A stretch of 61,321 nt of DNA from a bacterium. Its GTDB lineage: Bacteria > Patescibacteriota > Minisyncoccia > Phycocordibacterales > UBA12445. The stretch lies in the NCBI GenBank assembly GCA_030648005.1, contig JAUSIP010000004.1, positions 1-61,321 of the forward strand, read 5' to 3'. Numbering within the stretch: the stretch's first letter is position 1; each line of letters starts with the position of its first letter. Below are positions 1-61,321 of this stretch, piece after piece. Below the pieces are notes generated by a model, which saw nothing but the letters and a program-made list of their open reading frames with translations, made no database searches and was not told the origin of the DNA. The position numbers were made by a program, and so were the translations under genes.

Positions 1-983
1 ATTTCATTGTCAGATAGATAATCGTGGAGACTAATTTTCGGCTGATGCTTTTCTAATTCACCAACTGTAATATTGCCAAAAAAATGACCCGAATAGAATG
101 TGCTTATGATGTCCTTATTACTTTGCAAGTATTTAGTTTTCAGTTCTTTATCTATATATCTATCCAATTCGTCAATCGTAATATCATTTACGTTCTTGTC
201 TGTTAAGAATTCTTCCAAATTTCCGGTACCAGCAGTGCGGTCAAGAATTATATATTTGTGATCTTTCGGCAACTGTTTTATGGCGCGACGCACAAGCTCA
301 GTCGCCTTGCGACAATATGGCGTCGGTGTATAGAAAGCGCCGAGTTCTTTTTTGAGTGTTATGGCATTTAATAGATCATTAATGTATTTAAAGTCTATGT
401 CATTCCCCTTCCATGGGTAAATATAATCTTTAAACTTTTTAGGTAAGCGTAGTTCTTCAAATAGCTTACTCTTACTGGCCTTTGGACTTAATGTATAATA
501 ATGATTTGCCCAGCCTACTACATTAAATACATCGATGTGAATTTTGGTATATTTTTGTATTTCTAGGATTTCTGTGAGACGTTGCAACCCCCTTATATTA
601 CTAAAATCAATACTGTCTGGTTTGATTTTAGTATCAAAGTCAGCGTTGTTCCTACTGGCAGCACCGGCATAAATTTTTTCTATATCACTAAGAAAATCAC
701 CGGAATTAAATAAATAAGCGTTTTCCTCATTAAGAGCTACCAGCAAGATTTGTGCCGGTATAGGCTCGCCCTTAATTCGCTTATGGCTAAGATATTTTAT
801 AGCTTGAAACAAGACTCTGTTGATGTCTGAAATCGTAAGTTTAAATTCAAATAATGTGCCCTTGTACACGCCATCAGTATTGTGGGTGAGTTCAACATCG
901 GCGGTGATTTTTAGATCATCAAAAAACTTTATCTGACCTTCACGTTCAGAGTGAAAACTTTTACTTGCTGATTTTTGATTCAT
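1..983 (-). CDS. Type IIG (MmeI/Eco57I-like) restriction-modification enzyme, N-terminal part; runs off the left edge
   Basis: Hand translation from ATG 983 stays open to position 1. It is absent from the ORF track because no stop is reached. The N-terminus carries a PD-(D/E)XK-type motif, TDGVYKGTLFEFK (D-x8-E-x-K). About 200 aa later come gamma-class N6-adenine MTase motifs GAFYTP (motif X) and ILDRTAGTGN (motif I), then GNITVGELE. Confidence 0.7.
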   Translation of the reverse strand, partial: MNQKSASKSFHSEREGQIKFFDDLKITADVELTHNTDGVYKGTLFEFKLTISDINRVLFQAIKYLSHKRIKGEPIPAQILLVALNEENAYLFNSGDFLSDIEKIYAGAASRNNADFDTKIKPDSIDFSNIRGLQRLTEILEIQKYTKIHIDVFNVVGWANHYYTLSPKASKSKLFEELRLPKKFKDYIYPWKGNDIDFKYINDLLNAITLKKELGAFYTPTPYCRKATELVRRAIKQLPKDHKYIILDRTAGTGNLEEFLTDKNVNDITIDELDRYIDKELKTKYLQSNKDIISTFYSGHFFGNITVGELEKHQPKISLHDYLSDNE

Positions 984-1254
984 AATTATTTTTTCCCAAC
1001 ATCCTAAGCTCCTCCTGGCGCATAGCTCGCATCCCCGGACCTAGCCACCTATCTGCTGTCTTGGGATCTTCGATCAGAGGCAAGAGCATAGATTGACATT
1101 CAAGCAAGTGGTCGATCTCTGCGCCTATATCGAAAATGCGATCTATTTCTGTTTGGCTAAGATAACTCTCATTAGAAAGTATCACCCTTCGCTCTTCTGT
1201 AAGAGCCTGCATAGCGCGATCTAGATCTAAAACCTCTTTTTTATTTATATTCAT
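961..1254 (-). CDS. hypothetical 97-aa protein, tightly packed upstream of the RM gene
   Basis: ATG at 1254 lies 7 nt after the stop of the 61-aa ORF; the track start GTG 1260 is 2 codons upstream. The last 23 nt overlap the RM gene start. No family recognised. Confidence 0.45.
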   Translation of the reverse strand: MNINKKEVLDLDRAMQALTEERRVILSNESYLSQTEIDRIFDIGAEIDHLLECQSMLLPLIEDPKTADRWLGPGMRAMRQEELRMLGKNNYESKISK

Positions 1255-1260
1255 ACACAC

Positions 1261-1446
1261 TTATCGAACAGTTTGAACACTCCGTATAACTTCCATTTGT
1301 TCCTTACTGGCCTTTTTGGCAACGTCCAAAAAGACCTTCTTTTTTTCACGCGAAGAAGCCTCCCGAAAGAATTTAGAAAACTCGCTTGAAGTGTCTTCTT
1401 TTTTCCTTCCAGTACCTGATATTATGGATAAAAAATACTTGAACAT
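1261..1446 (-). CDS. hypothetical 61-aa lysine-rich protein
   Basis: ATG lies 5 nt after the TAATAA double stop of the zeta-like gene and is co-directional with it. No family recognised; it may be non-coding. Confidence 0.35.
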   Translation of the reverse strand: MFKYFLSIISGTGRKKEDTSSEFSKFFREASSREKKKVFLDVAKKASKEQMEVIRSVQTVR

Positions 1447-1451
1447 ACTTA

Positions 1452-2033
1452 TTATAAAATTAGGTTCTCTAACTCGTCTTTAGTGTACTTCTCTGAAACA
1501 TACCTGTCAACCACATCGATATTTTCACGATAGTTGAAGTCACTACCATCGATATTTTTAACGACCAAATCTACCTTAATGCGATCTAAAAATTCGGTTT
1601 TTAAAATATTTACATTTTTCCTAGCTACAAAGTATTGGTCAATAAAGGCCTGTCTTGGCACATTCCTACCATCTTTCTTCTCTCGAGCCCTAACAAAATC
1701 CCACGCCTGCAATGGATCCTGATAAACATAAACGATCTGAACAAACCTTCCTCTATCCAGAGAACGACTAATGTTGTCTTTAGAAATATCCAACTTAGAT
1801 AAAGTCCCATCAAATATAAAACTTTGCTTGTTATTGAGTGCATAATCCTGAATCTTCTCAGCAAGAATGGAAGCTGCTCCCATAAAAAGATAAGAATTAG
1901 CACCATTATAACCGGGAATTTTATCTCGCAAATCATCAGGGTCAATTCTTAAAACCGAATGGCTATCTTTAGTAAACTTTTTTATAAGATTTCTTGAAGA
2001 CTCAGTCTTGCCCGCCCCAGGTGAACCAGCCAT
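1452..2033 (-). CDS. zeta-toxin/PezT-family P-loop kinase, apparently N-terminally truncated
   Basis: Walker A GSPGAGKT sits at residues 3-10. It is followed by LRIDPDDLRDKIPGYNG...SFIFDGTLS, the Zeta_toxin layout. The ORF begins directly at the P-loop, with no SD and a terminator immediately upstream. Confidence 0.6.
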   Translation of the reverse strand: MAGSPGAGKTESSRNLIKKFTKDSHSVLRIDPDDLRDKIPGYNGANSYLFMGAASILAEKIQDYALNNKQSFIFDGTLSKLDISKDNISRSLDRGRFVQIVYVYQDPLQAWDFVRAREKKDGRNVPRQAFIDQYFVARKNVNILKTEFLDRIKVDLVVKNIDGSDFNYRENIDVVDRYVSEKYTKDELENLIL

Positions 2034-2051
2034 AAAAACAGATAGCCTATT

Positions 2052-2074
2052 AAAAAAGCCCGGACATGCCGGAC
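2052..2074 (-). terminator. Rho-independent terminator of the exonuclease gene
   Basis: Minus-strand RNA GUCCGG-CAUGU-CCGGGC forms a 6-bp stem that includes a G-U pair valid only on this strand. It is followed by UUUUUU (plus-strand A-run 2052-2057). Confidence 0.6.
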
Positions 2075-2095
2075 TTGATGGGACTTAGACGCAGA

Positions 2096-2815
2096 TTATT
2101 TTAAATACTCCTTCAATGTATAGGATATATCGCTATTCTCCTCCCCTGTCTTGATCTTCTCCTTCAGAAGCCATTCGAGATATCCGCGGTCGGTGGTGGC
2201 GACTTCGCTGACGAGAGAGCCTTTGTACTTGCCGAACTTGAACCGCTTCACGAGTGTAGGCCGACTTGAGATCCTGACCATCTCCTCTATCGCGGACTCT
2301 TCATCCGGAATCTTCTTCATCATCAACTCTAAAAGCTTACCGAAGACGGCATACAGAACGATGACATCGCCCTTGGCATCATGAGCCGGGGCGTCGAGCA
2401 CAAGCCCGAAGTGATAGCGCAAGTACTGAAGCTTGTACTCCGGTATCTCCTCCTTATCGTCAAGATATCTTGCCACGCGCAAGGTGCAGATCTTCCTTGG
2501 TACTTGCAGACCCTCATTCCCAAGTATCGCAGCATCGAAGTCAGCATTGTGAGCCACCATGACATGATCGGCGAGCTTCTCCTTCAGATACTCATGTGAC
2601 GGACTTCTCTGAAAGGGCGGCTTGTACGCAACCATCTCGTTGGTGATATGGTGGACACTCATCGCACCGACAGGAATAGGGAAAGGTGGCTTGTAGTAAT
2701 TAGCCTTGATCTCCTCTCCAACCTTGTAATAACAAAGCTGACACAGGCGATCCTTCTTCACATCAATGCCGGTCGTCTCGGTGTCGAGAAAAATCAGTTT
2801 CATTTTATTGTTCAA
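2096..2815 (-). CDS. DEDDh 3'-5' exonuclease (DnaQ/ExoX-like) with a C-terminal FGKYKG...YLEWLL tail domain
   Basis: Exo I is LIFLDTETTG, Exo II is HNADFDAAIL and Exo III is HDAKGDV. The tail FKFGKYKGSLVSEVATTDRGYLEWLL resembles the ExoX/DUF3820-type domain. AGGAGG at 2829-2824 lies 8 nt before TTG 2815; the track start GTG 2824 overlaps that SD. Confidence 0.8.
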   Translation of the reverse strand: MNNKMKLIFLDTETTGIDVKKDRLCQLCYYKVGEEIKANYYKPPFPIPVGAMSVHHITNEMVAYKPPFQRSPSHEYLKEKLADHVMVAHNADFDAAILGNEGLQVPRKICTLRVARYLDDKEEIPEYKLQYLRYHFGLVLDAPAHDAKGDVIVLYAVFGKLLELMMKKIPDEESAIEEMVRISSRPTLVKRFKFGKYKGSLVSEVATTDRGYLEWLLKEKIKTGEENSDISYTLKEYLK

Positions 2816-2925
2816 AGTTAACACCTCCTGTTAAAACTTATCAGAAAAAGAGGAAATGTAAAGAATGAGATTGCTTTGTTCCTCGCAATGACGAGAAGAA
2901 ATTCCACAGACAGAGAGTGAAGTTA

Positions 2926-3128
2926 GTTTTTAAAAATTAATGGAGCAAGTGGGTTATCCTTAGAAGACCCTTTCGGAGCCGAACAAGCACGGTCTCTGGC
3001 TATAATATGCGGAGCAGCCAGAGTTGTGAGGCGAGAAGAGCAGAGGATTTCGGCTGGGAAATCCTAATGCGAGGTCTGAGAGGGATAACCCCGAGCGGAA
3101 TTTTTAAAAACCAACGGAACGGTTATCC
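2926..3128. ncRNA. candidate structured RNA (multi-helix, about 190 nt), class unknown
   Basis: Nested complementary segments: GTTTTTAAAAATT 2926-2938 with AATTTTTAAAAAC 3099-3111; GGGTTATCC 2951-2959 with GGATAACCC 3083-3091; AGACC 2965-2969 with GGTCT 3073-3077; CTCTGGCT 2994-3001 with AGCCAGAG 3016-3023; GGATTTC 3045-3051 with GAAATCC 3058-3064. A third arm, GGTTATCC 3121-3128, competes for 3083-3090. Strand not determined. Confidence 0.35.
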
Positions 3129-3133
3129 ACCAC

Positions 3134-3709
3134 TTAAGCGTTCTGACTGAATTTTTTGATGCCCAACCAGATCAAAGAAATTAAAGCTAGCCCAAGGATG
3201 ATGACGCGGAGGTAATCGTCCATATCAGACCAGTAGCGGATCGAGCCGATTATAAAGGAAAGTACTCCGCCCATAGATAATCCAAGTGAGACAGGCGTGT
3301 TCTCGCCCGCATAGTAACCGGCGAACATTGAGAGCATACCGAGTACAACTAAGGCCACGAATACGTTGCGGTTGTAAACTCTGGAGGTGTCTTCATAATT
3401 CTTACTGCAGGTAAATTGCACATTACAATATCCGCGATACACGGAAGTGTACTCTCCGGCCGGTGTGGTAAATGGGGCCGGTACCATCTTCTGCCCCTTA
3501 GGATAATACTCCGCGCTCTCGTTCCACTGACCGCCGACAGCAAGGCAAGAATCTTTCGAATCCGGCGGGACATTAACCTGTTCTACCTTACAAAAATTCT
3601 CATATACCGGCGCTTTATAGACCAGCTTGATGGCAAAGTTGAAAAAAAGGTTAAGTACAATGACGATAGCGAGCGCTAAAGTCCACTTAAATATATTGTT
3701 TGTTTTCAT
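3134..3709 (-). CDS. hypothetical membrane protein (N-terminal TM, Cys-containing extracytoplasmic segment, 3 C-terminal TMs)
   Basis: Hydrophobic segments WTLALAIVIVLNLFFNFAI, VFVALVVLGMLSMFAGYY, LGLSMGGVLSFIIGSI and VIILGLALISLIWLGI. ATG 3709 is preferred over GTG 3745 because TATAAT (3721-3716) ends 6 nt before it. Confidence 0.6.
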   Translation of the reverse strand: MKTNNIFKWTLALAIVIVLNLFFNFAIKLVYKAPVYENFCKVEQVNVPPDSKDSCLAVGGQWNESAEYYPKGQKMVPAPFTTPAGEYTSVYRGYCNVQFTCSKNYEDTSRVYNRNVFVALVVLGMLSMFAGYYAGENTPVSLGLSMGGVLSFIIGSIRYWSDMDDYLRVIILGLALISLIWLGIKKFSQNA

Positions 3710-3752
3710 GCTTATATTATAAACCCTTTTATGAGTTTTTACCACATCGCCT

Positions 3753-3888
3753 CACAGTTTAAACTGTGGAATATGTTAAATTTTCAATGTCTGGTTGAGG
3801 AAAACCCTTAAACTAAAGAGTCGACTCTGTTTTCCGACCCGAGGACTTGGAAATTTAATATGTTTCAAAGTTTAAAGTGGGCGAATAC
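3753..3888 (+). repeat. AT-clamped hairpin element, copy A (family with 49420-49550 and 51724-51808)
   Basis: About 130 nt aligns with the reverse complement of 49420-49550. Outer arms 3771-3791 and 3844-3861 pair. Core is GTCTGG 3789-3794, TT, GA, helix GGAAAAC 3799-3805 with GTTTTCC 3829-3835, GA, CCCGAGGAC 3838-3846. Confidence 0.7.
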
Positions 3889-3894
3889 AAACGC

Positions 3895-3923
3895 TTGACA
3901 AAAAAAGTGGCCTATGCTATACT
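3895..3923 (+). promoter_or_regulatory. sigma70-type promoter of the cold-shock gene
   Basis: TTGACA 3895-3900, 17-nt spacer, TATACT 3918-3923. This predicts a ~85-nt 5' UTR, which is typical of csp genes. Confidence 0.6.
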
Positions 3924-4014
3924 TGATGTACATAAAGAGTTGTGGTTCTAAAACAAGTCGAGTTCTTAGGTATCATAGAAATCTTGTGTACTTTAATAGA
4001 TATCAAACTAGCCA

Positions 4015-4215
4015 ATGACAGGAACAATAAAGAAATTGATCTCTGACAAGGGTTTTGGTTTCATCACTGCCGAGGGTCTTGCTAAGGATCTTTTCTTCCA
4101 CAGCAATTCTCTCAATGGTGTTCAGTTCACTGAACTTCATGAAGGTGATTCTGTATCTTTCGATACAGAGCAGACTCCAAAGGGCCCGGCCGCTGTAAAC
4201 GTACAGCGAGCGTAA
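4015..4215 (+). CDS. cold-shock domain protein (CspA family)
   Basis: RNP1 is KGFGFI and the RNP2-like motif is DLFFH. At 66 aa it is a full-length CSD, and a strong terminator follows. Confidence 0.9.
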   Translation: MTGTIKKLISDKGFGFITAEGLAKDLFFHSNSLNGVQFTELHEGDSVSFDTEQTPKGPAAVNVQRA

Positions 4216-4217
4216 GA

Positions 4218-4254
4218 CAAAAAAATCCCCTACCTCAGGTAGGGGATTTTTTTG
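4218..4254 (+). terminator. Rho-independent terminator after csp (symmetric A/T flanks, potentially bidirectional)
   Basis: ATCCCCTACC 4225-4234, loop TCA, GGTAGGGGAT 4238-4247 (10 bp), followed by a T-run. Confidence 0.85.
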
Positions 4255-4289
4255 TTAACCAACATCTCCTATCTTCCGCGTCTCGCTTC

Positions 4290-4375
4290 ACTCGACCTCG
4301 GGGCGGTCTTTAACGCTCGGCACAGAGGCCTCACTAGATCGCCCGCCGAACTCAAGCAGTTGAGTTCGGCCTCGT
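4290..4375. other. GC-rich structured noncoding segment (possible leader RNA or sRNA)
   Basis: GGGCGGTC 4301-4308 pairs with GATCGCCC 4337-4344. An 11-bp hairpin forms from GCCGAACTCAA 4345-4355 and TTGAGTTCGGC 4360-4370 with loop GCAG. GC is visibly much higher than in the flanks, and no credible ORF is present. Confidence 0.3.
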
Positions 4376-4434
4376 TCTCTCCTCGCTCTACATCGAAGTC
4401 TGAAAGTTTTAACAAGAGTCAAAAAAAATAAAAA

Positions 4435-4462
4435 CCGTCCGATGCAAATCGGGCGGTTTTTA
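4435..4462 (+). terminator. Rho-independent terminator/attenuator about 60 nt upstream of the MOSC gene
   Basis: CCGTCCGAT 4435-4443, GNRA loop GCAA, ATCGGGCGG 4448-4456 (9 bp, one G-U), then TTTTT. Confidence 0.7.
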
Positions 4463-4525
4463 TATTGCAAATCAGTGTTCTCTAATATAGGCTGTAATAG
4501 GAAAATACAGAGGAGGTGCGTTGGT

Positions 4526-4969
4526 TTGGCAAAACTACTTGGGATTGCATTCAAGAAGAAAAGCAAAGCTCCAATGGAAGTCATAACTAAAGCTGAAGTG
4601 AAAGAAGGCTATGGTATCATCGGCACCAAGCCGAGCAAGGAATCACGTCAGATAACTGTGTTGTCAAGTTACCAGTGGGAAAGAGCCTGCAGGGAAGCCG
4701 GTCAAAGATTGAACTGGACAACTCGACGAGCAAATCTGTACATGAGTGGATACTCATTCTGCAGCAGAGATGTCGGTAAACTTCTAAGGATTGGGAAAGA
4801 AGTTGTGCTCGAAGTAATAGGAGAAACCAAGCCTTGCTCCAGAATGGATGAGGCCTGCTCGGGACTTAAGAAGGCACTGACTCGCGACTGGCGTGGAGGC
4901 GTAACCTGCCGAGTCATCAAAGGTGGGACCATTGAAGTCGGGGATGAGGTCTGGATAGAGCGTCAATAG
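4526..4969 (+). CDS. MOSC-domain protein (YiiM-like)
   Basis: VKEGYGIIGTK...RQITVLS...RANLYMSG...ETKPCSRMD...GGVTCRVIKGGTIEVGDEV matches the MOSC beta-barrel pattern with the conserved Cys. AGGAGG 4511-4516 lies 9 nt before TTG 4526. The longer track ORF from 4442 starts inside the terminator. Confidence 0.7.
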   Translation: MAKLLGIAFKKKSKAPMEVITKAEVKEGYGIIGTKPSKESRQITVLSSYQWERACREAGQRLNWTTRRANLYMSGYSFCSRDVGKLLRIGKEVVLEVIGETKPCSRMDEACSGLKKALTRDWRGGVTCRVIKGGTIEVGDEVWIERQ

Positions 4970-4987
4970 GAGATCGAATCTTTTCTG

Positions 4988-5012
4988 GTCCTGCTTAAAG
5001 CAGGACTTTTTT
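4988..5012 (+). terminator. terminator of the MOSC gene, overlapping the 3' end of the convergent UDG gene
   Basis: GTCCTGC...GCAGGAC hairpin 4988-5006, followed by TTTTTT 5007-5012. Confidence 0.65.
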
Positions 5013-5576
5013 CTTCATGATCTTAAAATCCTTAATGAGAGTAGCTTTCTGGTTGCGGTTATAAATCGCCACAGCAGGATGATAAAGTGCGACGACTGAA
5101 ATCTTACCATAGGGCGCTTTCACTTCGAAGGCCTTGCCATGCGCTTGGCTGATAGGCTCGAGTTTGGACTCAAGTCCGAAGTGGTACATCAAATATTCCA
5201 TCGAGTGTCGGCCAAGTGCAGCTACTACCTTAGGTTTTATAATCTCAATCTGACGGTCAAGAAAGGGCGCGTAGAGCTCTTTCTCTTCTGGCGTCGGGTC
5301 GCGGTTTTCAGGAGGACGATCCTTCACAATATTCGTAATGTAGACATCTTCACGCTTAAGCTTGACCGAGGCCAAGAGTTCATCTAATAGTTTACCCGAA
5401 GCCCCACAAAAAGGTCGTCCGCTCTCGGCCTCCTTTCTTCCTGGCGCCTCACCGACGAACATGATCTTAGCAGTCAGACTCCCCTCACCTAACACTGGCA
5501 AATATTTGTTCTCTGTACGGTATTTATATAACGGCGACTTCTTAAATTTCAGAAGTTCAGCATAAATCTGATCCAT
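4995..5576 (-). CDS. uracil-DNA glycosylase, family 4 type
   Basis: Motif A is GEAPGRKE, followed by FCGASGKLL, and motif B is LYHPAVAIY. Length is ~190 aa. Confidence 0.8.
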   Translation of the reverse strand: MDQIYAELLKFKKSPLYKYRTENKYLPVLGEGSLTAKIMFVGEAPGRKEAESGRPFCGASGKLLDELLASVKLKREDVYITNIVKDRPPENRDPTPEEKELYAPFLDRQIEIIKPKVVAALGRHSMEYLMYHFGLESKLEPISQAHGKAFEVKAPYGKISVVALYHPAVAIYNRNQKATLIKDFKIMKKKVLL

Positions 5577-5584
5577 GCTGAATA

Positions 5585-7021
5585 TTATAACTTAAAATAA
5601 GCAAGGATAGATTTAAAAATAGATCTAGGTTTCTCTATGACTTGATTTGACACTAGGGCTAACTTAGGGACGGCTATCTCTTCTTTTTTAGAAACAGCAG
5701 TAACTTTCACTGGCTTAGCGATCTGGAGTTCAAGCTGTTTCCTAGCTTCTGCAATCTTCTGCTGGAGACTCAATATGGCTGCAGTAGTAGAAGCCTGGCT
5801 GGTGCTCGTAGCGGAATAAACAGAAGATTCAACCTTGTGAATAGTGAGGATAGATTTAAAAATCGAAACTATATTCTTAGCTGGTGAAATCAACTTAAGA
5901 CCAGAGGTATCCAGGCTCAAACCTGTCACCTCTTTTGAAAATATGACCTCATGTTTCGGCAGGATAATGGTGTCTTCAGGAATAGTAAAACTTGATCGCG
6001 CTGATACAAGCTGCCAGCCGCCGAGATTGGCTTCATAGTCAGCAGAATTTTTTATCTTTACAGAGTCTGAAGTTACATCTGTGATAGAGAGCTCTGCAGG
6101 TACAACACGAACATTAGTTCTAGCGACATATGTTTCAGCATTCTTCACAACATTCATAATCACCACATAATCTCCCTGAAATTTGTAAGTGTGCAGTACG
6201 ACCTTACCCGTTGCCGTCTGCCCGTCACCGAAGGACCAGGAGACGTTGCCGCCGTCTAAGTCCTCATATTTGCTATTAGTAAGACTCTCTTCAAATGCAA
6301 CAGGGGTTTCAGTAAGCGCCAACCTGTTGCGTCCGGCGTAAGCAAAGATCTTCACCTCTTCAATCTTAGTAGAAAGATCAGCCGGGCTAGAGTGAGCTGA
6401 GAGACCAGAAAAATCTTGTGATACAGAAGTGCCCGAACTATTATTGGCCAATGAACTTGCATCTGAATTTGCATTAACTATCGCAAACGAACTATTCAAA
6501 GCGCGAGGAGTGCCCGTAGCTGTAGTCCACGCACTGCCGGATTTCTGCATTGTCTGTTTTGTTGCTGAATCCCCTGCCGGCCAGCCGGAAGAGACATCGA
6601 AAGAATCTAGAATATCACCCGAAGACGATTTGAGAATTAAAAACTCGCCGGAATTTGATAGACCGCTTCCACCAAACGAACCAAGATCGTCAGCCAGGCC
6701 TCCCACCGGATCGGGCATAGATGGAGTACTTCTGGCTATCAGATAATAACCATCCGGAGCAATAGATTTTGTAAGTTTAATTATCTGCGTAGTTCCACCT
6801 CCTTCATAAAGCACCGCGTCTTTAAGATCTACCGCATCCACAGAGTCGTTATACAACTCGATCCATTCACCATACTGACTTGCCTCATTACCCATCCAAG
6901 CCACTTCGTTTATATAAACTTTAGCCGAAGATATACCCGGCAAAACAAAATTTATAGCAAGAACCGCCACCAAAGTTTTTCTGAACTTTCTTAGAAACAT
7001 AGAGTTAAAATTATTTGGCAA
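5585..7021 (-). CDS. secreted protein with lamin-tail domain (LTD) - PKD - LTD architecture
   Basis: Signal-like N-terminus FRKTLVAVLAINFVLPGISSA. LTD pattern YINEVAWMG...EWIELYN. PKD pattern SWSFGDGQTATGKVVLHTYKFQGDYVV. The second LTD-like region includes GGWQLVS. Start is TTG 7021 or ATG 7000. Confidence 0.65.
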   Translation of the reverse strand: MPNNFNSMFLRKFRKTLVAVLAINFVLPGISSAKVYINEVAWMGNEASQYGEWIELYNDSVDAVDLKDAVLYEGGGTTQIIKLTKSIAPDGYYLIARSTPSMPDPVGGLADDLGSFGGSGLSNSGEFLILKSSSGDILDSFDVSSGWPAGDSATKQTMQKSGSAWTTATGTPRALNSSFAIVNANSDASSLANNSSGTSVSQDFSGLSAHSSPADLSTKIEEVKIFAYAGRNRLALTETPVAFEESLTNSKYEDLDGGNVSWSFGDGQTATGKVVLHTYKFQGDYVVIMNVVKNAETYVARTNVRVVPAELSITDVTSDSVKIKNSADYEANLGGWQLVSARSSFTIPEDTIILPKHEVIFSKEVTGLSLDTSGLKLISPAKNIVSIFKSILTIHKVESSVYSATSTSQASTTAAILSLQQKIAEARKQLELQIAKPVKVTAVSKKEEIAVPKLALVSNQVIEKPRSIFKSILAYFKL

Positions 7022-7038
7022 AAAATATCTCTCTCGTT

Positions 7039-9231
7039 CTATGGATTGCGCCCGGCTTGTATCTCACTTATGAAGTGCTCGCCATTAACTTTAAATTCTG
7101 GGCTGATCGTTATCGCTATTCTCAACTCCTCAACAGCCTTGCTACGCTGGCCGTTAGCCAAATAACTTGCAGCTAAAGAGATATGGAACTGCGCATTCTT
7201 AGGATCCAACGCGACCTTCTTCTTCCAGATCTCGATAACCTTATCATAGCGACTGACAGCGGCGTAAGCATTGACAAATCTATCATCCGGCGGAGTATCT
7301 GTACCGTAAGTCTTCATCATTAGCGCCTGGATCTCCGGATCCTTGTCTCTCTTGGCATAGATAGCTATCGTGGCATAAATTCTGGCAGACTCGGGGAAAT
7401 TCGGCTCTATGTCATAAGCATACTTAGCCTTCTCAAGAGCCTTGTCATACTCTTTCCTATTTATGTACACCGAGGCTAACTCAAATAAAAGCATCTGCTT
7501 CTTCGGGGAGAGCTCCACCGCCTTCTCTGCTTGTACTAACGCCTCATCCTGCAAACCATAGCTAGTAAGCAAGCTAGACATGAATATCCTGTACCTGGCA
7601 TCATTAGGCGAAGCATTTATCTGCTTAGTCATTTCCTCTTTGGCTAGATTTACATATTCGAGCTTTATCTCGTTATCAATATTGGCATTGCGTATTCCAA
7701 CTGCCCTCTGTGCCAGCTGTTCTCTTGCCTCAACAGAACCAAAAGTTTTATAAGCGAACGCCTCTTTGAAAAATAAGATGCTCTGTTTGTGATCCTGCAC
7801 CGACAAAGCTCTTATTAAGGTTCTGGATGTTAAGATTGGCTTGACGTTAACAAAGTAAACAGTAAGGGCAAGACCAACCAGAACAAGAGATGCCATAAAC
7901 TGCATAAAGAACATATCCTCGGGACCCTCCGCAACCTTATGACGTACGGCAACCTCCCTGCTTCCATAATGCAAATAAGCCAACAGTGTAAAGAATATTG
8001 TATAGCTCATTAAGTTATCGAATACAAATATATTCTGGATAAAATAAGCAGCGAACATGCCGGTAAAAATTGTCTTGTCTAAAAGAGTGAACTTGAGTCG
8101 ATCAGACTTTTTCCAAATCGCATACAGCCCCGCAGCGAACAACGATAAATAAGCAGTAAGGCCAAGAAGCCCGCCAGCAGTCAGCCAATCGAAGAAGACG
8201 TCATGCGCCCGGTCAAACCACGGTTCCTGAGCAAACATCCCGGGATCATAGTATTTATTAAAAACAATATTAAAGTTGTCCTGTCCCCATCCAAGTATTG
8301 GATGTTCCACGGATCCCTTAAGAGCTGAACCCCAGACCATAAAGCGAGACTCCTTTGCTAAATTCTGAATATTTATCTCACCAAAACGACTTAGTGTCTG
8401 GCTTGTTTTAACAAATTCAAGATTCCTGGCCGGAATAAATAGAAGCACCGCAAGCGCCACTCCTCCAAGTAGCGCAATAGACGCCCTCTTAGCCTTCTGA
8501 CTTCCAAAGTAGGCCAATATAAGGCCCGAAGTGATTACACCTGCGAATAGGCCTATCAGTGCGCCTCGGGTAGCTGTTTTGTATAAGATGAAAAAGTAAG
8601 AGAGTGCCAAAAAGAGATAAACGAACCTGCCGTTACCTTCCGACTTGTCGCCTACTTCACCTGATCTAAAGTAGTAAAACACAGATATAAACATCAAGAA
8701 CAACATGTGTACAGCTAGATATGTTGCATTGCCAAAGGTGGCATCCACACGGAAGGCGCCCTGATTGATCACGATCAAGCCTGCCAGCTGTGCGCAAGAG
8801 TAGATAAAGATAAGCACTCCGACGCCGAGAATTGTTTTGAAATATCTATCCCAAAGCTTCTGTGTATTGAGCACAGAACCCAGCACCAGGAAATATCCAC
8901 ACATGTGAATGAGCGCCACCAGCCCCTCCATTCTTTCATAATTTGACCAAAAGCTTCTATAAAAGTTGGCTCCAAAAAAATCTGCAATCGTCATAACTGC
9001 TAAAAATGCGCCGATCGTGTAGAGGATCATCGACTTGCCGGGCGCGTATTCCTTGTCTCTGAGTATCAGTATCGCCCAAAGAGCCAAGATTACCTCTACG
9101 ATAATTCTAAAAGCGAAGTTCTTGCCCGTTATGAACGGAAAGAACATGCCGTTGGCTACATAAAGCGGAATAAACGGTATTATAAAAATACCCACAAGAA
9201 TTGTATTACGTAAAATTTTATTTAGTTGCAT
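7039..9231 (-). CDS. O-antigen ligase/polymerase-like (Wzy_C) polytopic membrane protein with C-terminal TPR repeats
   Basis: More than 10 TM segments, a KTATRGALIGLFAGV loop typical of the O-antigen ligase family, and ~230 aa of TPR-like repeats at the C-terminus. ATG 9231 is preferred because a terminator (9277-9305) and a promoter lie inside the longer GTG-9315 version. Confidence 0.65.
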   Translation of the reverse strand: MQLNKILRNTILVGIFIIPFIPLYVANGMFFPFITGKNFAFRIIVEVILALWAILILRDKEYAPGKSMILYTIGAFLAVMTIADFFGANFYRSFWSNYERMEGLVALIHMCGYFLVLGSVLNTQKLWDRYFKTILGVGVLIFIYSCAQLAGLIVINQGAFRVDATFGNATYLAVHMLFLMFISVFYYFRSGEVGDKSEGNGRFVYLFLALSYFFILYKTATRGALIGLFAGVITSGLILAYFGSQKAKRASIALLGGVALAVLLFIPARNLEFVKTSQTLSRFGEINIQNLAKESRFMVWGSALKGSVEHPILGWGQDNFNIVFNKYYDPGMFAQEPWFDRAHDVFFDWLTAGGLLGLTAYLSLFAAGLYAIWKKSDRLKFTLLDKTIFTGMFAAYFIQNIFVFDNLMSYTIFFTLLAYLHYGSREVAVRHKVAEGPEDMFFMQFMASLVLVGLALTVYFVNVKPILTSRTLIRALSVQDHKQSILFFKEAFAYKTFGSVEAREQLAQRAVGIRNANIDNEIKLEYVNLAKEEMTKQINASPNDARYRIFMSSLLTSYGLQDEALVQAEKAVELSPKKQMLLFELASVYINRKEYDKALEKAKYAYDIEPNFPESARIYATIAIYAKRDKDPEIQALMMKTYGTDTPPDDRFVNAYAAVSRYDKVIEIWKKKVALDPKNAQFHISLAASYLANGQRSKAVEELRIAITISPEFKVNGEHFISEIQAGRNP

Positions 9232-9237
9232 TCCTAA

Positions 9238-9267
9238 AATATAGCATAAAGGCCATGTGTACCTCAA
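9238..9267 (-). promoter_or_regulatory. promoter giving a probably leaderless mRNA for the O-antigen-ligase-like gene
   Basis: Minus strand reads TTGAGG (9267-9262), 18-nt spacer, TATATT (9243-9238), then 6 nt to ATG 9231. Confidence 0.45.
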
Positions 9268-9276
9268 TATTGACAG

Positions 9277-9305
9277 GCAAAATAAAACCCCCAGATACCT
9301 GGGGG
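9277..9305 (-). terminator. Rho-independent terminator ending the large glycan operon
   Basis: Minus strand reads CCCCCAG-GTAT-CTGGGGG (7 bp), then TTTTATTTT, immediately after the radical SAM stop at 9312. Confidence 0.7.
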
Positions 9306-9311
9306 TTGAAC

Positions 9312-10814
9312 TCACTTTGAAACTCGGAGAATATTGGAAGGGATACCACCCATCTGGCCCATCGAGTGCTCGTACCTGATGGCAGGTGAACCCGGATTGA
9401 AAGGAATGTTCAGTACTGCCCGAACCATCTTCTCAACTCTGTCGCGCTCCAGAACGAGGTCTTCCGGCGACAACGTATCAGTAAAGACGTAAGCGTTGTA
9501 GCCTCCGTCAGGATCACCCTTGTAGTAGTCAGCAACTAGATTATAATCAACTTCGATCTGGAAGAGTCTGTCTCCCGTTCTCTTGTAGGTATAGATGTAA
9601 ACACCGGGCCTGCTTGGATCCGGGACAGCTTCATCATAGTAAGGAGTACCAGCGTAACAGGTGATGATCGTAACATCGAAATCTGCAGGCTTCACCTCGA
9701 GCAGCCAGTCAGCAGTATCCTTGATCGTCTCCAGGCTTTCACCCGGATGACCAATAGACATCAGTGCCTTAACCTTGAGTCCGTGCCTCTTGGCAATCTC
9801 CATACAGCGGGTGTTCTCTTCTCGTGTTGCCTGCTTGTTAATATTTGTCAGAATTCTCGAGGAACCGGACTCGAAGCCAACAAGAATCCAGCGGAAACCG
9901 GCCTCATACATAGCTTTAGCCTGAGCGTCAGTGAAGAGCTGAGACTTGATGAATCCGCGAAGCCTCCATTCAACACCAAGATCTCGCTGGGCCTTAGCAA
10001 TGAGATTCATCAGCTCGATTATCTTCGGGTTAACATTGAGCTCGTCATCGTACATCATAAAACCCTTGACGCCGTAAGTCTTATAAAGACTGATCATCTC
10101 ATCGACGATATTCTGCGAAGTTCTCATTCGGATCTTTCGGAGCATAGGAGATTCTCTACCACCACAGAAGCCACACCCGAAGGGGCAGCCGAGTTGCGCG
10201 ATCAGAGAAAGCGCAGACACCCCATCAATAGAGTAGTGGTAACTAGAAACGTCTACCAGATCTCTTGCGGGAAAAGGCAGACCAGTCAGCATTGAGTTAG
10301 ACAGGAAAAGAGGAGACCTTGGATCGTCGGCATCAACGAGTTTTGAGGCATCAGGATCGCAAGCATAAAGTATTGCCTCTTCACCGTCGCCAGCAACCAG
10401 CACATCAAACATGGCTTCAGCCTGGCGCATAGCCTTCACAGCCCGGCCGACTATTCCAATCTTAACCTCCTTCTTATAGGCGGCATTTACTAGCGTAATA
10501 TGCGGGCCACCGAGGATGACCTTCGCGCCGGGCTTGACCTCTTTGATAACACGAAGGATCTCAGCGACAGCCGGCATGAGTGGAGTTGTAGCTGTGATAC
10601 CGAAGATATCGCATATAGAATTCTTCGCATGATCACGGACCACTTCAAGAAAATTGTCAACTCCCGACAAGTCAAGCATCTCAATTCTAGACCCCATCGC
10701 CCTAAGTACCGCGGCAACCTTCAGAATTCCGAGACTCATGAAGACTCTCTCATCCAAAAGAAAGATTGATGGCGGAGTGATCAAGCAGATACTCTTAGGA
10801 ACGGTTCTCCTCAC
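9312..10814 (-). CDS. B12-binding-domain radical SAM enzyme
   Basis: CPFGCGFC is the CxxxCxxC motif. The N-terminal Rossmann-like cobalamin-binding-type domain shows ICLITPP...VILGGPH. Total length 500 aa. Confidence 0.75.
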   Translation of the reverse strand: MRRTVPKSICLITPPSIFLLDERVFMSLGILKVAAVLRAMGSRIEMLDLSGVDNFLEVVRDHAKNSICDIFGITATTPLMPAVAEILRVIKEVKPGAKVILGGPHITLVNAAYKKEVKIGIVGRAVKAMRQAEAMFDVLVAGDGEEAILYACDPDASKLVDADDPRSPLFLSNSMLTGLPFPARDLVDVSSYHYSIDGVSALSLIAQLGCPFGCGFCGGRESPMLRKIRMRTSQNIVDEMISLYKTYGVKGFMMYDDELNVNPKIIELMNLIAKAQRDLGVEWRLRGFIKSQLFTDAQAKAMYEAGFRWILVGFESGSSRILTNINKQATREENTRCMEIAKRHGLKVKALMSIGHPGESLETIKDTADWLLEVKPADFDVTIITCYAGTPYYDEAVPDPSRPGVYIYTYKRTGDRLFQIEVDYNLVADYYKGDPDGGYNAYVFTDTLSPEDLVLERDRVEKMVRAVLNIPFNPGSPAIRYEHSMGQMGGIPSNILRVSK

Positions 10815-10912
10815 TGCACACCCCCTAGTTTTAAGTCAAAGGACTATCGTTTATATAAAAATATAAAGAATCCGGTCTGTAAAGTCGATATTGACAACCA
10901 GACTATTTATAA

Positions 10913-11899
10913 TTACTGTTTCCCCTCTTTTAACTTCAACAACCAAGATTTGTTTTTGTTGAACCAGTCTATGTAAAGCGCAACCCCTTTATCGATCTTA
11001 ATCTTAGGGTCAAAGCCGAGCTCGCGACGGGCCTTAGTAACGTCGGCGAAGTTCTCCTTCACGTCCCCAGGCTGCATTGGAAGCATTTTAAGTTTGGCTT
11101 TCTTATTAAGATTCGTCTCGATAAGTTTTATAAAATTCATCAAACTGATAGGGTTATCGCCACCAAGATTATATATCTCATAATTTAAATCTTTCTTATT
11201 CAAAATCGCAATAATCCCATCAACAATATCACTTACGTAAGTGAAGTCGCGTCCCATCTCGCCGTTATTATAAACATCTATCGGTTTGCCTAACAAAATA
11301 CTTTTAGTGAATTTAAATAGTGCCAGATCGGGACGATTATAGTCGCCATAGACAGTAAAGAAGCGCATACCGGCCGTCTCTATACCATACAAATGATGGT
11401 ACGAGTGAGCAAGTAGTTCATTAGCGCGTTTAGAAGCGGCATAGATCGAAATCGGCTGATCAACACGATGATCTTCAGAAAATGGCGAAATAGTATTCTT
11501 ACCATATACGGAGCTAGACGAGGCATATAGAACTCGCTTGATCTTATTATTTTTAGCAGTTTCAAAGATATTCATAGTTCCGAGATAATTTGCCTCGGCA
11601 TAAGCCCATGGATTCGTCAGCGAATACCTGACTCCAGCTTGAGCTGCAAGGTGGATGATCACTTCCGGCTTCTCTTTTTTTACTATTTTATCTAAAGCTT
11701 TATAGTCAGCAATATTCGTTTTGTAGAATTTATAATTCTGGCTTTCCAACAAAATTTTATTTCTTCTGATTTTCATCCTGATATCGTAATAATCAGTAAT
11801 ACTATCCACGCCAACTACTCGATATCCATCATTCAAAAGCCTCTTGGCTAAGTGGAAGCCGATGAAACCAGCTGTGCCTGTAACCAAAATTGTTTTCAT
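10913..11899 (-). CDS. NAD-dependent sugar-nucleotide epimerase (UDP-glucuronate 4-epimerase-like SDR)
   Basis: GTAGFIGFHL, LAAQAGVRYS and the YAASK catalytic YxxxK. Overall similar to Cap1J/UDP-GlcA 4-epimerases. Confidence 0.7.
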   Translation of the reverse strand: MKTILVTGTAGFIGFHLAKRLLNDGYRVVGVDSITDYYDIRMKIRRNKILLESQNYKFYKTNIADYKALDKIVKKEKPEVIIHLAAQAGVRYSLTNPWAYAEANYLGTMNIFETAKNNKIKRVLYASSSSVYGKNTISPFSEDHRVDQPISIYAASKRANELLAHSYHHLYGIETAGMRFFTVYGDYNRPDLALFKFTKSILLGKPIDVYNNGEMGRDFTYVSDIVDGIIAILNKKDLNYEIYNLGGDNPISLMNFIKLIETNLNKKAKLKMLPMQPGDVKENFADVTKARRELGFDPKIKIDKGVALYIDWFNKNKSWLLKLKEGKQ

Positions 11900-13695
11900 T
11901 ACTTTTTTAAATGATAAGTTTTGTAGAAATAAGAGTCTTCATCTTCAATCAACTTCTTTGGATCCCCTTCTTCAACCACTCGCCCGTTATCAAGAACAAA
12001 AAGTCTGTCAGCGTCCATCACTGTAGAAAGCCTGTGAGCAATTATTATTATGGTGATCCTGCCCTTCAAACTGTGAATCGCCTTCTGGATTAATAGCTCC
12101 GACTCGTTATCTAGGGCACTGGTCGCCTCGTCTAAAATAATCACGGACGGCTTTCTTGCCAGTATCCTGGCTAGGACAATTCTCTGCCTCTGTCCGCCCG
12201 AGAGCATTACCCCCCGATCTCCGACCAGAGTCTTGAACCCCTTCGACTGCTTGTCTATGAACTCTATGGCGTTGGCAAGCTCTGCTCCCATCTTAATATC
12301 TTCATCTGTTACACCGTCGTCATAAAAACGGATATTATTTTCGATTGTGTCGTGCATCAAGAAGACATCTTGCGAGACATATCCGATAGATTTGCGCCAG
12401 CTCTTTGTCTCTATCTCATTTATATCTATTCCGTCGAGCGTGATCCTGCCATCTGTTGGCTTCAAGAATTTCAACAGCAGATCCGCGACCGAAGACTTGC
12501 CCGCACCAGATGGTCCGATTAGTCCGACGACCTCGCCCTTCTTTATCTTAATATCAATATCAGACAGAATCGGATGTCCGTCTTCATAAGAGAAGCCTAT
12601 CTTGTCTAGATGCAAGGTCTTGCTGAATTTAAAAGGCTTCTTGCCGGAAGTATCCTCTTTATTTTTCTCCACCTCGTTCTTGAACGCCAGGATATTCTTA
12701 AGGAACGGAGTCTGTTCATTGACTGAGTGGAAAGCGGCCTGTGTGTTGTCTAGGTAAGTGAAGATCTTCTGGATCAGATACACTGTCACAATAAAAGAGG
12801 GCAGATTGAAATTTGGCTGTTTAGAATAATAATAGAATAGCGATGAGATGAAGACTAGCGATACCGGTTGCATAAAGTTGGCGAGAGCGGATCGAAAAAC
12901 AACTATCTTCATATTCAAAACTTTCATCAGATCGTAGAAGCCCTCACCCTTTTCAATAACTCGATCTTCAACAGTCAGAGATTTAACATTCTTAGCACCG
13001 GAAATATTTTCAATCAGATAACTTGAAACTAGCTTCTCCGTCTCAGCCATCTGACCAAAAGTAGCTCTGTTCTTTTTAACGAACGGAAAGAGCATCAGTA
13101 CGGCCAGCATACCGACAAGCAAGGTCAAACTGGTTATACCGGAAGATATATTGAGTGCGAAGAAGAGATACACCAGGAGACCTGTCGAGGATACAATGAA
13201 GCGAGAAAGATAGACCATTGTATCGGAAGTCGTCTGCATATCTCGAAAGATTGTCGCCTGGATATAACCCAACTTCTTACCAAGGAGAAATGTCCACTTA
13301 GCCGCAAAAACCGACTTCAGCAGACTCTTAACGGACTGATTCTTGTAGTCGATCATTGTCGTATAAGAAAAGTATGAGAATAAAATCAGGACGATAGCCC
13401 TAATAAGAAACAAGCTGATAGTCAGACTGATCAGAAAAATAAGATCATGCTCAAAAGGTAGGTAACTTAAATATTTTGTAATATTTCTGGATATGAAGTC
13501 TTCAGCGGGTATACTGCTTTTAGTAAAAAAAGAGAAAACGGGTATAAGAACGTTGATGCCGACACTTTCCAGTAGGCCACCAAGGAAGCCGAGAAGGGCA
13601 AGCCCCAAAAGCTTGACTCTAAAACCACGAAAAGATTCGTTCAAAACCCTGAAGACTTCGGATAGATTTAATATTTTTTTTATAAACTTTATCAT
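11899..13695 (-). CDS. ABC exporter, fused permease/ATPase (MsbA/Wzm-Wzt-role candidate)
   Basis: N-terminal 6-TM domain. Walker A is GPSGAGKSS, the signature is LSGGQRQR and Walker B is IIILDEATSALD. Confidence 0.85.
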   Translation of the reverse strand: MIKFIKKILNLSEVFRVLNESFRGFRVKLLGLALLGFLGGLLESVGINVLIPVFSFFTKSSIPAEDFISRNITKYLSYLPFEHDLIFLISLTISLFLIRAIVLILFSYFSYTTMIDYKNQSVKSLLKSVFAAKWTFLLGKKLGYIQATIFRDMQTTSDTMVYLSRFIVSSTGLLVYLFFALNISSGITSLTLLVGMLAVLMLFPFVKKNRATFGQMAETEKLVSSYLIENISGAKNVKSLTVEDRVIEKGEGFYDLMKVLNMKIVVFRSALANFMQPVSLVFISSLFYYYSKQPNFNLPSFIVTVYLIQKIFTYLDNTQAAFHSVNEQTPFLKNILAFKNEVEKNKEDTSGKKPFKFSKTLHLDKIGFSYEDGHPILSDIDIKIKKGEVVGLIGPSGAGKSSVADLLLKFLKPTDGRITLDGIDINEIETKSWRKSIGYVSQDVFLMHDTIENNIRFYDDGVTDEDIKMGAELANAIEFIDKQSKGFKTLVGDRGVMLSGGQRQRIVLARILARKPSVIILDEATSALDNESELLIQKAIHSLKGRITIIIIAHRLSTVMDADRLFVLDNGRVVEEGDPKKLIEDEDSYFYKTYHLKK

Positions 13696-13697
13696 AT

Positions 13698-14648
13698 TTA
13701 ATTTCCAAAATAAATTTCGAAATATGGCTTAAGCTCTGCATTAAAACTAATCTTGTAATCGCTACGATTTGGAGAATTAGCACCGACGATATCAACCTCC
13801 TGGCATCCTGACTCAAAAGCATCTTTGATCATCTCTACCGACAGGTAAGTATAGCCACCAAGATCTCTATACTTTGAGTCAGTAGCGCCGAATAGGAAGA
13901 ATGAGGAACGGTTATCTTGTAAGGTCAGGAGGCTAGCAATCGATTCACCGTCCTTCAGCGCAGACTTAAGTGAGCCAAAATTATCTGCAAGCGCCTTTTT
14001 TGTAATGCTTTTAACTAACACAGAGTCGTTATCTGCTCTCTCTATACCCTGCCTCTTAAAAACATCGTCATGTAGACGATCCATGATGCTTTCATCAGCG
14101 ATACTGCTTATTGTCAAAAATTCCTTGGCCTTCAGATATTCCCTCTTCCTATTACGCCTAATGCCAGAAAGAAAGCTGTCTAAAACATTATAACTTTTTT
14201 TATCAATTATCGGAGTATATCTAAGCTGTATCTTAAACTGCCCCATCTTCGGCTCATGATAATTATACCAGAGGAACGGGCGCATATCATTGAAGCGCCA
14301 ATGCTGGCAAAGATAAAACTTCTTATACCTTAACACAAGCTCATTGATAAAAAACTCCATTGTCGCAAACTCATGCGCAGTTTTGGAGTGTGCCGGCATC
14401 TTGCTATTGTCCGCGAGGATCAAACCCTGATATTGAGTGAATTTATGAGCTGACATCATCGGCTCGCCATTCTTATCAAAAATTATTACGGCACCCGCAA
14501 GAATCTCTTGTCCTTCCCTGCAAGTCACCAGATCGTATTTTGCGCCGAGCGAATCTAAAAATGCAGTCGTAATAAAAATACTTCTATGAGGTGAAGTCTC
14601 AACAAATTTATCCCAGACAATCTTATCTTCTTTAAAATTTATCTCCAT
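13698..14648 (-). CDS. FemAB/BioF2-like GNAT-fold acyl(aminoacyl)transferase
   Basis: The C-terminal LGGYTYLSVEMIKDAFESGCQEVDIVGANSPNRSDYKISF fits the Acetyltransf_6/FemAB pattern. ATG 14648 lies 2 nt after the upstream stop. Confidence 0.5.
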   Translation of the reverse strand: MEINFKEDKIVWDKFVETSPHRSIFITTAFLDSLGAKYDLVTCREGQEILAGAVIIFDKNGEPMMSAHKFTQYQGLILADNSKMPAHSKTAHEFATMEFFINELVLRYKKFYLCQHWRFNDMRPFLWYNYHEPKMGQFKIQLRYTPIIDKKSYNVLDSFLSGIRRNRKREYLKAKEFLTISSIADESIMDRLHDDVFKRQGIERADNDSVLVKSITKKALADNFGSLKSALKDGESIASLLTLQDNRSSFFLFGATDSKYRDLGGYTYLSVEMIKDAFESGCQEVDIVGANSPNRSDYKISFNAELKPYFEIYFGN

Positions 14649-14650
14649 AA

Positions 14651-15655
14651 TTATTCTGTAACACACTTAACAATATCTATAACCTTCAGCACATCTTCCG
14701 TAGTCATGCCTTGATGGCAAGGCAGAGGCACGCATTCCTTGAAATCAGGTTTAAACATATTTCTGTTCACGTCAAAATGATACACACCTGTTTTAATACC
14801 CGCATCTCTTAAGGCCGAAACAACTTTTTTGTTTTTAATCTCATCAAAGAAAAGTGGTACAACCCACGGCACTACATCTTCCTTGATTAAGTCTGATAGA
14901 TACTTACTGCCACCAAAGGCTTTCTTATACAATTCATAATGAGCCCTTCTCTTCAACATCGCCCCACCTGCCACCTCTTGCTGTGATATTGCCAGAGAGT
15001 ATTCTGGGCATTTCAACAACTTGCTATATACCGCATAATCCCTTCTTAGTTCTATAACATTCTCCTGTGTAGAAGATACATCAAAATTATGACGTCTGTT
15101 AAAAACTTCTGTCGAAAGCTTCTCGTCATCTTCTTGGAACTTCTCTTCAATAAACTTCTTAATTGAATCACTCTGAGTGTATATTGACCCGCCAACCACG
15201 CTCGAAAAGAATTTACCAAGACTAAAGAAAGATGATTCGCCAAATGTACCCAATCGTTGACCTTTGTAGTAACTTTCATGAGTATGCGCACAATCCTCGA
15301 TGAAAAAGAGTTTATTATCCTCGCAGAATTTCTTAATGTAATCCATATCTTGAGGAAATCCCCATTGATGATAAACCATTATTCCCTTAACCTTCTCATT
15401 CATAAATGTTGTCGGAAAGCAGTGCTCATGCATAACCATATACACAGGATCACCAAGCCATTGTGGCACCAATATCTGATCTGATCTGTCTTTCAGCTTG
15501 CCGATATGCTGATAATATCTAAGCAGGAGTGTTAAAGAAGACTTGCCGGAAAAAGTATATACAATATCTTTATCCAACTCGCCAAAAACCGACCCCGACG
15601 ATATTGCCGGGGTAGATTTTAATGTCTTAGTAGTATAATTAAATTCAATACTCAT
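14651..15655 (-). CDS. divergent DegT/DnrJ/EryC1-like PLP enzyme
   Basis: FIEDCAHTHESYYKGQRLGTFGESSFFSLGKFFSSVVGGSIY follows the DegT layout: IEDCA..G, then FSF..K as the PLP lysine. Confidence 0.55.
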   Translation of the reverse strand: MSIEFNYTTKTLKSTPAISSGSVFGELDKDIVYTFSGKSSLTLLLRYYQHIGKLKDRSDQILVPQWLGDPVYMVMHEHCFPTTFMNEKVKGIMVYHQWGFPQDMDYIKKFCEDNKLFFIEDCAHTHESYYKGQRLGTFGESSFFSLGKFFSSVVGGSIYTQSDSIKKFIEEKFQEDDEKLSTEVFNRRHNFDVSSTQENVIELRRDYAVYSKLLKCPEYSLAISQQEVAGGAMLKRRAHYELYKKAFGGSKYLSDLIKEDVVPWVVPLFFDEIKNKKVVSALRDAGIKTGVYHFDVNRNMFKPDFKECVPLPCHQGMTTEDVLKVIDIVKCVTE

Positions 15656-15666
15656 ACTTTAATATT

Positions 15667-16770
15667 CTACGCTAACTCGACCACCTTTTCGACTATCTGC
15701 TTAACATCCTCTTCCTTGAGTCCAATGTAGAAAGGCAGGGCAAGACTAGAATTACTTGTTCTTTCAGAAATCGGGAAGTCTCCCTTCTTCCAACCTAAAT
15801 CTTTATAGAATTTAAAAAGATGGATTGACGGCAAGTATGGCTTAGTGCTAATACCGATCTTGGCCAACTTGTTTATGACCTCATCCCGCTTTACTTTTTT
15901 ATTCTTAAACAAAATAGCGTAAACAAACCAAGTATGATTGTTGCCGGGCCCGGTCAATGGAAGTTGTATACGGTCGGAATACTTGGCAAAGTGTTTGTCA
16001 TACAGTGCAGCCAACTTCTGGCGTTCGCTTATTAGCCAATCGATCTTCTCTACCTGTGCCAGACCGACTGCGGCACTCATCTCATCCATGCGGAAGTTGT
16101 AGCCCAGAATCTTGTGGTCGAGCCACTGTGGGTTGAAGTCACGCCCTTGATTGCGCAGGCTGCAAGCCAGCTCATAAATCTTCTTGTTGTCGGTCACCAA
16201 CATTCCACCTTCGCCGGTTGTCATTTGCTTATTGGGATAGAAGGCGAAGACGGCTGATTCGCCGAAAGTGCCGACATTCTTGCCGTAGTTCTCCGCCATC
16301 AACGATTCGCAGGCATCCTCTATGATCTTCAACTTATACTTCTTGGCGATCTTCATAATAGCCTTCATGTCGGCAGACTGTCCGAATATGTGTACTACCA
16401 GAATAGCTTTGGTCTTCTTCGTAATATGTTTCTCAATCTCCTTCGGGTCGATGTTGTAGGTCACAGGATCAACATCGACGAAGATAGGCTTCGCTCCGAC
16501 GTACAGGATGCAGTTGGAAGATGCAATAAAAGAGAAGGGAGTGGTGATCACCTCATCGCCCGGCTTAAGTCCTGCGCACATTGTCGCAATATGCAGGCCT
16601 GCAGTACCGCTGCTTACCGATACGGCATACTTCGTACCTACCTTCTTAGCAAACTCGACTTCAAACCTCTTTATGAAAGGTCCGAGAGCCAAAACGCCGG
16701 AGTCCAAAACCTCCATAACATACTTCTTCTCCTGATCTCCTATATGTGGTTTACCTGATGGGTAGTTCAT
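15667..16770 (-). CDS. DegT/DnrJ/EryC1/StrS sugar aminotransferase
   Basis: IIEDACESLMAENYGKNVGTFGESAVFAFYPNKQMTTGEGGMLVT is the canonical family motif. Confidence 0.85.
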   Translation of the reverse strand: MNYPSGKPHIGDQEKKYVMEVLDSGVLALGPFIKRFEVEFAKKVGTKYAVSVSSGTAGLHIATMCAGLKPGDEVITTPFSFIASSNCILYVGAKPIFVDVDPVTYNIDPKEIEKHITKKTKAILVVHIFGQSADMKAIMKIAKKYKLKIIEDACESLMAENYGKNVGTFGESAVFAFYPNKQMTTGEGGMLVTDNKKIYELACSLRNQGRDFNPQWLDHKILGYNFRMDEMSAAVGLAQVEKIDWLISERQKLAALYDKHFAKYSDRIQLPLTGPGNNHTWFVYAILFKNKKVKRDEVINKLAKIGISTKPYLPSIHLFKFYKDLGWKKGDFPISERTSNSSLALPFYIGLKEEDVKQIVEKVVELA

Positions 16771-17453
16771 TTCATTTTCATAAGTTTATAAAGCTTCTCG
16801 GCGAACTCTATATCTTCGTAGGTATCAATATCGGCGCTCTTCTCGAAGGGCATTACAAACTTCGAGAGCTTCTTGCCATAAAACTTCTTCTCTTTCAGGA
16901 AATTCTTCACCTCCACCCAGCGTATAGCGGCTATCGGACAGTAGATATCTTTTGGTAAAAGTTTAGAATCTATTAAATATTTTTTAAAGAAGAAGCTTAT
17001 AAAACCCTTCTTCTCCTGGAGCGCCCAGAAAGGATAGTGCGGATACTTCACCACACTCATTGAACAGTTGGACTTCTTATTTGCCATCAACTCCTTGTAA
17101 GATTGCTTCAGGTCATCCCCCTCTACCAGCGGACTGGCTGGCATCATCATACAGAGGTGATCAAACTTTTTAGGGGCAAGCTGTTTCAAGAGATCCAAAG
17201 TTGCATCCTCTAGGTTCGCCTTATCACCGGAAATAGCATCAGGACGGCGAAGCGGCTTAGCACCGTACTTAACGGCTACATCTAGGATCTGCTCCGAATC
17301 AGAACTGACATATATATCATCACCAAAAAGTCCGGACTTCTGCGCAGCTTCAATACTGTGTACCATAAGCGGCTTGCCGGCGAAATCTATAATGTTCTTC
17401 AGAGGAATTCTCTTGGATCCTCCTCGGGCCGGAATTATACAAACGTTTTTCAT
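16767..17453 (-). CDS. CMP-nonulosonate (acylneuraminate/pseudaminate-type) cytidylyltransferase
   Basis: CIIPARGGSKRIPLKNI...GKPLMVHSIEAA matches the NeuA/PseF/LegF N-terminal signature. Confidence 0.8.
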   Translation of the reverse strand: MKNVCIIPARGGSKRIPLKNIIDFAGKPLMVHSIEAAQKSGLFGDDIYVSSDSEQILDVAVKYGAKPLRRPDAISGDKANLEDATLDLLKQLAPKKFDHLCMMMPASPLVEGDDLKQSYKELMANKKSNCSMSVVKYPHYPFWALQEKKGFISFFFKKYLIDSKLLPKDIYCPIAAIRWVEVKNFLKEKKFYGKKLSKFVMPFEKSADIDTYEDIEFAEKLYKLMKMK

Positions 17454-18034
17454 ATATTTTTATCTTCGATATCCCCTATTATAATACTGCCCATCTTAAT
17501 AAAATTATTTTGGCCTATCTTGATGTGATCGCGAATCGTACTGTTCAGACCCACAAACACTCCATCCTCTATCACAACTCCTCCACCAGTCACAACCCCT
17601 GGCGTTAAGTGACAGTGACTACCAACAATATTATCATGCTCAACAATACATCCATTATTTATTATCGTATTGTCACCGATTGAACTGCCGATGTTAATAT
17701 ATGCATTTGCACCAACGAAAACATTCTCACCAATAGATACGCCTGCTTCGATTAGAGCGCGTGGATGAATCAAGCTAACGAACTTGCAGCCACCTTTCCT
17801 TAAGATATCGAAAAGTTTTTTGCGAGCGGGATTCTTGCCGATCGCAACATGAAAATAGTGATCTTTAAAGTTGATATGGTCGTCAACCTTACCCAACACC
17901 TTACTATTTTTATCAGAAGATATAGAGTCATCCAGAAACCCGGCGAACTCCATATCCTTGTGGTAGGCTAGACAGTTAAGTGCAACCGCCCCCTGCTCCC
18001 CGGCTCCGACTATAATAACTTTTTTGTTTAACAT
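17450..18034 (-). CDS. NeuD/PglD-family hexapeptide sugar N-acetyltransferase
   Basis: N-terminal Rossmann-like VIIVGAGEQGAVALNCL, followed by left-handed beta-helix repeats in the C-terminal half. Confidence 0.75.
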   Translation of the reverse strand: MLNKKVIIVGAGEQGAVALNCLAYHKDMEFAGFLDDSISSDKNSKVLGKVDDHINFKDHYFHVAIGKNPARKKLFDILRKGGCKFVSLIHPRALIEAGVSIGENVFVGANAYINIGSSIGDNTIINNGCIVEHDNIVGSHCHLTPGVVTGGGVVIEDGVFVGLNSTIRDHIKIGQNNFIKMGSIIIGDIEDKNI

Positions 18035-19008
18035 AAAACTCTCTTAAGGTGATCCCGGGATTTGATCGACTCGCTGTGGTATGTCTCGTGGCTAGCTCCG
18101 CGCGGCCAGATCTCCATTACAATATTTATAGGCTCTGTAGCGATCAACTTCGGTAAATAATCCTTAAGCATTGGGTAGTTGAGCTTGTCGTCTGACTCAC
18201 CTAAGCAAAGATGTTCTCCCGAGAGGGGCAAGAAGGCCTTTTCATCAAACCAGTAAGCATCCGGCTTCGTACCATTGAAGTGGAAAAATAATATATTAGA
18301 CCTGAGCTTAGCAAACTCGTCTAAAGATGCCCGCACGAGATCCTCCACTCCCGTCGGACCCTTATCATTAAGATATTTGAACCAGGTTTTTTTCAAAGCC
18401 TGTTTCTGTTGTGATGCTGTATCTGCGAGACTAAATATCTCCTGATAGAACTGCGGATATTTTTTTATAAAGTCTTCAAAGACCGCAGTGACATATATAT
18501 GTTCTATATCGAGAACGATATGGAATGGTATCTCCAAATGAGAACCAAGTTCGCGGAAATCGTCGGGTGTTACCAGTAGAGACCGGTTGCTGCCGATCAG
18601 ATTGAAGTAGGCTATGTCCGTCTCGAAAGCTACTTTTATAGAATCGCTAAGCTCCTCCTTCAAGCTGTTGACCCTATCAGCCAAGAGTTTAATGTGATCT
18701 CTTCTTTCTGAAAGATATTCGTTGATATAGTTGCCGTGGATCACAATAGTGCCCTTGAAGCTGGCCGAGTTAAGCACGGCTACCAGATCCTTCATATTCT
18801 TAAAGGATTTATCACCTAGCTCCCCGGTACTGGAGAGATCGAAGTCCTTCCTCGGTTGATGAACAGAAGAGATATTCAGATGCTTCATCATCTCCGGCAA
18901 GTATTTGAAATCCTGATCAGAAGCCAGATAAACTTCATAACCAACAAACTCGCTGTTATTAAACAACTTATAATTATCTTTATTTACTTTTCCTCTTATA
19001 TTTATCAT
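18028..19008 (-). CDS. hypothetical enzyme, possibly xylose-isomerase-like TIM barrel
   Basis: Periodic metal/acid-like motifs: SSVHQP, VIHGNY, AFETD, LDIEHI, FHFNG, VMEIW. Assignment is weak. ATG 19008 lies 1 nt after the upstream stop. Confidence 0.35.
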   Translation of the reverse strand: MINIRGKVNKDNYKLFNNSEFVGYEVYLASDQDFKYLPEMMKHLNISSVHQPRKDFDLSSTGELGDKSFKNMKDLVAVLNSASFKGTIVIHGNYINEYLSERRDHIKLLADRVNSLKEELSDSIKVAFETDIAYFNLIGSNRSLLVTPDDFRELGSHLEIPFHIVLDIEHIYVTAVFEDFIKKYPQFYQEIFSLADTASQQKQALKKTWFKYLNDKGPTGVEDLVRASLDEFAKLRSNILFFHFNGTKPDAYWFDEKAFLPLSGEHLCLGESDDKLNYPMLKDYLPKLIATEPINIVMEIWPRGASHETYHSESIKSRDHLKRVLC

Positions 19009-19009
19009 T

Positions 19010-20041
19010 CTATCTCTCAAGATCGGAATGTTTTATTATGGTATTCCTAAGTAGATTGCGTTTAGCTCGTTTGCCAACTACCTTATCCATCTCCGAAGAT
19101 GACAGACCTGTCCCAGGCCTCTTAACTCCTAGCATATCTTCCGTTATTTTAGCGCCCTTGTCAATAGCCTTATCGGCGACGATACTTCTTCTCATAAACT
19201 GACGCATATCCTTCTCGCTCTTGCTGATTACAATATTCTTCTCGTTCAAATTTACCGCCTTCTCCAGATATCTAATCTCTTTAACCATCTGCTTAAGCTC
19301 GGCCGGATCTATCGATCTTGCCTGATCAAGTCCCGACATATTCTTGTCCAAGGTGAAATGCTTCTCAATTATCTTCGCACCTAACGGAATAGTTGAGACG
19401 GAGACGAAAATGCCCGGCGTGTGGTCGGAGTAACCGATAGTATTCTTCGGAAAGGCTTTCTTCAATATGCCGATCGCTTGGAGATTCAGGTCGGAAGCTG
19501 TGGGAGGATAGAGTGCGGTACAGTGAAGGATCCCGATCTCTTTGATGCCACCCTTCTCTAATATTTTAACAGCCTCTTTGATTTCCTTCATGTCACCCAT
19601 ACCAACAGAGAAGATGACCGGCTTCTTTGTCTTAGCAACCATCTTCAATAGGTAGTGATTATTGAGATCGCATGACGCGACTTTAAAAAGAGGTACGCCC
19701 ATCTTGACCGCCACATCAAGTGAGCGCCTACCGAAGACCGAATTGAAGAGTATAATCCCCTCCTTCTTAGCAAACTCCGCCAACTTCATAAAATTATCAT
19801 CAGACATCTCTGAATCCACCAGCATATCAAAAAGGCTCTTACCATTCTGATCTTTAAAGAGATCATGCTTAGTGCCTGGTGGGTTTTCCATTATTAGCTC
19901 ATCAGTTTTGAACGACTGGAATTTGATAGCGTCCACCCCGCACTCTTTGGCAGCGGTTATCAACTTCTTGGCGATCTCAATATCGCCGTTGTGATTGATG
20001 CCGGCCTCAGCGATGATAAATGTACGGTCATACTTTAACAT
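19010..20041 (-). CDS. nonulosonic acid synthase (NeuB/PseI/LegI family) with C-terminal SAF domain
   Basis: FIIAEAGINHNGDIEIAKKLI..AKECGVDAIKFQ, and the SDHTPG motif. Confidence 0.85.
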   Translation of the reverse strand: MLKYDRTFIIAEAGINHNGDIEIAKKLITAAKECGVDAIKFQSFKTDELIMENPPGTKHDLFKDQNGKSLFDMLVDSEMSDDNFMKLAEFAKKEGIILFNSVFGRRSLDVAVKMGVPLFKVASCDLNNHYLLKMVAKTKKPVIFSVGMGDMKEIKEAVKILEKGGIKEIGILHCTALYPPTASDLNLQAIGILKKAFPKNTIGYSDHTPGIFVSVSTIPLGAKIIEKHFTLDKNMSGLDQARSIDPAELKQMVKEIRYLEKAVNLNEKNIVISKSEKDMRQFMRRSIVADKAIDKGAKITEDMLGVKRPGTGLSSSEMDKVVGKRAKRNLLRNTIIKHSDLER

Positions 20042-21068
20042 AATTTTTTATTAATTTTATAACATTATCCCCTGCGTTCTTGATTATAGAGAACCCCTTA
20101 AGATCAGCCTTATTCCTAATATTAACACCTGAACCCGTAAAATAGTTACCTAGAATTTGCCGTAGCTCCTCACTGTCAGTCACCAGCCTAGACATGCCCA
20201 TCTTGTTGCTAACCAAAACATCTGTGCCGTCCTTAAGCCCAGGCTGATAACTGATAACATCCTTCCCGGCCAATCCGGCCTGCAGAAGCACCATTGAGTT
20301 CATGCCGATTATCAGATCTGCACGAGAGATAGATGTTCGAACATCAGTAGTATCGTCGTCCAAAGAAATATTTTTGCGACTTTTTATCACCTCGTTGAAC
20401 TTCCCCTGCTCTTCCTTTGGATGAGGGCGAATGATTAATTTATAATCATTATGATCTTCCAAAATTTCCAAGAGATCATCTAGCACATCAAATTCTGTAT
20501 AGCCGAAATTCGTGGCGACATTCTCCGTGTCACTGTATGGCTGGGAAATAAATAGAATGCGGTTTTTCTCTCTAAGCTCCGGGCTGATCGACTCGATGAA
20601 AGAATCGAAGTGCGGATTACCTGTGACTCGTATCATCTCTTGAACAAACCCATCCTTAATCATCTCTTTGCTTGCGAAGTCGTCCATGACACAGATCACG
20701 TCTGGTAGATACTTAAAATCCTTCACCTTTAGACTGGAGAATCTCTGCCAATAGTTAGACCAGAAATCTAAGATGTATATCGTCTTGGTCTTACCTTTTA
20801 CTAGCTCGAGTATCCTCTTATCTATCGTATAGCCAAAACTGCTTCCAGCAACAAAGATATCTGGATGCAAGTCTGTTATTATCTTCTGTAGTTCCACCTC
20901 CCCCAACTTATCACCATCCACAAAATCAATCCCGGCTTTAGTGAAAAGTTCCCTACTAGCTCCACCTAATATAAAGTGTAATTTGAATTCCTTAGATAGC
21001 TGTTCAATGAGTGGCAACAAGGTGTTGGCGCCACCAGGATCCGAAGCTGATAAGATTATATTTTGCAT
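20028..21068 (-). CDS. GT-B-fold protein in the PseG/NeuC position (UDP-sugar hydrolase/2-epimerase or transferase)
   Basis: Two Rossmann-like halves are suggested by IILSASDPGGANTLLPLI...IRPHPKE...GMNSMVLLQAGLAGKDVISY. Placement is between the aminotransferase and the NeuB-like synthase. Confidence 0.4.
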   Translation of the reverse strand: MQNIILSASDPGGANTLLPLIEQLSKEFKLHFILGGASRELFTKAGIDFVDGDKLGEVELQKIITDLHPDIFVAGSSFGYTIDKRILELVKGKTKTIYILDFWSNYWQRFSSLKVKDFKYLPDVICVMDDFASKEMIKDGFVQEMIRVTGNPHFDSFIESISPELREKNRILFISQPYSDTENVATNFGYTEFDVLDDLLEILEDHNDYKLIIRPHPKEEQGKFNEVIKSRKNISLDDDTTDVRTSISRADLIIGMNSMVLLQAGLAGKDVISYQPGLKDGTDVLVSNKMGMSRLVTDSEELRQILGNYFTGSGVNIRNKADLKGFSIIKNAGDNVIKLIKNYVKV

Positions 21069-22279
21069 ACTTTCTTAACAGCCGAGACAAACATATCGAT
21101 GTGCTTCTTCGTTCTAGGATACTGGCAGATATTGGTGAAGACAAGCTCCTTCTCATACATCCGTTCAACCACAGGGCAGCTACCCTTAGAATAATCAGGG
21201 TTGCCCGAATAGTGGGGACCCTCAAACGGGAAATTAGTATTATTAAAAGCCTTTTTCTCCTGAAACATCTTGAGTAAATAAAGCGGCTTAACATATCCGC
21301 CATATACAGGCATCCCAAGGGCTGTCATATCTTTGACGAAATCCGCACGCGAGATACCGAGCTTACCCTCATCTACTTTCATAGAGTAGAGATAGTAGAC
21401 ATGCTTATTCTCCTTCGCTACATACGGCAGGGTCAGTCCGTCTATGTCCTTCAGCTTTTTAGTTAGATACTCAACGAGTTCTGTTCTTTTTTTATTCAGA
21501 AAATCCAACTTACGTAGCTGTTCGTACGCGATAGCTGCCTCGATCTCCGTCATCCTGTAATTACTCCCGATGATCGGCCCAATATCCTCCTCCGGAGACT
21601 GATCGGCATACACCTCTCCGTGATTTCTTGCCAACTGTGCCCGTAAAGCATATTTGTCATTATTTGTGAGTAGAACTCCGCCCTCTCCGCTCTGGATAAC
21701 TTTGTGGAAATTCAGACTGAGGACACCTATATCGCCAATCGTGCCGGTGTACTTACCCTTATACTTTGCACCTGGAGACTGAGCGTTATCTTCAATAATT
21801 TTCAAATCAAACTCTTTAGCGATTTTGAGTAACTCATCGAAGTCAGACGGGCCGCCGAAGATGTTGACCGTCATGATCGCCTTCGTGCGTTTAGTCACAC
21901 ACTTACGAACAGAGACCGGATCAATACAAAAAGTTTTCTCATCAATATCAGCAAAGACTGGGACCGCACCATTCATAACGATTGCTGTGGCCGATGCGCA
22001 CATTGTATATGGAGAGACGATCACTTCATCGCCTGGGCCGATACCCAGAGCTACGACTGCCGCATGTAGAGCGGTAGTTGCGGAATTGAATGAGACGGCA
22101 TGCTTAACCTTAAACTTCTTACTAAATGCGGCTTCGGCTTTCTTAACATACGTCCCACCCAAAAATTGAGCCCCCTTCGCACCAACAAAGCCTGAAAGCG
22201 AACCGCTCTTCAACACCTTATTAACGGCGCTGATCTCTTTTTTACCGATATTATAAATCTCGGGAAATTTATTTTTCAT
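21056..22279 (-). CDS. DegT/DnrJ/EryC1/StrS sugar aminotransferase (PseC/LegC-role candidate)
   Basis: IIEDNAQSPGAKYKGKYTGTIGDIGVLSLNFHKVIQSGEGGVLLTN. Confidence 0.85.
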   Translation of the reverse strand: MKNKFPEIYNIGKKEISAVNKVLKSGSLSGFVGAKGAQFLGGTYVKKAEAAFSKKFKVKHAVSFNSATTALHAAVVALGIGPGDEVIVSPYTMCASATAIVMNGAVPVFADIDEKTFCIDPVSVRKCVTKRTKAIMTVNIFGGPSDFDELLKIAKEFDLKIIEDNAQSPGAKYKGKYTGTIGDIGVLSLNFHKVIQSGEGGVLLTNNDKYALRAQLARNHGEVYADQSPEEDIGPIIGSNYRMTEIEAAIAYEQLRKLDFLNKKRTELVEYLTKKLKDIDGLTLPYVAKENKHVYYLYSMKVDEGKLGISRADFVKDMTALGMPVYGGYVKPLYLLKMFQEKKAFNNTNFPFEGPHYSGNPDYSKGSCPVVERMYEKELVFTNICQYPRTKKHIDMFVSAVKKVCKI

Positions 22280-23261
22280 ACTTATTAAATGATTTAACTA
22301 TTTTATCTGCGACTCGTAAAGAATTTAGCGAGTCCAGACCTGAACACCTGTTCTTCTTATTGTAGATACTATCATACACCGGATAGAGGCCATCTTTGAT
22401 GCTGGTAAGACCCTTATTCGGCTGGAGCTTAAGAGAGGTATAGCCAGCAACGGTATTGTGCATATGGGGAAGATAAAGCTCGGCCCGCTCGTTGACTATT
22501 CTCACGCGTCCAAGCTCTCCTAATATATCTAACTCCAAAATATTATAAAAGTTATTATTCATCCCGTATATCACGCCGGAAACACCGTTCTTAAACTGTA
22601 TGCGAGCAGACAGGGTTGGATCTTTGCCAAAATCTTCGGCAGTCGGAGTCCTAAAGCCTGAAACTGTAGAAACTTCTCCAAACATTCGCATAAGCAGGTC
22701 AATAAAGTGTGTGCCGTTATTTAATAGCCCCCTAGTATATTTAACATCGAAAGTTTGTATCTTACCCAGAAAACCTGACTTAATCTTGTCTACAAGCTCT
22801 ATATAAGAGGGATTAAAAGCTCTGAAGTAGTTCACAAAGAGGTTGCATCCATTCTTATCTGCCTTCGCCACCAGCATCTCTGCCTCCGCTAGGGTACCAG
22901 CAACTGGCTTCTCGCATAAAATATTTTTTATTCCCATATCGATCAACTTGTTGCAGATCTTTGCGTGGCTATCTGTGTTGGTAGCAACCACAACAAGATC
23001 CGGCTTTGTTTCCGTAACCATCTTCTCCCAGTCGGAATAGACCGTGATCTCTAACTTATATTTTTTAGCGGCAACATTGAAACTACTTCTGGAATCTTCC
23101 GAGATATCAGATCCTGCGACCAGCTCAAATCCCTTATGATGTGCGAGTGCAGAAAGATGAGTGGCGTATTTCATCCCAAACAAGGCCATAGCATCAAACT
23201 CATAACCGTGAGCTATTCTGCCAAGGCCTATTATTACGGTTTTAATTTTTTTAGTTGCCAT
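22269..23261 (-). CDS. Gfo/Idh/MocA-family sugar oxidoreductase
   Basis: KTVIIGLGRIAHGY dinucleotide fold and the LCEKPVA (EKP) motif. Confidence 0.75.
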   Translation of the reverse strand: MATKKIKTVIIGLGRIAHGYEFDAMALFGMKYATHLSALAHHKGFELVAGSDISEDSRSSFNVAAKKYKLEITVYSDWEKMVTETKPDLVVVATNTDSHAKICNKLIDMGIKNILCEKPVAGTLAEAEMLVAKADKNGCNLFVNYFRAFNPSYIELVDKIKSGFLGKIQTFDVKYTRGLLNNGTHFIDLLMRMFGEVSTVSGFRTPTAEDFGKDPTLSARIQFKNGVSGVIYGMNNNFYNILELDILGELGRVRIVNERAELYLPHMHNTVAGYTSLKLQPNKGLTSIKDGLYPVYDSIYNKKNRCSGLDSLNSLRVADKIVKSFNKYEK

Positions 23262-24257
23262 TTAACTCAAGATATCTTTGGCTTTTTCCGGAGCAGTTAG
23301 GAATTCCTTATGATCACTTGTGTAGTGAAAGTCAGCCAAAACCTTTGGTTTCTTCTTAAGCCATTTTATGTTCTCTGCATACTGAGGATTCTCCGGTTTA
23401 ACAGCATAAGCTCGGCCTATGTCTGTCGTCCTTTTCGCTTCATGCTCGGTTATAAGCTCCTCATGTATCTTCTCTCCCGGCCTGATGCCGATAACTTCTA
23501 TCTCGCACTTAGGCGCTAGATACTTAATAACATCTAGCACTAACATGCTCTTCATCTTAGGTACAAAGAGCTCACCACCCTCCATGTTTGGAAGTATTGA
23601 ATCTAGTATTATATCTAAAACTTTATCTATTGGGATCCAGAAGCGGGTCATCCTGTGGTCGGTCAACTTGATCACCCCGGTCTGCTTCTGCTTCTCTATC
23701 ATCTCAATCAGGCTTCCTCGCGAACCGATGACGTTGCCATATCGGACGACGCTGAACTTTGACTTCTTACTGTCGCCTACATAAACATTGCCGGCCAAAA
23801 ATAATCTTTCAGCAGCCAGCTTTGTCGCTCCGTAGAGATTTATCGGAGCAACAGCCTTGTCGGAAGAGATCAAGAGAACCCTGTCGATGTTGTTATCCAA
23901 AGCAGCTTCTATAACATTCTGACTTCCGAGAATATTAGTCTTGACGGCCTCAAATGGGTTGTATTCAATTGCCGGAACCTGCTTCAAGGCAGCAGCATGG
24001 ACGACAATATCAACTCCACTGAAAGCCCTCTGAAGTCTCGGCAGATCTCTGATGTCTCCGATAAAAAATCGCAGTCTAGGAAGATGCTCCGCCAGTTCTC
24101 TCTGCATCTCATTCTGCTTGAACTCGTCCCGACTAAAAATGATTACTTTCTTAACCTTGCTCTCTTTTAAGAGTTTATTGACAAAAGCTCGGCCAAATGT
24201 GCCTGTACCACCTGTTATTAATACTGTTTTACCCTTTAAATAGCTTAAATTTGACAT
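23262..24257 (-). CDS. UDP-GlcNAc 4,6-dehydratase (PseB/FlaA1/CapD-like)
   Basis: KTVLITGGTGTFGRAF, FFIGDIRD, HAAALKQVP and YGATKLAAE. ATG 24257 is preferred over TTG 24269. Confidence 0.85.
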   Translation of the reverse strand: MSNLSYLKGKTVLITGGTGTFGRAFVNKLLKESKVKKVIIFSRDEFKQNEMQRELAEHLPRLRFFIGDIRDLPRLQRAFSGVDIVVHAAALKQVPAIEYNPFEAVKTNILGSQNVIEAALDNNIDRVLLISSDKAVAPINLYGATKLAAERLFLAGNVYVGDSKKSKFSVVRYGNVIGSRGSLIEMIEKQKQTGVIKLTDHRMTRFWIPIDKVLDIILDSILPNMEGGELFVPKMKSMLVLDVIKYLAPKCEIEVIGIRPGEKIHEELITEHEAKRTTDIGRAYAVKPENPQYAENIKWLKKKPKVLADFHYTSDHKEFLTAPEKAKDILS

Positions 24258-24323
24258 GTTACAGTACAACCTACCATATTATAAAAAAGTTTCAAGCCCC
24301 CTTTTCTAATGTGGAGTACTCCG

Positions 24324-25103
24324 TTATTTTGGTTCAAAATAGAGCCAGCCGGCGTTCTTCTCCGGCCAGGGAAGCAAGCTGTCGTACCTTGCCTCGTTCA
24401 TACTGCTCGTTACAAAATATTTTTTAAAAAGAGTCCGATAGATAAGCGGAATTGAAATGGGAAAATCTTCTGGTATTCTCCTCCTCTCCTTTGTCTCCAT
24501 AAATTTGTGAGTATCCTTGAACCGGGCAACCAGAGTGTCGACTATCCCCGGCACTACACATTCATGCGCCTCCACCAAGATATAGCACTTATTGAGTTTT
24601 GATATCAAAGAGTTATCGAGCAGTTCCTTCTCCCCGCCCTCGATATCCATCATCACCAAAGTTTTTTTATTCTCGGCAATCGTATCAGACAACGACTTCG
24701 TATCACAAAATCCCTTAGTTGAAACTCTGCCCGAGACACCATTGCTCTCCGCCATCTTCTTGATTAAATCTCGCCCTCTCTCCTCTGACTCAAATGCAAT
24801 GACTTCAGCCGAAGGACTTCTCATGGCCATGCCGACAGCATAGTAACCCTCTGCTGCGCCGACATCTATAATGGTATTGAAAGATTCTCTAAGCACTTTT
24901 TCAAGGATTGGAACAAGCTCTAACTCATAAGTTCCAAGGTACTTCGGCAACAGCCTGCTTCCCACACTCCCTTCTACATACTTCATACCCTTGAAGAGTC
25001 CCGAGGCAACCATATCTCCTGTCTTAGCGCGTATGAAAGGGGTTACATATCTGCGTGTTATAAAATTCTCGAGATAGCGATCTAAAATACGCAGGGTTTT
25101 CAT
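24324..25103 (-). CDS. FkbM-family SAM-dependent methyltransferase
   Basis: IIDVGAAEGYYAVGMA...VIAFESEE...VMMDIEGGEKELL. Confidence 0.75.
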   Translation of the reverse strand: MKTLRILDRYLENFITRRYVTPFIRAKTGDMVASGLFKGMKYVEGSVGSRLLPKYLGTYELELVPILEKVLRESFNTIIDVGAAEGYYAVGMAMRSPSAEVIAFESEERGRDLIKKMAESNGVSGRVSTKGFCDTKSLSDTIAENKKTLVMMDIEGGEKELLDNSLISKLNKCYILVEAHECVVPGIVDTLVARFKDTHKFMETKERRRIPEDFPISIPLIYRTLFKKYFVTSSMNEARYDSLLPWPEKNAGWLYFEPK

Positions 25104-26887
25104 TATTGCTTCATGATCAAAGTATCATTCAAGAGCAGTCCATCCAGATCAGAGTTGATAAAAGTGTGCCAAGCGTCCTTGGCGTCGCGAACAATCGGCT
25201 CGCCGTGCAGATTAAAAGATGTGTTGAGTACCGCTCCGACACCGGTCAACTTCTCGAAGTTTTGTATCAAGTCATAATATCCAGGGTTCGCCTCCTTCGT
25301 CAGCATCTGCGGTCTGGCAGTGAAGTCGCCAGGGTGAGTAGCAGCTTTCAAGTGCTTGCGGCCAAGTGGTGTCGTATCGTAAGCGACTGTCATATAGGGC
25401 GAACTGAAATTCTTAGGATTTACAAGATAATCCTTAACCCGGTAATCAAGAATAGATGGGGTGAAAGGCATCCAGAAATCGCGGAACTTTATCCTCTCAT
25501 TCAGTAGAGTTATGTTGTCGAAGTTGACCGGGTTACAGAGGATGGACCTATTCCCAAGAGCGCGAGCACCAAACTCCATGCCACCGACACATCGGGCAAT
25601 AATCTTGTCTTTCGCCAGGAGCTTGGCCACCTCCTTGTTTTTTATCTTTCTCACAACTTTATATTTTCCTTCAATCTTGTTTTTCTTTATCAGAGCCTCG
25701 ATCTCGGCAGATGTTATCTGGTAGCCTAAATAAGCGTTTGTAAGCTCCTCTGGTTCTTCTCCCTTATCTACTGAGACCACATATGCCGCACCGATAGCCG
25801 TAGACTCGTCGCTTCCGCTTGGAGGAACGAAAAACTCTTTCAACTTAGGTATCTCGGCCAGAACCTTGTTTGCTTTCACGTTCATAGACACGCCTCCGCT
25901 ATAAACCATAGTATCCACTTTCAAAAACTTCAGAACATTCTTCACCCACTCCACAAGAATATCTTCTAACCACTTCTGCAAACCGCCGGCTATACCGTCG
26001 AAGCGCTGACCCTCGAATTTATCCCTAAAGTAAAAATACAAGTCTGACGGTTTTTCTTTCCATTTGAAATCGAGACCGTCAACCACTAAAGTTTTCTTAA
26101 ATAGATCATAGACAGGCTTACTTATATAATCCTTCGCATATGGAGCCATGCCCATCACCTTATACTCATGCTCAAAAGGCTTCATCCCAAGAAGCAGAGT
26201 GATGTACCTGTAGATTCTGCCTAAATTGCACATACCTGTGCCGTAGATTTTTTTTAACCTTCCGTTCTTCGCCTCATATACTGTGGCATTCTCTCCGTCG
26301 CCTTCACCATCAACCGTAATAACCGCCGTCTTCTTAGTACGATCAATTGGAGATGCATAGTAGGCGTAGTATGCATGACAAAGATGATGATTGAGAAGCA
26401 AGACCTTCTCGGGCGTGATACCCAGATGCTTAACAACTACTTTTATTCTCTCTTGATCAAAAACCTCCCCCCACTTATCTTTAGGCGTAGTCTTAAGAAA
26501 ACTAAAATCGTAATACTCTCTACCCGGATGCTTGAAACGCTCCTCTTCCATCAACTTCTCCCAGAAAGGCGGAGGGGCTTTATGTTCTACAAGTATCGGT
26601 TTCCAGTACTCATACATCTCTCTGATATAGTCGGAGATCTTGAAGGTGGTCATCCGCTTAATCTTGAACTCTTCCGGCCCGCGAAACTGACAGCTATAAG
26701 CGACGAAATCTACATCCTCTTTTTTGATCCCTGTCGCCTTGAGTGCTGCCTCAATAGCCTGATATGGATAGCCAACATCATTCTTTTTGCGCGTGATACG
26801 CTCTTCAGACTCGCAGTATAAAACCTTGCCGTTCTTTAGAACTGCTACCGTACCTAAGTGACTCTCATTTATGCCTAAAATAATCAT
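25103..26887 (-). CDS. carbamoyltransferase (NodU/CmcH family)
   Basis: ILGINESHLGTVAVLKNGKVLYCESEERITRKKND. Its 594 aa is the typical two-domain length. Confidence 0.85.
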   Translation of the reverse strand: MIILGINESHLGTVAVLKNGKVLYCESEERITRKKNDVGYPYQAIEAALKATGIKKEDVDFVAYSCQFRGPEEFKIKRMTTFKISDYIREMYEYWKPILVEHKAPPPFWEKLMEEERFKHPGREYYDFSFLKTTPKDKWGEVFDQERIKVVVKHLGITPEKVLLLNHHLCHAYYAYYASPIDRTKKTAVITVDGEGDGENATVYEAKNGRLKKIYGTGMCNLGRIYRYITLLLGMKPFEHEYKVMGMAPYAKDYISKPVYDLFKKTLVVDGLDFKWKEKPSDLYFYFRDKFEGQRFDGIAGGLQKWLEDILVEWVKNVLKFLKVDTMVYSGGVSMNVKANKVLAEIPKLKEFFVPPSGSDESTAIGAAYVVSVDKGEEPEELTNAYLGYQITSAEIEALIKKNKIEGKYKVVRKIKNKEVAKLLAKDKIIARCVGGMEFGARALGNRSILCNPVNFDNITLLNERIKFRDFWMPFTPSILDYRVKDYLVNPKNFSSPYMTVAYDTTPLGRKHLKAATHPGDFTARPQMLTKEANPGYYDLIQNFEKLTGVGAVLNTSFNLHGEPIVRDAKDAWHTFINSDLDGLLLNDTLIMKQ

Positions 26888-27639
26888 TTTTTGAACTTTC
26901 GTATTATAGACGATAGATACTCCTTTGTCATCTCCAGAGCAGCGAGGCGTCTGCTTTTATAAGTGTAAGTATACTCATCACCTATCTGCGGGCCGAAGAA
27001 CATCTTGAAGTCGGCGACGTTAGACTTCTGGGCTGTGCCGTAGTTGACCGAACCGAGGCCGACGAATTCATACTCACGCTCCTTGCCATATTTGCATATT
27101 TCAAAAATTAATCTTCGTGTCGCCCGGCCGATTATTTTATACAAAGCATGATCTTTTTCTTCCAACCTCTTAGAGAATATAGCCCGTACTTGGAGAACCG
27201 GCCGGAGATCGTAGCACGGCACCGAGGCTATTAGCTCGCCCTTGTAATAGGCGTTGAAGTTTATCACTCCCTCAAACGTCTCGCGCCCCCACGGCTTGCG
27301 CCCCTGCGCTACTTCAAATTTCTTATATAAGTTATATGTAGTATCTACATCCGGATCATTGATCTTAAACTCCAGCTCTGAAATATTATAAGTCTGCGAA
27401 ACCTCCTGCCTTGTCGTCCTGGCAAATCTATCCAGTATCTCTTCAGTAGTTCCGTTCAAATATATATTGGCGAGTTTCTTATGTTTGCACTTAAAGCCCG
27501 AACTCTCTAACCCCAAATCGGAGTAAGATATAACAGTCATCAGATCGTATTTTTTTTTATCTAAAAGTACTCCAAGATCTTCATCCTGATAAAGTACTCG
27601 CAGTGAATCCATAAAGAATTTACTTTTTTTGAAAATCAT
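26884..27639 (-). CDS. hypothetical, FemAB/GNAT-like fold suspected
   Basis: EYEFVGLGSVNYGTAQKSNVADFKMFFG resembles the C-terminal FemAB/BioF2-like motif. There are ATGA overlaps at both ends. Confidence 0.4.
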   Translation of the reverse strand: MIFKKSKFFMDSLRVLYQDEDLGVLLDKKKYDLMTVISYSDLGLESSGFKCKHKKLANIYLNGTTEEILDRFARTTRQEVSQTYNISELEFKINDPDVDTTYNLYKKFEVAQGRKPWGRETFEGVINFNAYYKGELIASVPCYDLRPVLQVRAIFSKRLEEKDHALYKIIGRATRRLIFEICKYGKEREYEFVGLGSVNYGTAQKSNVADFKMFFGPQIGDEYTYTYKSRRLAALEMTKEYLSSIIRKFKK

Positions 27640-29450
27640 TTTTGTCCTATATAAATCGGGAATTTATCGACAGATGACAATACAAACCTCGAAGAATGTA
27701 GAAATCTCTTGCTATTACCAATATTTTCTACATTCTTAAAACCAAGGAGACGCAGTGCGAAAGATTCGTTCCAGATATTATTATAATACTGAGTCAACCG
27801 ACCAAATTCATACTTCTCAACTCGCCAGTGTGGGCCTATCCGAAGCCTGCCAAGATTGTTCCAGATTATACTAAAACTTGTCTTAGTTCTTGGTATCGCC
27901 AACCCATTGTGGCTGGTATATATAAGATGCCCTCCCAACTTCAAAACTCTCTTCATCTCAAGTAGAGCTCCTTCTCGTTCTTCCAAAGAATCTAGATTGT
28001 CTATGCCATTAAAAGAGAAGAATACCGCATCGAAACTGGCGTCTTTAAAATCCAAATGTCTGGCGTCCATCACCCGAAAGTCTATACGTGGAAACTTCTT
28101 CTTGGCCTCTTCTATTAATGGTGCGGCAATATCTACACCGACCACCTTCGCGCCATTATCATATATATAGGAGGTTGTGCGTCCAGCTCCACAACCGAGG
28201 TCCAAGACTACAGATCCTTTTGGCATATATTTTTTTATAACATACTCCTCTCCGGGGCGAAGATACATTTTAGAATACTCCTTTACTGAACTGTTCGAGG
28301 AGAAAGATCTTACATTCTCTTCCTTAATAAAAGACAAGATCTTGGCTGTCCTCTTCTCCCATGTGTATTCATGAACATCACGGAGCGCCTTGTCAGATAT
28401 CGAGGAGGCTAGCTCGCCGTCATCCAAAACCCTTTCCACTGCCGACGCAAGCTCTAAGGAGCTGTCAGGCGCAACGAGAATTGAGTTAGAACTATTAAGA
28501 ACCTCTTTAAGTGACGGGAGCGTCGTCGATATGATTGGCCGGCCGGACGCCATGTATTCAAAAATTTTCAGCGGTGACATATAGTAGCTGTAATGCTCGG
28601 TCTCTGGAAAGGGCGCGATGAGAATATCAAAAGCTTTCAGATAGATCGGCACCAGATCGTGCTTAACCATCCCAGTGCAGATCAGTCTATCCTGCACCGA
28701 AAGTAACTCTGCCTGACCCTCATATATCTCTATGTCCGGCTGATACCCACCAACTAGTACTAAGCAGACATCTTGTCGGCCTATCTGTGACAGCGCCTTA
28801 ACAGCGACGTCGATACCCTTCTCCATCCCCAAAGTACGGAGCATTCCGACATAACCGACTAGTTTTTTGTCCGCTGGCAATCCCAGTTTTTTTCTGGCTT
28901 CATCTTTGGAAATATCTATATCAAACTTATCCAGATTTACCGCATCCGGTGAGATCAGTATCTTATCTTTACTGATACCCAACTTCGACATCCTCTCTTT
29001 TATAAAACCCGTTAGCACTATCAGTAGCTTCGCCCGCTTCAAAATATTTAAATAAGCAAGGCTAGTCTTCTTGGGGATTGAATGAAGCTCCAAAGAGATA
29101 TCCCTGAAGAATACCCCAGCCATAGCATCTCTGGAATACAAAACATCATACTTCTTAAACATAAGCAGAATTCTTGAAAAAATCATGAACGATAACATCT
29201 GCAACAGGAAGGCTAGCTTACTCTCACTTAAAAAGATAAAATCGATACAGGGAACTTTTGTAATTTTAAAATTTCTATCAATACCGTAATATGTAAACGG
29301 ATCTTCTGAAGTAGTGCCAACTCTTCTTGGTACTACAAGCTCCACATCATAACCGTTCTTGGCGAATGCGCTACACATCTGCATAAGTTGGAGCCCATGA
29401 GCAGAAGTTGCCGGCAGTTTTGAATTTGATATATAGATCAGCTTTGGCAT
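27636..29450 (-). CDS. fusion protein: GT4 glycosyltransferase + class I SAM methyltransferase
   Basis: The GT4 C-terminal motif is SPLKIFEYMASGRPIISTTLPSLKEVL. It is followed by the MT motif VLDLGCGAGRTT...VVGVDIA...DAVFFSFNG. ATG 29450 is preferred. Confidence 0.8.
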   Translation of the reverse strand: MPKLIYISNSKLPATSAHGLQLMQMCSAFAKNGYDVELVVPRRVGTTSEDPFTYYGIDRNFKITKVPCIDFIFLSESKLAFLLQMLSFMIFSRILLMFKKYDVLYSRDAMAGVFFRDISLELHSIPKKTSLAYLNILKRAKLLIVLTGFIKERMSKLGISKDKILISPDAVNLDKFDIDISKDEARKKLGLPADKKLVGYVGMLRTLGMEKGIDVAVKALSQIGRQDVCLVLVGGYQPDIEIYEGQAELLSVQDRLICTGMVKHDLVPIYLKAFDILIAPFPETEHYSYYMSPLKIFEYMASGRPIISTTLPSLKEVLNSSNSILVAPDSSLELASAVERVLDDGELASSISDKALRDVHEYTWEKRTAKILSFIKEENVRSFSSNSSVKEYSKMYLRPGEEYVIKKYMPKGSVVLDLGCGAGRTTSYIYDNGAKVVGVDIAAPLIEEAKKKFPRIDFRVMDARHLDFKDASFDAVFFSFNGIDNLDSLEEREGALLEMKRVLKLGGHLIYTSHNGLAIPRTKTSFSIIWNNLGRLRIGPHWRVEKYEFGRLTQYYNNIWNESFALRLLGFKNVENIGNSKRFLHSSRFVLSSVDKFPIYIGQK

Positions 29451-29451
29451 A

Positions 29452-31875
29452 CTACTTTGCAACTTTGAAAATTAAACTGCTGTCTATCTCCGCGACCAGA
29501 GACAAGAACGGCATCTTCTTAAAATTATCAACAAGTCGGCCGTACCCCGGATCATTCTTATCCAATAAAATATAATCTACGGCATATTGCTTCAGCGACT
29601 GCTCAAATCCAAGCTTCTGATATGAATCCACTTTTGCCAAAATCCTGTCTATATATTCTTTTGGAATAAATTCCACCTCCTTGCGAGGTTGTCTAGTAAT
29701 GAAACTTATAATTTTTTTTCGATTACTCTCACTTTGATATCTTTCTATAAACTTATTAGTCCAGATCTCAACATTGTGATGCTTTATGTACTCAACATCG
29801 ATCCCCTCGGTAAAAAAATTCTGTATAACAAAGCGATTCTCCATCTCGTCATCAGAGATCAGAAAAAGTCCGGCGTTGGCATTAGCGAAATTATTATTGT
29901 AAGTGTATATCGGGATCAGATGATTATAATTCTTGCCCAGCGGATATATTGCGGAGTCACGCGGAGAGTTCTTATCGAACCAATCAGCGACGGTCACAAA
30001 CTCCTGCATCTGTCTGAAATTAGAGATATTGAGCTGATCGGCAAAACCTAAGCCGAACTTAATACCGCCCATCTCCCTATATGACAGGCCGATGATCATA
30101 AAAAACATCAAGACTATGGCTGGCCATCTCTTGGATCTTAAGCATATGGCGAAGATAATGAGCATGAAAAGCGTTACCACCCAATAGTAATGCATGGAGA
30201 AGGAGAAAGCCTTACCCGTAATCACGTTCTGCCAGTTTAGAAGTATGCCGGATATAGCCAAAACATAAGCAAAGATTTTTTGTTTCTGATTAGTTATCTT
30301 TCCCGATAAAAATATAACAATGAGAGACAGTGACATTATCGCGACATTCACATATGCTCCCGGCCAATGATTGAATAGGAAGCCGAAGCGCAAATTCTGA
30401 TCCATATAATTTGGGTCAGCCGACGCGAGCTGCATATTTAAGATAAAAGGGGTGGCAAAAAGACCGGCAGGAATAGCAAAGGCCAGAAAATTCTTTATGT
30501 AATAAAGCAAATAGCCCTCCTTAATAACAAGGACAAAAAGCATCAGGCAGTAAACAACGAAGATAGCCGACCAAACGAAGGGATAAATATAGAAGGCGAT
30601 GCCGAAGTCTATCGCAAGAAGTAAGTTATATAGTAAAACTATTTTGGTATCTCTTTTTTCATTATTAACTATCTTCCAGATAAGCAGAAGACCAAGGAAG
30701 AGAAACAGAAAGCTGAACTGCGGATTTATGGGCCTGTTAAAGGCGGAGATGAAGATCAAGTAATAAAGACCGGAGAATAAAACAGATATATTCTTAACTT
30801 CAGTTAAAGAAAAAAACAAGGAGTAGAGCAACAGGACTCCGACGAACGGCAAAAGAAAATCGTTGACGGCAAAAAGTTTCGGTATTGATATATCAAACAA
30901 CCTTGCGGTCTTTTCAAATATTATTCCCGCCAGAGGCTGCTGCAGATACGGGGCGTCCTTATGTTCTTTAAGATAGACCGAACCAAAATTATAATGCCCG
31001 TCATAAGCCTCTCTGGTCATAGACAGATATTGGTCTTCATCGTTGCTCAACATCGGATAAATCCCCCTGAAGTCCGGACCGATCTGCCAGATAGCAGAGA
31101 TCGTAGGTGCAACTATCAGTAGGCTGATGGCGAAAGCCAGCATAAAAATAGACCAATGCTTCTTCAGAGATGAAAGCTTGTCTCGCAACCAGAGATAAGA
31201 TCGGCTTAACTTCAGAGCAAATCCGGCCATTGACGTGTCAGAGTAGATGTCTATTCTGTCGTCTAAAATCTTCGCCCCCTTACTTCGGAGAAGAACTTTA
31301 ACACTCTCATTCTTCGCCCCCTTAGGAAAAACAAAAACATCCGGGTAGCTGTTCTTAATAAAACTTTTTTTTATAAAACTAAAAGCCTTCTCATATTCAG
31401 ATATGACCTCATCGTCCGCCAACCCGGATAACTGCCTGTGATCGTTGCCATGATTAGCTATTGCAAACTTACTGTCGGCAAGTTGGCGGAGATCTTCAAG
31501 TGTGCAGATCTGACGAGAACGATCCTTATCTAGAGTTGCGAAGGTTGCATGGCCGCCAAGCAAAGATGTGTTCACAAAAATAACCGCCGGAAAATTATTC
31601 TCTTTCAAGATCGGCAAAGCGTTCTGATACACATCCTTAAATGCGTCATCAAAGGTGATCAGGACTCCAGACTTACCGTCGAAATACTCTCTTAGGCTGA
31701 TGACACTCCGCCCACTCTCCACCAAAAACTTCATCTGCTTTCGAAAGCTCTCAGTTGTCACAGAGATCGGTGTCGCTCCATCGGAGACAGAATGGTAAGT
31801 CAATACAGTCGATGGGGAGGAAAAAAGCTGATCTACTGCAGATAGTATATAGTTTATGGCTTTTGACAGAATCAT
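29452..31875 (-). CDS. fusion protein: NodB-type polysaccharide deacetylase + large polytopic membrane domain + C-terminal soluble domain
   Basis: N-terminal LITFDDAFKDVYQNALPILKENNFPAVIFVNT...ANHGNDH, then about 12 hydrophobic segments, then a ~200-aa C-terminal region. Confidence 0.7.
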   Translation of the reverse strand: MILSKAINYILSAVDQLFSSPSTVLTYHSVSDGATPISVTTESFRKQMKFLVESGRSVISLREYFDGKSGVLITFDDAFKDVYQNALPILKENNFPAVIFVNTSLLGGHATFATLDKDRSRQICTLEDLRQLADSKFAIANHGNDHRQLSGLADDEVISEYEKAFSFIKKSFIKNSYPDVFVFPKGAKNESVKVLLRSKGAKILDDRIDIYSDTSMAGFALKLSRSYLWLRDKLSSLKKHWSIFMLAFAISLLIVAPTISAIWQIGPDFRGIYPMLSNDEDQYLSMTREAYDGHYNFGSVYLKEHKDAPYLQQPLAGIIFEKTARLFDISIPKLFAVNDFLLPFVGVLLLYSLFFSLTEVKNISVLFSGLYYLIFISAFNRPINPQFSFLFLFLGLLLIWKIVNNEKRDTKIVLLYNLLLAIDFGIAFYIYPFVWSAIFVVYCLMLFVLVIKEGYLLYYIKNFLAFAIPAGLFATPFILNMQLASADPNYMDQNLRFGFLFNHWPGAYVNVAIMSLSLIVIFLSGKITNQKQKIFAYVLAISGILLNWQNVITGKAFSFSMHYYWVVTLFMLIIFAICLRSKRWPAIVLMFFMIIGLSYREMGGIKFGLGFADQLNISNFRQMQEFVTVADWFDKNSPRDSAIYPLGKNYNHLIPIYTYNNNFANANAGLFLISDDEMENRFVIQNFFTEGIDVEYIKHHNVEIWTNKFIERYQSESNRKKIISFITRQPRKEVEFIPKEYIDRILAKVDSYQKLGFEQSLKQYAVDYILLDKNDPGYGRLVDNFKKMPFLSLVAEIDSSLIFKVAK

Positions 31876-31929
31876 AGTATATTATGAATTGAAACCATTA
31901 TAATCAAACGAAAGTTACACTAATATTAT

Positions 31930-33096
31930 ATGAGAATAGCCTTTTTAACCACGCAAGTAAACCTCAAGACCGGTGGCGGATCCAACTTATCTCCGCACCT
32001 AAAGGCGACCTCTATGGCTCTACTTGGCCATCAGGTGAGTATGTTCACCTTCTTTCCGGAGAAGAACTCTTTTTTTGAGAAGACGGCTTACTCACTCATC
32101 GAATCTCCCACCAGGTTCAAAAACTGGATGGCTCTCCAGATAAAAATATTTTTTTTACTTAGAAAACACCAGAACGACTTCGATATCTTCGTATTCGAAG
32201 GAGAGCATTTTATCTGGGGAGCGGGATTGTATCGAACCTTAGGCGGAAAGACTCCCGTCCTTTTGCATTTCAATGGACCAGTCTTCTCGATCTATGAACA
32301 CGGCACAACCTATGCTGCCGGACACGAAGTACAAAAATCTTTAAGGACAAAAATCTCCGATGGCTGGAGGATTTTCTTTGAGAAAAATATTGGTGTACAT
32401 TTCGCAAACCACATTGACGCCTTCACCATCTCTTCACCTATCATGAAGGATTGGATGTCGGACTTCGGACTCAACAGAGACAAAATTGTAGTGCTGTCCG
32501 ACTTTGATGATCTGGAGATATTTTTTAAAAAATCAGAATTGGTCTGCTCTTTCGACAAGAGTAAGACCAATATCATCTATGTCGGAAGGTTAGCTCCGGA
32601 GAAAGGGGTAGATACGCTCTTGAAGGCATTAAGTGAAATGGAAAATAGAAAAAATATAGTAGTCCATATCGTTGGAGACGGCAGAGAGAAAGAGAGATTG
32701 ATAAAGATGTCGCAAGAATACAAACTTGAAGACAGTGTAGTCTTCTATGGCTGGATCGATAAACAAAGACTTAACGGGCTGTATCACGACTCCGACTTCT
32801 TTGTGCATCCGGCAAGGTGGGCGGAGCCATTAGGACTAACTATTCCAGAAGCTATGGCCACGGGACTGCCGGTCATTGTACCGGAAGTGAGTGGTTCAGC
32901 TTGGGCAGCAGGCGAAGCAGGAATAACATTTAAGAATGGTGACTACAAAGACCTAAAAGATAAGCTCAAAAAAATGATCGATGACAAGGGATTAAGGGAG
33001 GGACTAGCAGGGCACGCCGAGAAAGAGGCGAGACGTTTTGAATACAGGAACTCTATAAAACCTTTAGAAAATTTACTTAAAAAAATAACATCATGA
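31930..33096 (+). CDS. GT4 glycosyltransferase
   Basis: YVGRLAPEKG...EPLGLTIPEAMATGLPVIVPEVSG. Confidence 0.8.
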   Translation: MRIAFLTTQVNLKTGGGSNLSPHLKATSMALLGHQVSMFTFFPEKNSFFEKTAYSLIESPTRFKNWMALQIKIFFLLRKHQNDFDIFVFEGEHFIWGAGLYRTLGGKTPVLLHFNGPVFSIYEHGTTYAAGHEVQKSLRTKISDGWRIFFEKNIGVHFANHIDAFTISSPIMKDWMSDFGLNRDKIVVLSDFDDLEIFFKKSELVCSFDKSKTNIIYVGRLAPEKGVDTLLKALSEMENRKNIVVHIVGDGREKERLIKMSQEYKLEDSVVFYGWIDKQRLNGLYHDSDFFVHPARWAEPLGLTIPEAMATGLPVIVPEVSGSAWAAGEAGITFKNGDYKDLKDKLKKMIDDKGLREGLAGHAEKEARRFEYRNSIKPLENLLKKITS

Positions 33097-34604
33097 AAGG
33101 ATGCATAATTTTACAGCGTCAGTTTGCGCTCATGGGCAACGCCATTGCCCTGGAGCTAAAGAATAATTATGGTGTTAAGGAATTCTGCGGATATATTCAC
33201 ACGAGGCGCGCAGAGCAGTTTGTTAAGAATCAGAAAGATATAAATTATTCAAGCCTTATTTTAGATGAGGAACTACATGCTCAATACAAGAACGAGGAAC
33301 TAGATTTGGAATATATCAAAAAGATTGAAGAAGAATATGGCTTACCGAGTCTCTGGCCCTATCTAATCTTAGACCGAAGCTTAATGATGGAGCCTGAATA
33401 TGATATCTCTCCGACTCCACCCTTCACTCATGAAGAATTATTGCGCATATTGCAGGTAAAATTCAGGGAGATTAAAAAATTCTTAGAGAGAGAGAAGCCG
33501 GATTTTGTTGTTGGAGTTAATATTGGTTCCCTTGGAAATTTCGTATTCTACAATGTCGCGAAAAAGATGGGTATAAAAACTTACGCACTGGAATCCGGCA
33601 GAATCAGGAATCTGATAGCTTTTACAGACGATGATAAGATATTAAGCGGTGTTGAAATTATATTTAAAAAAATAAAGGAGGAAGGTTACCAAAGTCCATT
33701 CAAGAAGACGGCTGAGGATTTTCTGTCAGAATTCAGAGCTCATCCTGCACCGCCAGAATATGCAAAAGAAGAGGAACCGGCTTCAAGAAAGAGCCAGATT
33801 TTAGCATTGCCGAAGAAACTATTTACTGGTTTGAAATTCACAACCAAATCCATATTCGACTATTACAACAATCCCTACAGGACAGATTTAACTGTAGAAA
33901 ATCCTATTCAGGTTTTGAAAGATAAAATTGTTAGACGATTAAGAATGCGCCGAAACATGAATAAATTCTACGACAAAGTCGACTTCGGTGAGGATTTCGC
34001 CTTCTTCCCACTCCATTTTGAGCCAGAGATCGCCACTCTGCTTTATGCGCCTTTCTACGCAAACCAGCTCAACCTTATCAGCCAAATCGCCAAGTCTCTG
34101 CCGATAGGATTCAAACTATATGTGAAAGAGCATCCCGCCATGCTTGAATACCGCCCGACAGAATATTATAAAGAGATGAAGAAGATCCCTAATGTGAAGC
34201 TTGTACCAACCAGCACCTCATCCTTTGACCTAATGAAACATGGCAAGTTAATGACCGTTATCACCGGCACTGTAGGCCTGGAGGCAACCTTCCTTAGGAA
34301 ACCCGTCATCACTTTCGGCGAGGTCTTCTTCAACAAACTCTCTATGATCAAGAGGTGTGGAGCCATAGAAAATCTGCCTGCGCTGATTAAGGATAGACTG
34401 CATAACTACAGATACGATGACCAGGAAGTGCTAGACTTCGTGACAGCCATCTTCGAAGACTCCGTACCCTTCGACTTCATGGGACTATGGGTCAAAGGCG
34501 GAAGCTATGAGACAATAAAGAGCGATAAGATGTTCCCTGCCTTCGTGGCCAGCCTGACCAAAAAGATAGGGCTAAAGCCAACTACTAATACGAGCAAGCA
34601 ATAG
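33093..34604 (+). CDS. capsule polysaccharide biosynthesis protein (KpsS/KpsC-like Capsule_synth family)
   Basis: FFPLHFEPEIATLLYAPFYANQLNLISQIAKSLPIGFKLYVKEHPAM...VITGTVGLEATFLRKPVITFG. Confidence 0.55.
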   Translation: MKGCIILQRQFALMGNAIALELKNNYGVKEFCGYIHTRRAEQFVKNQKDINYSSLILDEELHAQYKNEELDLEYIKKIEEEYGLPSLWPYLILDRSLMMEPEYDISPTPPFTHEELLRILQVKFREIKKFLEREKPDFVVGVNIGSLGNFVFYNVAKKMGIKTYALESGRIRNLIAFTDDDKILSGVEIIFKKIKEEGYQSPFKKTAEDFLSEFRAHPAPPEYAKEEEPASRKSQILALPKKLFTGLKFTTKSIFDYYNNPYRTDLTVENPIQVLKDKIVRRLRMRRNMNKFYDKVDFGEDFAFFPLHFEPEIATLLYAPFYANQLNLISQIAKSLPIGFKLYVKEHPAMLEYRPTEYYKEMKKIPNVKLVPTSTSSFDLMKHGKLMTVITGTVGLEATFLRKPVITFGEVFFNKLSMIKRCGAIENLPALIKDRLHNYRYDDQEVLDFVTAIFEDSVPFDFMGLWVKGGSYETIKSDKMFPAFVASLTKKIGLKPTTNTSKQ

Positions 34605-35879
34605 GCCTGAATTCATGAAGAGATCAATTCCCCCGTTCAGTAAAACAAGAAATATAGAGACAAAAAGTATCTTTTTTAATTGCTGATCTGTCGAACTAAA
34701 TGTTGCGATAAAATAGCCTGCAAAAAGTGCTAGGATCGGGTAGATCTGGAAGCGGTATCGGGTCTCAACGACGGTGATGAATAGAATAAGCGGAGTCAGA
34801 ACTGCGAAAGCTATCAAGTAGTTATATTTCTCTTTGCGCTCTTTAAGCATTTTTATGGCGCCGGCCATGCCTGCTATGAATAAAATTATTGAAGCCAAAA
34901 CGGAAGATGCGACGAACAACATTTGCCTCCAGCCGGAAGTATAGAACCAAAAGCCCATAGGTCGGATGATGCTGAAATATTTATTGATCCGTAGAATTGT
35001 AAGCTTAATAAACTCTGCTGGATAGTTCAAAATAAAATTCTTAAACTGTTTTACAGACTCATTACCCAACTCCTTTATAGAATGAGTTTCGGCAAAATCT
35101 ACTATCTCCTGACTCATCTCCTGTTCGCCATTGCCGCCAACGTGATTACCTATCCAGAAGTTAAGCTGCCCAGCGACACCAAGAGGTATCACCTCTCCAT
35201 ATACAATGTAGTTTCTAGCTGTCCATGGGATAAAAACTGCGGCTAGAATAACGCTGAACAATAATATCTCTTTGAAAGTTTTTTTCCTATATAGATAGAA
35301 GAATATGACTGGGAGACAAAACAACACCGGCGGCCTAGCCATGACAGCAAACCCGGATACCAGCCCAAGCAGGGCCACTGATGTGTCAGCGAAAAATATG
35401 TAGAGCAATAAAGAGAATAAAAACAGATATAAAGTCTCCGTCATAAGCATTGCAGAGATCTCTATCAGGTCAGGATGAAGGCCAACAATAACAGCAGACC
35501 AGAGCGCTATCTTCTCTCTCTTGTCGCTATCGGCAAAAACTTTAAGTGCGATGAGGTAAACCAGGAGCGCAGTCAGAGCGTGTAATAAAGCCTGCAAGAA
35601 CCAGACTATGTAATAGTTGTGGCCGAAAATAGCATATACTCCAGCTAGAAAGTATTCATAAAGCGGGCCAACTCTGGCGATAGAGAAATCCCGATCTAGG
35701 GATAGTTCTACGGACTCACGGTAACCGTTACCATTGATAATATTGCGGGCGATATTATCATATGCGCGCGCATCCACTGCCGGATCTATCTGATAATAAA
35801 GGGAGTATGTAAAACTCATAAGAAAGCTAGTCAGTAGAATCCATAAGAGAGTTCTATTTTTATTAAAAAACTCCGACAT
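34572..35879 (-). CDS. GT39/GT83-type (ArnT/PMT-like) membrane glycosyltransferase
   Basis: About 11 TM segments. The first loop, DARAYDNIARNIINGNGY, is typical of the PMT_2 family. Confidence 0.65.
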   Translation of the reverse strand: MSEFFNKNRTLLWILLTSFLMSFTYSLYYQIDPAVDARAYDNIARNIINGNGYRESVELSLDRDFSIARVGPLYEYFLAGVYAIFGHNYYIVWFLQALLHALTALLVYLIALKVFADSDKREKIALWSAVIVGLHPDLIEISAMLMTETLYLFLFSLLLYIFFADTSVALLGLVSGFAVMARPPVLFCLPVIFFYLYRKKTFKEILLFSVILAAVFIPWTARNYIVYGEVIPLGVAGQLNFWIGNHVGGNGEQEMSQEIVDFAETHSIKELGNESVKQFKNFILNYPAEFIKLTILRINKYFSIIRPMGFWFYTSGWRQMLFVASSVLASIILFIAGMAGAIKMLKERKEKYNYLIAFAVLTPLILFITVVETRYRFQIYPILALFAGYFIATFSSTDQQLKKILFVSIFLVLLNGGIDLFMNSGLLLARISSWL

Positions 35880-36517
35880 TATTTAACCGCCTCAAGATTA
35901 AGACTGACCGGATACGAATGTCCATTTACAGAGGCTTGTCTAGAAGACCAGTCTCTAAAGGTGTGATACGGAGCCGTCTTTGGATCCCAGTCTCTCGCTT
36001 CCTTAAAGCCGGCTTTCTTAAAAAGTTCAGTGAGATATTTCTTGTTAAAAACGCTGTAATGGAAATTATATTGGTAGTCTTGCGTACCCATCAACGGCTG
36101 AACTATCGACTGAATTTCCTTATTTTCAGAATTATAGATGTGTATTAGACGATCAAGATCGGGTACAGACAGACGTAAGACGCCACCTGACTTCAGTACC
36201 CGACACCATTCTATTAAGACATCTAGAAGTTCTCTGTGGCTGACATGCTCGAAGGCGTGGCTAGCATATATAAGGTCAGCTGTATTGTCCGGGAAGTTGT
36301 CGAGGCGAGTTATGCTCTGAATATGGTGAATATGGGGGAGACGAAGCAGATCGATATTGATCCATCTTGGGTCGTTGGCCGGCCCACAGCCAAGGTGGAT
36401 CAGCACCTTACCGTCGGCGTTCACGGGCGGTAGCGGTGCCACAAAACGGCGCTTAAACTTAGCTGCTGTGCTCACGATCTTATTTTTTATCCTTTTTATT
36501 ATCATATCTTGATCCAT
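35879..36517 (-). CDS. class I SAM-dependent methyltransferase (type 11)
   Basis: IHLGCGPANDP...YASHAFEHV...LKSGGVLRLSVPD. Start is ATG 36517 or ATG 36505; the latter forms an ATGA overlap with the GT11 stop. The track start 36619 lies inside the upstream gene. Confidence 0.7.
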   Translation of the reverse strand: MDQDMIIKRIKNKIVSTAAKFKRRFVAPLPPVNADGKVLIHLGCGPANDPRWINIDLLRLPHIHHIQSITRLDNFPDNTADLIYASHAFEHVSHRELLDVLIEWCRVLKSGGVLRLSVPDLDRLIHIYNSENKEIQSIVQPLMGTQDYQYNFHYSVFNKKYLTELFKKAGFKEARDWDPKTAPYHTFRDWSSRQASVNGHSYPVSLNLEAVK

Positions 36518-37401
36518 GAATCCGGGTAGAGGTCCGGGGCTGTCTGAGTATCGGACCCGAAACGCTGTGCCGGCGCAACAATAATCTTCTTTGGATTGGC
36601 ATTGAGCCACGCCCCCCACCAGCTGAAAGAACTCTTGGCTATTATATTATGCTTGCACCAACTCATCAATGCCATCTCTTCGTAGTCCTTCAGATTCTTG
36701 CCGGCGACATACACCGTAGGTATGTTGAACTTAAGATTCTCCTTGCACCACTCAATCTCGTCAGAGAATATAAAAAGATGGGGCAAGGTAGTTTTGCTTA
36801 TCATATGGTTAACCGCGTTTTTATAGTACTCCCCACCTAAAGCGCCGTGCTTTTGGAGTAGGTGCGGATTATGAACTTGATCTCCACGGCGGACATGTAG
36901 GGAGATGGCGTTAACTTGCGTGATATCTCTTTTTAAAGCTTCTGCTTCAGCAGACAGAGGAACAGACAACTGGAAATCTTGCCGTATCTGGTCAGCATAT
37001 TCAACAAAATATCTCTCACTCTGCCAAACACCGGACAGATAACAATCTTTTTTTATATTAAATATCTCCGGGCGGAAGTTGAATGTCGTCTCTATTATCA
37101 TCCTTCGTCTATTGAGGGGCAGATAAGGCCCGAGATCTCTGCAGAATTTCCTAACCAATCTTGCAGGCAGGCTGTTGTTCTTGGGATTCGGTACCCCGAT
37201 CTTTTTAAAATCTTCTGGAGTTGCGATATTTTGAGTGATGTTAAAATCATTCAGTTTAAAGTACCTATCCTTCTCTATCCCCATCTCGTAGAAAGTTGTA
37301 TCCAGTTTAAGCTCCTGCCCATTCTTCAAAGTCAGCGCCCGGCCCATCGCATACTGAAAGAGCTGGTTACCTATCCCTCCGGAGATTCGGACGATGATCA
37401 T
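36502..37401 (-). CDS. GT11 alpha-1,2-fucosyltransferase-family glycosyltransferase
   Basis: GGIGNQLFQYAMGRAL and LHVRRGDQV are GT11 motifs. ATG 37401 forms an ATGA overlap with the upstream stop. Confidence 0.8.
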   Translation of the reverse strand: MIIVRISGGIGNQLFQYAMGRALTLKNGQELKLDTTFYEMGIEKDRYFKLNDFNITQNIATPEDFKKIGVPNPKNNSLPARLVRKFCRDLGPYLPLNRRRMIIETTFNFRPEIFNIKKDCYLSGVWQSERYFVEYADQIRQDFQLSVPLSAEAEALKRDITQVNAISLHVRRGDQVHNPHLLQKHGALGGEYYKNAVNHMISKTTLPHLFIFSDEIEWCKENLKFNIPTVYVAGKNLKDYEEMALMSWCKHNIIAKSSFSWWGAWLNANPKKIIVAPAQRFGSDTQTAPDLYPDSWIKI

Positions 37402-38357
37402 ATTTGCTCCGAGATCCATTTATAAGTCTCCTTGAGTCCATCATGGAGCTTCCCTGAAGGCGCCCAGCCGAGCTTGTCTAAAATAACGCCGTTGTCTGAA
37501 TTCCTTCCGCGGACACCAAGTGGTCCGGAAATATGTTTTATCTTGATCTCTTTGTCAGCTATCTTCGCAGTCATATCAACAAGGCCGTTTATTGTCACCA
37601 TCTCTTCCGAACCGATGTTGACCGGGCCATTGAAATTAGAGTCCATGAGACGCCTAACTCCTTCCAAACATTCATCAATATAAAGAAAGGATCGAGTCTG
37701 TAAACCATCACCCCAAACCTCTATCTCTCCGCCATTAGCCGCTTCTGCAACCTTCCTGCACATTGCAGCTGGCGCCTTCTCCTTGCCTCCGCGCCAAGTA
37801 CCTTCCGGACCGAAGATATTATGAAAGCGGGCTATGCGAACATCGAGTCCGTAATTCCTGTGGAATGCCAGATACATCCTCTCACTGAATAACTTCTCCC
37901 ATCCGTATTCACTGTCTGGTTCAGCCGGATAGGCGGAATCTTCACAGCATTTTGGATTATCCGCGTCTAATTGATTGTATGCCGGATAGATGCAAGCTGA
38001 TGAAGAATAAAATATTTTCTTAATACCGGCCTTGTTGCCATAGTAAGCCATGTTCAGATTGATCGTCGCAGAATTATGCATAACATCCGCATCATGCTCA
38101 CCTGTGAAGATATATCCCGCCCCGCCCATGTCAGCGGCGAGCTGATACACTTCATCGAAGGGCCTATCAAGAACTGACTGCACAAGCAGCTGATCTCTCA
38201 AGTCGCCTACAACAAATTCATCTGCCGCAGTCTCGGAAAACTCCGGCTTCTTTAAGTCTACGCCACGCACCCAGAAGCCCTCCTTCTTCAACTTCTTGAC
38301 CAAGTGACTGCCGATGAATCCTCCTGCGCCGCAAACTAATGCTGTTTTTGTCTCCAT
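37398..38357 (-). CDS. GDP-mannose 3,5-epimerase (GME)-like SDR
   Basis: Long near-identical blocks to plant/bacterial GME: LAADMGG, SSSACIYP, RFHNIFGPEGTWRGGKEKAPAAMCRK, WGDGLQTRSFLYIDECLEG, GVRGRNSDN. Confidence 0.8.
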   Translation of the reverse strand: METKTALVCGAGGFIGSHLVKKLKKEGFWVRGVDLKKPEFSETAADEFVVGDLRDQLLVQSVLDRPFDEVYQLAADMGGAGYIFTGEHDADVMHNSATINLNMAYYGNKAGIKKIFYSSSACIYPAYNQLDADNPKCCEDSAYPAEPDSEYGWEKLFSERMYLAFHRNYGLDVRIARFHNIFGPEGTWRGGKEKAPAAMCRKVAEAANGGEIEVWGDGLQTRSFLYIDECLEGVRRLMDSNFNGPVNIGSEEMVTINGLVDMTAKIADKEIKIKHISGPLGVRGRNSDNGVILDKLGWAPSGKLHDGLKETYKWISEQI

Positions 38358-38376
38358 ATATAAATCTATATTATGA

Positions 38377-39486
38377 CTATTTTGTTAAAAAATCAATGAC
38401 ATTTTGCGCCCTTTTATCCCAAGTGGTCTGCTTCGCTAATTGATAACATAAGTCCGTCTTTTGCTTTACAACTTCCGGATTGCCATTTATAGACGTTATA
38501 ACTCCCGCCAAGTCCTTAGAGTCGCCAGGCTTAAAACTAAATCCGCACCCACCAAGTACTTCACGTAATATTGGCAAGTCAGAGTAGACTATCGGCTTCT
38601 TACTGGCTATATATTCGTAAACCTTCATAGGCAGAAGATAGTTACTGAAGGGCGGTTTGTCGGGACTTGGTATTACTAAAATATCCACCGCCTTCTGATA
38701 CATAGGCACTCTCTCTATATCCTGTCTCTCAACAAAAATAACCCTCTCTCTTATTTTTGGATCGGTGATCCCTGCCCTTATCTCTTCTATCTCCTCATGC
38801 TTCCCTCCTACAAAAACCATACTCACATTCTCCGGCAGGTATGAGAGCGCCTCTATCATCATATCTATCCCCTTTGTTGTTCCTAAAGTTTTAAACATTC
38901 CTATGTAAGCGACGAGAATTTTATCTTTAGGAAGATTCAACTCATCACGCAAATCACGTCCCGTTAGACTGTCATACTTCTCAATGTTAGATCCGCCATA
39001 AACAACTAGAAACCTGTCAGGTTTTACAGAGACTTTCGTCCTATCAAGTATCGTATCACACAGTCTTTTGGATGTCGCAACCAAATAGTCGCTGTTCTTA
39101 ACTATAAACTTGTCCTTCCAACTATCATAAAGCATATGCCACTCGGAGCAGATCTTATATTTAAATCTGAAGATCTTCCTCAAAACGATCAGGTCAACAA
39201 GAAGGTTCGGATCGTTGGAAAAGAATACTGTCTCCGGACTATCGAGCTTCTGTTTTTTAATAAAAAAAGGTAACCAGAAAAGGTAGTAGAGCGTTCTCCC
39301 TTTCTCATTTAAAATTTGAGTATTTACAACTTTTATATCTTTAAAAAATTCTGAGGTGTCTCCGGCCAGTACCAAAGTCAGCTTGTCTTTTAATATCCTG
39401 CCGTAGGCTTTAGCCATCTCTTTCACGAAAAAGTGGTCAGCTGTCTTGCTTGGATATTTCTTGGATGTTAAATATATAAAATTCAT
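38377..39486 (-). CDS. GT4 glycosyltransferase
   Basis: YIGMFKTLGTTKGID...LLPMKVYEYIASKKPIVYSDLPILREVLG. Confidence 0.75.
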   Translation of the reverse strand: MNFIYLTSKKYPSKTADHFFVKEMAKAYGRILKDKLTLVLAGDTSEFFKDIKVVNTQILNEKGRTLYYLFWLPFFIKKQKLDSPETVFFSNDPNLLVDLIVLRKIFRFKYKICSEWHMLYDSWKDKFIVKNSDYLVATSKRLCDTILDRTKVSVKPDRFLVVYGGSNIEKYDSLTGRDLRDELNLPKDKILVAYIGMFKTLGTTKGIDMMIEALSYLPENVSMVFVGGKHEEIEEIRAGITDPKIRERVIFVERQDIERVPMYQKAVDILVIPSPDKPPFSNYLLPMKVYEYIASKKPIVYSDLPILREVLGGCGFSFKPGDSKDLAGVITSINGNPEVVKQKTDLCYQLAKQTTWDKRAQNVIDFLTK

Positions 39487-41319
39487 TTAATCTTCAAGTG
39501 TAGTTAAATCTCCCAAATCTTGTCCCATCTCTTTAGCTCTTAGTACTCGGCGCATGATCTTACCGGAACGGGTTTTAGGCAGTTTGTCTATAAACTCTAT
39601 CTCGACAGGTATTGCATGTGCACCTATCTCTCTTCGCACATGGAATTTTATATCTTCTATCAAAATTTCATCATGTACTCGCCCTGTATGAAGTAGGATG
39701 AACGCCTTTATCACTTCACCTCTGATCTCGTCGGGCTTGCCTATCACGGCCGACTCGGCAACAGAATGGTGAGAGTTGAGCGCACTCTCCACTTCCGCCG
39801 TACCGATGCGGTGGCCGGAAGAGTTGATAAGATCGTCGCTTCGTCCGAGTATCTGAATATAGCCATCCTCATCGCGAATAGCCATATCTCCGGCAGTATA
39901 CACCCCTTTCGTCTCACTCCAATATTTCTCAAACCGAGCGTTGTCGCCCCAGACTGTGCGCATCGCTCCGGGCCAAGGCTTCTTTATAACCAGCAGACCC
40001 TTAGTATTATCCGGCACACTCTGTCCATCCTTATCAACAATATCAACATCTATGCCAAAAAAGGGCAGGCCGGCCTTCCCCGGTTTTTGCGGGAGAGCAG
40101 GCAGTGACACTATCATATGTCCGCCCGTCTCTGTCTGCCACCATGTATCAACCACGACACACCTCTCACGTCCTACATATTTATAAAACCAGTTCCAAAC
40201 CTCAGCGCTAATCGGCTCACCGACGCTTCCCAAAATCCGGAGCGACGAAAGATTGTGTTTCTCCAGATGTTCTTCTCCAAACTTGCGGAGCATTCTGATA
40301 GCTGTCGGAGAGGTATAAAAAACTTTTACTTTGTACTTATCAACTATCTTCCACCATCTATCTTTGGACGGATAATCCGGCACACCTTCTACCAAGACAG
40401 ATGTCGCTCCGACAGAAAGCGGACCGTACACCACGTAGCTATGTCCTGTGATCCAACCCGGGTCAGCTGTACACCAGTAGACGTCGCCCGGTTTCAAATT
40501 AAAAACAGCTTTTGAGGTGTAGTGTGCATAAAGACTGTATCCGCCTGTCGTGTGAACGATCCCCTTAGGCTTGCCTGTTGAGCCGGAAGTATACAGAACA
40601 AAAAGTGGGTCTTCTGAATCCATAACTTCCGGCGCAAAAATATCTTCCTGTTCACTCACGAGTTCGTAATAATCTACCTCTCTCTCCGTTGAATCATGGC
40701 GCTCGCCATCGCGTACTAACACAATGACATGCTTCACAAAATCCAGCCCGTCAATCGCCTCGTCTACCGTCGGTTTTAGCCTCTTCTTCTCTCCGCGTCT
40801 TAGCGTCCAATCAGCGGTGATAACAACTTTAGCCTGCAGATCGATAATCCTATTGCGTACAGCCTTATCGGAGAAACCGGCAAAGATCACGGAGTGTATG
40901 GCACCGATCCTAGCGCAAGCCAGCATCGCCACCACCTGCTCTATCATAAGCGGCATATAGAGCACTACACAATCCCCCTTCTTAACTCCGAGCGATGCTA
41001 GGCCGTTGGACAACTTATTAACCTGACGTAGAAGTTCACCGTATGTAATCGTCGTCTCTTTGTAATTCTCATCAACATGGATGAAAGCTAGTGTGTCACC
41101 TCGGCCGGCCGCAACATGGCGGTCAAGACAGTTGTGTGTGATGTTCAACTTCCCTCTCAAAAACCACTTATGGTACGGGTAGTTCCATTCAAAAACCTTG
41201 TCCCATTTCTGAAACCACTCGAGCTCGTTCTCCGCAAGAGATGCCCAAAAGCCTTCCGGATCTTCTATGGACCGTTCATAAAGGCTCTGATAATCTTCTT
41301 TTGCCACAAAGTTTTTCAT
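39487..41319 (-). CDS. acs: acetyl-CoA synthetase (AMP-forming acetate-CoA ligase)
   Basis: YTSGSTGKPKG, WWQTETGG and the C-terminal SGKIMRR. The N-terminus YQSLYERSIEDPEGFW is typical of Acs. Confidence 0.85.
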   Translation of the reverse strand: MKNFVAKEDYQSLYERSIEDPEGFWASLAENELEWFQKWDKVFEWNYPYHKWFLRGKLNITHNCLDRHVAAGRGDTLAFIHVDENYKETTITYGELLRQVNKLSNGLASLGVKKGDCVVLYMPLMIEQVVAMLACARIGAIHSVIFAGFSDKAVRNRIIDLQAKVVITADWTLRRGEKKRLKPTVDEAIDGLDFVKHVIVLVRDGERHDSTEREVDYYELVSEQEDIFAPEVMDSEDPLFVLYTSGSTGKPKGIVHTTGGYSLYAHYTSKAVFNLKPGDVYWCTADPGWITGHSYVVYGPLSVGATSVLVEGVPDYPSKDRWWKIVDKYKVKVFYTSPTAIRMLRKFGEEHLEKHNLSSLRILGSVGEPISAEVWNWFYKYVGRERCVVVDTWWQTETGGHMIVSLPALPQKPGKAGLPFFGIDVDIVDKDGQSVPDNTKGLLVIKKPWPGAMRTVWGDNARFEKYWSETKGVYTAGDMAIRDEDGYIQILGRSDDLINSSGHRIGTAEVESALNSHHSVAESAVIGKPDEIRGEVIKAFILLHTGRVHDEILIEDIKFHVRREIGAHAIPVEIEFIDKLPKTRSGKIMRRVLRAKEMGQDLGDLTTLED

Positions 41320-41353
41320 AATATATAGAACACTACCTACACCTTATTGGTTT

Positions 41354-42289
41354 CTACTTCTTAGCGGAGACCAGTATAATGCCACTTCGTCCGGACAAAA
41401 TCTCCAATACAGAGAAGATCAAAGAGAACGCCGCGGCTGGAAGAAACAGAATAATATTCACAATCAGATCAATAGGATGTGCCTTAGCGGCGGCAGTTAA
41501 ATCAATTTTACCGTTTAGCAAATCGAACAACATATTCTTCCTCCGGCTGAAAAAATTTAAAATAGACTGCAGATAGCCGTAGATCTGATAGATAAAACTG
41601 CCGGCGGTAACCTCTACATTACGGAACCCTGCCTTCTGGAGCAATACAGCCAAGCCCTTCGGCGAGAAGTGCATCAAATGCCTCGGTACATCTAGGTGGA
41701 ACCAATTCTCTTTAAAGATCTGCGATTGCCATGACCTGAAGTTGGGCACCTCTGCGATAAGAACTCCGCCATCCTTCAAGATTCTCAAAGCCTCCTTCAT
41801 ATACTCCAGAGGATTGCTGATATGCTCCAGTGAATGCCACATTGTGACAAGCTCAAAGCTTACACTCTCAAAACTATTCTCCATCAGATCGCCCTTATAT
41901 ATAAACTCTCCCGCCCCGTTCTTCAGGTGTTCCGGCGGAGCAAGCTCTGTCCCGAAGGCCAACCAGCCAAGTTCTCGAAACTTCATAAAAAAGGACCCGT
42001 TGCCACAGCCGATATCCAAGAGCTTGCGCGGTGCTATACCTGCGATCTTGAAAATCTGCCTGATTCTCAAGCGATTTATAACATCTTCGCTCAAGGACTT
42101 CCTGTTGCCGTAATATTGATCTCCGTAATAATCACCTAAATTTTTTTTGTCGGGACCAAAGTCTGTGACAACTATTTCACAATCGAAACATCCTATGAGT
42201 GAGAACTCCTCTCCGGAGATATAATCACCCCCAGACAAGACATTGTCGCGGATTTTATTTTTACAGACGGGACAAATTAACTCGTTCAT
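41354..42289 (-). CDS. SAM-dependent methyltransferase with N-terminal zinc ribbon and C-terminal TM segment
   Basis: CPVCKN...CFDCE, then LLDIGCGNGSFF...VTMWHSLEHI...LKDGGVLIAEVPN. The hydrophobic tail is IVNIILFLPAAAFSLIFSVL. Confidence 0.7.
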   Translation of the reverse strand: MNELICPVCKNKIRDNVLSGGDYISGEEFSLIGCFDCEIVVTDFGPDKKNLGDYYGDQYYGNRKSLSEDVINRLRIRQIFKIAGIAPRKLLDIGCGNGSFFMKFRELGWLAFGTELAPPEHLKNGAGEFIYKGDLMENSFESVSFELVTMWHSLEHISNPLEYMKEALRILKDGGVLIAEVPNFRSWQSQIFKENWFHLDVPRHLMHFSPKGLAVLLQKAGFRNVEVTAGSFIYQIYGYLQSILNFFSRRKNMLFDLLNGKIDLTAAAKAHPIDLIVNIILFLPAAAFSLIFSVLEILSGRSGIILVSAKK

Positions 42290-42292
42290 ATC

Positions 42293-43750
42293 TTATTTTA
42301 TTAACCCAAAGACCTCCAGACCATTCATACTCTTAATATATCTATAATAGTCTTTTATAATACTTTCTGCATCTACTGAAAGATTTGTGTCTGAACCGTA
42401 TATGACAACACCCGGACGGACACCTTTAGCAAAAAAGTCAGTCCCTATTGTAGGCAGACCGAGAAGTGTAAAGGTTTGATACTTTTCATCTGTTTGGATC
42501 AGGGAAGAAACCTCAAGCGAGTTGATAATCCCGATCGACTGCCCTGGGTAGGTCTCGTTTATATATCTGGCAGTCTTGGACGCAGCATCTCCGGCGTAAA
42601 TCTCTGCGCCGCTAAAAAGGTGCGTAAACTGAACTAGGCACAACAAGAACACTACGGCGACTGCGAATTTCTGTTTATCAAACCTCTCTAAAAACACTGA
42701 CATAGCGTGCGGTAAGACGAAGAGTGTCAGCAGTTCGGCGATCAGTATATATCTAAGCCAGCCCGGAGATCTTAAATAATATACAAAAGCAAGAACAGAA
42801 TATGAAATAACGAAGTTATAAAAGAGCTTTAATTTTTTCCCTTGTGGTGAGCCTGTCGAACCATCTTCCAAATAGTATCTAGCAACGCAGATAACCAAGA
42901 AAAGAGCGCTGAAATAGATAAGGGTTGACGAATGGAAGAAGTTCAGCAGATTGTTTATAAAGTTAAACGAGATAGATGTGGAATGATAAGGGTTCTCGTA
43001 GAAGTTCAAAATATTATTCCACACAGAGACCGAGAATGGATTACCAATTACTAAAAAGATCCAGGCCAGTATCGGCAAAGCAGAAATGGACAGGAATTTA
43101 ATCAGTTTTTTAAATCTACTTGCCAACAGATCATCCTCGGTGAAAATAGTAAAGATAATAGCCGGCAGGGCCAGTAAAAAAACTGACGGCTTCACCGCTA
43201 CAGCCAAGCCCAGAAACAGTCCACTTGAGTAGTAACTCTCTTTGATTAATAATAAATAAAGACTTGTTATTAAGAATATAAAACCCGGCACTTCTCCAAC
43301 ACCAGCACGCCCACTTCCGTAAAATGAAGCAAATGTGGTGAATAATAGGACAGCTAGAACCGCCTTATCCCGATCAAAAAACTTCTGGCCGAAAAAGTAA
43401 ACAGCAAACAAAGCCAGAATCATTATGTCCAGCATCACAAATCTTTCTACTGCCAAGCTGTATCCAAAAATCTTAAAAACTAACGCAAGAAGGGCAGTCA
43501 GAGGATAGCCTGTCGACTGCAGAAGATAAGGATATTCATAAAACTCTCCAGGGCTAGTCTCGACGTTAAGACTGCCAGTTTTAGAAAAGTTGTGTGAGAG
43601 CTCCATCGTCAGGGCTTCATCAACCCACAACTTCGGCCGAGTTGTAAGAGTAGATAGGGAGAATAAAGTTACAAAAAAAATAGCTACGGTAAAAATCAGT
43701 ATGGTGCAGTTTTCCTTAATAAAACTTTTTAACCCTGCTAAATTGTTCAT
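42293..43750 (-). CDS. GT39/ArnT-like polytopic membrane glycosyltransferase
   Basis: About 12 TM segments with an early LWVDEALTMELSHNF loop. ATG 43750 gives a 35-nt overlap with the upstream GT2 gene. Confidence 0.55.
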   Translation of the reverse strand: MNNLAGLKSFIKENCTILIFTVAIFFVTLFSLSTLTTRPKLWVDEALTMELSHNFSKTGSLNVETSPGEFYEYPYLLQSTGYPLTALLALVFKIFGYSLAVERFVMLDIMILALFAVYFFGQKFFDRDKAVLAVLLFTTFASFYGSGRAGVGEVPGFIFLITSLYLLLIKESYYSSGLFLGLAVAVKPSVFLLALPAIIFTIFTEDDLLASRFKKLIKFLSISALPILAWIFLVIGNPFSVSVWNNILNFYENPYHSTSISFNFINNLLNFFHSSTLIYFSALFLVICVARYYLEDGSTGSPQGKKLKLFYNFVISYSVLAFVYYLRSPGWLRYILIAELLTLFVLPHAMSVFLERFDKQKFAVAVVFLLCLVQFTHLFSGAEIYAGDAASKTARYINETYPGQSIGIINSLEVSSLIQTDEKYQTFTLLGLPTIGTDFFAKGVRPGVVIYGSDTNLSVDAESIIKDYYRYIKSMNGLEVFGLIK

Positions 43751-44471
43751 AATCTTTGAGGCCAAACTTATAGAGTAAATATTTCCAGAGAACAAGCAAG
43801 ATCTCCAGGCCGTACTTCGAACTCCTTATGAATCCGATCATAGATGCCTCCGGAAAGTAGCGTGTAGTTATTGGTACCTCGCCGATCTTAGCGCCGGCAA
43901 CCTTAAGCTGAACCAGGATCTCGGTATCAAAAACGAAGTCATCAGAATTATACTTAAGTGGCATCTCCATCACCTTCTTGCTGTAAGCACGAAAGCCAGA
44001 GTGATACTCGGAGAGCCTATTGCCCAACACAATATTCTCGATACCAGTCAAGAAGATGTTGGCGACAAACTTCCAGTATGGCATCCCGCCCGCCAATGCG
44101 TTCTTCATCACCTTCATTCGTGAACCTATCATGGCATCATACTCACCGTTAGCGATCGGCTCAACAAGCTTCGGGATAAAAGTCGGGTCATACTGAAAGT
44201 CAGGATGAACCATCACAGCAATATCGGCGCCAAGCTTCAAGGCCTCTTTATAGCAGGTCTTCTGGTTACCACCGTAACCGCGATTTTTGGGGTGGACAAA
44301 TACCTTCAACCCGAGTGACTTCGCCACATCCACAGTGTTATCCTTACTGGCATCATCAACAAGTATCACCTCATCTACAACACCCTTAGGGATAGCCTTA
44401 AGGGTGATCTCCAAAGTCTTAGCCGCATTATAAGCCGGTAAGACTACAACTACCTTCTTATTATTAATCAT
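43716..44471 (-). CDS. GT2 glycosyltransferase (polyprenyl-phosphate sugar synthase, DPM1/GtrB/ArnC-like)
   Basis: VVVLPAYNAAKTLE...VILVDDASKDNT...HPDFQYDP. Confidence 0.8.
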   Translation of the reverse strand: MINNKKVVVVLPAYNAAKTLEITLKAIPKGVVDEVILVDDASKDNTVDVAKSLGLKVFVHPKNRGYGGNQKTCYKEALKLGADIAVMVHPDFQYDPTFIPKLVEPIANGEYDAMIGSRMKVMKNALAGGMPYWKFVANIFLTGIENIVLGNRLSEYHSGFRAYSKKVMEMPLKYNSDDFVFDTEILVQLKVAGAKIGEVPITTRYFPEASMIGFIRSSKYGLEILLVLWKYLLYKFGLKDYEQFSRVKKFY

Positions 44472-45162
44472 GGAATCTATATTTAACTATTGTCCATAAT
44501 ATTTTAAAACCGTCCTTCCAATTTATCTTCTTTCCCTCGTCGTAATTTCTTGGATAGTACCGTATAGGAACGTCAACAGTATGAAGTCCACGCTTCAAAA
44601 TCTTACACACAAGCTCATTGTCATAATCAAATCCGTTCGTCTTCACATCTATTGAATCAACCAATGACTTAGTGAAGGCCTTGTAGCAACCCTCATATTC
44701 TCCAGCGCTGTTCCAGTACAAAATATTTGTAGTCCAAGTGATAACTTTGTTGCCAAACCAGCTTATCCAATAGAGAGACTTGTGCCGGCGAAGATCCTTA
44801 TCTGGTGCAATCCTAACTCCAAGCACAGCTTCAGTCTTACCTTCAAGTATCGGCCTAATTACCGCCCGGAGATCCTCCGGATCGTATTCCAGATCGGCAT
44901 CCTGGATCGTTAATATGTCGCCAGTAGAAATCTTAAAGCCGGTCTTGATCGCTCCACCCTTGCCAAGATTCTTATCATGAAAGACATACCTTATACCCGG
45001 CATACTCTTTAAAATGTCACGAGTGCCGTCCTTAGAACCGTCATCGACGATGATTATCTCCTTCTCGACATCTCCCATATCTGCAACCTTGACCAACCCA
45101 ACGATCTTCTCGATCGTATTTTTCTCATTATAAGCCGGGATGATGATAGAAAGTTTTTTCAT
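44464..45162 (-). CDS. GT2 glycosyltransferase
   Basis: LSIIIPAYNEKNTIE...IIIVDDGSKDGT...IQDADLEYDP. Confidence 0.8.
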   Translation of the reverse strand: MKKLSIIIPAYNEKNTIEKIVGLVKVADMGDVEKEIIIVDDGSKDGTRDILKSMPGIRYVFHDKNLGKGGAIKTGFKISTGDILTIQDADLEYDPEDLRAVIRPILEGKTEAVLGVRIAPDKDLRRHKSLYWISWFGNKVITWTTNILYWNSAGEYEGCYKAFTKSLVDSIDVKTNGFDYDNELVCKILKRGLHTVDVPIRYYPRNYDEGKKINWKDGFKILWTIVKYRFHD

Positions 45163-45198
45163 AATTACTCAAAAGAATACCAATAAATGAACTCAAAC

Positions 45199-46251
45199 TC
45201 AAGCAAGACTCTTAACAATCTCCCCGACGAAATTCTTTAAGCTATGATCCTTCACCACGATCTCCCTGAGATCCTGCCCAATCTTCTGTCTTTCTTGCGG
45301 AGTTAGTTTGGTCATTTCTTGGATCTTATCAGCTAAGCGAGTAGAGTCCGCCTTAGGATACATCAGCCTGTCTGTATAATCACCCAATACTTCTATAAGC
45401 GCTTCATTGCAGGTTAAGATAGGTAGTCCGGCCGACATCGCCTCTGGCACAACTTTATCCAAACTTCCAGTTAGACCCATGTTTACAAAAAGATCCGCCT
45501 CGTGGAGATACGGCAAGATCTTCTCGTTCGCTACTGGCCCAACAAAATTGATGACATCTCCTAAATTCTTCTCTAACGCCATCTGTTTAAGCTCATCGAA
45601 ATACCTACTCTGATCAGCTAAGCCGAGTCCACCGATGATGTTGACCTTAAACTTTAATCCACGACTGCGTAAAATATCCGCCGCTAACACCAAACTCTTC
45701 TGATCTTTAGCCGGAGCAATCCTACCCACTGTCACTATCTTAAAAAGATCGTCATTTTTAAATTGAAAATTAGAAATTGAAAATTTATCAGTATCTATCC
45801 CCTGTCCTATAACTTTTATTTTTTTACTATCCAAACGACAGCCACTGACAGTAGAAGTAAATATTATATTTGTGAATTTCTCCGCAACCCGCAGAGCTAA
45901 AGGTACATAGCCGTGAGCGTACCAGAGGCTGATAGTCTTGCCCCACAATCTCCAGAATAATCCACCGAGAACAATATACTCCGGGTTCATGTGTACGAAT
46001 ACAGAGTCGTAATTCTTTCTCTCCTGCCAGATATATCTGTAAAAATTAAAAATATATTTAAAGCGTGACACACCCTCTTCCTTGCCCAGAGATAAAACCT
46101 TAACATTCGCCGGAAGCAAGTATTGCCCCTTATATAGACAAACAACGGTAACACTCTCACACTGGCGGGCAAACTCCGCAATCCAACCATGCATGAAGCC
46201 GAGTACATCATCGTTAAGATCAACTTTTTGAGTCAAAATAAGAAGTCTCAT
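45199..46251 (-). CDS. GT4 glycosyltransferase
   Basis: VGRIAPAKDQ...VVPEAMSAGLPILTCNEALIEVLG. ATGA overlap with the GtrA stop. Confidence 0.75.
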   Translation of the reverse strand: MRLLILTQKVDLNDDVLGFMHGWIAEFARQCESVTVVCLYKGQYLLPANVKVLSLGKEEGVSRFKYIFNFYRYIWQERKNYDSVFVHMNPEYIVLGGLFWRLWGKTISLWYAHGYVPLALRVAEKFTNIIFTSTVSGCRLDSKKIKVIGQGIDTDKFSISNFQFKNDDLFKIVTVGRIAPAKDQKSLVLAADILRSRGLKFKVNIIGGLGLADQSRYFDELKQMALEKNLGDVINFVGPVANEKILPYLHEADLFVNMGLTGSLDKVVPEAMSAGLPILTCNEALIEVLGDYTDRLMYPKADSTRLADKIQEMTKLTPQERQKIGQDLREIVVKDHSLKNFVGEIVKSLA

Positions 46252-46682
46252 ATCGCTTCCAGTACAGGCTTAATAAAGATCAGATATTTATAGATAAAAA
46301 AATTCCAAACCGCGATGATGAGGCTCGCCACAACCTGAGAGAATATATACCAAAGATCCATCTTTTCAATAAAAAGAAAAACTAAAAAGGAGTTCAGAAA
46401 GAGGTTGAAGATCGCAACTCCAAAATAGGCAACAAGTTGTTTGTGGGTCTGCCCCGATGATCCGTCCTGGAAAGTCACATGCTTCATCATCAGGAAGCTG
46501 ACGGCGAACGCGAATATAAAAGCAATAACGACCGCTATCGCAACAGACACACCAAAATATTCCCTAAGAATATAGAGAAGAATAATGTCAGTAGCAAAAG
46601 CCGTTCCTCCGGAGAATAAATACCGAACAATAACAGCGTACCGTCCAAAAATTTTATCAATAATTAATAGTATATCTTTCAC
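46248..46682 (-). CDS. GtrA-family membrane protein
   Basis: RYLFSGGTAFATDIILLYIL plus 4 TM segments, 144 aa, GTG start. Confidence 0.7.
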   Translation of the reverse strand: MKDILLIIDKIFGRYAVIVRYLFSGGTAFATDIILLYILREYFGVSVAIAVVIAFIFAFAVSFLMMKHVTFQDGSSGQTHKQLVAYFGVAIFNLFLNSFLVFLFIEKMDLWYIFSQVVASLIIAVWNFFIYKYLIFIKPVLEAI

Positions 46683-46690
46683 TTTCTATA

Positions 46691-47674
46691 TTATATAAGA
46701 TTAACTATCGCCTTAGCTAGTTCATCTGGGTTATGTCTTATCAATGTCCTAATCTGGGGGTCCCCGTTAACTCTCTTTGGAATCTTATCATTAAGTAGAT
46801 TGACTCCTACAAATTGATGTTTTGAACCTTTATTCTTTTCTCCTACGAGAACAGGCTGACCCTCGTCTATATACTTACTAAGAAGTTTTGCTGACGGAAA
46901 AGTTGTGTTATATATAACATGGTGAAATGTGTTCGGTTTGATAAATTTCTCAATACCCGCTACAAAATCAGAGACCGTATAGTTATCTGTCTGTCCGTAT
47001 TGGTTCATTAAATTACAAACAAAAACTTTTTTGCCTTTAGCATTTACGAGTGCCTTCGCGACCCCCGAAACCAAGAAATTAGGAATAAGCGAAGAATAGA
47101 AGCTCCCCGGACCAACAACGATAAGGTCGGCTTCCTTTATCGCCCTTAGTGCTTCCGGATTGGCCTTCGCCTTTTTATCAAAATATATTTTCTTCACTCC
47201 AAAACGGGAGACGAGGTGGTTGTTCGCAATCTCATTCTGCCCGGCTATAATTTTACCGTTATTTAATTCTGCTATCAGACGCACCTTATCGAGCGTTACA
47301 GGTAGGACAAGTCCTCGCACATTTAATACCAGGCTTATCACCTTAAGTGCATCGTTGAAGTTACCGGTCATCTTCTCTACTGCAGAGATAAAAATGTTTC
47401 CAAAATTATGCCCGGTAAAACTGCCCCCATTGAAACGAAAGTTGAACAGTGCTCTCATCAAGTCGTCGGCTTCTGAAAGAGCGACTAGGCACTGCCTCAC
47501 ATCACCAGGTGGCAAAACGCCATACTCATCACGAAGCTTTCCTGTTGAACCGCCGTCGTCAGCCATAGAAACCACCGCCGTCAGCTCCAGATGATCATAT
47601 TTCTTCAACCCAGACAGAACGGTAAAAGACCCAGTACCTCCGCCTATTACTACTACCTTTTTCTTTACTGTCAT
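46691..47674 (-). CDS. YvcK/CofD-like (UPF0052) protein
   Basis: VVVIGGGTGSFTVLSGLK...VVSMADDGGSTGKLRDEYGVLPPGDVRQCLVALS. Confidence 0.85.
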   Translation of the reverse strand: MTVKKKVVVIGGGTGSFTVLSGLKKYDHLELTAVVSMADDGGSTGKLRDEYGVLPPGDVRQCLVALSEADDLMRALFNFRFNGGSFTGHNFGNIFISAVEKMTGNFNDALKVISLVLNVRGLVLPVTLDKVRLIAELNNGKIIAGQNEIANNHLVSRFGVKKIYFDKKAKANPEALRAIKEADLIVVGPGSFYSSLIPNFLVSGVAKALVNAKGKKVFVCNLMNQYGQTDNYTVSDFVAGIEKFIKPNTFHHVIYNTTFPSAKLLSKYIDEGQPVLVGEKNKGSKHQFVGVNLLNDKIPKRVNGDPQIRTLIRHNPDELAKAIVNLI

Positions 47675-47724
47675 TATGTAACTAATACTCCAAAATAATG
47701 TAAATCGTTACAAGAAAAATATCA

Positions 47725-49404
<1,680 letters not shown>

Positions 49405-49419
49405 TTAATTAACTAATCT

Positions 49420-49550
49420 GCGAACCTTAAACTACAAATATATTAAATTTTCAAGTCCTCGGGTCGGGAAACAGGACACAAGTTGTCTAACAAAGGTTTC
49501 CCTCAACCAGACATTAAAAATTTAATATATTCTGTACTTTAAGGCTGTGA
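49420..49550 (-). repeat. AT-clamped hairpin element, copy B, inside the groES-groEL spacer
   Basis: Its reverse complement aligns with 3753-3888. Core is GTCTGG (49512-49507), TT, GA, helix GGGAAAC (49502-49496) with GTTTCCC (49472-49466), GA, CCCGAGGAC (49463-49455). Confidence 0.7.
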
Positions 49551-49561
49551 AGCTTGAATCG

Positions 49562-49876
49562 CTATTCTGTTATAACCGCTAACACATTACTCTCGCTCAG
49601 TATGAAATACTCCTTACCGTCCACCTTCACTTCATCCGGTCCGTACTTTGTAAAGAGAACCTTGTCTCCAACTTTAAGTGACATCGCGACGAGATTGCCG
49701 TCATCTGTCATCTTGCCCGGGCCGACAGCCACCACCACACCCTGCTCCGGACGCTCCTTCTCGGCTGTGTCAGGAATAAAAATTCCGCCCTTCGTCTCCT
49801 TACCCCGCTCATGTTCGCTTATCGTCTCGACTATCACGCGATCACTCAACGGCCTTAAATTAATCTTTTTACTCAT
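49562..49876 (-). CDS. groS: co-chaperonin GroES
   Basis: LRPLSDRVIVE...GGIFIPDTAKE-like...GKVVAVGPG pattern, 104 aa. Confidence 0.95.
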   Translation of the reverse strand: MSKKINLRPLSDRVIVETISEHERGKETKGGIFIPDTAEKERPEQGVVVAVGPGKMTDDGNLVAMSLKVGDKVLFTKYGPDEVKVDGKEYFILSESNVLAVITE

Positions 49877-49924
49877 ATGTTTTTATGAATTTTATTAAGT
49901 TACCCTACTAAAAATTACATCTCC

Positions 49925-49952
49925 AATATATTCAGAAATAGATAATAGTCAA
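49925..49952 (-). promoter_or_regulatory. sigma70-type promoter proximal to groES
   Basis: Minus strand reads TTGACT (49952-49947), 16-nt spacer, TATATT (49930-49925), about 45 nt upstream of the groES ATG. Confidence 0.55.
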
Positions 49953-50048
49953 CACTATCACTTAGGTTGCAGATACCCTAATTTTGAGACTGATATTACA
50001 GCGAACAATGCAGAACTTATTTCCAGATCAGTTGTAGTATGTTGCTAA

Positions 50049-50090
50049 ATTATACTAAAAGTACGACCGTGACTATGATAGAAAATCGAC
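50049..50090 (-). promoter_or_regulatory. promoter/operator-like repeat, copy 1 (distal upstream of groES)
   Basis: Minus strand reads TCGATTTTCTATC-ATAGTCACGGTCGT-N8-TATAAT. The 14-nt core (50063-50076) is identical to 50726-50739, with the same 8-nt spacing to a -10-like hexamer. Confidence 0.4.
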
Positions 50091-50100
50091 ATTATTCAGA

Positions 50101-50691
50101 TCACACATCAGCAGCAAGATCGAAACTTTTTCTCAACCATCTATCGTTCTCCAATTTTTCAACGACCATAAATAATACATCCTTCCCAAATTCAAAATCA
50201 GTTTTTAGAAGAAAAATAAACTCCTCGCAGTCATAAGGAAAGACCCACACGCTATTCTGCACTTTTACGAAACCTATATTTACAAGCGAGGCTCGCAAAA
50301 GATCACGCTCAGATCTTCTATACTCTTTAATATCGAAAATAACCACCCTCCACTTACCATCCCATTCGATCTTACTTTTATCTATATTAAAATTTCGAAT
50401 TTGATACTCGGCTAAAGCCTTCTCCCCTTTTTCTGTAAGTCTTATATATTTACTTTCTCCCCGCTGTTCAAATACAATAAGCCCCCTTTTCTGAAGTTTG
50501 CCAATTGTGGATTTCAAATAATTGTTAAGGTGATATTTCCTTTTACCCAGACCTAGTAACTCCAACGCTTGGATTGCGTTAGGGGCAAGCACCGCCATTG
50601 TTACCAACCCGCTGATAGCTAAACAAGAAAGAACCGCATTGATAATCGTTCCACGGCCTATCGGCCTCTTGATATCTTTTTTCATATTCAT
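50101..50691 (-). CDS. membrane-anchored winged-helix + Cas2-like/PaaX-like domain regulator
   Basis: N-terminal hydrophobic helix IINAVLSCLAISGLVTMAVLA. wHTH-like segment STIGKLQKRGLIVFEQRGESKYIRLTEKG. WDGKWRVVIFDIKEYRRSERDLLRASLVNIGFVKVQNSVWVF fits the Cas2/PaaX ferredoxin-fold pattern. Start is ATG 50691 or 50685; the track start GTG 50703 is also possible. Confidence 0.55.
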   Translation of the reverse strand: MNMKKDIKRPIGRGTIINAVLSCLAISGLVTMAVLAPNAIQALELLGLGKRKYHLNNYLKSTIGKLQKRGLIVFEQRGESKYIRLTEKGEKALAEYQIRNFNIDKSKIEWDGKWRVVIFDIKEYRRSERDLLRASLVNIGFVKVQNSVWVFPYDCEEFIFLLKTDFEFGKDVLFMVVEKLENDRWLRKSFDLAADV

Positions 50692-50711
50692 TATTTTTGC
50701 CACTTAGAAGT

Positions 50712-50753
50712 TTTATACCATCAGCACGACCGTGACTATAGTATAAAAACGAT
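50712..50753 (-). promoter_or_regulatory. promoter/operator-like repeat, copy 2 (upstream of the regulator gene)
   Basis: Minus strand reads ATCGTTTTTATACT-ATAGTCACGGTCGT-N8-TATAAA, about 20 nt upstream of the regulator start codons. Confidence 0.4.
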
Positions 50754-50754
50754 A

Positions 50755-50782
50755 AAAATAAAACCCCGGCCAAATGCCGGGG
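50755..50782 (-). terminator. Rho-independent terminator of the 73-aa gene
   Basis: CCCCGGC-loop-GCCGGGG (7 bp, 50764-50782), followed on the minus strand by TTTTATTTTT. Confidence 0.7.
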
Positions 50783-50794
50783 CTGGGTGTAGGA

Positions 50795-51016
50795 TTATCT
50801 CCTTTTACCACAAAGCCAATTGATGCAGGAGCGAAACTTACGCCAGAGGTATTCGACACAAAGAGAGAGAGAAGATCTATTCTTTAGCTTTCTTTCAGCT
50901 ATGATATCGTTCGCCCGCTTGTAACATTCTTCCAAGTTCTTCTGGAACTTCTTTTTCTCCTCCCAAGCCCTATTAGACGCCCGAATATGTTTGTCATTCC
51001 GATCGTGATTAGACAT
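50795..51016 (-). CDS. hypothetical small basic protein (73 aa)
   Basis: AAGGAGG lies 9 nt upstream of ATG 51016 and a terminator lies downstream. The protein is helical and Lys/Arg-rich with 3 C-terminal Cys. No family recognised. Confidence 0.55.
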   Translation of the reverse strand: MSNHDRNDKHIRASNRAWEEKKKFQKNLEECYKRANDIIAERKLKNRSSLSLCVEYLWRKFRSCINWLCGKRR

Positions 51017-51112
51017 TTTAAACGACCTCCTTGTTCATTGATATTATTACCACATCGTGCTACTTTTGGCAAAGAGATTTAGTTGTTTGATTTAATAAAA
51101 AGGAGGAGACAA

Positions 51113-51352
51113 ATGAACCGAAAGAAAGATCCGATGCTGGCGGGACTGTGCAAGAACTGCGACAATAATTACCGGGCTATCACGCTCGCCTCACAACTCT
51201 GTGGAAGACCAAAGGAAAAAACGGCAACTTGTCCGGAATGCAGGAGATGCAAAACCCGACGCGGCTTCAAGCGATGCGCGGACTGCGCTGTGAACAAGAA
51301 GAATCAGTGCTCTATCTGCAACTGTAAACTGAAAAAGAGAATGAAGAAGTAG
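51113..51352 (+). CDS. hypothetical small cysteine-rich basic protein (79 aa, 11 Cys, multiple CxxC)
   Basis: AGGAGG 51101-51106 lies 6 nt before ATG 51113. Cys motifs are CKNC, CPECRRC, CADC and CSICNC. A terminator follows at 51363-51388. Confidence 0.55.
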   Translation: MNRKKDPMLAGLCKNCDNNYRAITLASQLCGRPKEKTATCPECRRCKTRRGFKRCADCAVNKKNQCSICNCKLKKRMKK

Positions 51353-51362
51353 TAAGATACGG

Positions 51363-51388
51363 CCGCCCCCTAGATCGGGGCGGTTTTT
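51363..51388 (+). terminator. Rho-independent terminator
   Basis: CCGCCCC 51363-51369, loop CTAGATC, GGGGCGG 51377-51383, then TTTTT. Confidence 0.75.
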
Positions 51389-51446
51389 AATTGCAGTTGC
51401 TTTTATTACCCCCATATGATATGGTATAGGAAATTAAGAGTTACTT

Positions 51447-51665
51447 ATGCAATTCCTACCTTGGATTCAAATAGCCCTGGCAACCATTCTTATTGGATTG
51501 GTCCTTTTGCAGCAAAGCGAAGCAGGCCTTGGTGGATGGTCAGGCGGGACATCCGGAGCATCAAATTTCAGAACCAAAAGAGGCCCGGAAAAAATGATAT
51601 TCGTACTTACCATTGTAATTGCATTAGCATTTATCGTATCTTCTGTATCAGCACTCTTTGTGTAA
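51447..51665 (+). CDS. secG: preprotein translocase subunit SecG
   Basis: 72 aa with two TM helices flanking a Gly-rich loop, LLQQSEAGLGGWSGGTSGASNFRTKRG; this is the classic SecG pattern. The overlapping 51416-51685 frame is rejected. Confidence 0.65.
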   Translation: MQFLPWIQIALATILIGLVLLQQSEAGLGGWSGGTSGASNFRTKRGPEKMIFVLTIVIALAFIVSSVSALFV

Positions 51666-51723
51666 ATAAAAAGTTTGAATTATAAAATAAACTCTAAAAA
51701 TAGCACTGTACTGTAGCTAGCGA

Positions 51724-51808
51724 AGTCTATTTTAGATTTTGAAGGTCTGGCCGAGCCCTTCCATCAAAGGGCGAAGGAGATCCGAGGACGTTAAAAATCT
51801 GAAATAGA
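51724..51808 (+). repeat. AT-clamped hairpin element, copy D (divergent), 27 nt upstream of the SBP gene
   Basis: A 16-bp outer stem forms from GTCTATTTTAGATTTT 51724-51739 and AAAATCTGAAATAGAC 51793-51808. Core is GTCTGG 51744-51749, CC, GA, helix GCCC 51754-51757 with GGGC 51768-51771, GA, linker, CCGAGGAC 51781-51788. Confidence 0.5.
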
Positions 51809-51834
51809 CGAAGCGGAAATACACTAAACAACCA

Positions 51835-53541
51835 ATGCGTAAACCAAACAAGAAAGAAATCAATCTGGCTTTAAATTCATTCAGCAAAAAAGAAAGGCTG
51901 GTATTCTTTGCGCTGGTTATAATTTTCATATTAAGCACACTCGCAGTATTCAATATCCTAAACAAAAAATATATGGTAGAGGTTCCGGCATTGGGTGGAA
52001 CTCTAACCGAAGGGGTTATCGGTGAAGCGCCGCGTTTTATAAATCCTCTGCTAGCTACCTCTGATGCCGATAGAGATCTTGTGCAGCTGATCTATTCCGG
52101 ATTGTTGCGCGTCGGACCTGACGGGAGTTACATTGGCGACCTGGCCGAAAGCTACAACATCTCACCGGACGGACTGACATATACATTTAAAATAAGAGAG
52201 AATGCGGTCTGGCAAGACGGAAAACCCGTAACTTCTGACGACGTAGAATTTACTATACAAAAAGCGCGAGATCCTGGTATAAAAAGCTACAAGAGACCTA
52301 GCTTTGAGGGTGTATCTGTCGAGAAACCCGACGACAAAACAGTGGTCCTAAAATTAAAACAACCGTACTCCCCGTTCTTAGAGAACGCCACTACGGGAAT
52401 CCTGCCTAAACATATCTGGAGTGGAGTAGATGCGGAGAATTTTACTTACAGCAAATTTAATATCTCGCCTGTTGGTTCCGGTCCGTACAAAATTGAAAGT
52501 ATTTCAAACAGCGTTCCACCACAATATTATGACCTGACTTCGTTTGAATATTTCACCCTCGGCGAACCAAAAATAGAGAATTTAAGAATCAGATTTTATC
52601 AAGGTGAAGAGACACTCCTTGCTGCCTATCGTTCCGGCGAGGTTGAATCCATTAATACTATCCCACCCCAAACCGCTAAGGCAATGGAAGAACAGGGTAT
52701 CAATATCACTCGCGTAACTCTACCTAGAATCTTCGCCGTCTTCTTCAATCAGAATCATTCCAAAGTACTAGCAGACAAATATGCACGCTACGCACTCGAG
52801 GCCATGATAGACAAAGAGCATGTAGTGAAAGATGTTCTGTTGGGTTATGGTCAAACGATAGACGGGCCAATTTCAACTCTTCAATCCAGCCCATCAAACG
52901 CAAGTACCACAGATGATGCTCGCACGAACACAGCTAAGAAATTTTTGACAAAAGGAGGATGGAAATTCAATCAGAAGACCGGCACCTGGGAGAAAACAGT
53001 TAAGAAAGTTGTCACGACACTTCGCCTTGATCTTGCTACTGCCGACACCCCCGAACTCAAGAACGCTGCCACACTAATAAAAGAAGATTGGGAGAAACTG
53101 GGGGTTAAAGTTACCCTCAAGGTATTCGAGATCGGCGATCTAAATCAGAACGTCATAAGACCAAGGAAGTATGATGCACTTTTCTTCGGAGAGATCGTAG
53201 GACGAAATCCTGACCTCTTCTCTTTCTGGCATTCTTCACAGAGAAACGATCCGGGGCTAAACATCGCTATGTATACCAACAGCAAGGTAGACAAGATACT
53301 CGAGAACGCCAGGGTACAGCAAGATCCGAATAAAAAGCAGAAAAACTATAGCGACCTCCAGAAGGAGATTGCCAATGACACTCCTGCTGTCTTTATCTAC
53401 TCTCCCGACTTCCTGTATTCCACGCCGACAAAGATAAAAGATCTCGTCATAAGCAACATTACTATTCCATCAGACAGATTTATTAACATTTATAAATGGT
53501 ATATCGATACCGACAAAATTTGGAAAATATTTACAAAATAA
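51835..53541 (+). CDS. ABC transporter substrate-binding protein, family 5 (peptide/nickel type)
   Basis: N-terminal TM anchor plus the SBP_bac_5 pattern: GGTLTEGVIGEAPRFINPL...YTFKIRENAVWQDGKPVTSDDVEFT. Confidence 0.75.
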   Translation: MRKPNKKEINLALNSFSKKERLVFFALVIIFILSTLAVFNILNKKYMVEVPALGGTLTEGVIGEAPRFINPLLATSDADRDLVQLIYSGLLRVGPDGSYIGDLAESYNISPDGLTYTFKIRENAVWQDGKPVTSDDVEFTIQKARDPGIKSYKRPSFEGVSVEKPDDKTVVLKLKQPYSPFLENATTGILPKHIWSGVDAENFTYSKFNISPVGSGPYKIESISNSVPPQYYDLTSFEYFTLGEPKIENLRIRFYQGEETLLAAYRSGEVESINTIPPQTAKAMEEQGINITRVTLPRIFAVFFNQNHSKVLADKYARYALEAMIDKEHVVKDVLLGYGQTIDGPISTLQSSPSNASTTDDARTNTAKKFLTKGGWKFNQKTGTWEKTVKKVVTTLRLDLATADTPELKNAATLIKEDWEKLGVKVTLKVFEIGDLNQNVIRPRKYDALFFGEIVGRNPDLFSFWHSSQRNDPGLNIAMYTNSKVDKILENARVQQDPNKKQKNYSDLQKEIANDTPAVFIYSPDFLYSTPTKIKDLVISNITIPSDRFINIYKWYIDTDKIWKIFTK

Positions 53542-53547
53542 AAACAT

Positions 53548-55389
53548 ATGATAAACAACATCACCGCCCCCATTAAACCGCATGCTCCAGCTCGAACTCA
53601 CGCGCCCGTGGTTCCGGCTCGAACTACACACCACAAATCTACCCCCCCACCTTTTAAAAGAAGCTTCAGCGAAGCCCCGATAGCTGTACCACAGTTCATA
53701 CCGACAAGTCCAGCACAAGACAGTATTAGGATCATACCCCTCGGAGGCGTAGAAGAGGTCGGCAAGAATATGACACTTGTTGAATTCAGAGACGAGATTG
53801 TCATCATCGACGCAGGATTCCAGTTTCCTGGCGAAGAGGCCCCGGGCGTAGACTATATAATCCCTGATACGACATATCTACAGAAGAAGAAGCATATGAT
53901 CAAAGGTATCTTCATCACACATGGACATTTGGACCACACCGGCGGAATACCTTACGTAATGGATAAACTTGGCAACCCGCCGATCTATGCTCCGCTCTTA
54001 GCCTCGGTAATGATCAAGAAGCGACAGGATGAATTTCCTCATCTGGCTCCGCTTAAGCTCCATGTGGTAGAGAAGGATTCGAAATTAAACGTGGGAAAAC
54101 ATCTGTCCGTCAGATTCTTCAACGTCACCCACACAATACCAGACGCTATGGGTGTAATGGTTGAGACACCTTATGGTAATCTAATATTCACCGGCGATTT
54201 GAAGATTGACCATGACAACGGAGTGCCACTAGAGCACGAGATGAAAACATTCGAAGAGGTCGGGAAGAGCAATAATCTTTTTCTGGCCGGCGATTCTACC
54301 AACGTTGAGCGTGCGGGCTGGTCCTTCTCCGAACGCGCTGTGCATGAGAATTTAAAGAAGATCATCACCGAGACTAAAGGCCGGCTCATAATGGGTACTT
54401 TCGCTTCACTACTCGAGCGAGTCATCTTTGTCATAAATACGGCTGAGGAGATAGGCAAGAAAGTTCTTCTCCGCGGACGAAGCATGAAGAACAATGTTGC
54501 GATCGCCATAGAAGTAGGCATGCTTAAAGTTAAACCAACTACTCTCATAACACCCGAGGAAGCTGAGAGCTTACCACCAGGCAAAGTTATAATCCTAGCT
54601 ACAGGCGCTCAAGGCGAGGAGTTAGCGGCACTGATGCGTATGGCCACCAAGAAAGATAAGCATCTTAAGATGACCAAGTCCGACACCGTGCTTTTGTCTT
54701 CATCGATCATTCCCGGCAACGAAAGGTCCGTGCAGAAGCTAAAAGACAACATTGCCAGACAGGGAGCCAAGATCATTCACTACCGAATAGCCGACGTCCA
54801 CTCTTCCGGACATGCTAACCACGACGAGATGCTCTGGATCCACAAGATGATTAAGGCGAAATTCTTCATGCCACTGCACGGATATCATTACATGCATCGT
54901 CTTCATGCTGAGATAGCCAAAGAGGCCGGTCTGACAGATGAAAATATAGTTATCCCGGATAACGGAATGATCATAGACATCATCGAAGGCGGCAAGAAGA
55001 TCGTAGTACAGAAGGATATGGCACCGGCCGGAGTTGTGATGGTTGATGGACTGGGAACAGGCGATGTTAAGGATGTCGTCATCAGAGACAGGCAGCTTCT
55101 GGCTGAAGACGGCATGTTCGTGATTATTGGAACGATCGACATCAAGACAGGCAAGCTCCGACAATCTCCTGATATAATTTCGCGTGGATTCATCTATCTG
55201 AAAGAATCACAAGACTTACTCCGCCAGACAAGGTTCCTGATCAAGAAGACAATTGAAGACACAACAGCTGAGATGCACCCGGTCAACTTCGACTATGTAA
55301 AGAACCACCTGCGCGACAAGATCGGCAAATTCCTCTTCCAGAAGACCAAGAAGCGCCCGATGATACTGCCGGTACTTATAGAGGTGTAA
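53548..55389 (+). CDS. rnj: ribonuclease J (metallo-beta-lactamase/beta-CASP) with ~55-aa low-complexity N-terminal extension
   Basis: IIPLGGVEEVGKNM, the THGHLDHTGG zinc motif, HSSGHA, and an RNase J C-terminal domain. Confidence 0.85.
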   Translation: MINNITAPIKPHAPARTHAPVVPARTTHHKSTPPPFKRSFSEAPIAVPQFIPTSPAQDSIRIIPLGGVEEVGKNMTLVEFRDEIVIIDAGFQFPGEEAPGVDYIIPDTTYLQKKKHMIKGIFITHGHLDHTGGIPYVMDKLGNPPIYAPLLASVMIKKRQDEFPHLAPLKLHVVEKDSKLNVGKHLSVRFFNVTHTIPDAMGVMVETPYGNLIFTGDLKIDHDNGVPLEHEMKTFEEVGKSNNLFLAGDSTNVERAGWSFSERAVHENLKKIITETKGRLIMGTFASLLERVIFVINTAEEIGKKVLLRGRSMKNNVAIAIEVGMLKVKPTTLITPEEAESLPPGKVIILATGAQGEELAALMRMATKKDKHLKMTKSDTVLLSSSIIPGNERSVQKLKDNIARQGAKIIHYRIADVHSSGHANHDEMLWIHKMIKAKFFMPLHGYHYMHRLHAEIAKEAGLTDENIVIPDNGMIIDIIEGGKKIVVQKDMAPAGVVMVDGLGTGDVKDVVIRDRQLLAEDGMFVIIGTIDIKTGKLRQSPDIISRGFIYLKESQDLLRQTRFLIKKTIEDTTAEMHPVNFDYVKNHLRDKIGKFLFQKTKKRPMILPVLIEV

Positions 55390-55419
55390 AGGTCTGAAGT
55401 TTCGTGCTAAAATATAAAC

Positions 55420-56646
55420 ATGATTTCCTTATATCTTGTATCTTTTTTAATATCGATACATTATGCCCTGGTTGCATACATAAACTCCTCTTATCTGAGT
55501 AATTTTCTTCCAAATGGGAAGATCGGTCTCTTATATACTCTAGCAGCAGCACTTACCATCTTAACCATACCATATCTACCAAAAATCCTGAAGAAAGTAG
55601 GGCAATTTAAAGTAGCCCTCTTTCTATTGGTCACAGATCTGGCCTCAATTCTGACACTCGCCTTAGTATCCTCTCCGATTTTTGCAAAAACAACCACCTT
55701 CCCCTTGAGCGACGGTCCCGCACTTATAAACAACATCAACTCACTCACCCCATGGATACCAGTGATAGCGCTTTCATTTTTTTTAATATTCCAGATGTCT
55801 CTTGTGTTGAACTATATTCTCCTAGACATCTATATGGAGAAGTTCTCCAAAAATAGCGAGACTGGCAAAAATAGAGGATGGTTTCTGACGGCAATCAATT
55901 TAGCCTTCGTATTATCACCTTTCATTGTCGGCAGGGTCATAACGGACACAGACGATGGATTTTGGAAAATTTATCTGCTTTCCGGATCATTCATGTTGTT
56001 GTCCCTTGTGGTATTTATCGGGAAATTAAGATCTGTTAAAGACGTAGAGCACCATACTTCGCCTTTCCTACAAACTGCAAAAAAGGTTTTTAGCGATAAG
56101 AATATACTCAATATCTATAGTTGTAATTTACTGCTGGCATTCTTCTATTCATGGATGGTGATCTACACTCCGATCTATCTCCACAGTACGATCGGTTTCG
56201 ACTGGGATCAGATCGGGATAATCTTCGGGATAATGCTCCTGCCGTTCGTTCTCTTCCAACTTCCTCTTGGTAAGATCGCAGACAAATATATTGGAGAGAA
56301 AGAGATCCTTACTACCGGTTTTGTCATACTAGCAATATCAACCGGTCTTCTAACATTTATAACCAGCAAGAGCATTATCGTCTGGTCTATCGCGCTTTTT
56401 ATGACTAGAGTCGGTGCCAGTGCTATAGAGATCATGAACGATACATATTTCTTTAAGAAGGTTAGGGCTACCGATACAGATATCATAGGCTTCTTCCGTA
56501 ATGCCGGCCCGATCGCCTACGTTATCAGTCCGATACTGGCCAGTGGGCTGCTTTATTTTATCGATTACAGATATCTATTCTTGATACTCGGCATTATTAT
56601 GCTCTTAGGTATTAAGTTCAGCCTCTCCATAAAAGATACATTATAG
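55420..56646 (+). CDS. MFS transporter
   Basis: About 12 TM segments in a 6+6 arrangement with a central loop, and a PLGKIADKYIGEKE-type MFS loop. Confidence 0.7.
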   Translation: MISLYLVSFLISIHYALVAYINSSYLSNFLPNGKIGLLYTLAAALTILTIPYLPKILKKVGQFKVALFLLVTDLASILTLALVSSPIFAKTTTFPLSDGPALINNINSLTPWIPVIALSFFLIFQMSLVLNYILLDIYMEKFSKNSETGKNRGWFLTAINLAFVLSPFIVGRVITDTDDGFWKIYLLSGSFMLLSLVVFIGKLRSVKDVEHHTSPFLQTAKKVFSDKNILNIYSCNLLLAFFYSWMVIYTPIYLHSTIGFDWDQIGIIFGIMLLPFVLFQLPLGKIADKYIGEKEILTTGFVILAISTGLLTFITSKSIIVWSIALFMTRVGASAIEIMNDTYFFKKVRATDTDIIGFFRNAGPIAYVISPILASGLLYFIDYRYLFLILGIIMLLGIKFSLSIKDTL

Positions 56647-56701
56647 CTGGGGTCTAATCCCACTACGCCAAGGCTACGCGGGATAATTTTTCTATTCGAA
56701 A

Positions 56702-56728
56702 AATTAAAAAATCCCCCAGGATGGGGGA
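56702..56728 (-). terminator. Rho-independent terminator after the ABC/small-ORF pair
   Basis: TCCCCCA-loop-TGGGGGA (56712-56728), followed on the minus strand by TTTTTTAATTT. Confidence 0.7.
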
Positions 56729-56744
56729 AAATTTACTCATTTAA

Positions 56745-56906
56745 TTACGGCACCGGTACCCACAGAGGAACGGGCTGTTCCGGCCAGAAAAGAATTAGGA
56801 AGACAAACCACAGAATCAGAAACATTGCGAGAAGTGCCACTGTGAGACCGGGCGAAGCCGGTGATGGTGTTACAGGCTTCAGCTCTTCGCTCTTGATCTT
56901 TTCCAT
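56745..56906 (-). CDS. small (53-aa) Pro-rich single-TM protein, not in the supplied ORF track
   Basis: Hand-translated as MEKIKSEELKPVTPSPASPGLTVALLAMFLILWFVFLILFWPEQPVPLWVPVP. AGGTGG lies 8 nt upstream. It starts 39 nt after the ABC gene stop, and a terminator follows. Confidence 0.45.
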   Translation of the reverse strand: MEKIKSEELKPVTPSPASPGLTVALLAMFLILWFVFLILFWPEQPVPLWVPVP

Positions 56907-56945
56907 AAGAAGATCCACCTTTCAGGCTGTAAATACTTCGTACTT

Positions 56946-58730
56946 CTAAGGTCTCTCTATGTCCATCTTCGCCGCTTCCCAGAGAGAGGCGAACTTCGTA
57001 CAGGTGGCGATTAGCTCAGGAAGTGTGCCTGAAGCGATAACTCTACCCTTATCGAACATTACGATCTTATCGAAGAGGGGCAGGAGGTGCAGACGATGAA
57101 TAGATGAGATGATCGTTTTGTCAGGAAACCCACGGAAAATGTTGGTGTAAACCTGCATCTCCGTTGCAGTATCAAGACTGCTGGTTGGCTCATCAAGTAG
57201 AAGAATATCCTTATCGTGAGAGGCAAGCAGTACACGGGCTAGAGCCAAACGCTGTATCTGACCACCGCTTAGGTTGACACCCTTCTCGTTGATGACTGAA
57301 TCCAGACCCTTGGGCAGCTTCGCAACAACATCAGTAAAGCAAGCCATGTCGATGAATCTTTGCAGAAATTCCAGCTTGTACTCTACGCCAAAATCAATAT
57401 TCCAGCGAACCTTCTTAGCGAAGATCTCGGGATTCTGCGGACCAAGAGCAATAGAACGGCTAATGCCATCAAAACCGGTTTCTATACTCCTTCCGTCGAC
57501 CGAAAGGATGAGGCTTTGGGGAACATACAATCCCCGCTTAAGCTTAAGGAACGTCGTCTTTCCACTTCCTGTCTCGCCGACACATGCAATGTGCTGACCA
57601 TGGAAGATCTCCATAGAAACATCTTCCAGGCTAAGCTTCTCACCTTCTTGTTCATAAGAGAAGTTAAGCTTACTAATATTCAGGCGCTTCCAATTCTTCG
57701 GCAACACATGATTGCTGAAGCTCTCGTCTCTAAAATCTCTAGAAAGAATTTCGGAGTTATTGACGCGCGCCTTTTGCTTCAGAATATCTCCGTACATTCC
57801 GGCGAAAGTGAAGAAAGTTTCGCCGATATTCTCCAGATACTGGATCAAGAGATACACTTGTCCAAGCTGCAGCGCAATATTATCGCTCCTGCATTTATGG
57901 AAGTACAGCCAAAGCACCGCGCTCTGCATGGTACGACAACAAACTGCAGTCAGAAACCACTTCAGCTCTTCCAAACATGTAGTGTTCGTGAAGAGTTTCA
58001 ACGGCTCCTTAACTGACTTCATGATAGTGTCGAAGATAATCTTTTCCACACGAAGAATGATGACCGTGGTAATGTTGCTAATAGAATCGAAGACGGTCTC
58101 TGATATCTGATTTTCCGCCTTGCTAAGCGCTCTGTATCTCGGATAGAGAATACTGTCGAACTTCATAATGATACAGGCAGTAATTGTGAACATTATAGCC
58201 ACAACAAAGCTACTATGAAGGTCAAGATATGCAACCATCACTCCACTACCTACCAACAAAAGAATGTTGTAGATAAGATGGAATGAATTTCTAGAGAAAT
58301 CGTAAATCGAATTTGCACCCTTCTCGATCTTGTCGATAGTATCACCAGAATGGTGCTCATTATGCCAACCGATCGGCATAATCATAACTCCACCGATAAG
58401 ATATCCGCGATAATTAGTCCGAGCTTTAAATGCGTTGATATTCTCAATACATCGTGCGGGTCCATGAAAGATCCAGAAACCTAGCTCCCACAACACGAGC
58501 AGAACGAGATTCCAATCGAGTTTAGCCAAACCAACATCACTAACGCCGTAAACCTGCAGGGTATCTATGATACGAGCCCGCAAGAAAGGCTTGACGAAGA
58601 TCGCGAGTGATATCGCCACGATGAACATGCACCAATAGAGCACGACCATATGTCGGTTACCTGTGGAGTAGCGCCAGAGGTTTCTGAACAGAAACTTAAG
58701 AGAATTTTGTTTCTCTCCAGGTTGCTCCAT
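56946..58730 (-). CDS. ABC exporter, fused permease/ATPase
   Basis: Walker A is GETGSGKTT, the signature is LSGGQIQRLALAR and Walker B is ILLLDEPTSSLD. GGAGG lies 9 nt before ATG 58730. Confidence 0.85.
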   Translation of the reverse strand: MEQPGEKQNSLKFLFRNLWRYSTGNRHMVVLYWCMFIVAISLAIFVKPFLRARIIDTLQVYGVSDVGLAKLDWNLVLLVLWELGFWIFHGPARCIENINAFKARTNYRGYLIGGVMIMPIGWHNEHHSGDTIDKIEKGANSIYDFSRNSFHLIYNILLLVGSGVMVAYLDLHSSFVVAIMFTITACIIMKFDSILYPRYRALSKAENQISETVFDSISNITTVIILRVEKIIFDTIMKSVKEPLKLFTNTTCLEELKWFLTAVCCRTMQSAVLWLYFHKCRSDNIALQLGQVYLLIQYLENIGETFFTFAGMYGDILKQKARVNNSEILSRDFRDESFSNHVLPKNWKRLNISKLNFSYEQEGEKLSLEDVSMEIFHGQHIACVGETGSGKTTFLKLKRGLYVPQSLILSVDGRSIETGFDGISRSIALGPQNPEIFAKKVRWNIDFGVEYKLEFLQRFIDMACFTDVVAKLPKGLDSVINEKGVNLSGGQIQRLALARVLLASHDKDILLLDEPTSSLDTATEMQVYTNIFRGFPDKTIISSIHRLHLLPLFDKIVMFDKGRVIASGTLPELIATCTKFASLWEAAKMDIERP

Positions 58731-59021
58731 CACCAAAGACCTCCTTCGTTATTACTGTGAGTACAGTGTTAAATTATCAAAGAGCCTGCTTGTCCCGCTG
58801 AGCGGGAAAGAACAAAAAATCCTGCTTTTTGAGCAAGATATGAAGCTAATCTAGTGTTTTTATTCACGCTAAATTAGCATCATATGCCGCCCAAATATTT
58901 AATTCTATTGTTGAATAATCTGAACATATATTTTATTGTTACCTATATTATATCACAACCAGTTTTAAAGTCAAACCCGACCCGCATGAAGATGTTCGAA
59001 GACCGACTTCGAACATCTTTA

Positions 59022-61321
59022 CTAATCCATCATATGCCTAAGCTTACAATATTCACATTCTTCCTCGTCGCAATTTTTGTCCCAAAATGAGAGGTTTAGG
59101 ATCTCTTCTGCGCTCTTTTTAACTATGTTTTCCAGCTCCGTTACCTCTTCTGGCGTAACCACAAACTCTTCTCTCTTATACTTACCCTTCGCATCCGGCT
59201 CTACAAAGTCGATGACTCCCGACTTCATATTATAAGCTCCATCATTGTATCTGTTGAGCAGTATGTTGTAGAAAACTAGCTGGCGCTTATAGTCGCCATT
59301 CGCATCCTTAGTTTTGCCCTCCATCTCATTCTTAGTTTTATGTTTGCCTGTTTTATAATCCACTACTGACACTCCGCCATCTTGCAAGAATTCTATCTTA
59401 TCGAGCTTGCCCGTCAGACGCAGATCGAAGCCGTCGACGTCGAAGATTGCGTCGACTCCAAATTCGTTCTTAACATTCTTCTCAAATGTCCCCTTATAAA
59501 AATCTAAGTATCCAACGAGTGCCTCACCTCCCTCCTTAATCAGCGGCTGCATCTCTTTATCTGTCAGCGGTTGTTTAGAAAGTTCGTACTTAAATCTCTT
59601 AAGTAATTCTTCTTTCGACATCACTTCATCTTTGGCCAGAGCGTCGAAAAAAATATTTAATGCGGCGTGGATAGCAGTACCAAACATCATCGGTGCGTTC
59701 TGCGCCTCAGGCACACGAAGCATTGTTCTGTAGAAATATTTCCAAGGACACGCAAGGTAGTTGTTTAAACCAGATACAGCGAGTCCGCGATCGGCAAGTG
59801 TCTCCCGTACAAAATTCTTAAGATCATCTATCGATAACTTAGGAATATTTCTCGGACTTAAAGCTTCGGCACGAAGAGCTATGTCAGCATTATCTTTAAA
59901 AATCTGCTTTGTGATTAGTTCTGCAGGCAGAGCATCTATAAATCTGCTCGGCATCACCTCCTTACCACCCTCCTTCCTCTTAGCATAACTTATCGTGAGC
60001 TCCTTCTTGGCCCTTGTTAGTGCTACATAGAAGAGCCGTCTGTCGTCCGCCTCTTCATCTTCCTTTGTTACAGACACCAGTCCTGGGATTTTAAAATCCG
60101 TCTTACTTCTGCCACCGCTCCAGTTGCCTTCAACAACGCCGGGGATAAAAACATGTTCGAATTCCAACCCCTTAGATTTGTGCGCTGTCATCATCTGTAC
60201 TCGGCCCAAAGTCTGACCGGAGAGATTAGTCTCAAGAACATCATACTCATCTAGTATCACGAGTAATTCAGATAGATCTTGTATACGGGCGCCACGTTTC
60301 GTCTTAATAAAATCGTTGAGATAAGAAATGAGGAGCGCTACCATAGCCAGCTTATCTTCGGCATCCGGCTTGCCTATAATCTCCGCCATAAGACCCGACT
60401 CTTTAGCCATACCGGACACCAGCTCAGCTGGAGATATATTAGCGCCACGCTTAGCCCAATCGAGTATAAGATCACGCACCCTGATAACTTCTTTCAAATT
60501 TTCCAGATTAAGAGCCTCGACTTCAGTGCTACGTAAAATATTCCAAACAGAATCTCTCTTTTTTGCAGCTGCAGCCGCTAAGGCATATATATCTAATTCA
60601 GAAACATTAAAACAAGAAAGATGAAGTGCCCTGATAAACCATTGGTCATTTCCAACCGAAGCTGCTGCGCGAATAAGAATTAGAAGTTTCTCTATATCTA
60701 TATCATCAAGTGCATCCTTACTAGTCTTAACAGACACAGGCACACCGGCACTCTGCAGAATACTGCTATATAGGCTGAGTTCAGAGTTGGTGCGAGTGAA
60801 GACGGCAATCTCTTCCGGCTTCACCTTCTTAGCTAAAAGATCTTTAATCTGTGATACAAGTTCTCTGGCTTCTTGTGCGACTGTATCGTATTCATTTATA
60901 GATATCAGATTCTCTGTGTGATTTGCCAAAGCTACGAGCCGTTTACTATCGTCGGCAATAAGCTTGTGTGCAAGGTCGAGCACTGACTGTGTGGAACGGT
61001 AATTTTCTTCTAATGCTACTAACTTAGATGTTGGAAACTTTTTCTGGAAATATTTGAAGTTCTCTAGTGATGCACCCTGGAATCTATATATCGCCTGCTT
61101 GTCATCGCCAACAATAAAGAGGTTAGGAGAATCATGGAAAGAAGATAGAAGTTCGAGTACAGTATTCTGCGCGCCGTTGGCATCCCGATGCTCATCAGCC
61201 AAAATGTATTGATACTCTTCCTGAAGAATAAGCTGTAGGTCTTCGTCTGACTGTAACTTCTGCACTACGGATAAAATCATATCGTCGAAGTCGTACAGCT
61301 CCGCACTAGCCAATGCCGATT
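59022..61321 (-). CDS. UvrD/PcrA-type helicase fused to a C-terminal RecB/Cas4-like nuclease with Cys cluster; N-terminus lies beyond the right edge
   Basis: Helicase motifs are ILADEHRDAN, MTAHKSKGLEFEHVFI and YVALTRAKKEL. Nuclease motifs are GKLDKIE and VVDYKTGK. Cys ligands are ACPW...CDEEECEYC. The frame is open to the window end. Confidence 0.8.
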   Translation of the reverse strand, partial: SALASAELYDFDDMILSVVQKLQSDEDLQLILQEEYQYILADEHRDANGAQNTVLELLSSFHDSPNLFIVGDDKQAIYRFQGASLENFKYFQKKFPTSKLVALEENYRSTQSVLDLAHKLIADDSKRLVALANHTENLISINEYDTVAQEARELVSQIKDLLAKKVKPEEIAVFTRTNSELSLYSSILQSAGVPVSVKTSKDALDDIDIEKLLILIRAAASVGNDQWFIRALHLSCFNVSELDIYALAAAAAKKRDSVWNILRSTEVEALNLENLKEVIRVRDLILDWAKRGANISPAELVSGMAKESGLMAEIIGKPDAEDKLAMVALLISYLNDFIKTKRGARIQDLSELLVILDEYDVLETNLSGQTLGRVQMMTAHKSKGLEFEHVFIPGVVEGNWSGGRSKTDFKIPGLVSVTKEDEEADDRRLFYVALTRAKKELTISYAKRKEGGKEVMPSRFIDALPAELITKQIFKDNADIALRAEALSPRNIPKLSIDDLKNFVRETLADRGLAVSGLNNYLACPWKYFYRTMLRVPEAQNAPMMFGTAIHAALNIFFDALAKDEVMSKEELLKRFKYELSKQPLTDKEMQPLIKEGGEALVGYLDFYKGTFEKNVKNEFGVDAIFDVDGFDLRLTGKLDKIEFLQDGGVSVVDYKTGKHKTKNEMEGKTKDANGDYKRQLVFYNILLNRYNDGAYNMKSGVIDFVEPDAKGKYKREEFVVTPEEVTELENIVKKSAEEILNLSFWDKNCDEEECEYCKLRHMMD

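Follow-up and report, generated by a model that had tools for sequence, protein, structure and literature searches.

A previously undescribed family of conserved structured RNA in Patescibacteria, with one member probably antisense to neighbouring exonuclease and membrane protein genes

Small or antisense RNAs that derive from riboswitches, or are controlled by them, are exemplified by SreA and SreB of Listeria, by AspocR, which is controlled by a B12 riboswitch, and by EutX of Enterococcus. Correia/NEMIS, ERIC and other bacterial MITEs represent a different type of structured sequence, repeated in intergenic DNA, while small ribozymes are typically distributed in varied contexts and orientations with several copies per community. 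The Patescibacteria account for a large share of bacterial diversity and have tiny genomes, and to our knowledge almost no regulatory RNAs have been described from them. The window considered here, by which is meant the whole 61,321-nucleotide stretch of DNA analysed, carries at 2951-3091 a representative of a conserved, structured RNA family not described before, about 140-160 nt in size (four sequences), from these ultra-small groundwater bacteria of the candidate phyla radiation. Literature searches returned no description of the motif, nor of MITE-like elements in Patescibacteria.

Three full homologues were located, in a Saccharibacteria MAG, a Hainich groundwater contig and a Vogelbacteria MAG (loci L004, L005 and L008, the window copy being W). 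The parts of the window copy and its surroundings are as follows.

2096-2803, minus strand: flanking gene for a DEDD 3'-5' exonuclease, ExoX-like (Pfam RNase_T and ExoX-like_C; 235 aa product)
2922-2938, no strand assigned: left AT-rich arm GTTAGTTTTTAAAAATT, complementary to 3099-3115 and including the palindrome TTTTTAAAAA
2951-3091, plus strand: conserved core from P1 to P1', homologous to L004 502-659, L005 44-190 and L008 7424-7570
2951-2959, plus strand: 5' strand of P1, GGGUUAUCC, with its partner GGAUAACCC at 3083-3091
2960-2964, plus strand: 5' side of the internal loop, (A/C)GA, opposite (G/U)AGA(G/A) at 3078-3082
2965-2969, plus strand: 5' strand of P2, AGACC, with its partner GGUCU at 3073-3077
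2970-2977, plus strand: near-invariant block C-UUUC-GGA, in which UUUC 2971-2974 forms P2a with GAAG 3035-3038
2978-3032, plus strand: arm A (helices 4 and 5; double changes in 10 of 14 pairs)
2978-2980 with 3030-3032, plus strand: P3a of arm A
2981-2982 with 3028-3029, plus strand: tandem G-A of arm A
2983-2986 with 3024-3027, plus strand: P3b of arm A
2987-2993, plus strand: conserved 7-nt bulge G-N-W-Y-GGU of arm A
2994-3001 with 3016-3023, plus strand: P3c, with further variants in metagenome contigs
3002-3015, plus strand: 14-nt P3c loop of arm A, which includes TATAAT
3030-3045, plus strand: most conserved block GGCGAGAAGAGCAGAG, identical in the window, L004 and L005 (in L005 from the second base)
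3040-3070, plus strand: arm B, with GCA 3040-3042 paired to UGC 3068-3070, and P4 3044-3051 with 3058-3065
3092-3098, plus strand: 3' tail C-CGAGCG, kept in the window, L004, L005 and several metagenome copies, not in L008
3099-3115, no strand assigned: right AT-rich arm AATTTTTAAAAACCAAC, pairing with the left arm
3115-3157, plus strand: local hairpin CGGAACG/CGUUCUG with UUA/UAA (3115-3145), then UUUUUU (3152-3157), as predicted from plus-strand folds
3134-3745, minus strand: flanking gene for a conserved membrane protein (no Pfam family; 70% identity to the syntenic L001 gene)

The MFE fold of the window element reproduced the listed helices on both strands with z-scores of -4.5 (minus) and -4.6 (plus), none of 200 shuffles folding equally well; across W, L004 and L008 the values ranged from -4.5 to -8.2. 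Taken with the compensatory changes in the three homologues, these values uphold the proposal of the earlier note that a genuine multi-helix structured element is present. The RNA comprises a closing rod (P1, a purine-rich 3x3 loop and P2) leading to a tight three-way junction with two arms: arm A consists of P2a, G-A-rich internal loops, P3a/b, the conserved 7-nt bulge and the P3c hairpin, and arm B of a short conserved helix and P4, a hypervariable hairpin with the invariant loop GCUGG at its tip. The AT clamp that had been proposed outside this rod is likewise present, GTTTTTAAAAATT (2926-2938) pairing with AATTTTTAAAAAC (3099-3111) within arms of 17 nt that are 94% complementary (2922-2938 versus 3099-3115). 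AT-rich flanks with TTTAAA also accompany other copies, but their sequences differ.

The alignment used for covariation consisted of four sequences (window, L004, L005 and L008), 44-67% identical, in which 93.1% of pair cells were paired and 27 of 44 pairs had undergone double compensatory changes, as against 5-8 when the partners were slid; the observed covariation values were matched by none of 500 shuffles. Helix by helix, compensatory changes affected five of the nine pairs of P1 (in window letters GGGTTATCC 2951-2959 with GGATAACCC 3083-3091), two of five in the fully (100%) paired P2, and nine of twelve in helix 6 (arm B), with P2a (helix 3) 94% paired and showing one double change, U-A to C-G, in L008. 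The outer rod of the earlier note, namely a 9-bp helix, the 3x3 loop and AGACC 2965-2969 with GGTCT 3073-3077, covaries in the homologues, as do both of its larger hairpins (2994-3001 with 3016-3023, enclosing a 14-nt loop, and 3045-3051 with 3058-3064). Its small TTCG/CGAA hairpin (2972-2975 with 2980-2983) fared worse: it was paired to only 75% across the four sequences, showed no compensatory change, and competes with the better supported long-range helix UUUC 2971-2974/GAAG 3035-3038.

Invariance was concentrated in the blocks near the junction and in the P4 loop, where GGCUGG at 3052-3057 includes the GCUGG shared by all. Within the purine-rich internal loop (2960-2964/3078-3082), which probably forms tandem G-A pairs, GAA and AGA were unchanged across all four sequences. 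The GGA of the block at 2970-2977, a block altered in one metagenome copy (X16), lies opposite GA 3033-3034, and the block GGCGAGAAGAGCAGAG, of which CGAGA and CAG are retained in L008, provides the junction A as well as the 3' side of both P3a and P2a and the 5' side of the helix at the base of arm B. In metagenome contigs, at least seven different P4 stem sequences kept their pairing, every loop reading G-C-W-G, and two further P3c variants also stayed paired.

The functional strand is most likely the plus strand, judging from the types of base pair and from folding energies. G-U combinations occupied 10 cells and A-C combinations 2, in favour of plus; the RNAalifold energy of the alignment was -54.8 kcal/mol on the plus strand versus -43.8 kcal/mol on the minus strand; and a strain variant in P1 (3089 C>T) yields a G-U pair on the plus strand. 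In the window, the plus strand of the element is antisense to both flanking genes, and the membrane gene is convergent with a plus-strand RNA.

No known family accounts for the element, as the earlier note had already suspected. The 4227 covariance models of Rfam 15 gave no match in the window at the gathering threshold, and at E <= 10 over 2700-4100 the core was left uncovered, the sole overlap being a chance-level SAM-SAH match of 13 bits at 2918-2947, in the left AT arm; the homologues in L004, L005 and L008 gave nothing at E <= 5. Nothing was recorded in a tRNA/tmRNA scan, and no phage, plasmid or E. coli genome was matched by BLAST. Two IMG/VR pattern scans produced nothing beyond one chance match inside an ORF (L006). 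The idea of a conserved peptide spanning the element was dropped, since the frame that runs through the conserved blocks in L004 is not that of W/L005; no match came either from a concatenated six-frame pseudo-protein search over the element or from exact look-ups of four spurious ORFs there.

Two covariance models, R1 and R2, scored 172 and 149 bits on the window copy and 54-167 bits on the homologues. When applied to the window and 12 loci they recovered no further or divergent copies, and the match in the window was confined to 2945-3103. Exact-pattern scans using the conserved blocks, with patterns that were probably too strict, yielded one genome match (L004) and one metagenome match (L005). 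Kinship with the structures at 3753-3888, proposed in the earlier note, was not borne out: the likeness is one of general shape only, the covariance model had no match there, and those structures belong to an unrelated AT-clamped hairpin family (family 2), a simple rod with a second copy at 49436-49542. Other, unrelated AT-clamped hairpin elements also occur in relatives.

The contexts of the four full copies differ. In L004, L005 and L008 the element is in sense orientation and precedes a start codon by 12-27 nt, the downstream gene coding twice for a TehB-like SAM methyltransferase and once for a ferric-reductase-like flavoprotein. The L004 copy occupies the gap between same-strand cupredoxin and ferric-reductase/FAD/NAD genes; that of L005 is situated 16 nt upstream of the methyltransferase ATG; and that of L008/L009 is found between a -10 box, TGCTGTAAT, common to L008/L009 and the orthologous loci L007, L010 and L013, and the ATG. 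Three of the four full copies are thus sense-upstream, the window copy being the exception, a proportion statistically no different from random orientation. Only two of ten orthologous methyltransferase loci have the element, and the two methyltransferase cases may represent one ancestral insertion because they share a common P3c hairpin. Taken over all copies, the neighbouring genes comprise exonuclease, membrane protein, cupredoxin, ferric reductase, methyltransferase and SpoU, and include no adjacent reverse transcriptase such as accompanies a retron msr-msd RNA. At the exonuclease loci of the three closest relatives (L001-L003), whose exonucleases are 69-71% identical, the element is absent and a dehydrogenase gene sits there instead.

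The window copy has no plus-strand gene downstream, and neither a consensus scan nor manual reading of the upstream region disclosed a convincing plus-strand sigma-70 promoter. No RNA sequencing run contained the core, and the L004 variant occurred in rock DNA runs only. On its 3' side, the window copy is followed by a third copy of the P1 arm, GGTTATCC (3121-3128), inside a terminator-like hairpin (3115-3145) in a region that straddles the membrane gene stop codon. As an alternative to pairing with the left arm, the A-run of the right AT arm can pair with the T-run 3152-3157 and so enclose this hairpin. On the minus strand the 3115-3157 hairpin is weak (-7.2 kcal/mol, z +1.1), and a strict terminator scan made no call at 3115-3157. 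In the earlier note, the third arm was assigned to a helix with 3083-3090 that excludes P1. Such a helix does exist in the window sequence, and is the MFE fold of the isolated 3' fragment, but it lies about 9.6 kcal/mol above the P1 state, its arm is taken up by the local hairpin, and it has no counterpart in L004, L005 or L008. A switch operating through it is conceivable for this one copy: an antiterminator (3083-3090/3121-3128) opposed to the hairpin 3115-3145 plus U-run constitutes a candidate expression platform in the window, though not a conserved one, and L004, L005 and L008 show no recognisable terminator or Shine-Dalgarno-sequestering platform.

Our preferred reading, held tentatively and at rather less than even probability, is that the family represents a new RNA domain acting in cis, as a leader or of the aptamer type, with the window copy an orphan member. 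Such a domain would fold independently and bind a small ligand or protein through its invariant junction, and elsewhere it would sit in the 5' untranslated leader of the gene under control (TehB-like methyltransferase, ferric-reductase-like flavoprotein). The closing rod would extend to the start codon, or over it in L005, where UAUGG is predicted to pair with CCAUG of the start codon, and rod stability would therefore set ribosome access. Transcription of the window copy, if it occurs, would run towards the membrane gene and yield a short RNA with its 3' end at the hairpin and U-run (3115-3157) or, in the event of read-through, an antisense transcript of that gene. The riboswitch-like idea of the earlier note thus fails in the form proposed and persists in an altered one, with three homologues in the 5' leaders of other genes and on the plus strand. 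A structure supported by covariation, with invariant junction nucleotides, is in keeping with an aptamer; against a leader role, W, L004 and L008 have long closing rods of very high stability, an unusual property in a P1 that has to switch, and the associated genes have no obvious common pathway, with only sporadic occurrence at the methyltransferase loci. A bolder version, distinctly unlikely in our estimation, envisages a new Patescibacteria-specific class of ligand-sensing (or catalytic) RNA, a self-contained module spreading between lineages and plugging into 5' leaders, which in the window would form a riboswitch-terminated sRNA, or a switchable antisense RNA against the membrane gene, with 3083-3090/3121-3128 as antiterminator. 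The TehB-like methyltransferase and ferric-reductase-like flavoprotein as targets would suggest a metal, metalloid or redox signal.

A stand-alone or excised sRNA, trans-acting or protein-binding and able to sit in any transcribed spot, is a somewhat unlikely alternative. P0 and P1, which together make up a closing rod of about 25-30 bp interrupted by internal loops, would then serve for processing (by RNase III, for instance) or for protection, and a stable RNA of ~140 nt would be released, while in the window the element would be its own plus-strand unit ending at 3115-3157 and sharing the hairpin and U-run convergently with the membrane gene. The variable orientation relative to neighbouring genes (antisense in the window, sense in L004, L005 and L008) is consistent with such an RNA, as are the long closing rods of W, L004, L008 and one copy from metagenome X1 and the U-rich tracts that follow several copies. 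Similarly, the terminator-like hairpin after the window copy has an A-run on one side and a T-run on the other and folds more stably on the plus strand, the same layout of A-tract, hairpin and T-tract recurring in canonical terminators of this genome (I2, I3). However, L004 and L008 leave no room for an independent promoter or terminator, with a start codon within 12-27 nt, no promoter was found upstream of the window copy, and P0 is weak in L005.

It is unlikely that the element is a mobile or horizontally spreading structured repeat (an analogue of MITE, ERIC or Correia sequences) of AT-rich intergenic DNA, including the gaps between promoters and genes, that affects host transcripts incidentally through stability or termination. 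Its distribution does lend itself to such a view. Besides the sporadic occurrence at orthologous loci and the element-free exonuclease loci of the three closest relatives, fragments were present in 16 further runs, from groundwater, freshwater, wastewater, soil and aquatic metagenomes, a segment of 56-85 nt being near-identical across these different habitats while P1, P4 and the flanks varied. Metagenome X1, the run that holds this contig, contained at least four different copies with unlike flanks, none assignable to a genome; its contigs break inside the element, where depth was about five times that of the flanks (summed contig depth of 42-57 over 3030-3079 versus 6.7-10.6), with a peak at the block 3030-3045 and just downstream. 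AT-rich inverted flanks with TTTAAA in most copies, and the unrelated AT-clamped hairpins in the window (family 2, two copies) and in relatives, point the same way. By way of contrast, variable termini around a conserved interior are the reverse of a MITE: no terminal inverted repeats are common to the copies, of which every one seen differs in flanks and P1. There is no consistent target-site duplication, the one direct repeat, CGAGTG (6 bp) in L004, coinciding in part with the conserved 3' tail, and no transposase is encoded nearby. A single copy was present in the 61 kb window and 12 other loci had none, the helices and junction are under purifying and compensatory selection across classes (Saccharibacteria versus Vogelbacteria-like), and strand-specific G-U pairs point to a function as RNA.

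We regard as highly improbable a new self-cleaving or otherwise catalytic RNA, in which the invariant junction nucleotides would be the active site and the variable helices a scaffold. An invariant junction and loop among freely covarying helices fit that description, as do the varied contexts and orientations and the several copies per community; on the other hand, the element matches no known ribozyme family, at 140-160 nt is large for a small self-cleaver, offers no indication of a cleavage site in the data, and would belong to a new class of low prior probability. Least credible of all is the minus-strand attenuator or riboswitch of the earlier note, in which P1 and the helix 3083-3090/3121-3128 would alternate in the exonuclease leader: despite the position of the element between the membrane gene stop and the exonuclease start on that strand, the exact 8-nt third arm copy (a chance of about 2 in 1000 at that position by our own estimate) and the preference of the isolated 3' fragment for the alternative helix, the model is largely refuted by the comparative data, there being no conservation upstream of exonuclease genes, A-C mismatches on the minus strand where the plus strand has G-U, and the unfavourable energy and restricted occurrence of that helix noted above.

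An RNA common to Saccharibacteria and Vogelbacteria-like lineages, with no relative in Rfam, provides an entry point to RNA regulation in Patescibacteria. Ligand binding, if it occurs, would make the family a new class of riboswitch and perhaps a tool for the genetics of these organisms, in which inducible systems are lacking (PMC11665869); if the family is instead a structured module that moves, it would show, unusually, a functional RNA fold that spreads in the manner of a repeat. Either way, the covariance model from four sequences now allows searches for further members.

With regard to described systems, the element shares with 5S rRNA (RF00001) a three-way junction, a similar size and the short strings GCCGAAC and AUGCGAG...GAGAG...GGGA.AAC, whereas arm lengths and loops differ and RF00001 gave no score at E <= 10. 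It is like 6S RNA (RF00013) in its length (~180 nt), in the pairing of its 5' end with its 3' end and in the variety of its gene contexts, and unlike it in possessing a three-way junction, no large central bubble and no RF00013 match at E <= 10. Correia/NEMIS and ERIC sequences are approached in size (~130-190 bp), in inverted termini that fold into a long hairpin, in insertion between promoter and gene in either orientation, in sporadic presence and in the breaking of assembly contigs; the element departs from them in its varying termini and conserved interior, in a true three-way junction with compensatory evolution across classes, and in lacking both target duplication and evidence of multiple copies in one genome. 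As with SreA/SreB, AspocR and EutX, the window copy comprises an aptamer-like domain followed by a terminator-like hairpin facing a convergent gene, and the 3' strand of its P1 might pair with 3121-3128, in the 5' half of that hairpin; the arrangement differs from theirs in occurring in one sequence only, with an alternative pairing that is energetically inferior and not conserved. Finally, although the absence of an Rfam match and of a recognisable expression platform, the very long closing rod, the sporadic presence among orthologues and a window copy without a downstream gene distinguish it from riboswitches, the element resembles orphan riboswitch candidates and three-way-junction aptamers (TPP, glycine, c-di-GMP-I and the 'terminator-embedded' HMP-PP thiS motif) in its ~100-160 nt, closing P1, junction and two arms, in placing invariant nucleotides at the junction, internal loops and one hairpin loop while the stems covary freely, and in that three of four copies immediately precede a start codon in sense orientation.

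The element in the window demonstrably represents a new, conserved, strand-specific three-way-junction structured RNA family of Patescibacteria. Its source is a groundwater Patescibacteria (candidate phyla radiation) bacterium, the window proteins having their best named relatives in Vogelbacteria, Zambryskibacteria and other Parcubacteria-type MAGs, and nearly all of the window DNA is contained in the groundwater metagenome run X1. The element occupies a 330-nt gap flanked by two genes:

2096-2803, minus strand: DEDD/ExoX-like 3'-5' exonuclease gene
3134-3745, minus strand: conserved membrane protein gene, 70% identity to a relative's syntenic gene

The homology search and covariation analysis proposed in the earlier note yielded three homologues with one structure kept by compensatory changes. 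Two were located by an exact-pattern scan of conserved blocks; the third, far more divergent than the first three sequences and from a locus chosen for its orthologue of the gene that follows L005, was detected with the covariance model R1, built from those three (53.8 bits, E ~8e-15):

L004, 502-659: Saccharibacteria MAG
L005, 44-190: Hainich groundwater contig
L008, 7424-7570, identical to L009 210-356: Vogelbacteria MAG

A search of the window and 12 loci with the four-sequence model R2 gave zero additional copies. Pairwise identity among the four sequences was only 44-67%, yet one structure fitted them all (window coordinates):

P1: 2951-2959 with 3083-3091, + strand
Conserved purine 3x3 loop: between P1 and P2
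P2: 2965-2969 with 3073-3077, + strand, opening into a tight three-way junction
Arm A, P2a: UUUC 2971-2974 with GAAG 3035-3038, + strand
Arm A: GGA/GA and GA/GA internal loops, P3a/b
Arm A: conserved 7-nt bulge G-N-W-Y-GGU, 2987-2993
Arm A: P3c hairpin with loop, 2994-3023
Arm B base: GCA/UGC, 3040-3042 with 3068-3070
Arm B: hypervariable P4, 3044-3051 with 3058-3065, invariant GCUGG loop

Invariant or near-invariant blocks comprised C(U/C)UUCGGAG, CGAGA...CAG (reading GGCGAGAAGAGCAGAG in three of the four sequences), GCUGG, UAAUGCG and the loop purines. Standard pairs filled 93.1% of pair cells, compared with 73% in shuffles and 34-51% with partners slid 1-3 columns; both-side changes occurred in 27 of 44 pairs, as against 5-8 with partners slid; and none of 500 shuffles matched any observed measure, the four sequences being few and their alignment fitted to the model. 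Independent analysis of three sequences with MAFFT and RNAalifold recovered these helices and counted 19 compensatory pairs.

Alignment of assembled contigs from public metagenomes to the element region placed the interior (~2960-3105) on many other contigs with flanks unlike those of the window. Sixteen runs, covering groundwater, freshwater, wastewater, soil and aquatic samples, shared a nearly unchanged stretch of 56-85 nt (from 2990 or 2961 up to 3045; 0-4 differences), with P1, P4 and the flanks varying among the copies. A search for transcription of the element came up empty, no RNA run containing its core. Run X1 held at least four different copies, its contigs breaking within the element, where summed depth reached up to 53-57 against 6.7-10.6 in the flanks. 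The fragments supplied at least seven more P4 stems (e.g. CGAGCCC/GGGCGAG, CGAGGCC/GGCCGAG and CUCGCCC/GGGCGAG) and two more P3c stems, pairing being kept throughout. P2a is the least secure helix, because a metagenome copy, X16, changes the UUUC block.

All helices listed in the earlier note were found, at the coordinates given there, in the window copy, the predicted fold of which includes P1, the 3x3 loop, P2, both main hairpins and the AT arms, a 17-nt inverted repeat (2922-2938 with 3099-3115) that is 94% complementary. None of 200 shuffles was equally stable (z = -4.5 and -4.6 on the two strands). The small TTCG/CGAA hairpin was not supported across the four sequences, being 75% paired with zero compensatory changes. 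No Rfam family matched the element: Rfam 15 gave 0 matches anywhere in the window at gathering thresholds and nothing credible at E <= 10 over 2700-4100, where the sole overlap with the element was a 13-bit match to the left AT arm.

Promoter-like strings were also recorded. The P3c loop of the window copy carries a perfect TATAAT at 3001-3006 (+ strand) and that of L004 an extended -10, TGATATAAT (~556-566), while a consensus scan of the minus strand called CTCACA-17-TATTAT at 3030-3002, which could be the exonuclease gene promoter. Members of the subfamily nearest the window copy keep the loop sequence almost unchanged; L005 and L008 lack it.

The + strand structure contains 10 G-U and 2 A-C cells, numbers that are swapped on the minus strand; RNAalifold gave -54.8 kcal/mol for the + strand and -43.8 kcal/mol for the minus strand; and the strain variant 3089 C>T converts a P1 G-C pair to G-U on the + strand. 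These pair counts, modelled energies and variant make the + strand the most likely RNA, which in the window would be antisense to both flanking genes.

The suggestion that the element is an exonuclease leader was not supported: at the loci of the three closest relatives (L001-L003), the exonucleases are 69-71% identical to that of the window and nothing similar to the element is present. Their neighbourhood matches that of the window (LTD/PKD protein, UDG, cold-shock protein, membrane protein), and a ~410-aa sorbosone/glucose-dehydrogenase-like (GSDH/TrAA12) gene separates the membrane and exonuclease genes (L001 4691-5920, L002 4568-5791, L003 4700-5950; compare window 2825-3133). The window has the RNA element in place of the dehydrogenase gene, in opposite orientation.

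Directly downstream of the exonuclease gene is a Zeta-toxin/AAA_33-like kinase gene (1452-2033, minus strand; Pfam E = 2e-36) followed by small ORFs (1261-1446 and 961-1260), which together may form a toxin-antitoxin or nucleotide-kinase module. The ~700 nt at 262-960 hold no ORF of at least 50 aa; within this stretch 377-394 and 520-537 form an AT-rich inverted repeat, and its fold beats shuffles only weakly (z = -2.1). A long minus-strand gene array at 5585-31875, annotated for its first three genes, up to 10814 (LTD/PKD surface protein, O-antigen-ligase/TPR protein, B12-binding radical SAM enzyme), resembles a gene cluster for the cell envelope or for glycans.

The + strand of each of the three homologues reads in the sense direction of the following gene, whose start codon lies 12-27 nt past the end of the element. 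The L004 copy takes up the space separating a cupredoxin gene from that of a ferric-reductase-like transmembrane/FAD/NAD protein; in L005 the following gene encodes a TehB-like class I SAM methyltransferase. At L008/L009 the element lies upstream of an orthologous methyltransferase gene (79% aa identity), between the ATG and a -10 box, TGCTGTAAT, common to orthologous loci without the element, and must therefore belong to the mRNA leader. Presence is sporadic: eight other orthologous methyltransferase loci, among them one from the same aquifer whose protein is 87% identical, have just a short leader and no element; the L005 and L008 copies may descend from one insertion, since their P3c hairpins are nearly identical. 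The element-free leader at L007 has its own hairpin (TTGAAGAAATT...AATTTCTTCAA, 729-787), downstream of a conserved TTGAAA-17-TGTAAT promoter and ending 4 nt before the ATG.

The claimed likeness to 3753-3888 extends only to the general AT-clamp appearance and the string CCCGAG; covariance models show no connection. The 3753-3888 element folds into a simple, almost perfect rod of 130 nt (z = -6.6). It lies immediately 5' of the promoter of the cold-shock gene (TTGACA-17-TATACT, 3895-3923) and has a second, reverse-complement copy, 81% identical, at 49436-49542 (size ~110-130 nt). Both copies are closed by long AT-rich arms, contain a conserved internal loop, UGGUUGA / GACCCGAG, are separated by one compensatory change (GGAAAAC/GUUUUCC to GGGAAAC/GUUUCCC), and could be either a small hairpin RNA or a repeat of the MITE type. 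The relatives carry other hairpin elements, unrelated to the window copy, at L002 5795-5905 and L003 6749-6882 (termini ATTTTTAAAAAT). Their GC-rich cores are also unrelated to each other, and each is closed by a perfect AT-rich inverted repeat (21-27 bp; GAGATAGATTTTTAAAAATTG / CAATTTTTAAAAATCTATCTC in L003). The recurrence of TTTAAA-containing AT arms around different cores in the lineage suggests a general mechanism, perhaps an insertion target, processing stem or terminator context.

Of the two mutually exclusive folds earlier proposed, the alternative pairing is available in the window sequence: 3083-3090 has a potential partner in the third GGTTATCC (3121-3128), and this helix is the minimum-free-energy fold of the isolated 3' fragment. 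For the full-length RNA the P1 state comes out better by 9.6 kcal/mol, and the homologues have no comparable repeat. The third copy also lies within a local hairpin (3115-3145), more stable on the + than the minus strand, that spans the membrane gene stop codon between an A-run (3105-3109) and a T-run (3152-3157), the layout of two canonical terminators of this genome; a strict terminator scan did not call it. Those two (4217-4255 and 4425-4466), textbook bidirectional intrinsic terminators with A-tract, perfect GC-rich hairpin and T-tract, border the gap from the cold-shock gene to the MOSC-domain gene, and were missed by the consensus scan because its loop-length rule excludes them. A mundane interpretation assigns the right AT arm and third copy to a terminator region between convergent units; on the more interesting one, confined to one sequence, P1', the 3083-3090/3121-3128 helix and the 3115-3145 hairpin would constitute a classical aptamer/antiterminator/terminator set.

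The observation in the earlier note was confirmed, and its interpretation supported in part. We tentatively favour, at somewhat less than an even chance, a cis-acting leader domain of the aptamer type, which would accord with the leader position of three of the four copies, the invariant junction and P4 loop, and closing rods that approach or, in L005, cover the start codon. Against it, the window copy is an orphan, no recognisable expression platform was found, and sporadic presence, heterogeneous associated genes and very long, stable closing rods also weigh against a leader domain. Among the alternatives, a processed or stand-alone sRNA is conceivable, if doubtful, and a mobile structured repeat is rather unlikely. 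A new ribozyme is improbable, and the minus-strand attenuator originally envisaged is scarcely credible. The family is one with no known relative, of a general kind that is familiar: a structured leader or ncRNA motif.

Follow-up and report, generated by a model that had tools for sequence, protein, structure and literature searches.

Three copies of a long, asymmetric hairpin lie in the 61-kb window, by which we mean the whole stretch of DNA that was analysed. Copy A occupies the divergent spacer between a minus-strand gene for a membrane protein (start near 3711-3745) and csp, and copies B and C are sense-oriented within the groES-groEL and secG-SBP spacers. Pfam searches supported the neighbours to which the initial annotation had assigned the three copies, namely csp (cold-shock domain), groEL together with groES (Cpn60 and Cpn10) and the SBP_bac_5 gene (SBP), with secG as the gene upstream of copy C. 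The nearest homologues of the host GroES were those of Candidatus Vogelbacteria, Patescibacteria. The elements and their parts are as follows:

3753-3888, plus strand: copy A, whole element (covariance model, 51.7 bits, E = 2.3e-8)
about 3755-3879, plus strand: copy A, hairpin proper
3755-3788, plus strand: copy A, AT-rich 5' outer arm, partner of 3847-3879 (fold and inverted-repeat search)
3789-3799, plus strand: copy A, 5' core strand GTCTGG-TT-GAG (pattern match)
3799-3835, plus strand: copy A, variable inner helix GGAAAAC/GTTTTCC around a 23-nt apical loop (3806-3828)
3836-3846, plus strand: copy A, 3' core strand GA-C-CCGAGGAC, with GGAC:GTCT and CC:GG paired and GA bulged
3847-3879, plus strand: copy A, 3' outer arm
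49420-49555, minus strand: copy B, whole element, which fills the spacer between groES and groEL (51.8 bits, E = 2.1e-8)
49512 to 49455, minus strand: copy B, core (pattern match)
51725-51809, plus strand: copy C, 'CC' subtype GTCTGG-CC-GAG...CGAAGGAGAT-CCGAGGAC, in the secG-SBP spacer (54.4 bits, E = 6e-9)
51745-51789, plus strand: copy C, core (pattern match)

The homology of about 130 nt that had been described between copies A and B was confirmed by MAFFT alignment, in which it extended from CACAG to near GTTTAARGT. A repeat finder matched copy A to the reverse complement of copy B at 84% over 51 nt (3759-3809 with 49492-49542) and at 92% over 39 nt (3827-3865 with 49436-49474). The third, divergent copy reported earlier was recovered at 51725-51809, where pattern and covariance model agree. 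The composite pattern GTCTGGNNGAG-N15-45-CCGAGGAC occurred exactly three times in the window (3789-3846 plus, 49455-49512 minus and 51745-51789 plus) and was absent from 100 shuffles of it, and a covariance model trained without the window copies (R1) found precisely A, B and C on the strands listed (E = 6e-9 to 2e-8), its next-best matches in the window being ordinary terminators (E > 0.06).

The long-hairpin fold proposed for these sequences also held, as the inverted repeats of copies A, B and C exceed all other local ones of the window in length and their RNA folds on the listed strands reached -48.1, -47.5 and -44.8 kcal/mol (z-scores of -6.6, -6.8 and -5.2, respectively), with the opposite strands folding more weakly. 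The compensatory change in the inner helix can be read directly from copies A and B (GGAAAAC/GTTTTCC vs GGGAAAC/GTTTCCC) and amounts to one A-U pair replaced by a compensated G-C pair, and the 23-nt apical loops are unrelated between the two copies, as had been stated.

Copy A ends near 3880 and a predicted sigma-70 promoter (TTGACA-17-TATACT, extended by TG and matching the consensus at 11 of 12 positions) is located at 3895-3923, between copy A and csp, so that copy A probably lies outside the csp transcript. No T-run was present 3' of copies A, B or C, and a terminator scan reported no terminator at any of the three.

Distribution and anatomy of the hairpin family

An exact pattern of 21 bases was compared with the genomes of 185,579 species, one genome each, the pattern having been lengthened because a 17-base version gave GC-rich chance matches (at least 120 matches in viral contigs, among those listed GC-rich chance matches inside ORFs without hairpin context). 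The scan returned 65 loci, 54 of them from 32 low-GC assemblies, while the other 11 were GC-rich, lay within ORFs and came from unrelated phyla. Several of the low-GC assemblies are unlabelled, and those with a lineage label were Patescibacteria without exception, carrying the labels Paceibacterota, Nomurabacteria, Vogelbacteria, Parcubacteria and Minisyncoccia and including MAGs labelled Saccharibacteria. The search for further copies that the initial annotation had proposed, made by pattern scan and checked with the covariance model, thus yielded 58 copies outside the window in 32 assemblies, or 61 copies in all. A single assembly yielded as many as 8 copies in the short pieces of it that were fetched, the DNA read around copies outside the window being 8-20 kb or less in each case.

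The training set of R1 comprised 30 copies, none of them from the window. The model scored every Patescibacteria copy (30 of these being its own training sequences), added one extra copy and rejected all 11 GC-rich matches, and over 442 kb of DNA from 84 related groES loci it found 0 copies. Judged from these scans of sequence, the family is real, has several copies in the genomes that carry it and is distributed sporadically. No Rfam 15 model matched the window or 10 other loci, in agreement with the initial annotation, which had recognised no named RNA family in the motif, and a permissive Rfam scan returned microRNA-precursor models alone, far below threshold and of a kind that fits any long hairpin. 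A full-text literature search found no description of the repeat family, which is apparently undescribed.

All copies have in common the sequence 5'-GTCTGG-NN-GAG...CCGAGGAC-3' and a GA dinucleotide 3' of the inner helix. GTCTGG, GAG and CCGAGGAC were dictated by the search pattern, so that all 60 copies necessarily agree in them, and the alignment displayed no added conservation at the 5' core strand of copy A beyond these pattern-fixed bases. The core is asymmetric, with GUCU paired to GGAC, GG paired to CC and GA bulged, and inside it follow a junction, a variable helix with GA on both strands and an apical loop. Three core subtypes were distinguished, in which TT goes with ...CGACC-CGAGGAC, CC with ...CGAGGAGAWC-CGAGGAC and TG with a fixed insert of 21 nt. 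The inner helix, of 3-7 bp or longer, is free to vary in both sequence and length. Outside the core, an AT-rich proximal stem is common to a lineage (for example GTTTGATTTTAAAAT/TTTTAAAATTAAAY), and the outermost stem of about 10-15 bp is different in every copy with its complementarity kept. Each copy is accordingly built of four layers, namely a copy-specific outer stem, a proximal stem, the asymmetric core and a variable apical stem-loop. Hairpins range in size from 85 to 135 nt around a conserved unit of about 60-70 nt, and conservation peaks at the centre and falls toward the termini. A reading of the AT-rich arms as a mini-ORF or peptide (ATG TTT GAT TTT AAA ATG TCT GGT TGA) was rejected, the start codon being unconserved among copies.

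Our analysis of 30 sequences showed that outer-stem cells were paired in 85% of cases compared with 36-57% when partners were slid by 1-3 columns, that 27 of 37 pairs carried changes on both sides and that the covariation score was 0.47 against at most 0.18. The covariation noticed between copies A and B is correctly observed, and the family as a whole shows it much more strongly. The initial annotation took it as the pattern expected of a selected RNA or DNA cruciform, but it does not demonstrate a selected RNA acting in cis, since the same compensation is found in coding sequence and in antisense copies. The GTCTGG strand gave the more stable fold in 55 of 60 copies, with mean values of -43.7 vs -35.2 kcal/mol. 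This bias in folding can be attributed to the shared core and to two inherited G-T pairs, and the independent distal arms, with 19 G-T vs 14 A-C mismatches, are without strand bias.

Filled sites, empty sites and copies within genes

Orthologous sites were found filled in some genomes and empty in others. The groES-groEL spacer measures 169 nt in the window in comparison to 6 nt in L271, which is the closest relative and has a GroES 90% identical, and 3 and 4 nt in the relatives L122 and L124, and the secG-SBP spacer, likewise 169 nt in the window, measures 16-21 nt in relatives L124 and L125. Similar differences were seen elsewhere, the filled spacer before ndk measuring about 143 nt in L174 vs 11 nt in L189 and the filled rplJ-rplL spacer about 150 nt in L131 vs 41 nt in L185. 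Within coding sequence, UvrA of L150 carries an insert of 33 aa (99 nt, the whole hairpin) that is missing from the L190 orthologue, and in PheT orthologues each insert site is filled in some and empty in others. The empty sites of L189 and L271 hold no palindrome, which argues that the arms arrive with the element. An origin of the copy-specific arms by insertion into existing terminator hairpins was also considered; it fits few copies (L158, L143 and L185) and was ruled out as a general origin by the empty sites without palindrome and by in-gene inserts that include the arms. Copy A and its closest homologue, the copy L136 from another Vogelbacteria genome, are close over the whole element as judged by eye, and their contexts differ, copy A lying before csp and L136 after trmD.

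No sharp, reproducible insertion boundary was seen, and a further 80 metagenome groES loci contained no relative close enough to fix the exact boundaries. The target-site duplications that the initial annotation had named as the sign of a MITE did not appear, as no direct repeats flank A, B, L136 or the filled-versus-empty sites, where the relatives are divergent enough for a duplication of 2-3 bp to escape. No mobilising gene was found near the copies in about 1 Mb of fetched DNA. The sole Y1 (IS200-like) transposase in this DNA belongs to L272, a locus without a copy of the element; tblastn with this protein gave no other match in the same 1 Mb (up to 8 kb around each copy), and a partnership between the two is unsupported in the fetched DNA.

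Nineteen of 60 copies reside within long ORFs, in frame and stop-free, nine in sense and ten in antisense orientation, as assigned outside the window by a codon-usage-scored gene caller with spot checks by eye and by Pfam. They affect 12 kinds of host protein, among them a XerC/D-like integrase, PolA (Pol I), TruB, LeuRS, a SAM-methyltransferase, PheT, TsaD, UvrA, TrmD, the CCA-adding enzyme and MnmA, and PheT has two distinct insert sites, both of which are filled in L142. Pfam analysis of ten hosts placed domains flanking or spanning the insert in most, with TrmD and the SAM-methyltransferase having their matched domain downstream of the insert only, and alignment of the L172 MnmA to solved MnmA structures located about 20 extra residues precisely at the element. 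Of the six reading frames, in-gene copies keep about three open, compared with 0.75 in shuffles and 0.7-1.2 in intergenic copies. Selection for read-through translation would leave such a pattern, which is unexpected for a spliced element, and this sequence-level signal indicates that in-gene copies are translated and not spliced out. The same element nucleotides are read by their hosts in differing frames (GLAE..., WSGRA... and RSGG...), and conservation is thus at the level of nucleotides rather than of the peptide. A profile of the encoded peptide, compared with 5.8 billion proteins as a gauge of the scale of in-gene insertion, was set aside as it had no statistical power.

Between co-directional genes, intergenic copies were antisense in 20 cases and sense in 7, counts that include lineage-specific expansions and so do not represent independent events; in L187, checked by eye, a minus-strand element separates a holB-like gene from frr, both of which are on the plus strand. 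The co-orientation with the next gene that had been pointed out earlier applies to all three copies of the window but does not extend to the family. Old orthologous copies were recognized at holB-frr (L187 and L190), in LeuRS (L133 and L135), in MnmA (three genomes) and at PheT site 2 (three genomes, with host proteins about 50% identical). At these sites the core is kept and the arms have diverged with compensation, and the core nucleotides are identical, synonymous positions included. With host proteins no more than about 50% identical, such core identity calls for ongoing conversion or else for a true function at the nucleotide level. In LeuRS, the arms of the L133 and L135 inserts are homologous but the core subtype is CC in the former and TT in the latter, and the MnmA insert of L139 is inverted with respect to those of L134 and L172.

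Nature of the repeat

The copies are likely to represent a dispersed, non-autonomous palindromic repeat, a selfish DNA specific to Patescibacteria whose closest analogue is the Rickettsia palindromic element (RPE). This interpretation draws on the dispersal and copy number of the element, its filled and empty sites, its in-frame residence, in both orientations, within essential genes, the purging of stop codons, the kept complementarity of the arms and the lack of an Rfam family. Among the options that the initial annotation had listed, the repeat alone survives, and in modified form, as the element is a dispersed multi-copy repeat in 32 assemblies but departs from a classical MITE in its variable termini and lack of duplication. 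A small RNA was not upheld, and a cis-regulatory or stabilising leader is contradicted by copies that are dispersed, located within genes, mostly antisense in spacers and present or missing at orthologous sites, and by the position of copy A upstream of a predicted promoter. The window copies probably lack a dedicated regulatory role; copies B and C would put hairpins of about -45 kcal/mol into the groES-groEL and secG-SBP transcripts as a side effect, which could affect processing or stability. Copy A, for its part, is placed between two divergent promoters.

According to this selfish-repeat interpretation, hairpins would appear whole at sites that are empty in relatives and would persist where they are harmless, either in spacers or, as in-frame and stop-free inserts, in surface loops and linkers of proteins. 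The conserved core may serve as a cis site for a trans-acting enzyme that recognizes hairpins, and exchange between copies by recombination or gene conversion, for which the proximal arms are suited as they are conserved and complementary to each other, may keep the core uniform. As the arms are inverted repeats, the same exchange could swap core subtypes or flip the orientation of the element at an old site, and arm complementarity might be kept by selection or by hairpin-templated repair. Certain observations run against a selfish origin. Central conservation is the reverse of that in a MITE and resembles a structured functional nucleic acid, the persistence of copies in very compact genomes argues against pure junk, no mobilising gene and no duplication were found in the DNA covered, the sense strand folds better in 55 of 60 copies and the core is kept at old sites. 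A more specific and speculative proposal, to which we assign a minor chance, is that the core (GUCUGG / CC-GA-GGAC with the GA/GA-flanked helix) is the active or recognition site of a hairpin-specific mobilisation or homing system that re-copies the unit of about 60 nt, in one orientation or the other, into the apices of hairpins already present, those within essential genes among them. If true, this would define a new class of mobile element in Patescibacteria and would explain identical codons in hosts diverged by about 50%, the subtype differences and the arm complementarity, and a new mechanism of mobilisation acting at the core would deserve interest beyond this phylum.

Heavily covarying stems around a core that is invariant, asymmetric and in part non-canonical are typical of structured RNAs. 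In such a role the element could stabilise mRNA, be a site of RNase processing, bind a protein (GA/GA tandem, bulged helix) or give rise to a small RNA transcribed from the GTCTGG strand. The greater stability of that strand in 55 of 60 copies, the co-orientation of all three window copies with the next gene and the conservation of core nucleotides beyond the needs of the encoded peptides would suit such a function. We nevertheless regard it as improbable, as the preponderance of antisense copies in spacers (20 vs 7) and the mixed orientation within genes (9 sense, 10 antisense) mean that most copies would show the reverse complement of the motif in mRNA, and the strand bias can be traced to the shared core together with two inherited G-T pairs and is absent in the distal arms. 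The location of copy A upstream of the predicted csp promoter, the lack of an Rfam match in the window or 10 other loci and the filled or empty state of orthologous sites weigh in the same direction. A DNA site used by the host, comparable to REP/BIME (gyrase, IHF), has an equally small chance, and RNA-level function and a host-used DNA site are in our estimate about equally possible. Here the core would bind a chromosomal protein for topology, recombination or priming of ssDNA replication, and copies would be kept by selection. This would agree with a core that is kept at old orthologous sites while arms and host proteins diverge, with persistence in very compact genomes, with distal arms whose lack of strand bias fits duplex or cruciform DNA, and with the 20:7 bias against gene direction, as for a feature that senses the direction of replication or transcription, although these orientation counts are not independent and include lineage-specific expansions. 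Most sampled relatives, however, are without the family (0 copies in 442 kb), which is thus not essential to the lineage, copies in essential genes resemble tolerated accidents more than placed sites, and no candidate binding protein was identified.

Chance similarity or ordinary transcription terminators can be practically dismissed. Some outer arms elsewhere do resemble bidirectional terminators (L158, L143 and L185) and R1 weakly matches true terminators at window positions 4211-4262 and 4420-4472, but the pattern was observed three times against zero expected, E values of about 1e-8 for the copies compare with > 0.06 for terminators, no T-run follows the window copies and copies also occur inside ORFs.

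The genomes of Patescibacteria rank among the smallest and most compact in bacteria, and their mobile DNA is little known. Should the selfish reading be correct, selfish DNA can persist in, and reshape, essential proteins even of streamlined genomes, and the repeat family would account for some unexplained insertions in the proteins and spacers of Patescibacteria. The covariance model provides a ready marker for annotation and for population studies at strain level. The family also offers a caution, in that strong covariation beside highly expressed genes is no proof of a regulatory RNA.

Comparison with known hairpins and repeats

As stable hairpins adjoining csp and groEL, the window copies resemble the cis-regulatory leaders and RNA thermometers at genes of the heat- or cold-shock response, examples being the cspA 5'UTR and the CIRCE/HrcA operators of groESL. 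They differ from such leaders in lacking an Rfam match, in the location of copy A upstream of a predicted promoter and in the presence of the same element in or near unrelated genes, in antisense orientation too. The CIRCE consensus is TTAGCACTC-N9-GAGTGCTAA, which is absent from the element. Likenesses to the hammerhead (CUGAUGAG...CGAAAC) and hairpin ribozyme (UCAACCAGA), the K-turn, integron attC and CIRCE were treated as no more than leads and set aside, as the element appears to misfit these motifs in consensus positions or in architecture.

A MITE is recognised by terminal inverted repeats that are conserved and stem from a parent IS, and by target-site duplications. In the present element, by contrast, the termini are least conserved, the outer arms vary from copy to copy, duplications were not seen and there is no known parent IS. 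Known MITEs (Correia, ERIC, Coxiella QMITE and others) are, like the element, small, dispersed and non-autonomous, with in-frame insertion into ORFs and hairpins in transcripts (PMC10969869, PMC5896051).

The element shares with REP a short asymmetric palindrome that is multi-copy and non-autonomous, the role of its core as an enzyme site being one that we infer here. REP and REPIN are short imperfect palindromes with conserved asymmetries and high copy number that are non-autonomous and fold as single strands, and the conserved hairpin of REP is the recognition site of the RAYT (Y1) enzyme. REP measure 20-40 bp, are extragenic and carry a terminal GTAG or CGTC tetranucleotide (PMC3733652). 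The family described here differs in having a unit of about 60-70 nt with its invariant part in the centre, no conserved terminal tetranucleotide in the alignment and one third of copies within genes (19 of 60). No RAYT gene was found to adjoin any copy in the fetched DNA.

RPE are dispersed hairpin repeats of about 100-150 bp that unusually often lie in frame in housekeeping genes as translational fusions judged fold-compatible (PMC10969869). Like RPE, the element is a dispersed hairpin repeat with no gene of its own that occurs in spacers and in frame in unrelated housekeeping genes. The mechanism that mobilises RPE has, to our knowledge, likewise not been identified. Unlike RPE, the element has a conserved, central and asymmetric core and outer arms that are copy-specific yet complementary, it may adopt either orientation at the same protein site and orthologous sites may hold different core subtypes. 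It also belongs to another phylum and is carried by several Patescibacteria lineages rather than by one genus, and no Rickettsia occurred among the labelled true matches of the genome scan. We consider that the element works like RPE without filing it as one, since the phylum differs and the likeness rests on behaviour and not on sequence homology. Among these known systems, the family is set apart by joining a conserved centre to arms that vary yet stay complementary, by the exchange of subtypes and flips at old sites and by its spread over several Patescibacteria lineages.

Modules and arm composition of the element

Copies of the hairpin-forming repeat (the element) from assembly CAZIYU01 (L149, L183, L184 and L189) carried a CC-type core, whereas their proximal arms (GTTTGATTTTAAAAT/TTTTAAAATTAAA) were those usually seen with the TT subtype, so core and arms recombine as modules. 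In alignment A2 (30 copies; columns 4-16 and 86-98) the copy-specific 5' arms were A-rich and 76% purine and the 3' arms correspondingly pyrimidine-rich, a skew that by symmetry holds for both strands.

Insertions within UvrA and PheT

UvrA of metagenome contigs L252 and L254 (around nt 1357-1773) contained an insert of ~25 aa, VGRLDRSLRSLVGMKQSNKGRRPIKHSN, which is different from the element but sits in the same loop that the element occupies in UvrA of locus L150. Inserts seem repeatedly to land in, or be tolerated by, this loop. Additionally, one pheT gene (L142:2451-4346) possessed two copies of the element, both in frame:

2700-2741, antisense, copy 1
3995-4029, sense, copy 2

Transcription signals at csp and in a related genome

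In the window, csp is flanked by a promoter and a terminator and forms a compact monocistronic unit that is presumably highly expressed:

3895-3923, extended -10 promoter close to consensus (TTGACA-17-TG-n-TATACT), preceding csp by ~90 nt
4217-4255, perfect 19-bp bidirectional terminator (A7-stem-T7), directly downstream of csp

In another Vogelbacteria genome (L136:5631-5855), a homologue of copy A, the element upstream of csp, is followed by a strong promoter of the same kind (TTGACA-N17-TATACT) and then by ~200 nt of non-coding sequence with a terminator at its end. This stretch is a possible small RNA gene, for which Rfam returned no match.

A second hairpin family and an IS200-like transposase

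A second hairpin family shared the architecture of the element, with outer arms that vary but remain complementary, an asymmetric core that is conserved (CTCAC...GGGA(A)ATTCG) and a variable apical stem:

L123:10325-10430
L125:5870-5945
L272:6325-6395 (L273 is an identical entry)
L176, ~3395-3510, minus strand

In three Vogelbacteria relatives this family occupies the spacer between groES and groEL, the exact counterpart of the site of copy B in the window; it was also found in an unrelated MAG.

Locus L272 additionally encodes a transposase:

10615-11049, IS200-like Y1 transposase (Pfam Y1_Tnp)

The transposase locus lacked any copy of the element. An in-frame TGA replaces the conserved Trp of K-x-L-W-G-G; the gene is either a pseudogene or recoded. 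Two perfect hairpins of the type typical of IS200 left ends lie upstream of it.

Follow-up and report, generated by a model that had tools for sequence, protein, structure and literature searches.

Bacteria of the Patescibacteria have tiny genomes with few recognisable regulators. Among described proteins, the regulator studied here is closest in sequence and fold to PaaX, the repressor of phenylacetate catabolism in Escherichia coli. PaaX binds palindromic operators at promoters and possesses an N-terminal winged helix and a Cas2-like middle domain (PDB entry 8a39), both of which are also found in the protein under study. In contrast to PaaX, however, the latter is about 100 residues shorter, lacks the PaaX_C domain and starts with a strongly hydrophobic N terminus. 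In addition, its family comprises several paralogues per genome, and sites of 36–42 bp bracket the regulator's own gene.

Several other systems share single traits with this locus. A regulator gene located between two sets of its own sites, as is proposed here, is known from lambda CI, where looping between the operator sets OR and OL is an established way to tighten autoregulation. The loop at our locus would, in contrast, measure ~0.7 kb and enclose one gene with one site per side, and the regulator is at most a proposed dimer. In REP/RAYT systems (REPtrons), a gene present in single copy has palindromes of its own class on both sides, and paralogues of one genome have different palindrome classes with few copies elsewhere, just as observed here. 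However, Pfam and fold matches show that the regulator is not an HUH/Y1 transposase, its palindromes mostly lie beside family genes in the 1.24 Mb of loci sampled, and the upstream copy has promoter geometry. Integron-type cassettes differ in that the copies described here are inverted in 16–17 loci rather than all directly oriented. CRISPR Cas2 shares the ferredoxin-like fold and the FDI and QxSVW motifs with the regulator, which nevertheless scores below both Cas2 cut-offs and is fused to a winged helix. A winged helix combined with a possible single membrane segment is also found in ToxR and CadC, membrane-integrated one-component regulators; here, however, the hydrophobic segment lies on the N-terminal side of the DNA-binding part and is not followed by a periplasmic sensor domain. 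Finally, the locus resembles HrcA/CIRCE in that a would-be repressor site occurs upstream of groES in a stretch that is devoid of CIRCE. In contrast to HrcA, the regulator has no HrcA domain, as Pfam detects a PaaX_M domain and a DUF6293_C winged helix only, and the association with groESL is not conserved across relatives.

Results

A repeat pair brackets a PaaX-like regulator gene

The DNA analysed here, referred to as the window, is a stretch of 61,321 nt on contig JAUSIP010000004.1 (assembly GCA_030648005.1). The gene for the PaaX-like regulator is located on the minus strand at 50101..50685 and encodes 194 aa as called, with alternative starts up to a GTG at 50703; its neighbours are groES, an ORF of 73 aa and secG. 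The 14-mer ATAGTCACGGTCGT (minus strand), which an initial annotation of this DNA had reported at two sites, was found as an exact match at both of them, 50063-50076 and 50726-50739, and no further copy with up to two mismatches occurs elsewhere in the whole window. Around the 14-mers, gap-free similarity extends over 40 nt at 80% identity (50050-50089 versus 50713-50752); the initial annotation had counted 32 of 42 identical positions by hand alignment. The short palindromes CTATCATAG and ACTATAGT that had been attributed to the two copies were likewise recovered. Exact 14-mer pairs occur 70 times in the window compared to a mean of 22 after shuffling, and such a pair alone is therefore unremarkable. 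At a threshold of at least 32 of 40 identical positions, the 40-nt pair was the single one in the window, and none was obtained in 15 dinucleotide shuffles.

The upstream copy (50713..50752, minus strand) includes the 14-mer at 50726-50739 with the centre CGGTCG at 50727-50732 and occupies the position that is typical for upstream sites of the family. It forms an imperfect palindrome with the arms TTTTATAC and GTATAAAA, and the hexamer TATAAA (50717-50712) is part of the right arm. A terminator-like hairpin with a T-run (50762..50784, minus strand) ends the 73-aa ORF (50795-51016) and sets it apart from the regulator unit, so that this copy lies between the hairpin and the regulator gene. The downstream copy (50050..50089, minus strand; 14-mer at 50063-50076, TATAAT at 50054-50049) is in direct orientation relative to the upstream copy. 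It begins 12 nt past the regulator stop codon and lies ~173-187 nt before groES; the distance from its centre to the inferred start of groES's own promoter is ~150 nt. The positions of both copies thus correspond to those initially described.

In both copies, exactly 8 nt separate the 14-mer from TATAAT or TATAAA, which had been regarded as -10-like hexamers. The spacing was as reported. However, the hexamers are located inside the right arm of the site and, thus, do not represent independent evidence for two promoters. With regard to hairpin potential, the upstream copy reached -12.4 kcal/mol (z = -3.2), and the downstream copy, at -2.9 kcal/mol (z = +0.8), does not fold. As the downstream copy is 80% identical and yet unfolded, it is the sequence that is conserved and not a hairpin.

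Scans of the window for Rfam families, tRNAs and tandem repeats returned nothing, and no array-like, tandem or regularly spaced repeats of the CRISPR type are present in it. A three-mismatch match to the 14-mer (12137-12150) and a weak tblastn match (12232-12489) both fall inside the same ABC-transporter gene on the other strand and were rejected as chance.

The regulator combines a winged helix with a Cas2-like domain

The regulator consists of a hydrophobic N-terminal segment, a winged helix with recognition helix and wing, and a Cas2-like ferredoxin-fold domain. Pfam analysis identified PaaX_M (PF20803; 6e-19, 68.4 bits at a cut-off of 24) and the DUF6293_C winged helix. Scores remained below the cut-offs for the Cas2 models PF09827 (16.7 versus 23.8) and TIGR01573 (19.7 versus 24.5 bits) and far below that of the PaaX equivalog TIGR02277 (48.7 versus 264.55 bits). 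By sequence as well as by fold, the best PDB match was E. coli PaaX (8a39), followed by the PaaX-like entries 3kfw and 3l09 and then by Cas2 and VapD. AF2 models from 34 and 120 sequences agreed with each other and were confident for residues 53-190, which are arranged as a helix, a beta-hairpin wing, a further helix and a beta-alpha-beta-beta-alpha-beta domain. The protein has a PaaX-like fold but terminates ~10 residues past the Cas2-like domain, and PaaX_C is absent.

Residues 1-53 were of low AF2 confidence, even with the deeper alignment of 120 sequences. The N-terminal segment has a Kyte-Doolittle mean of 2.1 over 19 residues without internal charges, and a mean of at least 1.6 was found at this segment in 98% of 120 homologues. 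It thus looks like a putative membrane segment. The protein had been proposed to be membrane-anchored, and the hydrophobic, membrane-like N terminus is in line with this proposal; the charge is ~+3 on either flank, and as both flanks are equally positive, either topology fits. If the segment served as a type II anchor, the DNA-binding part would sit outside the cell, which counts against a role of the repeats as operators.

The family is large, with 699 matching clusters (50% identity level, E value up to 1e-30) and more than 587 matches in GTDB species genomes. The latter are all Patescibacteria-type MAGs, often with several members per genome and with up to six paralogues. In databases, the members are mostly mislabelled as Cas2, which the invariant FDI and QxSVW motifs of the family indeed resemble. 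Mean pairwise identity within the family is 57% in the Cas2-like domain compared to 31% in the winged-helix region.

Members of the family are bracketed by private palindromes

A sample of 87 family genes at 83 loci, all from MAGs, was assembled from the 80 best matches and a small number of look-ups; simple rules were used to assign gene starts and adjacent ORFs. For 66 of the 87 genes, the similarity between upstream and downstream flanks exceeded the 99th percentile of the controls. A palindrome of ~36-42 bp with a centre of the CG-NN-CG type was identified upstream of 66 and downstream of 60 of these genes, and its sequence was specific to the locus. Typically, one copy is located ~45 nt before the start codon and the second ~20-110 nt after the stop codon. 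Such palindromes closely accompany the family: in 1.24 Mb of sampled loci, 63 of the 73 with a CG(GT/AC)CG centre lie within 250 nt of the end of a family gene, leaving 10 that occur elsewhere. A metagenome scan for close homologues returned a single locus, L091, which has the same bracket beside a convergent tsaD gene.

The site in the window is an imperfect member of these palindromes. The two nearest homologues (80% and 70% identity) carry ATTATA-N3-ACGGTCGT-N3-TATAAT both 5' and 3' of the gene, and groES is adjacent in neither case. Throughout the sample, the centre is almost universally CGGTCG or CGACCG, with CGATCG, CGGCCG, GCTATAGC and GCCATGGC as rare variants. The asymmetric CGGTCG is thus favoured relative to its symmetric counterparts CGATCG and CGGCCG. 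This bias is not predicted for a symmetric dimer and, hence, counts against the sites being operators. Each gene, in contrast, has arms of its own. Half-sites from the two copies of a gene have an identity of 0.85, compared to 0.43 for paralogues of the same genome and 0.38 among all pairs, and six paralogues of one MAG have six different palindrome arms. The combination of a conserved centre and variable arms is mirrored by the conserved Cas2-like domain and the variable winged helix of the proteins. Site classes visibly track protein subfamilies; globally, half-site similarity correlates weakly with the sequence of the winged helix (rho 0.04-0.05; confounded by descent), which again argues against operators.

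The identity between the two copies of a gene (0.83) is higher than the self-complementarity of the sites (0.79), and the same applies to imperfect sites (0.78 versus 0.69). That the copies match each other better than their own reverse complement, and that the downstream copy in the window is unfolded, favours recognition of the sequence by a protein over a role that is structural only.

At a few loci, additional copies occur. At L077, a third copy of the palindrome stands before an SPFH gene, with an extended -10 box in between, and in the genome to which both L012 and L043 belong, the palindrome of the L043 paralogue has a matching site at L012. Both cases are evidence for a putative regulon. 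At two further loci, rows of sites extend over two or three adjacent intervals: between rplE and rpsN of L080, the regulator gene and an ORF of 99 aa are bracketed by one palindrome in three copies, and at L073 a similar string of sites precedes fusA. A full-text search of the literature returned no description of either the regulator family or the two-sided bracketing. Bracketing of the family genes by palindromes therefore appears to be new to the literature searched, as an unusual two-sided layout of a PaaX-like regulator and its predicted operator.

The upstream copy is located at the promoter of the regulator gene

The two copies differ in their relation to promoter signals. Of the upstream sites, 21 of 27 have a good -10 box behind them, compared to 22 of 54 downstream sites, and the median distance from the centre of the upstream site to this box is 28 nt. 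The end of the -10 box is separated from the start codon by a median of 8 nt (most commonly 6 nt), and by 12 nt or less in 26 of 43 loci. As the box is so near to the start codon, many mRNAs of the family appear to be leaderless, and the upstream site covers the -35 region. Since the upstream copy directly adjoins the -10 box of the regulator gene, we regard it, from its position, as a predicted autoregulatory operator in preference to other readings. Across the family, the centre of the upstream site near -40 would be compatible with activation of the class II type as well as with occlusion of the -35 region. The centre of the window's upstream copy lies nearer to -25, which would fit repression.

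For the downstream copy, two simple functions were rejected. As to a promoter, a -10 box at the offset seen upstream was present in 2 of 32 loci compared to 3-5 in controls. As to a terminator, T-runs were not enriched, following 8 of 40 downstream and 6 of 46 upstream copies. A second operator past the stop codon, with an excess of neither -10 boxes nor T-runs, counts against interpreting the sites as operators. The downstream neighbours also provide no common denominator. Of 77 such genes, 42 are on the same strand and 35 (45%) are convergent, and no function is shared among them (four methyltransferases, three NUDIX proteins and one Cpn10). Neither paa genes nor an integrase are among the 25 most frequent Pfam families of these neighbours, and paa genes are also absent from the contexts of close homologues.

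Paired sites do not accompany groESL

In this genome only, the downstream neighbours of the unit are groES (49562-49876) and groEL (47725-49392), both on the minus strand. The initial annotation proposed that the regulator co-regulates groESL as a functional analogue of HrcA/CIRCE. Two observations reported along with this proposal are correct: groES has a canonical promoter of its own, TTGACT-N16-TATATT (49952-49925, minus strand), and CIRCE, TTAGCACTC-N9-GAGTGCTAA, has no match in the whole window when up to three mismatches are allowed. A dedicated HrcA/CIRCE-like control of groESL was not supported. At none of 82 other loci does groESL adjoin the family gene; it is located within 10 kb at two of these, and the groESL promoters there are without a palindrome. 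As the sites accompany the regulator family irrespective of the gene that lies downstream, the analogy to HrcA/CIRCE fails, and the bracket is independent of groESL.

Comparison of synteny led to the same result. Nine relatives were chosen by GroEL identity (88-92%), eight of which were compared at the DNA level. Gene order is kept as RNase J, SBP, secG, a variable interval, groES and groEL, with cofD directly after groEL in some relatives and at a greater distance from it in the rest. The regulator is absent between secG and groES from all nine, and the site upstream of groES is missing in seven of the eight compared. In the closest relative (L084, GroEL 92% identical), 144 nt without a site separate secG and groES, and the groES promoter is conserved nearly base for base as TTGAC-N17-TATATT. 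Six others (L086, L087, L089, L090, L092 and L093) have other small genes and no site in this interval; L090 is from the same assembly as L001, the locus of the 70% homologue. The remaining relative, L085, is devoid of the regulator but has one intact 42-nt palindrome (GATTgTATgTTATAgtgATGG followed by TCGTcgtTATAAtATAtAATC), which matches 12 of 14 positions of the window 14-mer and lies ~185 nt upstream of the groES start.

The absence of the regulator from relatives and the variable secG–groES interval indicate that the unit is an insertion-type polymorphism. The regulator unit is thus, as judged from this comparison, a portable and self-bracketed element in a variable spot. The alternative that the repeats are junctions of a single-gene insertion is consequently right in part: presence or absence of the unit and the solo site of L085 agree with it, whereas the repeats are intact conserved palindromes and not scars. 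No hairpin terminator was found between the regulator gene and groES. An input of the regulator to groESL in this genome is accordingly conceivable but would be secondary and not part of a conserved circuit, and the solo site of L085 leaves some room for a genuine link to groES within a narrow clade.

Discussion

The repeat pair in the window is probably the paired binding site of the PaaX-like regulator encoded between the copies, with arms that are private to the gene, a centre that is common to the family and an upstream copy predicted to be autoregulatory. We infer that the regulator binds both copies of the palindrome as a dimer, in which the Cas2-like core would be positioned over the centre, both being conserved, and the arms, which vary, would be read by the likewise variable winged helices. 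The upstream copy covers the -35 region of the regulator gene and adjoins or overlaps its -10 box; binding there would autoregulate the gene. The second copy might complete the unit by forming a loop or by blocking read-through. Of the circuit proposed initially, autoregulation is therefore plausible, with the upstream copy as candidate operator at the regulator's promoter, and dedicated control of groESL is not. In this genome, the downstream copy together with read-through from the regulator promoter may add a regulator-dependent input to groESL. To judge from the loci compared, any such link is a lineage-specific by-product, presumably, rather than a dedicated heat-shock circuit.

A mobile or recombining single-gene cassette would explain the polymorphism differently. 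The palindromes would then represent ends or recombination sites at whose centre the encoded protein, which has a Cas2-like nuclease fold, or a host recombinase acts, and units would be gained and lost at solo palindromes. This would account for the presence or absence of the unit in a variable spot, where the closest relative is without it and an intact solo site marks the corresponding position in L085, and for homologues of 63-80% identity in unrelated contexts. The three copies around the regulator and the 99-aa ORF at L080 and the string before fusA at L073, as rows of bracketed genes within ribosomal-protein operons, are also in accordance with a cassette, as are sites that hug the coding sequence on both sides, an asymmetric centre resembling a crossover region and the Cas2-like FDI and QxSVW motifs. 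However, the paralogues of a genome are old, share just 40-50% identity and differ in their arms and, thus, give no sign of recent transposition. Simple integration would result in direct repeats only, whereas the copies are inverted in 16-17 loci, about a third, and direct in 20-34. Furthermore, no recombinase is consistently adjacent, contigs from the single public run containing this genome show no excised or rearranged form at the repeats, and the promoter geometry of the upstream copy is consistent throughout. We consider such a cassette unlikely. Its more specific version, in which a Cas2-fold protein recognises the private arms and nicks or recombines at CGGTCG, so that a REP/RAYT-like or integron-like cassette is gained and lost at solo palindromes (secG–groES, rplE–rpsN), is quite unlikely.

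Very unlikely, in turn, is a dedicated groESL repressor that acts through the downstream copy as a functional counterpart of HrcA/CIRCE. The copy does face groES with the same spacing to its TATAAT as at the regulator's promoter, CIRCE is missing from the window, no terminator hairpin intervenes, and the homologous solo site of L085 is similarly placed. Yet the TATAAT belongs to the site's own arm, and the conserved sigma-70-type promoter of groES lies ~100 nt downstream of the site, which is too far for occlusion. Neither the other family loci, with groESL adjacent in none and nearby in two of 82, nor the nine relatives without the regulator, seven of eight of which have no site, point to such a circuit. 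It is still more improbable that the palindromes are merely structural RNA or DNA hairpins, i.e., bidirectional terminators or insulators that require no specific protein and are kept alike by duplication or gene conversion. Many sites do form near-perfect stems of 17-20 bp (-24.7 kcal/mol and z = -8 at L011), and A-runs and T-runs prolong some of the downstream and solo copies (L012:3079, L048, L033 and L080). However, T-runs are not enriched downstream, the upstream copy precedes the -10 box and is hence not contained in the gene's own mRNA, and the downstream copy in the window has no hairpin potential despite 80% identity. Moreover, termination would require neither a universal CGGTCG centre nor identical private arms at both ends. 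A paired binding site of the regulator is therefore the reading that we favour.

For the window itself, control of groESL is not to be inferred from the adjoining repeat. The second copy behind the genes and the asymmetric but universal centre suggest a function beyond ordinary autoregulation. If each member of the family binds its private 40-bp palindrome, pairs of regulators and sites could be mapped from sequence alone in unculturable organisms, and the family would constitute a natural set of mutually insulated DNA-binding specificities on one scaffold.

Palindromes at regulator loci

Across all loci carrying a homologue of the PaaX-like regulator, the palindromic sites displayed a strong preference for an asymmetric CGGTCG/CGACCG centre, which occurred in approximately 74 of 85 sites; the symmetric centres CGATCG and CGGCCG were much rarer. 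This preference contrasts with the orientation of the centre, which was near random relative to both the gene and the partner copy (20 direct, 17 inverted).

Several of these loci harbor more than two palindromes. At locus L080 (4803-6915), three copies of one palindrome (AATACCACTTTTTTCACGGTCGTGAAAAAAGTGGTATT) bracket the regulator gene together with an ORF of 99 aa, and the bracketed block is located between rplE and rpsN within a run of ribosomal-protein genes. At L073 (10205-10460), three different CGGTCG-centred palindromes are clustered within at most 250 nt 5' of fusA, one of which, 36 nt in length (TTTACTCAATTTATACGGTCGTATGGATTGAGTAAA), has an identical match in the closed Campbellbacteria genome CP011215 (locus L052, 19209-19244). 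At L077, a third copy of the palindrome of the local regulator (4508-4549) has a TspO gene on one side and an SPFH/Band 7 gene on the other. An extended -10 box (TGATATAAT) follows this copy, an arrangement that makes the SPFH gene a candidate member of the regulon of this regulator.

Upstream of the family genes, the -10 box ends no more than 12 nt 5' of the start codon in 26 of 43 loci, most commonly at a distance of 6 nt. This short spacing suggests that mRNAs of the regulator family usually lack a leader.

Repeats and the secG-groES interval

Within the window, 70 exact 14-mer pairs were found compared to 22 in shuffled sequences. This excess points to internal paralogy, which probably resides within the extended series of minus-strand genes at 13.7-47 kb; the corresponding genes of the closest relative, L084, are glycosyltransferase genes.

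Comparison of the window (50795-51665) with the loci of close relatives lacking the regulator (L084-L090, L092, and L093) identified the secG-groES interval as a hot spot at which the content of small genes varies within this clade. In L084, the two genes are separated by only 144 nt with nothing in between. Cys-rich zinc-ribbon ORFs occupy the interval in the window (51110-51352), L085, L086, and L089, and unrelated ORFs of 66-207 aa are present in other relatives. The window additionally contains an ORF of 73 aa (50795-51016) and the regulator unit.

In one relative, L089, groES is preceded by a hairpin (3478-3550) whose stem is perfectly paired over approximately 31 bp (GTGAGTTCAACAAAGAAATAGAACACTTGATA...) and which is not related to the CGGTCG palindromes.

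Most relatives share a conserved element, TAAATGTAAC-N5-TGGTAGTATC-N-GTTGTTA, positioned 30-60 nt 5' of the groES -35 box (L085, 4468-4510; L087, 4540-4575; L089, 3565-3600; L090, 3575-3605). The element is degenerate in L084 and in the window (49955-49985). It includes an extended -10-like sequence, TGGTAGTAT, and could serve as a second promoter for groES or be the clade's real stress operator.
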